From: Eledone cirrhosa
Lineage: Eukaryota
Reading direction: 5' to 3'
NCBI GenBank assembly: GCA_964016885.1
Contig: OZ024761.1
Coordinates: 5,766,001 to 5,830,000, forward strand
DNA: 64,000 nucleotides
Below the pieces are notes generated by a model. That model did not search any database, was not told the DNA's origin, and saw nothing but the letters and a program-made list of their open reading frames with translations. The first letter of the stretch is position 1; every line of letters starts with the position of its first letter. Below, in pieces: positions 1 through 64,000 of this stretch. The position numbers and the translations under genes are program-made.

Positions 1-408
1 ATCCCCACTGAAAGTTTCGTGAAATAGTCTTTTTAGACTATATAGAGCATTTGTAGTTTTTCCAAATTGAAGAATGAGTATTTAAACTTTATTTTATTAA
101 GTTAAGGCTCTATTGATTTTTCCCTGGATTTCACAAAATCTGTGGATAAAATCTCTGTCTTGATTTTTTTTTTTTTTAATTGAGTTTGAATTATTTTCCC
201 ACATCTTACGTTAATTATTTTTCCATTTTGACGTTATAGTCACTTATATATTATGGAATACTGTTGGCTTCATGCTCACAATAATTTCTATACTTTCATT
301 TATATATATATATATATTGTTCCCCACCAACACCCCACTCTCCAGAGCGTGAAATTAATCAACATTCGTTGTACTGCCTCTCTGTTTTGTTCCTGTTCAA
401 ATTTTTCC

Positions 409-457
<49 letters not shown>

Positions 458-484
458 GGAAAAATTTATATAATAGTTATATAT

Positions 485-1055
485 AAGTTGTAATAAAATG
501 AAAACGAAATTTCATTTCTCACTCTTAGTACGGCACTTACTTAGATGTAAGTATGTATGTATACGTACATACATATATGTATACAGACGTACAGTAGCAT
601 GCATATATATATATATATATATATACATACAGGTACACATACATATATGCACGTATCAGTTTAGCGGACGCTTATTATAACGCCCGCTTTGTTCGTTTGT
701 AAACAAACTGAACAGCCTGAATTTATGCCGTACGGTGTTAAGGCAACCACGTCAGCTTTTTGTTCAACACTGACACAGGAACGATGTACTAGTTTCAAGC
801 TTGTTAGCTATCATCAGCACCGTTTACCCATCTGCCAGATGGTTGAACGTTCGAAAGTATATACTTTCCTTATGAAAATTAACGGCTGAGCAGCCTAATT
901 TGCATATCGAGTGAGTTAAGTCGGCCAGGCGTACCGAAAATGACAAGTTGTAATAAAATGAAAACGAAATTTCATTTCTCACTCTTAGTACGGCACTTAC
1001 TTAAATGTAAGTATGTATGTATACATACATATATGTATACAGACGTACAGTAGCA

Positions 1056-1060
<5 letters not shown>
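485..1060 (-). mobile_element. Non-coding HHR element, family HH-A (460-bp unit plus about 115-bp partial tandem)
   Basis: Sequence starting AAGTTGTAATAAAATGAAAACG occurs at 485 and 945 (offset 460). Flanked by (TA)n, carries an HHR, and has at least 7 related copies in the window. Confidence 0.8.
782..822 (-). ncRNA. Type I hammerhead ribozyme (minimal)
   Basis: Minus strand: CGGTG-CTGATGA-TAGCTAACAAGCTT-GAAAC-TA-GTA-CATCG. Stem I CGGTG/CATCG, palindromic stem III ACTAGT, GUA cleavage site. Confidence 0.8.
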
Positions 1061-1127
<67 letters not shown>

Positions 1128-1652
1128 GTGTGTGAGTGTGTATGGGGGTGCGGGGATTACACATGAACTGAGTCACTTCACAGGTACAATTATGCATTCA
1201 TCAGAAAATCTGTGATATATATATAAACGACCAAACGGACATGTAGAGTAAGCCATGATAGGTGACCTGTGACCTCAACCCATCAACTTCCGCTTCATTC
1301 TCCCCCTCTCTTACCCCACCCTACACTCTTACCCTGTAATGTCCAGACGCATGTTTCGCTTATAATCAACATGTATATATGTATGTATGTATATATGAAT
1401 AATATGTATATATGAATAATATGTATACTTGTATGTGTGTGTATGTGTATGAATGTGTTTATGCGTGCGTGTGTGTGTGTATGTATGCTTGTGTGTGTGT
1501 GTATGTGTATATGTATGTATGTATATATGTGTGTATGTATGTATGTGTGTATGTATGTGTATATGTGTGTGTAACATATATATATATATATATATATAAT
1601 GTCCAACCCAATACACAAATATGACATGAGCAGATGTCAATACCGTCAGGGA

Positions 1653-2070
1653 ACCACACCATCTACACCACCACCACACCACCATCACTACACCACCACC
1701 ACACCACCATCACTACACCACCACCACATCACTACACCACCGCATCACACCACAACACCACCACCACACCACCACCACACCACCACCACTACACCACCGC
1801 ATCACACCGCATCACACCACCACCACACCACCACCACTACACCACCGCATCACACCACAACACCACCACACCACCACCACAACACCACCACCACACCACC
1901 ACCATTACACCACCACCACACCACCATCACTACACCACCACCACACACCACTACCACCATCACTACACCACCACCACTACACCACCACCACTACACCACC
2001 ACCACCACCACACCACCACCACAACACCACCACACCACCACACATACACACACATACATCACACACACAC
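1653..2070. repeat. (CAC)n-rich low-complexity tract
   Basis: Degenerate CAC/CACAC repeats. Confidence 0.9.
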
Positions 2071-2237
2071 ATATGTGTATGTATCTGTGTATGTATGTAA
2101 GTGTGTGTGTGTGTATGTGTGTGTGTGTGTAAGTATGTGTGTATGTGTGTGTATGTGTGTATGAATGTGTGTGTATGTATGTATATGTGTCTAATATAGC
2201 CTACAGTACATGTTTCAAAATAGACTAATATGTGTAT

Positions 2238-2299
<62 letters not shown>

Positions 2300-2303
<4 letters not shown>

Positions 2304-2684
2304 GAGGGTAGTCTCCAAAGTGATGGGGACGCAGAGAAACTGTTCGTACGGCTGTTGGCAACTCTGTTGTGATTGGTGCTTCCTTCACTCCCAAACAAGG
2401 ATGCGCGCGCTTCGCTGGGATGCTGAATCTTGGCTTGGCAGCCGTTGAGAATGGAGCTCCCGTTGAACGCTACCGCAGCCAAGTGCGAATTTCGCGCAGT
2501 TATTATATAGAGGGCAATCCCAAAAGTAAGGTCCCCTTCCGAGGAAAACATGCGTAAAGATCGGCGGATCACTCTGGATGCTGTCTGCATTTTGGTTCCT
2601 GAGGTTTCCCGAAGCACCATCCACAGGATTTTAACGGAAAAGTTGCAATATCGGAAGGAGACCTTACTTTTGGGATTGCCCTCG

Positions 2685-2686
<2 letters not shown>
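2300..2686 (+). mobile_element. Rearranged mariner remnant / MITE
   Basis: TA-CGAGGG end at 2301. Transposase N-terminus MELPLNATAAKCEFRAVI from 2451. 33-bp TIR pair 2510-2542 / 2651-2683 around the HTH fragment DRRITLDAVCILVPEVSRSTIHRILTEKLQYRK. Confidence 0.75.
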
Positions 2687-2748
<62 letters not shown>

Positions 2749-3075
2749 TGCTTGTTTTACATGTAACAATCTGCCGCACTATAATCTTGTATAAATAGGA
2801 CACGCATGCATGCCACACGTGAGACTGTTGCATACACTGGCTACTCCAAACTTTCCTCTTGCTTTATCTTCATAAACTGCCAATGTTTTATTTTAATTTT
2901 AATTTTAATTTTAACTTTAATTTTGTCCTTTAATATGACTGTAATCTTTATATGTAAATTGCCATGCTATATTATTATGATGGATGTCAACCCACTGTGG
3001 GTCAATATATACATATGTTTCTATATGTCTCTTGTGTTGAAAAGGAGGTCAAGTATGTAAAAAATCACTAAATAA

Positions 3076-3124
3076 TTGCTCCGAAGAAACCAAACCTCGG
3101 TTTGGAGGAAACAATTGTAAGCAA
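3076..3124 (+). ncRNA. Type I hammerhead-like motif with U4C core variant
   Basis: TTGCT-CCGAAGA-AACCAAACCTCGGTTTGGAG-GAAAC-AATT-GTA-AGCAA. Confidence 0.6.
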
Positions 3125-3160
3125 ATAAATGATTTAAACTGAACTTTGATTCATGTAATT

Positions 3161-3193
<33 letters not shown>

Positions 3194-3527
3194 TTCAGAA
3201 ATTGGACAACACAAAATATAACTACTCCATTACCAAAGGTTTCTGGATTACAGACGATAATAATAAACGTCTGGATCGGTCGTCAGATAGAGATGTTATA
3301 GATAAAAGATATGAAATGAAATTTGAAATCTGTTGAAAATTGGAAGTGAGGCTGGAAACATAACAGGAAATATACACAAGAAAAGAAAGGTAAGAAACAT
3401 AATATATAACAAATAAAAGTATATAGCAATATAGAAAAAGACATATGTGTACATACATATGCACACATACACACATTCAGTTAAAAGGAAAAAATATATA
3501 TATGTATATATACATACATGTATATAT

Positions 3528-3586
<59 letters not shown>

Positions 3587-3706
3587 CGCATAATTACAGA
3601 TACACACACACACACATATTTATTAAAATAACAGATTAAAGTTTAAGCAAAGAAATGATACGGAGACGTCAGACATAAATACATATATACATACACACGT
3701 AACCAC

Positions 3707-3739
<33 letters not shown>

Positions 3740-3944
3740 CATATACATACACATAAATACATACACACACATACATATATACATACACGTACATGCATAT
3801 ATATATATATATACATACATACATATACACATGCACGAATGCACTAACATACATATATATATATATATACATATATATATACATACATATACACATGCAC
3901 GCATGCACTAACACACATATATATATATATATATATAGTATTAA

Positions 3945-4240
3945 TTATACTATTTATGGTTATGCAAATACAAAAACTTTTGTAGTTATATATATTTTTA
4001 TAAACCCTAAATAGTGGTAGGCAGTAATATACTACTACCTTATTACCAGTAAGTTAAATAGCTCAATGTAATAACATCAGATGATTTACAGAGCAGTTAT
4101 ATGAATTATAAGAATCAAAGAACTGTTCAAAACATTTTTCTCCTTACAACTGTTTCCTCCAAACCGAAGAATCCAAACCTCGGTTTGGAGGAAACAGTTG
4201 TAAGCATAAAAATGTTTTGAACAGTTCTTTGATTCTTATA
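3945..4240. mobile_element. Hairpin element (inverted pLTR pair about 4107-4240 plus tail)
   Basis: TATAAGAATCAAAGAAC...CCAAACCGA and TCGGTTTGG...GTTCTTTGATTCTTATA are inverted arms. Same family as 3060-3160 and 53375-53655. Confidence 0.7.
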
Positions 4241-4725
4241 TATATATATATATATATATATACATAAAATATATATAAAAATATGTGTTAGGTGATTCCG
4301 AAATAAAAGCAAAGGGAAAAAAACGAGTGTTCGATGTATAAAACAGAGCTGTAAAAATATTTTTTGTTGAAAGTATGTGATAAAGGCCTAAGGTGGTAAA
4401 ATAAGACAGAATGTTCAGGAAAAGATGAAGTCAAGTAGTGAATAATATGTAAAATAAGTATAAAATAAAGTAAAATAAAATAAGTGTTGAATATGTAAAG
4501 TAAGATAGATTGTTCAAGGTAAAAGTAGGGGAAAAGAAGAAATGAATAAAATAGGTGTAATATAAAATAAATGTTGAATGTGTGATAAAGGTCCAGAGTG
4601 TTTAAAGTAAGAGAAGGTGTTCAAGGTGTAATATATGATAAGTGTTGAATGTGTTGGAGGAGCGAGTGTTCAAGGTGGGTAAGTGTACAAAATGGTGTTT
4701 TGATACCGAGAAAGGGGGTGAGTTC

Positions 4726-5305
4726 TTATATGTGGGCAAATGTTAAATATCTCAAATTAGAGTTAAGACAAATGTTAGGAGATTTCAGATTCTGTAGAAT
4801 TCTATATTTTTCTGTTACGCACAAGGTACATCTTCCTGTGTCTTTAATATATTCTTTTGATTGGTCTAAAATAGACCAATCAATTTCATATGGAATACCA
4901 CGCTCTTTCATCTCCCACACTCTATTTTCCAGCGCCGTAGTTTTCTTTTATCCTGGTGTCGAAAGGAAGCGACGTATGCATAGTATCTTTTCTTAAAGGT
5001 ATCCTGGGTCATACCCACATAACGTACTCCGGTAGAAGGTTGTTTAGTGTGAATAGGTCTTATAATTGCCCCATATACAATGGATTTGATGTTGCATTTG
5101 CCTTGCAGAGGAAATTCACCTGGGTTTTTGCATGAACATCCTGGGATTCTTCTGTCAGTTTTTACGGTGGTGATTTTCGATTTTATGGAAGGAATGCAAG
5201 AATAGCTAATCTTGACACAGTTTCTGTTAAAAATTGTGTTATATTTATGGTGATGGGGGAAATGTTTATCTACTAATTCAAGGAATTTTCTACCTACATT
5301 AGTTT
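4726..5305 (-). pseudogene. PLE GIY-YIG endonuclease region, Naiad-like, frameshifted near 4920
   Basis: KTNVGRKFLELVDKHFP...IFNRNCVKISYSC...CSC..PLQGKC..KSIVY...YVGMTQDTFKKRY, then WEMKE..IDWSIL...RCTLCVTEK in another frame. Confidence 0.8.
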
Positions 5306-5455
5306 TGAGTGCTATAACAAGTCCTTCGAGCTTTTGATTCCAGAGTCGGGCCAGATCAATACAGATCAAACTTTCAGCTGATCAATAGCGAAACGCGCGG
5401 CACACCTCAATAGACGTAATGAAGATCTAATACTTCGTCCTTTTTATTATTATTA

Positions 5456-5456
<1 letters not shown>
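5306..5456 (+). mobile_element. Inverted pLTR fragment at the 5' junction of the PLE (degenerate HHR 3' half)
   Basis: Matches 20010-20160 (CAGAGTCGGGC..GATC..CTGATCA..GCGAAAC) and lies in opposite orientation to the ORF. Confidence 0.6.
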
Positions 5457-5494
<38 letters not shown>

Positions 5495-5546
5495 GATATA
5501 TATATATTTCGTTTCTGAATTTGTCAACATGATCCTCCCATAGTAT

Positions 5547-5591
<45 letters not shown>

Positions 5592-5648
5592 GAACTCATT
5601 ACATTAAGTTCACATGTAGATATGTCACTATCTTTAAACCAATTATTG

Positions 5649-5709
5649 TATTTTATCTGACGATAGCGTACCACAGTACTGGTACCCTTGAAATATGTAT
5701 AATAAAATA
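5649..5709 (+). ncRNA. Type I hammerhead ribozyme (pLTR type)
   Basis: TATTTTAT-CTGACGA-..GTACC..GGTAC..-GAAAT-ATGT-ATA-ATAAAATA, with 8-bp stem I. Confidence 0.75.
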
Positions 5710-6170
5710 AATATGGTTTTATAAAGATATTTTCCATTTATTAACATTATTGACACACGCGCACGCATACACGCGCGCTTCTCTCTACAGATAATTGTTT
5801 CTACTTTTTTTACAGCCATTAACACAGATGTATACACACACATACATAGAAACAAAAAAATATCACCTCTAAACAACCACGTGTAGACACACTCATTCTT
5901 CATACACATAATAATACACACACACACACGCGCAACTAAAAGCTCGCAGACATACACACACATACCAGTGCACACACTTCACTTGATAAGATTCTGGGAT
6001 ACCCACGTAACCACACACACATAAACGGAAGCCGTGTACATCTACCAATTCTTCGCTTCCACACACACACAACCACATCCATGTCACTCCCACATACCCT
6101 TCACCCTGGGCCCCCAAGCCAGACCTTTCACACCCCCATATCACTTATTTTAAATACTGTTCTCTCCTTA

Positions 6171-6204
6171 TTCATGAAGAAGGACTTGTGTCCGAAACGT
6201 TGAA
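6171..6204 (+). ncRNA. Degenerate minimal HHR (C3A)
   Basis: TTC-ATGAAGA-AGGACTTGTGTCC-GAAACGTT-GAA. Confidence 0.45.
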
Positions 6205-6486
6205 GCTTCCTCCACTTCTGTGTAACTGTGTACAATTGCCTCCTGTCTTTTGTTTCATTTGTTAACTCTCTCTATATATATATCTGTGTGTGTGTGTGTG
6301 TCTATATTTGGGTATGACTGTCCATCGGTGTGTATGTGATGTTTCTATTGTGTTTACGTATGTGTGTGTGTGTGTGTGTGTAAATCCATGTGTGTGTGTA
6401 ATTCCATGTGTGTGTCGGAAGATTTTGTGTGTATGTATGTTTGTATCCACGTGAGTGTTGTGGTCAGAAGCGAAATATATGTACGT

Positions 6487-9400
6487 GTGTGTGTGATGTT
6501 GGCGTGTCCGGGTGTGTGTGAGGGTGGATGTGTTGATGTGTCCGGGTATGTTTCCAGGTGAGTGTGAGTGTGTGTGTGTGATGTTGGCGTGTCCGGGTGT
6601 GTGTGAGGGTGGATGTGTTGATGTGTCCGGGTATGTTTCCAGGTGAGTGTGAGGGTGTGTGTGTGTGTGTTGGTGTGTCTGGGTGTGTGTGAGGGTGGAT
6701 GTGTTGATGTGTCCGGGTATGTGTCCAGGTGAGTGTGAGTGTGTGTGTGTGATGTTGGCGTGTCCGGGTGTGTGTGAGGGTGGATGTGTTGATGTGTCCG
6801 GGTATGTGTCCAGGTGAGTGTGAGGGTGTGTGTGTGTGTGTTGGTGTGTCTGGGTGTGTGTGAGGGTGGATGTGTTGATGTGTCCGGGTATGTGTCCAGG
6901 TGAGTCTGAGTGTGTGTGTGTGATGTTGGCGTGTCCGGGTGTGTGTGAGGGTGGATGTGTTGATGTGTCCGGGTATGTGTCCAGGTGAGTGTGAGGGTGT
7001 GTGTGTGTGTGTTGGTGTGTCTGGGTGTGTGTGAGGGTGGATGTGTTGATGTGTCCGGGTATGTGTCCAGGTGAGTGTGAGTGTGTGTGTGTGATGTTGG
7101 CGTGTCCGGGTGTGTGTGAGGGTGGATGTGTTGATGTGTCCGGGTATGTGTCCAGGTGAGTGTGAGGGTGTGTGTGTGATGTTGGCGTGTCCGGGTGTGT
7201 GTGAGGGTGGATGTGTTGATGTGTCCGGGTATGTGTCCAGGTGAGTGTGAGTGTGTGTGTGTGATGTTGGCGTGTCCGGGTGTGTGTGAGGGTGGATGTG
7301 TTGATGTGTCCGGGTATGTGTCCAGGTGAGTGTGAGGGTGTGTGTGTGTGTTGGCGTGTCCGGGTGTGTGTGAGGGTGGATGTGTTGATGTGTCCGGGTA
7401 TGTGTCCAGGTGAGTGTGAGGGTGTGTGTGTGTGTGTTGGTGTGTCTGGGTGTGTGTGAGGGTGGATGTGTTGATGTGTCCGGGTATGTGTCCAGGTGAG
7501 TGTGAGGGTGTGTGTGTGTGTTGGCGTGTCCGGGTGTGTGTGAGGGTGGATGTGTTGATGTGTCCGGGTATGTGTCCAGGTGAGTGTGAGGGTGTGTGTG
7601 TGATGTTGGCGTGTCCGGGTGTGTGTGAGGGTGGATGTGTTGATGTGTCCGGGTATGTGTCCAGGTGAGTGTGAGTGTGTGTGTGTGATGTTGGCGTGTC
7701 CGGGTGTGTGTGAGGGTGGATGTGTTGATGTGTCCGGGTATGTGTCCAGGTGAGTGTGAGGGTGTGTGTGTGTGTTGGCGTGTCCGGGTGTGTGTGAGGG
7801 TGGATGTGTTGATGTGTCCGGGTATGTGTCCAGGTGAGTGTGAGGGTGTGTGTGTGTGTGTTGGTGTGTCTGGGTGTGTGTGAGGGTGGATGTGTTGATG
7901 TGTCCGGGTATGTGTCCAGGTGAGTGTGAGTGTGTGTGTGTGATGTTGGCGTGTCCGGGTGTGTGTGAGGGTGGATGTGTTGATGTGTCCGGGTATGTGT
8001 CCAGGTGAGTGTGAGGGTGTGTGTGTGATGTTGGCGTGTCCGGGTGTGTGTGAGGGTGGATGTGTTGATGTGTCCGGGTATGTGTCCAGGTGAGTGTGAG
8101 TGTGTGTGTGTGATGTTGGCGTGTCCGGGTGTGTGTGAGGGTGGATGTGTTGATGTGTCCGGGTATGTGTCCAGGTGAGTGTGAGGGTGTGTGTGTGTGT
8201 TGGCGTGTCCGGGTGTGTGTGAGGGTGGATGTGTTGATGTGTCCGGGTATGTGTCCAGGTGAGTGTGAGGGTGTGTGTGTGTGTGTTGGTGTGTCTGGGT
8301 GTGTGTGAGGGTGGATGTGTTGATGTGTCCGGGTATGTGTCCAGGTGAGTGTGAGGGTGTGTGTGTGTGTGTTGGTGTGTCTGGGTGTGTGTGAGGGTGG
8401 ATGTGTTGATGTGTCCGGGTATGTGTCCAGGTGAGTGTGAGGGTGTGTGTGTGTGTTGGCGTGTCCGGGTGTGTGTGAGGGTGGATGTGTTGATGTGTCC
8501 GGGTATGTGTCCAGGTGAGTGTGAGGGTGTGTGTGTGTGTTGGCGTGTCCGGGTGTGTGTGAGGGTGGATGTGTTGATGTGTCCGGGTATGTGTCCAGGT
8601 GAGTGTGAGGGTGTGTGTGTGTGTGTTGGCGTGTCTGGGTGTGTGTGAGGGTGGATGTGTTGATGTGTCCGGGTATGTGTCCAGGTGAGTGTGAGGGTGT
8701 GTGTGTGTGTGTTGGTGTGTCTGGGTGTGTGTGAGGGTGGATGTGTTGATGTGTCCGGGTATGTGTCCAGGTGAGTGTGAGGGTGTGTGTGTGTGTGTTG
8801 GCGTGTCCGGGTGTGTGTGAGGGTGGATGTGTTGATGTGTCCGGGTATGTGTCCAGGTGAGTGTGAGGGTGTGTGTGTGATGTTGGCGTGTCCGGGTGTG
8901 TGTGAGGGTGGATGTGTTGATGTGTCCGGGTATGTGTCCAGGTGAGTGTGAGGGTGTGTGTGTGATGTTGGCGTGTCCGGGTGTGTGTGAGGGTGGATGT
9001 GTTGATGTGTCCGGGTATGTGTCCAGGTGAGTGTGAGGGTGTGTGTGTGATGTTGGCGTGTCCGGGTGTGTGTGAGGGTGGATGTGTTGATGTGTCCGGG
9101 TATGTGTCCAGGTGAGTGTGAGGGTGTGTGTGTGTGTTGGTGTGTCCGGGTGTGTGTGAGGGTGGATGTGTTGATGTGTCCGGGTATGTGTCCAGGTGAG
9201 TGTGAGTGTGTGTGTGTGATGTTGGCGTGTCCGGGTGTGTGTGAGGGTGGATGTGTTGATGTGTCCGGGTATGTGTCCAGGTGAGTGTGAGTGTGTGTGT
9301 GATGTTGGCGTGTCCGGGTGTGTGTGAGGGTGGATGTGTTGATGTGTCCGGGTATGTGTCCAGGTGAGTGTGAGGGTGTGTGTGATGTTGGCGTGTCCGG

Positions 9401-11470
9401 GTGTGTGTGAGGGTGGATGTGTTGATGTGTCCGGGTATGTGTCCAGGTGAGTGTGAGTGTGTGTGTGTGATGTTGGCGTGTCCGGGTGTGTGTGAGGGTG
9501 GATGTGTTGATGTGTCCGGGTATGTGTCCAGGTGAGTGTGAGGGTGTGTGTGTGATGTTGGCGTGTCCGGGTGTGTGTGAGGGTGGATGTGTTGATGTGT
9601 CCGGGTATGTGTCCAGGTGAGTGTGAGGGTGTGTGTGTGATGTTGGCGTGTCCGGGTGTGTGTGAGGGTGGATGTGTTGATGTGTCCGGGTATGTGTCCA
9701 GGTGAGTGTGAGGGTGTGTGTGTGATGTTGGCGTGTCCGGGTGTGTGTGAGGGTGGATGTGTTGATGTGTCCGGGTATGTGTCCAGGTGAGTGTGAGGGT
9801 GTGTGTGTGTGTTGGTGTGTCCGGGTGTGTGTGAGGGTGGATGTGTTGATGTGTCCGGGTATGTGTCCAGGTGAGTGTGAGTGTGTGTGTGTGATGTTGG
9901 CGTGTCCGGGTGTGTGTGAGGGTGGATGTGTTGATGTGTCCGGGTATGTGTCCAGGTGAGTGTGAGTGTGTGTGTGATGTTGGCGTGTCCGGGTGTGTGT
10001 GAGGGTGGATGTGTTGATGTGTCCGGGTATGTGTCCAGGTGAGTGTGAGGGTGTGTGTGATGTTGGCGTGTCCGGGTGTGTGTGAGGGTGGATGTGTTGA
10101 TGTGTCCGGGTATGTGTCCAGGTGAGTGTGAGTGTGTGTGTGTGATGTTGGCGTGTCCGGGTGTGTGTGAGGGTGGATGTGTTGATGTGTCCGGGTATGT
10201 GTCCAGGTGAGTGTGAGGGTGTGTGTGTGTGTTGGCGTGTCCGGGTGTGTGTGAGGGTGGATGTGTTGATGTGTCCGGGTATGTGTCCAGGTGAGTGTGA
10301 GGGTGTGTGTGTGTGTTGGTGTGTCTGGGTGTGTGTGAGGGTGGATGTGTTGATGTGTCCGGGTATGTGTCCAGGTGAGTGTGAGGGTGTGTGTGTGTGT
10401 TGGTGTGTCTGGGTGTGTGTGAGGGTGGATGTGTTGATGTGTCCGGGTATGTGTCCAGGTGAGTGTGAGTGTGTGTGTGTGTGTGTTGGCGTGTCCGGGT
10501 GTGTGTGAGGGTGGATGTGTTGATGTGTCCGGGTATGTGTCCAGGTGAGTGTGAGGGTGTGTGTGTGATGTTGGCGTGTCCGGGTGTGTGTGAGGGTGGA
10601 TGTGTTGATGTGTCCGGGTATGTGTCCAGGTGAGTGTGAGTGTGTGTGTGTGATGTTGGCGTGTCCGGGTGTGTGTGAGGGTGGATGTGTTGATGTGTCC
10701 GGGTATGTGTCCAGGTGAGTGTGAGGGTGTGTGTGTGTGTGTTGGTGTGTCTGGGTGTGTGTGAGGGTGGATGTGTTGATGTGTCCGGGTATGTGTCCAG
10801 GTGAGTGTGAGGGTGTGTGTGTGTGTGTTGGTGTGTCTGGGTGTGTGTGAGGGTGGATGTGTTGATGTGTCCGGGTATGTGTCCAGGTGAGTGTGAGGGT
10901 GTGTGTGTGTGTTGGCGTGTCCGGGTGTGTGTGAGGGTGGATGTGTTGATGTGTCCGGGTATGTGTCCAGGTGAGTGTGAGGGTGTGTGTGTGTGTTGGT
11001 GTGTCTGGGTGTGTGTGAGGGTGGATGTGTTGATGTGTCCGGGTATGTGTCCAGGTGAGTGTGAGGGTGTGTGTGTGTGTTGGCGTGTCCGGGTGTGTGT
11101 GAGGGTGGATGTGTTGATGTGTCCGGGTATGTGTCCAGGTGAGTGTGAGTGTGTGTGTGTGTGTTGGTGTGTCTGGGTGTGTGTGAGGGTGGATGTGTTG
11201 ATGTGTCCGGGTATGTGTCCAGGTGAGTGTGAGGGTGTGTGTGTGTGTTGGTGTGTCTGGGTGTGTGTGAGGGTGGATGTGTTGATGTGTCCGGGTATGT
11301 GTCCAGGTGAGTGTGAGGGTGTGTGTGTGTGTTGGTGTGTCCGGGTGTGTGTGAGGGTGGATGTGTTGATGTGTCCGGGTATGTGTCCAGGTGAGTGTGA
11401 GGGTGTGTGTGTGTGTTGGTGTGTCCGGGTGTGTGTGAGGGTGGATGCGTGTGTGGATGGTGTGTCCAGG
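6487..11470. repeat. About 85-bp GT-rich minisatellite, about 58 copies
   Basis: Unit ATGTTGGCGTGTCCGGGTGTGTGTGAGGGTGGATGTGTTGATGTGTCCGGGTATGTGTCCAGGTGAGTGTGAG(GT)n, with variable GT count. Confidence 0.97.
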
Positions 11471-11948
11471 TAGAATCCAGGAGAGTTTGGACGGCAGAAG
11501 TGGAGGAGAGGTGGTGGCGCACGCAGAACGGAAGTAAGTTGAGAAGGGACTCTGGTAGTAGGCTATGTGTGAAAGTGTGTTTAGTAGTAGGTGTGTGTAT
11601 GGAGGTGGGGAGCGAGTAGTGTGGGTGGTGGGTCAATTAGTGAGATAGAGGGGTTGAATGGAGGGTGTGGCAGGTGAACTGTTAGTGTGTGGGCGTCAGG
11701 ATGTGTGTGTATGTGAGTGTGTGTGTGTGTGGTGCTGTCGGTGTTGTTAGTATTGGTGGTGTTGGTTATATGTGCGGGTGGGCGGGGTAGTAGTGTTGTT
11801 GGCGGGAGTGGGTGGTGGTGGTCCGCTAGTGGATTCTGGTGTGGGGTAAGGGAGTGACGGGTGGAGCGTGTGGGGTGTGTGTGGGAGTTAAAGAAAGGAA
11901 AAAGGGTGGGGAGTTTACCGGTCCAGGTCTGGAGAAAGATAATCGTGC

Positions 11949-12004
<56 letters not shown>

Positions 12005-12295
12005 GTGTGTGTATGTACACACACATATATATACGATTTACACGCTTTTAGTTGAATTTCAAGGAACTAGTAATTTCATAGCCTTTGGTAATAAAGGCAC
12101 ACTTCCTGCCTTACCTGGCGCTATATGTACTAACAAGCCCCAGGAACATATCAGTAGCCATGTTTAAATGCGTAAGCATCCGGAATAGTGCTTACTTCCG
12201 GTTACTGTTTGTTTCAAAACAATAAAGTATAATGCGTCACTCATTTATGCTACACTACACGTTCAGTTTGCGTTCTCCGACAATAATGACTGGAC

Positions 12296-12349
<54 letters not shown>

Positions 12350-12465
12350 ATATATATATGTATATATATAAATCTCTATATATAAATCTCTATATATAAA
12401 TCTCTATATATAAATCTCTATATATAAATCTATATATATAAATCTATATATATATGTATATATAA

Positions 12466-12553
<88 letters not shown>

Positions 12554-12753
12554 ATATAAATACATATATATATATATATATACATTATATTGATATAAAT
12601 GTATATATATGTGTATATATATATACTAGCTGGAGAAGAAATGTGTAGCAACAAGGGCAGTGCCACGGCATGGCCTCAGCCTGATGGCTGGAAGAGGTAA
12701 ATGTATGTATATATATATATATATACATGTATGTATGTATATATAGATATATG

Positions 12754-12791
<38 letters not shown>

Positions 12792-12990
12792 TATACATAT
12801 ATATATATATGTATATATATGTATATATATATATGTGTTGGTATACTTTGGGAGGGTCGTGTTGCCAATAAGAAACACTCGCACCAGATGCTTTCACTCC
12901 AATTTATTATAAATTAAATTTATAAATTTAAGAATTTATAAATTTCCGGTTGGTTGGTTGGTTCCACAACCGGACAGTTGTTCATATATT

Positions 12991-13033
12991 GTCAAAGTTC
13001 TTTCGTCACACATTCTATGACCTCTTCAGTGAC
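12991..13033 (-). ncRNA. pLTR hammerhead motif
   Basis: Minus strand: GTCA-CTGAAGA-GGTCA..TGAC-GAAAG-AA-CTT-TGAC. Confidence 0.6.
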
Positions 13034-13270
13034 TGAGGATTCTTTTCTTTGTTTTTGTGCCTCTCCTTTGTTCTGTCCTACGCCATCTTGTTTTTGTGTG
13101 TGTTGTGTGCTTAGTTTGCGCATGTGTTACATCCAGGTGTCTGTGTGTGTTTATATTTGTTTATTTATTTGTTTATTTACATTTTACTGATTGGTTGTTT
13201 GTTCTATGTGTGTGTGTTTTCATTTTGTCCTTAATTGTAAGTTGTGATGTTGCTGTTCCACTCATATTTT

Positions 13271-13897
13271 CTATTTAATTTTGGTTGGAGTTAGTTCATT
13301 TATGTTTATTGCCTCTGTGATTTGTCTAAACATTGCGTCTTTTCTGTGTGTAGATTCTATTTTTATTTCTATGTTCTCTAATTTACCCTTATGTTCTAGT
13401 TTAGCATGTTGGTGGAGTACAGATGATTCTTTTCTATCTTGAAGTTCTCGCCAGTGTTCATTTATCCGTTCTCCTATACTACGAGCTGTCTCACCTATGT
13501 ACACTATATTCTTATCTCTACATTGTCCTTCAGTACATCTTATGCTATATACTACATTTCTAGTTTTACAGTTAATATGGGGGCTTAGTTTACAGATTAT
13601 ACATTTCTTATCTATACAGGGAGGTCTTTGAAAAGGGTATGTATTGCTAATAAGTGTTTTCATGGAGGTACCTGGTCTTTCTACTATCTTAATATTAAGT
13701 TTATGTTTATCCAGGGTCCTTCTAAATGTGTAAGCTAATTCACCTCTAGGGGTTGTATTGATGAACATTACACTCTGGTATTTATTGCTATCATACCATG
13801 AGTTTATTCTATTAACCTTATTCCTAGTTCTTTCTATTCTATTCCAAAATTTGCTCCTATACAAGGGGCAGGTCCCATTTCTATCATTATTTACCAT
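13271..13897 (-). pseudogene. PLE thumb/linker plus GIY-YIG endonuclease fragment (Cys-rich linker)
   Basis: PCIDKKCIIC...CKTRNVVYSIRC....YIGETARSIGERINEH...HQHAKLEH...RQITEAINI. Confidence 0.88.
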
Positions 13898-13935
13898 TCA
13901 TAAAAACACTTATTAGCAATACATTATTTACCTCC

Positions 13936-13970
<35 letters not shown>

Positions 13971-13971
13971 T

Positions 13972-15612
<1,641 letters not shown>

Positions 15613-15685
15613 CCTACTATATTCAGTATGAAACTGATATATATCTTCATTGTTCTTCGTTGACTGTTGTTTTCCGTTTACTTTT

Positions 15686-15736
<51 letters not shown>

Positions 15737-15781
15737 CTATCTATCTGTACGAGATATATTGATATAGAAAGGGAGAGAGGG

Positions 15782-15854
<73 letters not shown>

Positions 15855-16189
15855 TGTTACTTGAGATAATTGCATGCTAACTCTAAAGATACTAATAATT
15901 ATAATCAGACACACACAAGTTTTTAATCATAGCTACAGGTTTAATGAGTGTTGGTAGTAGTGGTGAAGTGGTAGTGGTGGTGTTAGTGTAGTGGTGGTGG
16001 TGGTGGTATAGTGGTGGCGGAGGCAGTGGTCGTTGGTAATTCCCTAACTAAATAAGATAAGAAGTATTCCCAACCAATTAATGGCAAGATAATCGCCATT
16101 TTCTCTTTCCCCTCTCATCTCACTTCATCCGCCATATTGTGTAATTCTAAACCTCAATGAAATGTTTCAGAACAAACTATTGCTTAAAA

Positions 16190-16444
16190 CAACACGAACA
16201 ACAACAACAACACCAACACCACCACCACCACCACCACCACCACCCTAACCCTAACCACCACCAACAACACTACCACCACCATTACCACCAGCACCACCAA
16301 CAACAACACCAACACCAACAACACCACCACCACCACCACCCTAACCCTAACCACGACTAACAACACTACCATCACCACTACCACCAGCACCAACAACAAC
16401 AACAACAACAATACCAACACCACCACCACCAACAACAACACCAC

Positions 16445-16497
<53 letters not shown>

Positions 16498-16670
16498 CCA
16501 ACAACAACACCACCACCACCAACAACAACAACATCAACACCACCACCAACACCACCACCAACACCCCCACCAACACCACCACCAACAACAACACCACCAG
16601 CAACAACAACACCACCAACACCACCACCAACACCACCAACACCACCACCAACAACACCAACAACAAAACC
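16190..16670. repeat. (CAA/CAC)n trinucleotide tract
   Basis: Direct inspection. Confidence 0.9.
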
Positions 16671-16935
16671 AATACATAAATATGGCGAATGTCGTTGAAA
16701 ATAAGATTTAGTGATTTCAAATATGGTTTCGTTGTAAAGACTTTTATTACTATGGATTTTGTTGTTCCACGATATTGTCTTATTAAAATAGTACACACAC
16801 GGTCTCAGCTATTTATATCTGTATACACAGAGATCCAAATATGGGTGGTTCTGCGTATACACACGCACACGCACAGACACGCACACACACACACACGCAG
16901 ACACACAGACACGCACACATACAGACACCCAAACA

Positions 16936-16987
<52 letters not shown>

Positions 16988-17272
16988 TAGACACAGACAC
17001 ATACTGACACACACACACACATATAAGGGGAAGCCTTAAACAATTATTTTTTGAAAATAATATAAATATATAAATATATATATATATTTTAATTTCAAAA
17101 ATAATTTTTTAAGGTTTCCCCTTTAGGAAATTGTTTTTCAATTTACCTTGTTTTCGTTGGTTGTTTTTTGTTCTCTTTGTTAATTTTTTAAAGTTTATCA
17201 CGCACGCACACACGCACGCACACATGCACGCACGCACACACACACATACGCATTCATACATACATACATACA

Positions 17273-17885
17273 TGGTGGTGGTGGCTGCCAACTCGTTTTC
17301 GAGTACGGCCACTACTTTATTTCCATGTAGAGAACCCCTACTGATGCGCTGAACGAGTGTGACTTTTTAGTCCAGCCAGCGACTTGAAAACTCTGGTACA
17401 AACACTACACCTGTGACAATTATTGACACATAGTGCTGGGCCCATGGTACCATGTGACGACAAGTGCAGAGAGATCTCCAGATATAAAGCAATGCCTGTG
17501 CCGTGAAGCTTTTATAGTGAGCAAAGGCACTGCACAAAGCCAGTCCCACTCTCTTAACCAAGATGATATTTACCAAAAAGAAGAACAAGTCAACATCATT
17601 GGATACCATCAGGGTTGCAGGTGTTATATCAGAGTTTTCCTTCTCCTAGAATTCTGCCTTGACAAAGGCTAAGGGGTCATCTCTCCCGGTGATTTTGGAT
17701 GGCCATTGACTCTTAAGAGCTCCTTTGCTCTTTGACAGGTTTTGTTTTTAGTCCTGCGGGATGTCCAAAGTCACCCTCCTCACCAAGAAACCTTAGTGGG
17801 GTTGCCAGTTTAGTCGCCAACGACCCGAACATGAGACAGGTTGTACTGGGATACATGTTACCAGTAGCACCAACTGGTGACCTGA
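17273..17885 (-). mobile_element. Non-autonomous RTE-related retroelement (about 610 bp)
   Basis: Contains an RTE 5'UTR-like motif (minus strand CTAGGAGAAGGAAAACTCTGA) and an (ATGT)n tail. Further copies at 31975-32112 and 32436-32845. Confidence 0.6.
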
Positions 17886-18097
17886 CATATATACATACAT
17901 ACATACATACATACATACATACATACATACATACATACATACATACATACATACATACATACATAAATACATAGAGAGAGAGAAAGTGGTATAATCTCGC
18001 CTAAACCCCTTGGCACCGCGGCCGGGATTATATCTGTCTCTGTACTCTCTCTGCAACTCCTCATGCATTGTGTGGTCCTTTCGGTCTAGTACATATA

Positions 18098-18670
18098 TAT
18101 AAATGAATACACAAGAGAGATGAACACTAATATAAACATACATGTGTTCGAATCGTAAGGACTAGGTTAGCTAGGGTGAAAAAATACTAACTACAGCAAT
18201 ATGGTTTGTCAGAATTAGTTTTAAGTAGTAAATTAAGATTTCGAGTCAAGCTGGGTTCCGAAGACACGTGGTATAAATTTTATAGCACAATTTTCAGTCT
18301 TCTAATATTTTTAGAAGTGAAAGGATCGCTAATTTCTCAACAATTACTGAGGAGCAGGGAAGAGCGTGGACTTCACTTAATAAGATGTTGCGTAACAGTT
18401 CCCAAAACTGTCTAGTTGTTACCAGGCATTTTGCCCAATATAGGTCTGTTATTTTTTCTTAATTTACTACTTAAAATTAAATCTGACAAACCATATTGCT
18501 GTAGTCAGTATTTTTTCACCCTAGCTAACCTAGTCCTTACGATTCGAACACATGTATGTTTATATTAGTGTTCATCTCTCTTGTTTATTCATTTATATTA
18601 GACGGCTCGGAAAGGCTTTTTTCTTAGAGCTATTTAATTGTAAGAGACTACTCTGAGTTTCTAACTCACT
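18098..18670 (+). mobile_element. Hairpin form of HHR element family HH-B
   Basis: About 140-bp inverted arms 18098-18238 / 18457-18598. The loop carries an HHR at 18339-18420 (GAAA mutated to GTAA). Homologous to 50447-51003. Confidence 0.8.
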
Positions 18671-18972
18671 ATATATATATATATATATATATATCATATC
18701 GTAGCCACCGCGAAGGGGCTGCTTTCGGTTATTTGTCGAAGATTTCTTCATAGGAGCCTTTATTCTTATAGCTTCGTCTAATTGATTTTTTATATGGTTA
18801 ATTATACTAATTGGGAGAGGAAATGGTATATATTATATCTAGTGAATCTAAAGACATATTTTATGATATATAGCTCTGATTATTTAATTTAATTTATTAA
18901 TTTCTCATTGAGCCACAACGTGACCGGTTGCAAAACACATATATATCTATGAGTTTATATATATATGTAAAT

Positions 18973-19037
<65 letters not shown>

Positions 19038-19363
19038 CTAGCATAAGTATGCATCTGTGTATATATATGTTACTAGATATACTAATTCTTTATAATTATC
19101 TCCAAATTATTTGTCGAGCAAAAATTGGCCAAAACTGCTGCTATAGCAACAGCCCGGCTGCTGTCTTCTTAACAAACCACTCTCCACTGATTGACCTCGA
19201 TGTCACGTGATTGATTCTTTTGAATTTGCCACCGACGCAGTAGGCAGTGATTTTCTCAATGGCTTGGAATTTAGTCCACGCTTTGCTTTTATCCATCCAC
19301 TGAATTATTTTTTGTATAAGTTTTCTGAGTCCACGTATTGCCTGGAAACTTAGCTGAGAATAG

Positions 19364-19446
19364 ACTTCCCTGATGACGAAAGGCTTCTTCGTACGCTTCT
19401 TCGGAAAGTATGTTTATTCCCTTTCAGAAACTAATTAGTTGGGAGT
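19364..19446 (+). ncRNA. Type I hammerhead ribozyme
   Basis: ACTTCC-CTGATGA-CGAAAGG...CCTTTCA-GAAAC-TAATTA-GTT-GGGAGT, with palindromic stem III ACTAATTAGT. Confidence 0.7.
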
Positions 19447-19491
19447 GAAATTTTAGTAAGTAAGTTAATTTTATAATTTTCTTATTTTACG

Positions 19492-19538
<47 letters not shown>

Positions 19539-19834
19539 AACCCGAAGTTGTAGCTGCCGTATAGCAGGTACTATTCGATTTATTTGAGGCACAAAACACT
19601 GAATGGAGCGAAAATTAAATACATTTTTGTCAAGAGTAAAGGCAACAGTTAAAAAGTGTGACACGAAGAAAAACGACCGAAGGCAGTGGCCTTACATATA
19701 CCACAATGATAGATACAGAAAGGTTATATATATATATGTAAGTGACATAGTCACTACTTTAAAATAATAGCGCAAGGTCTTCAAAATGTTTTTAATTAAG
19801 CATACAGTATATTGCCAAATATACTGTACATATA

Positions 19835-19920
<86 letters not shown>

Positions 19921-20021
19921 GGGGGTGTAACCTGGAGTTATTGTAGGTTCACCCGGGTAAGCACTCGATGTTTAGGTTCACTTCTGCTCTTTTGGGGGTT
20001 TTTTTTCATTGCCATTATAAA

Positions 20022-20108
20022 GTGTCTGACGAGCCGTGGATTACAGAGTCGGGCTAGATCGATACAGATCGAACTTTGAGCTGATCAGTGGCGAAACACG
20101 AGTCACCA
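20022..20108 (+). ncRNA. Type I hammerhead ribozyme
   Basis: GTGT-CTGACGA-GCC...GGC-GAAAC-ACGA-GTC-ACCA. Stem I is short. Confidence 0.6.
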
Positions 20109-20154
20109 ACCAATAAACGTAATGAAGGAGTAACCAATCGTCCTTCTTTTATTT

Positions 20155-20189
<35 letters not shown>

Positions 20190-20190
<1 letters not shown>

Positions 20191-20513
20191 ATGATATTAA
20201 TAAACGGAAACTATATTTATAAAACCATATTCTATTATATATATTTCAAGAGTACCAAAATCTTGGGTACGCACTCATCAGATAAAATACAAAATTTGCT
20301 TTATAAATAGTGACATACCCGATAAACCAGACCTTATCGGTTCAAGTTTCGTTTGGATATCCAAACAGAGCCTGAACTGTTATGGTCTGATTCCTGGGTA
20401 TGTCACTATTTATAAAACAAATTTTGTATTTTATCTGATGAGTGCGTACCAAAGGTTTTGGTACCCTTGAGATATATATAATAGAATAAATATGGTTTTA
20501 TAAATATAGTTTC

Positions 20514-20516
<3 letters not shown>
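20190..20516. mobile_element. Palindromic pLTR pair with an HHR in each arm
   Basis: Centre GTTTGGAT|ATCCAAAC at 20358/9. HHR on minus 20228-20289 is intact; HHR on plus 20427-20488 has GAGA instead of GAAA. Confidence 0.8.
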
Positions 20517-20540
<24 letters not shown>

Positions 20541-20546
<6 letters not shown>

Positions 20547-20996
20547 AGATCAAAAGATGGTTAAAAGAGTTCCAAGTATTTTATTATGCGCATTTCAAAA
20601 ACAAATATCATCATGGGATGATATCTGCGTTCTCATCAGATAAAATAGGGAGACATGATATGAAGCTTAAAAAACACTTGCGAGCAGTGAAGTGTTAAAT
20701 AAATATATCATGGTTGATTTAAAATTTCACTATATTAATTCAATATGTTGATTTAAAACTTCACTATTCACAAGTGTTTTTTAAGCTTCATACCATGTCT
20801 CCCTATTTTATCTGATGATAACGCAGATATCATCCCATGATGATATTTGTTTTTGAAATGCGCATAATAAAATACTTGGAACTCTTTTAACCATCTTTTG
20901 ATCTTATATTATTTATACTCCAGTCCTACAAACTGTAGCGTGCTAATTATCCGATATTTGCATTGCTTTATTGTACTACAATAAAACTCACCTCCT

Positions 20997-20998
<2 letters not shown>
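20541..20998. mobile_element. Palindromic pLTR pair with two intact HHRs plus tail
   Basis: Arms 20541-about 20700 / about 20750-20910. HHR TATTTTAT-CTGATGA...GAAAT-GCGC-ATA-ATAAAATA at 20804-20874 (+) and 20577-20647 (-). Confidence 0.85.
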
Positions 20999-21042
<44 letters not shown>

Positions 21043-21043
<1 letters not shown>

Positions 21044-21385
21044 CGATATTAACAAATGGAAACTATATTTATAAAACCATATCTATTTCATTATACATAT
21101 TTATACATATACTATCCGGGAGCTTCCAACAGTAATGGTTGCATTCTTTAAGGGTATGTCAATATTTATTTATAAAACTGCTCTATATTATATTTTATCT
21201 GATGAAAGCACACCATAATTTAACTTGGTGTCCTTGAAATATGTATAATGAAATAAATATGGTTTTATAAATATAGTTTCCATTTGTTAATATCGTATTT
21301 TTACTCCAATTATTTGTTGAGTGCTTTATATCAGTTATAAAAATATTTGCTTGTTGTATCCTAACAATTTAAATAGAACTTCTAC
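21043..21385 (+). mobile_element. pLTR with HHR (21191-21255) and a short 5' inverted copy
   Basis: 21043-21101 is the reverse complement of 21238-21297. TATTTTAT-CTGATGA..CACC..GGTG..GAAAT-ATGT-ATA-ATGAAATA. Confidence 0.78.
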
Positions 21386-21397
21386 ATATATATATAT

Positions 21398-21629
21398 AAC
21401 GAAGGAAATATGGTACGGAACCAGATGGACCATAACGCACCAAAGTACTCAATACTTAGGGTAGTAGAGTGGGTAATAGGAACGAGTAGGTCCCCGACGG
21501 CTGAGCTCAAGCCGTTTCGACGGGTAATTCTGGACTAAAAAAACAAAACAAAGAAAAAAAAATTCTTTTTTAAAGTCCAGAATTAGCCGTCGAAACGGCT
21601 TGAGCTCAGCCGTCGGGATCCTACTCATT

Positions 21630-21633
<4 letters not shown>
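21398..21633 (-). mobile_element. Hairpin element with HHR 3' halves
   Basis: Inverted arms containing GAAACGGCT-TGAGCTC-AGCCGTC around an A-rich spacer. Confidence 0.7.
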
Positions 21634-21708
<75 letters not shown>

Positions 21709-21758
21709 TTATAGGAGATCCAGTTAGAGGTACACCAGTTAGAGTACTCTTCTTTCTT

Positions 21759-21852
<94 letters not shown>

Positions 21853-22412
21853 ATATAAGGCGATTTCGGGGGTAATTTGGTGAGTTATGTAACAGGATTA
21901 TGTTGAAACCAAACATAAAATGGCAGGTAGGTAATAGAGAGAAATATGAGGTAGAAAATAGGATATTTGATCCGGGTACAGCCTGGAATATGGTGTTATA
22001 TCAATAGCTGACAGTCTCTCTCTCTCTTTCTCTCTCTCTCTCAGTCTCTCTCTCTCTTTCTCTCTCTCACAGTCTCTCTCTCACAGTCTCCTTCTCACAG
22101 TCTCTCTCTCACTCACTCTCCCTCTCTCTCTATATATATACATATATATGACGTGTCTACGGTGTAAAGACCGGGAAGACAACCAATCATAGTAGTACTC
22201 AATACATGAGTTACAGAGTGTGTATATTAATAAAGTGAAGGTCCGAACGAGGGGTCGGGTGGTTTCAGCTTGAAACCTCTCCAAGCTTCTTGAGGGTTCG
22301 TTGATGAAGCCTGTTACAAGGTGAAACCACCCGAGTTTGTGATTGCCAAAGGATGCCTGTGATACTTGTATTAGATGACTTTACTAGCAATCTACCCGCC
22401 TGGTAATTTGGC

Positions 22413-22476
<64 letters not shown>

Positions 22477-22480
<4 letters not shown>

Positions 22481-22688
22481 AACGAGTAGGACCCCGACGG
22501 CTGAGCTCAAGCCGTTTCGACGGCTAATTTTTTTTTTTTTTTTTTTTTTTTAGTCCAGAATTAGCCGTCGAAACGGCTTGAGCTCAGCCGTCGGGGTCCT
22601 ACTCGTTCCTATTACCCACTCTACTACCCTAAGTATTGAGTATTTTGGTGCGTTATGGTCCACCTGGTTCCTTATCACATTTCTTTCG

Positions 22689-22691
<3 letters not shown>
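22477..22691 (+). mobile_element. Second copy of the same hairpin element
   Basis: Near-identical to 21398-21633 in opposite orientation, with a poly-T spacer. Confidence 0.7.
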
Positions 22692-22737
<46 letters not shown>

Positions 22738-22744
<7 letters not shown>

Positions 22745-23140
22745 GAGGTGTAACACACGAGTTGTGATATATTTGTAATAGGAAAAGGAAATGCTGACAA
22801 ATTTTTCCCAGTGAAAAATAGTTTAATTAGGAATAAGTACAAATTAGTAATAAGTATTGGTTAGTATTCAGTTTTAGTTTTAAGTTTTTACCGGTTGCGC
22901 ATTTCTAATGCTTTTCAAAAATAATTTTGAGATAGAGCGCTCGTGATGTTTGCTCTAATTAGATTAGAGCAAACATCACGAGCGCTCTATCTCAAAATTA
23001 TTTTTGAAATGCGCAACCGGTAAAAACTTAAAAATAAAACTGAATACTAACCAATACTTATTACTAATTTATACTTATTCCTAATTAAACTATTTTTCAC
23101 TGGGAAAAATTTGTCAGCATTTTCTTTTCCTTTTACTTAT
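22738..23140. repeat. Long palindromic element (about 170-bp arms, centre about 22961)
   Basis: GATAGAGCGCTCGTGATGTTTGCTCTAAT-TAG-ATTAGAGCAAACATCACGAGCGCTCTATC. Homologous to 63535-63967. Confidence 0.85.
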
Positions 23141-23227
23141 ATATATATATATAGGTAGGTCCCGGGTTGAGTCGGGGATAACCACAGTAAGTAAGGTACT
23201 CAATAGTCCTGTAGAAGCTCCTTCTAT

Positions 23228-23260
<33 letters not shown>

Positions 23261-23263
<3 letters not shown>

Positions 23264-23498
23264 GTATAATAAACAATACAATATAATTACCTCATTACCA
23301 GAGGTTTCCCGAATAAGACGAATACGAAAAACGTCCTCATTCGTTCGTCGGACAAGGCAATTTTTCGTATTCGTCTTATTCGGGAAACCTCTGGTAATTA
23401 TATTGTATTGTTTATTATACATTAAATTTTGCTCTGGTACTTACATAGAGCACTCTTCACTCCTATGACTTTTTCAATTTTCAACGGAAACTTCAATA

Positions 23499-23501
<3 letters not shown>
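23261..23501. repeat. Hairpin element (about 65-bp arms) with tail
   Basis: AATGTATAATAAACAATACAAT...GAATACGAAAAA vs TTTTTCGTATTC...ATTGTATTGTTTATTATACATT. Confidence 0.75.
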
Positions 23502-23555
<54 letters not shown>

Positions 23556-23569
<14 letters not shown>

Positions 23570-24181
23570 GTTGTAGTTCCTGTCGGTTTATCTGTTTGTT
23601 TGTTCACGAACTCCTCCTATGGTTTTGGAGATAGATCCCCATAACCATATATATTCTGAAACTACATTGCCCAGGGTTCTTGGTTACGTATATTTCATTT
23701 TAATCAAAGGGTTCTCCGGGGGCACAAAACCACCTCTGAAAATCTTTTCCTTTCGATTTATATGAAATTTAAACCATAGGTAAATGACAAGATATGATGC
23801 CTATTCATAAAATTTCAGCAAATTTCAATAATATTAAGACACCCTAATGGGGGTGAGAATGTTGGCCAATAAATGGAACAAGATGTGTTGTAACAAGATT
23901 GCATGAGAACTTGATTGAAGCAACCGTTATATTCGGGGCTTACAAGGGTCAAGCTCTTCTCATTCCGAGGATTCCACCTATACCAAGTGATAGCGAGTTG
24001 CCTTTTACATTTAAGAGGCTGCAGTTCCCTGTGAGGCCATGCTTTGCCATGAGCATCAATAAGAGTCAAGGTCAAACTTTCAAAACTATTGGTATAGATC
24101 TGACAAACCCATGTTTCAGTCATGGCATGTTTTTACAAAAAGAATGTGTGAAACGCAGCAAGGCGCGGGTAATTCGGCTAG
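23556..24181 (+). mobile_element. Non-autonomous Helitron with a PIF1-type helicase C-terminal fragment
   Basis: LLIPRIPPIPSDSELPFTFKRLQFPVRPCFAMSINKSQGQT...CFSHG (about 23899-24130). 3' end GCAAGGCGCGGGTAATTCGG-CTAG followed by T. Confidence 0.88.
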
Positions 24182-24454
24182 TATATATATATATATATAT
24201 ATATAGGTACCTTTCGTTTTCATTCGCATTCTCTCACACACCACATACACTTACATCCACTCATGCATTATATATGTTAGACCACCATCAGTTCTGATGA
24301 ATGTTCTAGTTGTTCAGACAACGGAACAGCCTGGTCATGCAACTTGCATGTGGCTGAGTATTCCGTAACGTATTTATATCTCTCCTGAGATTCAACGTGA
24401 CGCCATATGTGACAAGACGTTTTGAATTACAACGCCCCGCTCCCAGCGTGAAAT

Positions 24455-24537
24455 AAAGTACACACACCTCCGATCAGCCCAGGAATCGAACTTATGACCT
24501 TATTATCATCAACCAGACACCTTAACCAATAAGCCAG
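24455..24537 (-). mobile_element. tRNA-derived SINE head
   Basis: Minus strand A box TGGCTTATTGG and B box GTTCGATTCC. Confidence 0.6.
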
Positions 24538-25479
24538 GTGTCTTCACTCCTTTATATATACTTAAAGCGAAGTATTCCCCTCCACACATACACACACACA
24601 CAACTACATACAGACACACACCTACACACACACATCTACACACACACACACCTACACACACACACAGACACACACACACAACTACATACACACACAACTA
24701 CATACACACTCACACCTACATACACACACTCACCTACACACACACACACCTACATACACACTCATATCTACATACACACACACGTACATACACACACACA
24801 CGTACATACACACGCACAACTACATACACACACACCTACACACACACACACAACTATACACACACAAATACATACACACAACTACACACGCACACTTACA
24901 TACATATACCTACACACACACACACACACACACGCCTACACACACGCAACTATACACACACACATACATACGCACACACTTACATACACACACAACTACA
25001 CACACACACCTACACACACACATCTACATACACACTCACACATACTTACACACACATACACCTACATACACACATATGTACCCAAAAACTTAACGCTTCT
25101 GTTTTCTTTAATTTTTCTCCACCAGTTCTGAAAAAACCGCAAAATAAAGGAAACAAATATTTAAATAAGTAGAGAAATAATGAAATCTTCAGGGCAGAGT
25201 TGTGGGTGGGTTGTGGGCAGGGTCTGTGTAAGAAAGCTGAGAAAGTTGACATGACAAGGTCAGCAATTTATTTTATCTGTAGACGAGATGGTAGAGGTCT
25301 TGTGCTGCCATGTTGTAATGAAGAGAAACTTCCGCCAGATGGCCTTACTGAGGCTTCAAAGACGAGATTGAACGTAACAGAATACACGTTGTTGCCGAAG
25401 GTGGCTTCGTACATGAATGGCAGATAAATGTAATATATCTCAGACACTTCATTCTTTTAACACGTCGGTTTAGATATTG

Positions 25480-25675
25480 ATCTACAAGGCACAAGGTCAG
25501 CATTTTTTGAGAGGATGGGGGAGGGGGGGGGGGAGAATCGTTTATATTGACCCCAGTTATTGATCCTTATTGATCCTTGAAATGACGGGCTTCGACGGGA
25601 TTTGAACTCAGAATATAAGTGATCGTAAAAATACCGCAAAGTATTTTTTCCAACGCTCTAACTATACTGCCAACC
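25480..25675 (-). mobile_element. Degenerate tRNA-derived SINE
   Basis: B box GAGTTCAAATCCC on minus; GCCTTGT tail region as in the other copies. Confidence 0.7.
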
Positions 25676-25890
25676 TATCGAACTACCAATCTACCAATCT
25701 ACCAATCCAGCAATCCAGCAATCCAGCAATCCACCAATCTACCAATCCACCAATCCAGTAATCCACCAATCCACCAATCTACCAATCTACAAATCCACCA
25801 ATCCACCAATCTACCAATCTACCAATCCACCAATCTACCAATTTACCAATCCACCAATCTACCAATTTACCAATCCACCAATCTGCCAAT
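25670..25890. repeat. 8-bp CCAATCYA repeat at the SINE 5' end
   Basis: (CCAATCCA/CCAATCTA)n. Confidence 0.85.
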
Positions 25891-26171
25891 TTCTTGTTGT
25901 TTAGTCCAGGTCACAACCACAAAGACGCTCCAGCCGTGACTATCCTATCGTTTTCTCGGACATAATGTATCTAGGACCACATTAGATAAATCGTGAGCTA
26001 AGATAATTTATATATAGACTAATGACGGCTAATTGTAATATCTATACATGATATGAAAGAGAGATATTTGTTGGTTTGTTGGTTCCGTCGCACTCACACA
26101 AGTGATACAAACATACAAATACACAGCTGTGACGAATCTTAGAACGCTGGACTTCTATAGTTTCTCACTAC

Positions 26172-27440
26172 CCCCTCCTTCCTCAGTCATCACATAGATG
26201 TCCCTTCCTTCCTCAGTCAACGTCATCATCCCTTCCTTCCTCAGTCGACGTCATCACCCCTTCCTTCCTCAGTCGACGTCATCACCCCTTCCTTCCACAG
26301 TCGACGTAATCACCCCTTCCTTCCACAGTCGACGTCATCACCCCTTCCTTCCTCAGTCGACGTCATCACCCCTTCCTTCCACAGTCGACGTCATCACCCC
26401 TTCCTTCCTCAGTCGACGTCATCACCCCTTCCTTCCACAGTCAACGTCATCACCCCTTCCTTCCTCAGTCGACGTCATCACCCCTTCCTTCCTCAGTCGA
26501 CGTCATCACCCCTTCCTTCCACAGTCGACGTCATCACCCCTTCCTTCCTCAGTCGACGTCATCACCCCTTCCTTCCACAGTCGACGTCATCACCGCTTCC
26601 TTCCTCAGTCGACGTAATCACCCCTTCCTTCCTCAGTCAACGTCATCACCCCTTCCTTCCTCAGTCGACGTCATCACCCCTTCCTTCCACAGTCGACGTC
26701 ATCACCGCTTCCTTCCTCAGTCGACGTAATCACCCCTTCCTTCCTCAGTCGACGTAATCACCCCTTCCTTCCTCAGTCGACGTCATCACCCCTTCCTTCC
26801 TCAGTCGACGTAATCACCCCTTCCTTCCTCAGTCGACGTAATCACCCCTTCTTTCCACAGTCGACGTCATCACCGCTTCCTTCCTCAGTCGACGTAATCA
26901 CCCCTTCCTTCCTCAGTCGACGTAATCACCCCTTCCTTCCTCAGTCGACGTCATCACCCCTTCCTTCCTCAGTCGACGTAATCACCCCTTCCTTCCTCAG
27001 TCGACGTAATCACCCCTTCCTTCCACAGTCGACGTCATCACCGCTTTCTTCCTCAGTCGACGTAATCTTCACTTCCTTCCTCAGTCGACGTAATCACCCC
27101 TTCCTTCCACAGTCGACGTCATCACCGCTTCCTTCCTCAGTCGACGTAATCACCCCTTCCTTCCTCAGTCGACGTAATCACCCCTTCCTTCCTCAGTCGA
27201 CGTAATCACCCCTTCCTTCCACAGTCGACGTCATCACCGCTTCCTTCCTCAGTCGACGTAATCACCCCTTCCTTCCTCAGTGCACGTGATCACCCCTTCC
27301 TTCCACAGTCGACGTAATCACCCCTTCCTTCCACAGTCGACGTCATCACCGCTTCCTTCCACAGTCGGCGTAATCACCCCTTCCTTCCACAGTCGACGTA
27401 ATCACCCCTTCCTTCCTCAGTCGGCGTAATCACCCCTTCT
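26172..27440. repeat. 28-bp minisatellite, about 45 copies
   Basis: Unit CAGTCGACGT(C/A)ATCACC(C/G)CTTCCTTCC(T/A). Confidence 0.97.
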
Positions 27441-27502
27441 CTCCTCTGTCATTTCTAGTGTGTGACGGACAAATCACACAGCTTTTATTATATTACTGAT
27501 AT

Positions 27503-27610
27503 AAATCCCGCCAAGGTTAACTTTGCCTTTCATCCTTACGGGGTCGATAAAATAAAGTACCAGTAATGTACTGGGTGATTGCTGGCCTTGTGCCAAACGT
27601 AGAAACAATT
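27503..27610 (+). mobile_element. SINE 3' fragment
   Basis: AAATCCCGCC..AACTTTGCCTTTCATCCTTACGGGGTCGATAAAATAAAGTACCAG..GGCCTTGTGCC. Confidence 0.8.
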
Positions 27611-28137
27611 ACATTACTAATAATATTATATTACTGATAATATTTACAAATTGTTAGCTAAAATATATGAATAGTCAATATTAAACTTTAAATAAAAGTT
27701 AACAGAGAGTTGGGCTATTTTATAACCGTATTTCTAATGAAATAGTCTGCATTGTAGCATAATTTAACACAAACTCTTTAGGAAATTATGTTGGAAGGTT
27801 TTAACTTAAACATTAAACCTTTAAATGGTTGTTACTTTCACAGAAACAGAAGCGGTTTGGCGTAGGTTGGTGCTATTAAAAGGGGTAATATGATTATATG
27901 CTGTCTTAACTGCAATGTAGAAAACCTTTGCATATTTTCCCTCTCAAATTAATCTATAAATGTCAGGATGCAGTCCTGAACACTGACGTCATAACCTCAC
28001 ATATTTCAACAGGAATCTGCTCAGAAACTTAGCTATGCACAGTTAACGAGTATCATTTTCGTTTCACTAATATCTAACGTAACAAGATATTCCATCTTGA
28101 TTGCATGTATACAGGAGAGTTCTATCAGTCCCCTTAC

Positions 28138-28260
28138 CCCCACCCCAACATCTACGAAAACAGGATAAAGATCCCATAACTCCTTGTGGAGTCGTAGAGG
28201 CACCGTCATACGGCGTTTCAGGGCACTTTTACACCTAGCGGAGCCTAACCCTCTCCAGGT
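28138..28260 (-). CDS. Candidate internal exon of an unidentified gene
   Basis: CAG|123 nt|GTAAGG, single open frame TWRGLGSARCKS...PVFVDVGVG, phase 0. Polypyrimidine tract is weak. Confidence 0.35.
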
Positions 28261-28292
28261 CTGAACACAGCCGATTTTTTTTCTATAGAGGA

Positions 28293-28453
28293 AGAATCGA
28301 CCCCAGTACTGGACTGGTACTTTTTTTATCGACCTCGAAAGGATGAAAGGCAATGTTGACCCCGGCGGGATTTGAATTCTGAACCCGCAATGAGGTGGGA
28401 CAAATACCGTAAAGCATTTTATCCGACGTCTTAACGACTCTGCCAATTCGCCT
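28293..28453 (-). mobile_element. tRNA-derived SINE
   Basis: Minus strand GGCGAATTGGCAGAGTCGTT.., B-box-like GAATTCAAATCCC, and family core. Confidence 0.8.
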
Positions 28454-28657
28454 TATACGAAAAGAGGAATAAATTATAAATCAACGGAGTAATATGAAAT
28501 GTATTACTTTGCCAGGAGACACGACCGACAGATAGTATAAACAATTGACTAATGAAATCATAGTTTTCTCCATTTGTTCTGACGCCCGGCTCTTTCCCTT
28601 TAAGCTATTGAACTGACAGAATTTGTTATACTTTTACACCCGTTTCCCCATGCTTAC

Positions 28658-28752
28658 AAGAGCTGCACTAAGACTGTTGCTTATTCTGTTTCGATGGGCG
28701 TGAAGCAATTGAGAATCTAGCGGAGTGTTAAACCAATCACACCTTCCTCCAG
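28658..28752 (-). CDS. Candidate internal exon of an unidentified gene
   Basis: AAG|95 nt|GTAAGC, one open frame GGRCDWFNTPLDSQLLHAHRNRISNSLSAAL ending in phase 0, compatible with 28260-28138. Confidence 0.35.
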
Positions 28753-28793
28753 CTTTTAGGCAGGCAGTAAGATTTCAAGTGCACATTATACAG

Positions 28794-30285
28794 AAGTTTC
28801 TATTAGTGTTTTTCAAACAAGCAAGTTTATAAGTTTATGGCCCTTGCCATTCTGAGTTCAAATCCCGCCGAGGTTAACTTTGCCTTTCATACTTACAGGG
28901 TCGATAGAATAAAGTACCAGTAATGCACTGGGGTAATTGCTGGCCTTGTGCCAAAAGTAGAAACAATCATACACAAGTTTCTATTAGGGTTTTTCAAACA
29001 AGCAAGTTTATAAGTTTATGGCCCTTGCCATTCTGAGTTCAAATCCCGCCGAGGTTAACTTTGCCTTTCATACTTACAGGGTCGATAGAATAAAGTACCA
29101 GTAATGCACTGGGGTAATTGCTGGCCTTGTGCCAAAAGTAGAAACAATCATACACAAGTTTCTATTAGGGTTTTTCAAACAAGCAAGTTTATAAGTTTAC
29201 AGCCCTTGCCATTCTGAGTTCAAATCCCGCCGAGGTTAACTTTGCCTTTCATACTTACAGGGTCGATAGAATAAAATACCAGTAATGCACTGGGGTAATT
29301 GCTGGCCTTGTGCCAAAAGTGGAAACAATCATACACAAGTTTCTATTAGGGTTTTTCAAACAAGCAAGTTTATAAGTTTATGGCCCTTGCCATTCTGAGT
29401 TCAAATCCCGCCGAGGTTAACTTTGCCTTTCATACTTACAGGGTCGATAGAATAAAGTACCAGTAATGCACTGGGGTAATTGCTGGCCTTGTGCCAAAAG
29501 TAGAAACAATCATACACAAGTTTCTATTAGGGTTTTTCAAACAAGCAAGTTTATAAGTTTACAGCCCTTGCCATTCTGAGTTCAAATCCCGCCGAGGTTA
29601 ACTTTGCCTTTCATACTTACAGGGTCGATAGAATAAAGTACCAGTAATGCACTGGGGTAATTGCTGGCCTTGTGCCAAAAGTGGAAACAATCATACACAA
29701 GTTTCTATTAGGGTTTTTCAAACAAGCAAGTTTATAAGTTTATGGCCCTTGCCATTCTGAGTTCAAATCCCGCCGAGGTTAACTTTGCCTTTCATACTTA
29801 CAGGGTCGATAGAATAAAGTACCAGTAATGCACTGGGGTAATTGCTGGCCTTGTGCCAAAAGTGGAAACAATCATACACAAGTTTCTATTAGGGTTTTTC
29901 AAACAAGCAAGTTTATAAGTTTATGGCCCTTGCCATTCTGAGTTCAAATCCCGCCGAGGTTAACTTTGCCTTTCATACTTACAGAGTCGATAGAATAAAG
30001 TACCAGTAATGCACTGGGGTAATTGCTGGCCTTGTGCCAAAAGTGGAAACAATCATACACAAGTTTCTATTAGGGTTTTTCAAACAAGCAAGTTTATAAG
30101 TTTATGGCCCTTGCCATTCTGAGTTCTAATCCCGCCGAGGTTAACTTTGCCTTTCATACTTACAGAGTCGATAGAATAAAGTACCAGTAATGCACTGGGG
30201 TAATTGCTGGCCTTGTGCCACAAGTAGAAACAATCATACACAAGTTTCTATTAGGGTTTTTCAAACAAGCAAGTTTATAAGTTTC
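28794..30285 (+). repeat. 181-bp tandem array (about 8.2 copies) of a SINE 3' part plus flank
   Basis: AGTTTC at 28795, 28976, 29157 and onward. Each unit has the B box GAGTTCAAATCCC and the SINE core. Confidence 0.95.
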
Positions 30286-30471
30286 TCTGTGTTCTTTTTA
30301 GGGAAGTACTAGTTCTAACTAGGAATTGGTTACAGTCGAGGGTGCTAAAGATTTTCTTTATAAACTTAAGGTAGATTGTTTGGTTATTTATGGGAGAAAG
30401 ATTTGAAAAGCATTTAAGTGTCCCCCCCCCCCCTTCAGTTAGCGTTGTATGCAGGTATAGAAGAAATTGTA

Positions 30472-30795
30472 TACAGTGTATACCCGGCATTCGCAGTCCT
30501 GGTTATTCCTGGAATTTTCCTTATAGAACCTAACTAATGGCTGTTCGTAGACACCACCGCATATTCGCGGAATCGTAAATATCTTCCGCGATTTTTTTTA
30601 TCGCTCTTTTTGTGGCAATATATATTTTTTCACCCTTTTGAACAGTAAATTATTAACAACAATATACTATATTTGCTGTACGTTATGTTTTAACATTTAT
30701 AGACATTTTTATGGACCATATCCAATATTCGTGGGTTTTCACTCTTCGCGGGTTCTCTAGGATCGTAACCCCCGCGAATACCGGGCGAAACTGTA
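30472..30795. mobile_element. Tigger/pogo-like MITE
   Basis: TA-CAGT..CCCGGCATTCGC / GCGAATACCGGG..ACTG-TA imperfect TIRs. Homologue at 47455-47790. Confidence 0.7.
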
Positions 30796-30812
30796 TACAG
30801 AGCTATAAGTAT

Positions 30813-30848
<36 letters not shown>

Positions 30849-31390
30849 TCATATACTGTATATATGAGTATATAATTTCTTATCTTTGAGATGCTTAGTA
30901 TTTTAAATGTTAAATGCACTGCTCCCCGAACCTCCCTTAATAACAAGCTATGTTAATCAGTTTTACTGGAGAATGACAGAGGATGGTAAAGTGCATCGAG
31001 GTTATCTCCCCTCACCAAAGAAAATAGTGAAGTACTACTACACTATAATCTCATATAAATATATATATATATATACAAGTTTGTTATTTAACCTGATTGT
31101 TATTTAACCTGATTGTTATTTAACTTGATTGTTATTTTCTTTGTTGTGGGGGCTTCTGTGGTTTTGTCCGCTTAACCGCAGTTTTCAACTTGGCACGCTA
31201 ATTAACGTATGTTTATTACTCTAAGGTGTAACATATCAATTTATCGATATCTTCTTATTGAGTGCTTCGTGCAAGCTCCGAATACTATTTCTTTCGTGGA
31301 TGCTGGCCGACGCCGCAACTTCAATTTTACTAACTTCAACCCCCCCCCCCCGCCTCTCTCTCTCACTATCTATATATATTATCTATATAT

Positions 31391-31905
31391 ACACCGAGCA
31401 TTATAATAAATGTTCGGTGAATCCATACATACATATATATATATGTGTGCATGTATGTATATAGATATACATACTACTGTACGTCTGTATGCATATATGT
31501 ATGTACGTATACATACTTATATTTAAGTAACAGCCGTACTAAGAGTGAGAAATGAAATTTCGTTTCATTTTTTCCGTTTATCGTTTTCGGTGCGCCCGGC
31601 AGATTAACTCACTCGATATGCAAATTACGCTGCTCAGCCGTTAATATGCATAAGGAAAGTATATACTTTCAGACGTTCAATCATCTGGCAGGAAGGTATA
31701 CGTTGCTGACGATAGCTAATAAGCTTGAAACTAGTACAGCGTTCCTTTGACACTGTACGGCTTAATTCGAGATGTTTGTTTACAAACACACCGAGCATTA
31801 TAATAAATGTTCGGTGAATCCATACGTACATATATGTACATATACGTGCATGTATGTATATATATATACATAATACTGTACATCTGTATACTTATATGTA
31901 TATAC
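31391..31905 (+). mobile_element. HH-A element, permuted partial tandem (397-bp unit)
   Basis: ACACCGAGCATTATAAT at 31391 and 31788. Confidence 0.8.
31701..31741 (+). ncRNA. Type I hammerhead ribozyme (intact core)
   Basis: CGTTG-CTGACGA-TAGCTAATAAGCTT-GAAAC-TA-GTA-CAGCG. Confidence 0.8.
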
Positions 31906-31974
31906 AGCGAATATATATATATATAAATAATATTGAAACAAAACATATATTCCTGGATGTATATATACATGCAT

Positions 31975-32112
31975 ATGGTGGCTGCCAACTCGTTTTCGAG
32001 TACGGCCACTACTTTATATCCATGTAGGAGAACCCCTACCGATGCGCTTAACGAGTGTGACTTGTTAGTTGTACTGGGATACATGTTACCAGTAGCACCA
32101 ACTGGTGACCTG
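31975..32112 (-). mobile_element. Internally deleted copy of the 17273-17885 element
   Basis: Both termini joined at ..GTGACTTGTTAG|TTGTACTGGG.. Confidence 0.8.
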
Positions 32113-32117
32113 ACATA

Positions 32118-32148
<31 letters not shown>

Positions 32149-32165
32149 CATACATATATATATAT

Positions 32166-32228
<63 letters not shown>

Positions 32229-32255
32229 CATACATATATATATATATATACATAC

Positions 32256-32346
<91 letters not shown>

Positions 32347-32368
32347 GATGTATATATATACATATATA

Positions 32369-32435
<67 letters not shown>

Positions 32436-32437
<2 letters not shown>

Positions 32438-32845
32438 GGTGGCTGCCAATATTCGTTTTCGAGTACGGCCACTACTTTATATCCATGTAGGAGAACCCCT
32501 ACCGAAACGCTGAACGAGTGTGACTTTTTAGTCCAGCCAGCGACTTGAAAACTCTGGTACAAATACTACACTTGTGACAATTATTGACACATAGTGCTGG
32601 GCCCATGGTACCATGTGATGACAAGTGCAGAGAGATCTCCAGATATAAAGCAATGCCTGTGCCGTGAAGCTTTTATAGTGAGCAAAGGCACTGCACAAAG
32701 CCAGTCCCTCTCTCTTAACCAAGATGATATTTACCAAAAAGAAGAACAAGTCAACATCATTGGATACCATCAGAGTTGCAGGTGTTATATCAGAGTTTTC
32801 TTTCTCCTAGAATTCTGCCTTGACAAAGGCTAAGGGGTCATCTCT
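32436..32845 (-). mobile_element. Truncated copy of the 17273-17885 element
   Basis: Near-identical to 17278-17685. Confidence 0.85.
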
Positions 32846-32886
<41 letters not shown>

Positions 32887-32909
32887 ATACATATATATAT
32901 ATATATATT

Positions 32910-33029
<120 letters not shown>

Positions 33030-33078
33030 CATATATATACATATATATATATACATATATATATATACATATATATAT

Positions 33079-33127
<49 letters not shown>

Positions 33128-33135
33128 GATATACA

Positions 33136-33209
<74 letters not shown>

Positions 33210-33367
33210 CGTATATATATATATATATATATATACATACGTATATTTATATATATGTATATATATATATATATACATACATATATATATAGATAGATAT
33301 ACATACATATATATATATATAGATATATATACATACATATATATACACATATATATATACACACATA

Positions 33368-33401
<34 letters not shown>

Positions 33402-33407
33402 CATACA

Positions 33408-33469
<62 letters not shown>

Positions 33470-34049
33470 CATATATATATATATATATGTATATGTACAT
33501 AGATTTACAGACTGACACCACACCGACACAATAAAGTTCACTAAACGAGTAAAACCTTCGTAGAACAATGGACCAATTAAGCCGTTAACACTTTATAATG
33601 GAGTTGATGGTTGGATGATGGTGGGGGGGGAGTGGTATGGGTGTCGGTGGTTTGGGTGGGGGTGGTGGCGGTATGGGTGTCGACGGTTCCAGCGTGGTGG
33701 TGGTAGGGGTGTCGGTGCTTTGGATGTGGATGGTGGGAGGGTGATGGTGGTTTGGGTGTCGACGGTTTCGGTGGTGGTGGTGCTTTAGGTGATGGTGGTG
33801 GTGGTGGTGGTGGTGGTGGTGGGGGTGGGGGAGGTAGGGGTCTCGATAGTGTGGGTGGTGGTGGTGGTAGGTGCGTCTTAGGTGGGGTTGTTGGTGTGGA
33901 GGTACGGGTGGTGGTGGTGTCGAGGTTTGGGTGGTTGTGGTATCGATGTATGGGTGGTGGTGTTGGTGGTGGAGGTGGCGGTGTCGAGGTTTAGGTGGTG
34001 GTGGTGGTGGTGGCGTTGACGAGGTTTACGTGCTGGTGGTGTGTGTCGA

Positions 34050-35828
34050 AACAAATATAGTTATACTTGAGGAGGGTCATATTGTTGTAATATTGCCAGA
34101 ATTAATAACAGAACACACTCACTGTTTGGTTGGTTTTCGCTTCTGTATCTTTTATATCTCCATAGTTAATTCATTTGGCCATCAATATTTATCATTGACT
34201 GACCAGCGGTCAAAAATACAGATATAAATACATATATATAGTCTAACAGAGTTCTTTCGTTGCACATCTGCAACATCATCAGTGGTACTGTTATCATGTT
34301 TCCCCTGCTGTATTGTATGTATTGTAATGTGTACGCCATTCTTATTTTATCTATTTATTTATTCTCAACGCTCACATGATGATGTGGACCGACATCCTAA
34401 CGCCAAGCAGACGCACTGCCAACAACTTCCAGGCGTCTAACAATGACGTACCACCCTTGTATAGGCTCTGCAAAGACCATAAGACAGTCGACGGCCCGAC
34501 AACAGGACCACCAACAAGACCTGTATGCGGAGCCAATATTGCTAGCAACTACAGGATCTCCTACTTCCTCTCAATGGTTATACGCCCCATAATCAAGATG
34601 TCCCCAGATGTATGTGACTGTACAGAGGAGTTCCTCAGCAGAATCAATGAGTGCAACAAAAACAAAAACCTATCTAACTGCATAATAGGCAGTATGGACG
34701 TGGTATCACTGTACCCATCCATTAACATTGATTTTACTGTCGAAAAATGTGTGAAAATAATCAGGGAGAGCGAAGTGGAGTTCTGCGATGTCGACACGGA
34801 TGAACTGGGCCTCCTACTTAGACTTACTTATGACACCAACTACCTAGACAGCCATGACCTTAGCCGTTTCTGCCCCAGTAGACCCATAACAGGTAGAACC
34901 CCCATCATAACCTCAATGGCAAAAAAGACTTCCATGGGAAGGTGGATTGGGTGGACCTAAGCAATACGGACACACAAAAACAATGATCAGGTGAGAAAAA
35001 TTGTCGCGCATGCAATAGGGGCTAGTATTAAAACTACATTCAAATTCAACTGAGGGAGCAGCCATTGGCGTCAGCATAGTTGGTGATGTTGCCAACCTTT
35101 TTATGGTATGGTGGGGAAGGAGACTCAAAGATCTCCTTGAAGAGAGCTCCATAGACCTCATTATGTACTCCCGTTACGTAGACGATATTAATATAGTAAT
35201 AAGGACACCCCCCACAAGAGAGTACTAACGAACATGATTTAGAATATAGCACAATGGAAAGCATCCAGCAGATAGTTACCTCTATACACCAGAGTATCAC
35301 TGTAACTATTGACTACTCTTCCAAACACCCTAACAATAGACTACCTGTATTAAACACGGAACTCTGGATTAACACTACAGACGAGAGGGCCCAAATTCTC
35401 CACTCACACTACACTAAACCCATGGCCTCCAAATACCTCAAACTCAAAATAAACTAACATAGAATACAATAACCAATAACCACAGTCACCCAAACACGAA
35501 CACACACACCAAACACTATACACATACGCATGCGCAGAGAGGAAGACAAAAATAAATAAATAAAAATGGCGTAGACATACAATACAACAGGAGGAAACAA
35601 TAGTACCAACTGATGATGTTGCAGATGTGCAACGAAAGAACTTTGTTAGACTATATATATGTATTTATATCTGTATTTTTGACCGCTGGTCAGTCAATGA
35701 TAAATATTGATGGCCAAATGAATTAATTATGGAGATATAAAAGATACAGAAGCGAAAACCAACCAATGTGTTTTGTTATTATTTCTGGCAATATTACAAC
35801 AATATGACCCTCCCCAAGTATAACAATA
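34050..35828 (+). mobile_element. Penelope-like element with inverted pLTRs
   Basis: 34050-34355 is the reverse complement of about 35550-35828. HHRs at 34244-34287 (-) and 35604-35648 (+): CTGATGA-TGTTGCAGATGTGCAAC-GAAAGAACT. Confidence 0.85.
34376..35457 (+). pseudogene. PLE reverse transcriptase fragment (stops and frameshifts, no endonuclease)
   Basis: YRLCKDHK..PTRPVCG..SMDVVSLYPSI..GAAIG..VANLFM..YSRYVDDI..LPVLNTEL..HYTKP. Confidence 0.88.
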
Positions 35829-35922
35829 TATATATGTATATATGTATATATATATGTATATATGTATATATATATATGTATATTATGTATATTATGTATA
35901 TATATATATATATGTATATATG

Positions 35923-35953
<31 letters not shown>

Positions 35954-36040
35954 GTATATATATTATATAATATATATATATGTATATATATGTATATATA
36001 TATATGTATATATATGTATATATATATATGTATATATATG

Positions 36041-36086
<46 letters not shown>

Positions 36087-36089
36087 ATA

Positions 36090-36138
<49 letters not shown>

Positions 36139-36345
36139 GTGTATATATATGTGTATATATATGTGTATATATATATGTGTATATATATGTGTATATATAT
36201 ATACATACATGTATATAGATATGTAAATGTCTATGTATATATATATATATATATATATGTGTGTATATATAGACTTATATGTAAATATACATGTGCATAT
36301 GCATATATATATATATGTGTATATATGAATATATGTGTATATGTT

Positions 36346-36376
<31 letters not shown>

Positions 36377-36421
36377 TATATATATATATATAATATACAT
36401 ATATATATATATATGTATATA

Positions 36422-36467
<46 letters not shown>

Positions 36468-36500
36468 TATATATATAATATATATATATATATAATATAT

Positions 36501-36532
<32 letters not shown>

Positions 36533-36561
36533 ATATAGATATATATATATATAATATATAT

Positions 36562-36627
<66 letters not shown>

Positions 36628-37175
36628 GTGTGTGTGTGTATATATATATATGTGTGTATAAATGTGTTATTGTGTATGTTTAAAAGTACTTCACCTTCCA
36701 AGTACCTCGGCACTGCCAAACTACGCCCCTCCTCGGTTCACTTCTTCCCCCACCCCCTACCTCTCCATCATTAATGTCGTCGTCGCCTCCGTCATCATTG
36801 TTATTCAAGTACCGCTCAAGAACTGTTATCACAAATTAAATATTCAACACCCCCTCACACGCACACACACTCATACGCGCACAACCACACACCCACATTC
36901 ATACGGACCCCTTCCCGCACACACTCTCGCAGGCACACACTCTCGCAGGCACACACTCAAACACAGGCAAACATACACATACACACACTTAAACACAGAC
37001 ACATACAAACGCTCTCACTCTCTCCCACCCACATTCACACCCACACACTCACCCACATCCACACACCCACACACACTGGCACATACTCAAACACAGGCAA
37101 ACATAAACATACACACACTTAAACACATACACACACACACACTGTCTCTCTCTCTTATATATATTTATATATATA

Positions 37176-37228
<53 letters not shown>

Positions 37229-37234
<6 letters not shown>

Positions 37235-37730
37235 TTAAAACAATGAAATAAAAAATCAAGTCATTAGAAATATACTTCACTGCTTTACGATCGTTTCTTG
37301 TTGATGATAATACATCGTAACTATACTTCGTTATCGATCTATGTAAGGTTAGTTACAAAATATCAGATAAGGAGAATATATACTTACATGTATATCACCA
37401 GCTGTTGTCAAAAGATTGGTTTTGACAACAGCTGGTGATATACATGTAAGTAAATATTCTCATCTGATATTTTGTAACTAACCTTACATAGATCGATAAC
37501 GAAGTATAGTTACGATGTACTATCATTAACAAGAAACGATCGTAAAGCAGTGAAGTATATTTCTAATGACTTGATTTTTTATTTCATTGTTTTAACTTAT
37601 ATCATGACTCTGTTTTCCTTTTAATGTTTTATTGTTTTCCGGGATTTATTTTAACCTACAACATTTTCAACATATGGATTACATTGAGTTCTTCATGCAG
37701 ACTAGACCCCACAACTTACCGTGGATATCT
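37229..37730. mobile_element. Long hairpin element (about 185-bp arms, centre about 37416) plus tail
   Basis: CAGCTGTTGTCAAAA-GATTGG-TTTTGACAACAGCTG. Arms carry GAAACGATCGTA (HHR 3' half). Related to 52690-52895. Confidence 0.85.
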
Positions 37731-37733
37731 GTG

Positions 37734-37782
<49 letters not shown>

Positions 37783-37862
37783 GTATGGGGTTAACCGAAC
37801 AGGGATGTGCGGACCTCACTATGGCCTGTGCGTTGTGAAGCAGATACAAAGAAGCGCTCAAC

Positions 37863-37998
<136 letters not shown>

Positions 37999-38140
37999 TA
38001 TAAGCGAAACTGTCGTAGTCGGAACTAGAGGAATATTAGAAACTTACATTTTAAAATTAGCTCCGTTTAATTACTTGTTTATTAAGTTAATTTCTACGGA
38101 CTAAGGAGAAAAATTAGGTAAATTTCACCTGGCTGTTCTT

Positions 38141-38223
<83 letters not shown>

Positions 38224-38302
38224 CCAAAATTAAATTAAGGCTGTCATGTCCGAGACATGCGCCACACTTTACAAATTATCCCTTGTGATTGTTTCATGTG
38301 TT

Positions 38303-38359
<57 letters not shown>

Positions 38360-38462
38360 AATTAATCTCTTGTTGATATATATATATATATATTATGGAA
38401 TACTGTTGGCTTCTTGCTACAATCATTTCTATACTTTTCATTTATATATATATATATATATA

Positions 38463-38813
38463 TCTTCTAGTGTGTCCATGTAGGGGCTCCCACAGGAGCA
38501 CTGAGTGCAATGTCAACTCTGGATGTCGGTGAGCATGTCCAGCTAACCTCAGTCTCCTCTGTGTCAGTTTTGAGCTGACTCTTGGGATGCTCCCATACAG
38601 CTCTGAGTTTTTCACCCTCAGTGTATACTGATTAATGTTCAGAGCCATCCTCAGCATTCTCGTGTAGCATCCATCCAAGACCAAGGTTAACGTATGTTGA
38701 TGCCCTAAGGACAGACACTGGTCTGTTGGAGACGCAGGACATGGCAGCGATAATGAGGGACAGAGACCGCTGGAGAGAACTCGTCCATGGATCTCGGGAA
38801 TTTTACCCGCCTT

Positions 38814-38815
<2 letters not shown>
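38463..38815. mobile_element. RTE/RTE-X-like LINE 3' end with a 5' inversion
   Basis: Minus strand LDGCYTRMLR..RRLRLAGH..LLWEPLHGHTRR. Plus strand 38678-38815 continues RPRLTYVDALRTDTG..MRDRDRWRELV..stop. Confidence 0.85.
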
Positions 38816-38849
<34 letters not shown>

Positions 38850-38853
<4 letters not shown>

Positions 38854-38998
38854 ACACTCACTGTTTGGTTTAAGTTGGTTTTCACTTCTGTATCTTTTCT
38901 ATCTCCATAGTTAATTTATCTGGCAATCAATGTTTATCATTGATTGACTATTATGTTTCCTCCCGTTTTATTGTAATGTCTACGCCATTTTTATTTTA
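38850..38998 (-). mobile_element. pLTR fragment of the 34-35 kb PLE family lacking the HHR segment
   Basis: Matches 34111-34200 and then 34290-34350. Confidence 0.7.
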
Positions 38999-39299
38999 TA
39001 TATATATGAGAGAGAGGGGGGGTAGTAAATATATAGTAAACTCTAAGTAGACTGGATAGGAGGTTGTCATGTAAGTGTTCCGGTCCTTAACTCTTCTTTA
39101 TACTCTAAAGTGGTGCGGGAGGGATCTAAGTGGTGACTCGATCATGTCCGGCTGCCCATTAGGATATCAGAGTCTTGTGCACTATTTGGAGATCACATCT
39201 CGGCCTCCTCCTCGACCAGATCCTGCTGGAATACTTCTCCATTGTTTCTATTTTGGTCGTCCCCTTCCCAGAGATGTTTGATGCGGGTTTATAAGTGGA

Positions 39300-39440
39300 C
39301 ACCATCCGGCATCTCTGGGCCAGCTGGCGAGACTGGTATACTTCCTGGTCCAGTAGAAGTGGGCATTTTCCCTTTCATGTTCCAATGATGATGTGAGTTC
39401 AATCAAAATCAAGGATTTCTCACGATATTCCATTCGGAAT
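39300..39440 (-). pseudogene. Restriction-like endonuclease fragment of an RLE LINE (HERO/NeSL-like)
   Basis: KSLILIELTSSLEHERENAHFYWTRKYTSLASWPRDAGW resembles the xxLxELTxPWE...AH..K..KY..L.....GW motif. Confidence 0.55.
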
Positions 39441-39540
39441 ACCGTTATTTTCCTAATGAAAAGAATAAATAAGAATTTTAAATCAAGAGGTAAATTTTTT
39501 CCATCTTTCTTGTTGAGAAGGAGACTGGAAAAAATATATA

Positions 39541-39722
39541 TAATTGTTTCTACTTTTTGGCACAAAGCCAGCAATTACCCAGTACATTACTGGTACTTTA
39601 TTTTATCGACACCGTAAGGATGAAAGGCAAAGTTAACCTCGGCGGGATTTGAACTCAGATCATAAAGGGACATAACTATGCTAGAAAGCATGGCGTCCTG
39701 ACCCTCTACCGATACTGCCATT
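39541..39722 (-). mobile_element. tRNA-derived SINE
   Basis: Homologous to 49111-49293. Confidence 0.85.
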
Positions 39723-40227
39723 TCACGAAAAAAAAAATAATAGTAGTACTAATATGATAATATAGTTATAATTACAATATTATTGGGAGTAACTATACTC
39801 CTTTCGAGAGTGTTTTGTAGCTCAGTGCAATGAGGCTCCCGTGGGGCTGTTTTATATTAATAGTTTAAATAAAACCAATGAGTTAAAACACTTCTACCCT
39901 AACAATTGTTTCTACCTGTATTGAGTCACATGTAGAGAATTATTTTGTTTAGTAAATCCTGATTTGTAATTCAATACCGGAATCTTCAGAGTTTATTAAA
40001 ACACTTCAGTAGTCAACACAGAATTAAGAACATGTAATACGTAAAATCACTCATCATGGTACAAAGTGCAAAAATCCAGCTCCAAAAAGTGTTCAGGTAA
40101 GGCAATGATCGATAAATATATATTTTTGTGAGAGAATGGTATAACGGTCTCGGAATCGTATTAGAGATAATATCTCTAAAAGATGATAATAGTTCAAATA
40201 TTGCGTGTCATTGTTAATAATTGTTTA

Positions 40228-40443
40228 AGGGCGGTGGGTTGGCAGTATCGGTAGAGGGTCGGACGCCATGCTTTGACGCATAGAGTTACGGCCCTTTATG
40301 ATTTGAGTTCAAATCCCATCGAGGTTAACTTTGCCTTTCATCCTTACGGGGTCGATAAAATAAAGTACCAGTCACACACTGGGGTCGATTTAATCGACTT
40401 CCCCCTCCCCCAAAATTGTTGGCCTTGTGCCTATATAAGAAAC
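40228..40443 (+). mobile_element. Full-length tRNA-derived SINE with about 18-bp TSD
   Basis: A box TGGCAGTATCGG, B box GAGTTCAAATCCC, CATTGTTAATAAYTGTTT on both sides. Confidence 0.88.
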
Positions 40444-40456
40444 CATTGTTAATAAC

Positions 40457-64000: not shown

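Follow-up and report, generated by a model that had tools for sequence, protein, structure and literature searches.

Animal non-LTR retrozymes, the closest described systems, have small non-coding units of low G+C content, with one type I hammerhead ribozyme and strong predicted self-pairing; the available text of PMC7229834 gives units of 225–245 nt in coral, 350–390 nt in mussel and 331/353 nt in axolotl. A range of 51–972 bp is given for animals in the accessible part of Li, Clavereau and Pollet (2026, 10.64898/2026.07.22.740005), where a retrozyme counts as active if its units are arrayed in tandem and two or more complete hammerheads are present. Penelope-like elements (PLEs) have been proposed as the mobilisers of retrozymes from co-occurrence and similarity of their pseudo-LTRs (pLTRs); according to the same source, evidence on the life cycle is scarce. 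The idea of a circular template was already put forward in PMC4209133 and PMC7229834. EN+ PLEs (Neptune/Nematis-type, with a C-terminal GIY-YIG nuclease) are described as having 5' truncation, partial tandems, head-to-head copies, microsatellite targets, a hammerhead and a segment of 30–40 nt beside the internal priming site (PMC8557442, the source of the list of insertion marks used here, and PMC11167929). For PAc, one PLE studied in vitro, the available text of PMC11167929 reports that priming is internal and that uncleaved RNA is the dominant substrate. Non-autonomous members of the Chlamys PLEs, such as MRC1 of Chlamydomonas, are short and non-coding, with pLTRs and head-to-tail insertions; they resemble the 3' end of their partner and mostly have no hammerhead, as far as PMC8557442 reports. 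Plant LTR retrozymes are non-coding hammerhead retroelements with a proposed circular RNA; each of their LTRs contains a type III hammerhead, and they have PBS/PPT and 4-bp duplications (10.64898/2026.07.22.740005, PMC7229834, in the parts available).

HH-A is a dispersed, protein-free repeat with a unit of about 430–460 nt, and eight copies lie within the 64-kb stretch of DNA analysed here (the window). It belongs to a published kind of element, and we consider it likely that HH-A is a non-autonomous hammerhead retrozyme mobilised by a PLE reverse transcriptase (RT) with a GIY-YIG nuclease. HH-A has the small non-coding unit, low G+C content, predicted type I hammerhead and strong predicted self-pairing of animal retrozymes, and its helix III is palindromic and weak, as in HHR_Amex1 of axolotl (PMC7229834). 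In the window, unlike in the animal arrays, its copies are scattered and incomplete, and none has more than one hammerhead; the unit is slightly longer, and PLE-type insertion ends can be read in (TA)n. By the definition of Li et al. its copies in the window rank as monomer or partial derivatives. RNA, cleavage and circles have been demonstrated for animal retrozymes; for HH-A they are predicted. With EN+ PLEs, HH-A shares 5' truncation, partial tandems, microsatellite targets and a hammerhead, and its head-to-head copies and the tail-sized segment beside the putative priming site are possible further counterparts. However, the RT/GIY-YIG ORF of an autonomous PLE is absent from the HH-A unit, the hammerhead lies outside the terminal repeats of copies 1 and 4 although pLTRs typically hold it, and the window contains no tail-ended copy. 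HH-A resembles the Chlamys elements in being short and non-coding, with pLTRs and head-to-tail insertions, but has no similarity to a partner within the window. Like the plant LTR retrozymes it is a non-coding hammerhead element with a proposed circular RNA, and it differs from them in its type I hammerhead, which lies outside the repeats, and in its location in TA tracts.

All eight copies named in a preliminary description of this DNA were recovered, at about the coordinates given there, by a BLAST search with the unit as query (E-values 1e-135 to 3e-36), and profile searches of the 64-kb window yielded no ninth copy. Together they comprise 2,803 bases, or 4.4% of a window that has a G+C content of 35.5%, long TA tracts and decayed retrotransposon pieces, features that make it animal-like. 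The G+C content of the unit is 0.36–0.38, and the better-aligned pairs of copies are ~78–95% identical. Unit positions are numbered along the sense strand of copy 1, position 1 being window 944 and position 460 window 485; the starts of copies 6 and 8 were read by eye, the aligner having misplaced both. As the preliminary description had noticed, five of the eight copies share about the same 3' end: copies 1, 2, 5, 6 and 7 terminate within ~10 nt of one U-rich point, here called the fixed site, and then pass into (TA)n.

Copy 1, 485–1060, minus strand: unit ~316–460, then a full 460-nt unit (485–944); partial tandem; 5' end grades into (TA)n; stops at the fixed site.
Copy 2, 13972–14378, minus strand: unit ~38–460; damaged hammerhead at 14255–14295; 3' end at the fixed site.
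Copy 3, 14395–14720, plus strand: unit ~39–399; damaged hammerhead at 14479–14519.
Copy 4, 31393–31905, plus strand: unit 257–457, junction at 31579/31580, then 1 to ~390; intact hammerhead at 31701–31741.
Copy 5, 49694–49753, plus strand: final 60 nt of the unit, with 60-nt identity to copy 1; 3' end at the fixed site.
Copy 6, 51040–51310, plus strand: unit ~150–451; starts at most ~10 nt from the cleavage site, stops ~9 nt short of the fixed site; no catalytic core.
Copy 7, 52905–53161, plus strand: unit ~174–460; no hammerhead; 3' end at the fixed site.
Copy 8, 57977–58372, plus strand: unit ~277–457, junction at 58195/58196, then 1 to ~178; damaged hammerhead at 58317–58357.

As first described, three copies (1, 4 and 8) read through the unit junction, each joining unit end to unit start, and two of these (1 and 4) are longer than one unit. 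Copies 1 and 4 each exceed one period (460 and 397 nt, respectively) and close on themselves, with no ORF inside the closed unit, a point on which the first reading was also right: the longest ATG-started frames are 42 and 38 codons in sense and 66 and 71 codons in antisense. Both are partial tandems, the form that defines the pseudo-LTRs of PLEs. The unit length had been put at 400–460 nt, and the upper figure stands; the lower one does not, since the 397-nt period results from a 35-nt deletion private to copy 4. Contigs without this deletion have loose ends at 31756 in 80, 5 and 2 contigs of data sets X1, X4 and X6, respectively, among the loose ends listed. The unit also contains internal TA tracts.

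The ribozyme of copy 1 is located as follows:

782–822, minus strand: intact minimal type I hammerhead of copy 1, with a predicted cut between 787 and 786, after unit position 158, and a palindromic ACUAGU helix III.

The statement that each unit has one hammerhead proved too general. The core is found in five of the eight copies, intact in copies 1 and 4, damaged in copies 2 (CUGUCGA), 3 (a UUA cleavage triplet and a stem I mismatch) and 8 (CUUACGA and CUA), and absent from copies 5, 6 and 7; none of the eight HH-A copies in the window has a second hammerhead. Stem I does vary while staying paired, with the letters reported before: copy 1 has CGGTG/CATCG, and in copy 4, where it reads CGTTG/CAGCG, a G-U pair is replaced by U-G. 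At Rfam gathering scores there were 0 hits (Hammerhead_HH9 reached 18.5 bits of the 52 needed, E 0.11), and the ribozyme call therefore rests on directly read core letters and stems. Matches to Rfam microRNA families in HH-A were rejected as noise from TA hairpins. The helix III palindrome closes poorly alone and is predicted to self-pair at −6.8 kcal/mol; dimer-type hammerheads with such a helix III are described in the available text of PMC4209133 and PMC7229834. The minimum-energy fold of copy 4 does not contain its hammerhead. Monomer release could not proceed unaided from any of the eight copies as read here.

The remaining three copies end away from the fixed site, at unit positions ~399 (copy 3), 387–410 (copy 4) and 178 (copy 8), all in TA tracts, which may reflect later erosion of these tracts. 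Contigs of two organisms likewise pass into TA at the fixed site, 61 and 29 of them in X1 and a single one in X4, among the loose ends listed. The share of TA dinucleotides in the 20-nt flank is 0.68–1.0 at all eight 3' ends and at least 0.79 at six of the eight 5' ends, against a background of 11.8% of window 20-mers at 0.7 or more. Circular permutation had been proposed for these copies; many starts combined with one common end indicate instead 5' truncation, only copies 3, 4 and 8 ending elsewhere. The cleavage site is crossed in five of the eight copies. The start of copy 6 close to that site was dismissed as a signal, the chance expectation being ~30% by our own estimate. A segment of tail size lies just beyond the fixed site:

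908–944, minus strand: tail-sized segment of 37 nt, unit positions 1–37, beyond the fixed 3' site.

Its limits are the fixed site on one side and the starts of copies 2 and 3 on the other. None of the eight copies has its 3' end at the far end of this segment, and no such end occurs among the loose ends listed. Copies 2 and 3 both begin at unit position 38–39, just past a predicted junction helix (see below), and a match of ATAT to the target could equally explain these starts.

The window also contains PLE pieces and further hammerhead families:

12838–13935, minus strand: 3' half of a PLE, with a GIY-YIG frame at 13271–13897 (E 0.00018), a CxxC linker, a hammerhead at 13029 and an end in (TA)n.
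34055–35829: decayed PLE RT region (RT at 34328–35439, with stops and frameshifts) between inverted terminal repeats, one arm with a tail.
54577–54930 and 5500–5550: small two-armed insertions made of ends of the same PLE family; one arm stops at its fixed site, whereas its partner includes a tail of ~57 nt and stops where this ends.
20184–20520, 21045–21298 and 5621–5753: second short hammerhead family, head-to-head pairs in TA; near its 3' end it has an 11-nt pattern in common with HH-A.
20545–20917: third hammerhead family, inverted pair; its 3' end recurs joined to copy 8.

The PLE 3' half at 12838–13935 lies in one TA cluster with copies 2 and 3, and a hammerhead-like core is present in each inverted terminal repeat of 34055–35829 (34282, minus; 35610, plus). 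Both the RT and the EN pieces of the window match P0001, and the family is of the C-terminal GIY-YIG kind. This decayed family carries a hammerhead, is inserted in TA targets and has formed two-armed insertions, in which an arm may have the tail or lack it. HH-A bears the PLE footprint in its fixed 3' end, its partial tandems and its (TA)n targets, and its head-to-head pairs may belong to it too; this footprint is likewise seen in the window's decayed PLEs, and there is no sequence similarity between HH-A and the PLE fragments of the window. The two shorter hammerhead families listed above behave like the window's PLE family. An 11-nt pattern occurs eight times (0.44 expected), always at ends or junctions of HH-A, of the second hammerhead family or of a similar stub; it was picked post hoc and represents two families, and is a hint of shared machinery only. 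A stub like the 3' end of the second family is found at 452–480 (minus), directly beyond the 3' end of copy 1. Further isolated hammerhead-like cores were seen at 3286 (minus) and at 19370, 44652 and 48945 (plus). A broken frame at 4760–5381 (minus) has what we take to be a resemblance to a PLE endonuclease of another type, and Pfam gave no hit for it.

Circularised units gave folding z values of −8.8 and −5.4. The TA-free sense stretches of copies 1, 4 and 2 gave −5.3, −4.1 and −3.2, respectively, and the minimum among 15 control stretches was −3.1. Copies 1 and 4 fold more strongly in sense; in copy 2 the antisense (z −3.6) folds as well as the sense. The paired elements are as follows.

663–688, minus strand: hairpin of copy 1, with three compensatory pairs relative to copies 2, 3, 4, 6 and 7.
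909–915 with 978–984, minus strand: predicted junction helix of copy 1, pairing across the unit junction.
31543–31549 with 31608–31614, plus strand: predicted junction helix of copy 4.
58159–58165 with 58224–58230, plus strand: predicted junction helix of copy 8, with one compensatory pair.

Over two hairpins, 101 of 102 cells stay paired and four of 17 pairs are changed on both sides, a number reached in one of 500 shuffles (slid controls gave 0–1); all four compensatory pairs stem from copy 1, and the alignment tested had also served to derive the structure. In the predicted 7-bp junction helix, sequence 35 nt before the fixed end pairs with positions 30–36 of the next unit and would enclose the priming site and the 37-nt segment, in a 95-nt domain of copies 1, 4 and 8. 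Both partners of one pair are changed in copy 8, and the two variants account for similar portions of the summed depth in X1 (28% and 27%), a figure that does not stand for copy number. With its three sequences, the helix was not significant against shuffles (187 of 500), and the 95-nt domain folded alone gave z −1.1. In full-length copy 1 the pair probability of the junction helix is 0.17–0.19 against 0.72–0.74 for a crossing helix, whereas in copy 4 it is about 0.8 against 0.

HH-A is abundant in other data sets: 9,036 contigs of X1 aligned to it, as did 78,562 of the 12.5 million RAD reads of X21 (these counts are not copy numbers), and it also occurs in contigs of two further organisms (X4 and X6). 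In X1 the share of aligned contigs running on into unlike sequence was 0 (5,141 and 9,036 aligned; the contigs are short). Four X4 contigs (organism B) join the same hammerhead to different upstream sequence, with a loose end at 827, possibly marking a related family or a parent of HH-A. Summed contig depths were not treated as copy numbers. In X21, the positions of depth steps and read ends coincide with AATT sites (508, 720, 880 and 897–900); these signals thus reflect the RAD library and were set aside. Two putative RNA runs gave one TA-only contig (X19) and none (X20), and are uninformative either way. Pattern scans for HH-A gave no matches in contigs of metagenomes, viruses and prokaryotic genomes. 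The literature searched contains nothing on the HH-A family, the junction helix or mixed arms; an earlier listing in a repeat library or preprint supplement is possible.

The copies might instead be truncated ends (pLTRs) of a long coding PLE, the closed units being local internal-deletion derivatives with no small RNA involved. As far as PMC4209133 reports, most PLE hammerheads do sit in pLTRs, as single truncated motifs. Other hammerhead families in the window are ends of coding PLEs (12838–13935 and 34055–35829), and the X4 contigs with the loose end at 827 point the same way. However, in each of the three copies that span the junction the end of the unit leads into its start, the two longer of them form closed units without an ORF, no X1 contig, short as these are, leads into unlike sequence, and pairing is kept in hairpins across the unit. 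We therefore judge this origin unlikely.

Less probable still is a SINE-like, linear Pol III RNA that begins near position 38, ends at the U-run and gives tandems by template jumping. It would account for the fixed end within a T run and for the starts of copies 2 and 3 at 38–39, but no perfect A or B box is present (in each unit, a one-mismatch B box lies upstream of the three A-box hits with one mismatch), no tRNA was found in HH-A, and positions 1–37, outside such a transcript, are present in all three junctions and predicted to pair with the upstream unit. The hammerhead might also be a fossil in a DNA-level repeat, either MITE-like or left over from a satellite, that recombination has spread from one TA tract to another. 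Such an origin would suit the ~5–20% divergence of the copies, the damage to three of five cores and the TA tracts inside the unit. Against it stand the fixed 3' end with nested 5' truncations, copies in which no terminal inverted repeats were seen, and the folding of copies 1 and 4, which is stronger in sense than in antisense, and we regard it as very improbable.

Returning to a retrozyme mobilised by a PLE, three copies continue across the junction and five across the cleavage site; the likely template is therefore either closed circular RNA or a multimer that had stayed uncut. The preliminary proposal of a PLE RT acting on circular or multimeric RNA thus stands as to the PLE marks and the kind of template, and falls where it took the varied starts as evidence of a circle. 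We lean towards a circular RNA; an uncut multimer is a credible but less probable template, and tandems made by template jumping are improbable. A linear route is left open by the weakness of the dimer-type ribozyme and the dominance of uncleaved RNA for PAc. The two rounds of copy 4 differ in nine of 104 columns and have no private change in common. Those of copy 1 share two states that are absent from seven other segments and may be subfamily marks; copy 5 does not cover them. Comparison of rounds in copies 1 and 4 decides for neither circle nor multimer. Of the 75 private changes, 17 are A>G, 14 T>C and 13 G>A, and no RNA-editing signature was seen among them.

In the mechanism that we propose, a tandem or partial-tandem source locus would be transcribed, two hammerheads would pair through the palindromic helix III to release the monomer, and a host ligase would close it. 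A PLE protein would bind the structured domain spanning the unit junction and nick (TA)n DNA. Priming would be internal, at the U-rich site, aided by a 2-nt AT match, and the enzyme would copy back through the ribozyme site and sometimes beyond the junction, stopping at variable points.

HH-A occurs in two head-to-head pairs, candidate counterparts of the inverted, 5'-truncated copy that PLE insertions can have at their 5' end. Copies 2 and 3 are head-to-head, with 16 nt of TA between them, and differ in 29 of 323 columns, of which 18 have both states in other copies (none of the 18 depends only on a misaligned row). Copies 2 and 3 thus derive from different RNA lineages. The partner of copy 8 is from another family:

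57930–57979, minus strand: 3' end of another hammerhead family, matching 20855–20917, with its outer end in (TA)n.

This stub is joined head-to-head to copy 8 at the 5' end of the latter, with 3 nt of microhomology at the fusion point. Such mixed pairs could come from independent hits in one TA tract or from one enzyme dimer with two RNAs; PAc is a predicted dimer that extends both strands, according to the available text of PMC11167929. A speculative model, which we hold to be rather doubtful, joins these observations: the junction helix, possibly with the crossing helix as a pseudoknot, would be a docking domain that sets priming and stop of the telomerase-related PLE enzyme on an RNA circle, and the two arms of the mixed pairs at copies 2/3 and at copy 8 would stem from different small RNAs, both carried by one PLE dimer. 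The readable copy ends provide a priming site at nucleotide level and a 95-nt candidate recognition domain, both suited to the existing in vitro PLE assay, and the circle-template model is therefore testable. This is a modest step, made with eight ageing copies.

Other repeats were noticed in the window. Palindromic repeats of 150–500 nt, some multi-copy, are located at 22741–23144, 63541–63969, 37233–37597, 56340–56857, 4098–4250 and 21399–21634, and may be MITEs or two-armed PLE remnants. The frame at 23857–24297 (plus) presumably resembles the end of a PIF1-type helicase of Helitrons; Pfam at E 0.01 gave no hit for it. Long minisatellite arrays occupy 6262–11636, 26170–27450, 28785–30284, 40875–44405 and 61142–63138, and the long open frames within them are artefacts of repetition. 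A 181-nt minisatellite array holds a repeat that is also dispersed at 27503, 39533, 40228–40755 and 49110.
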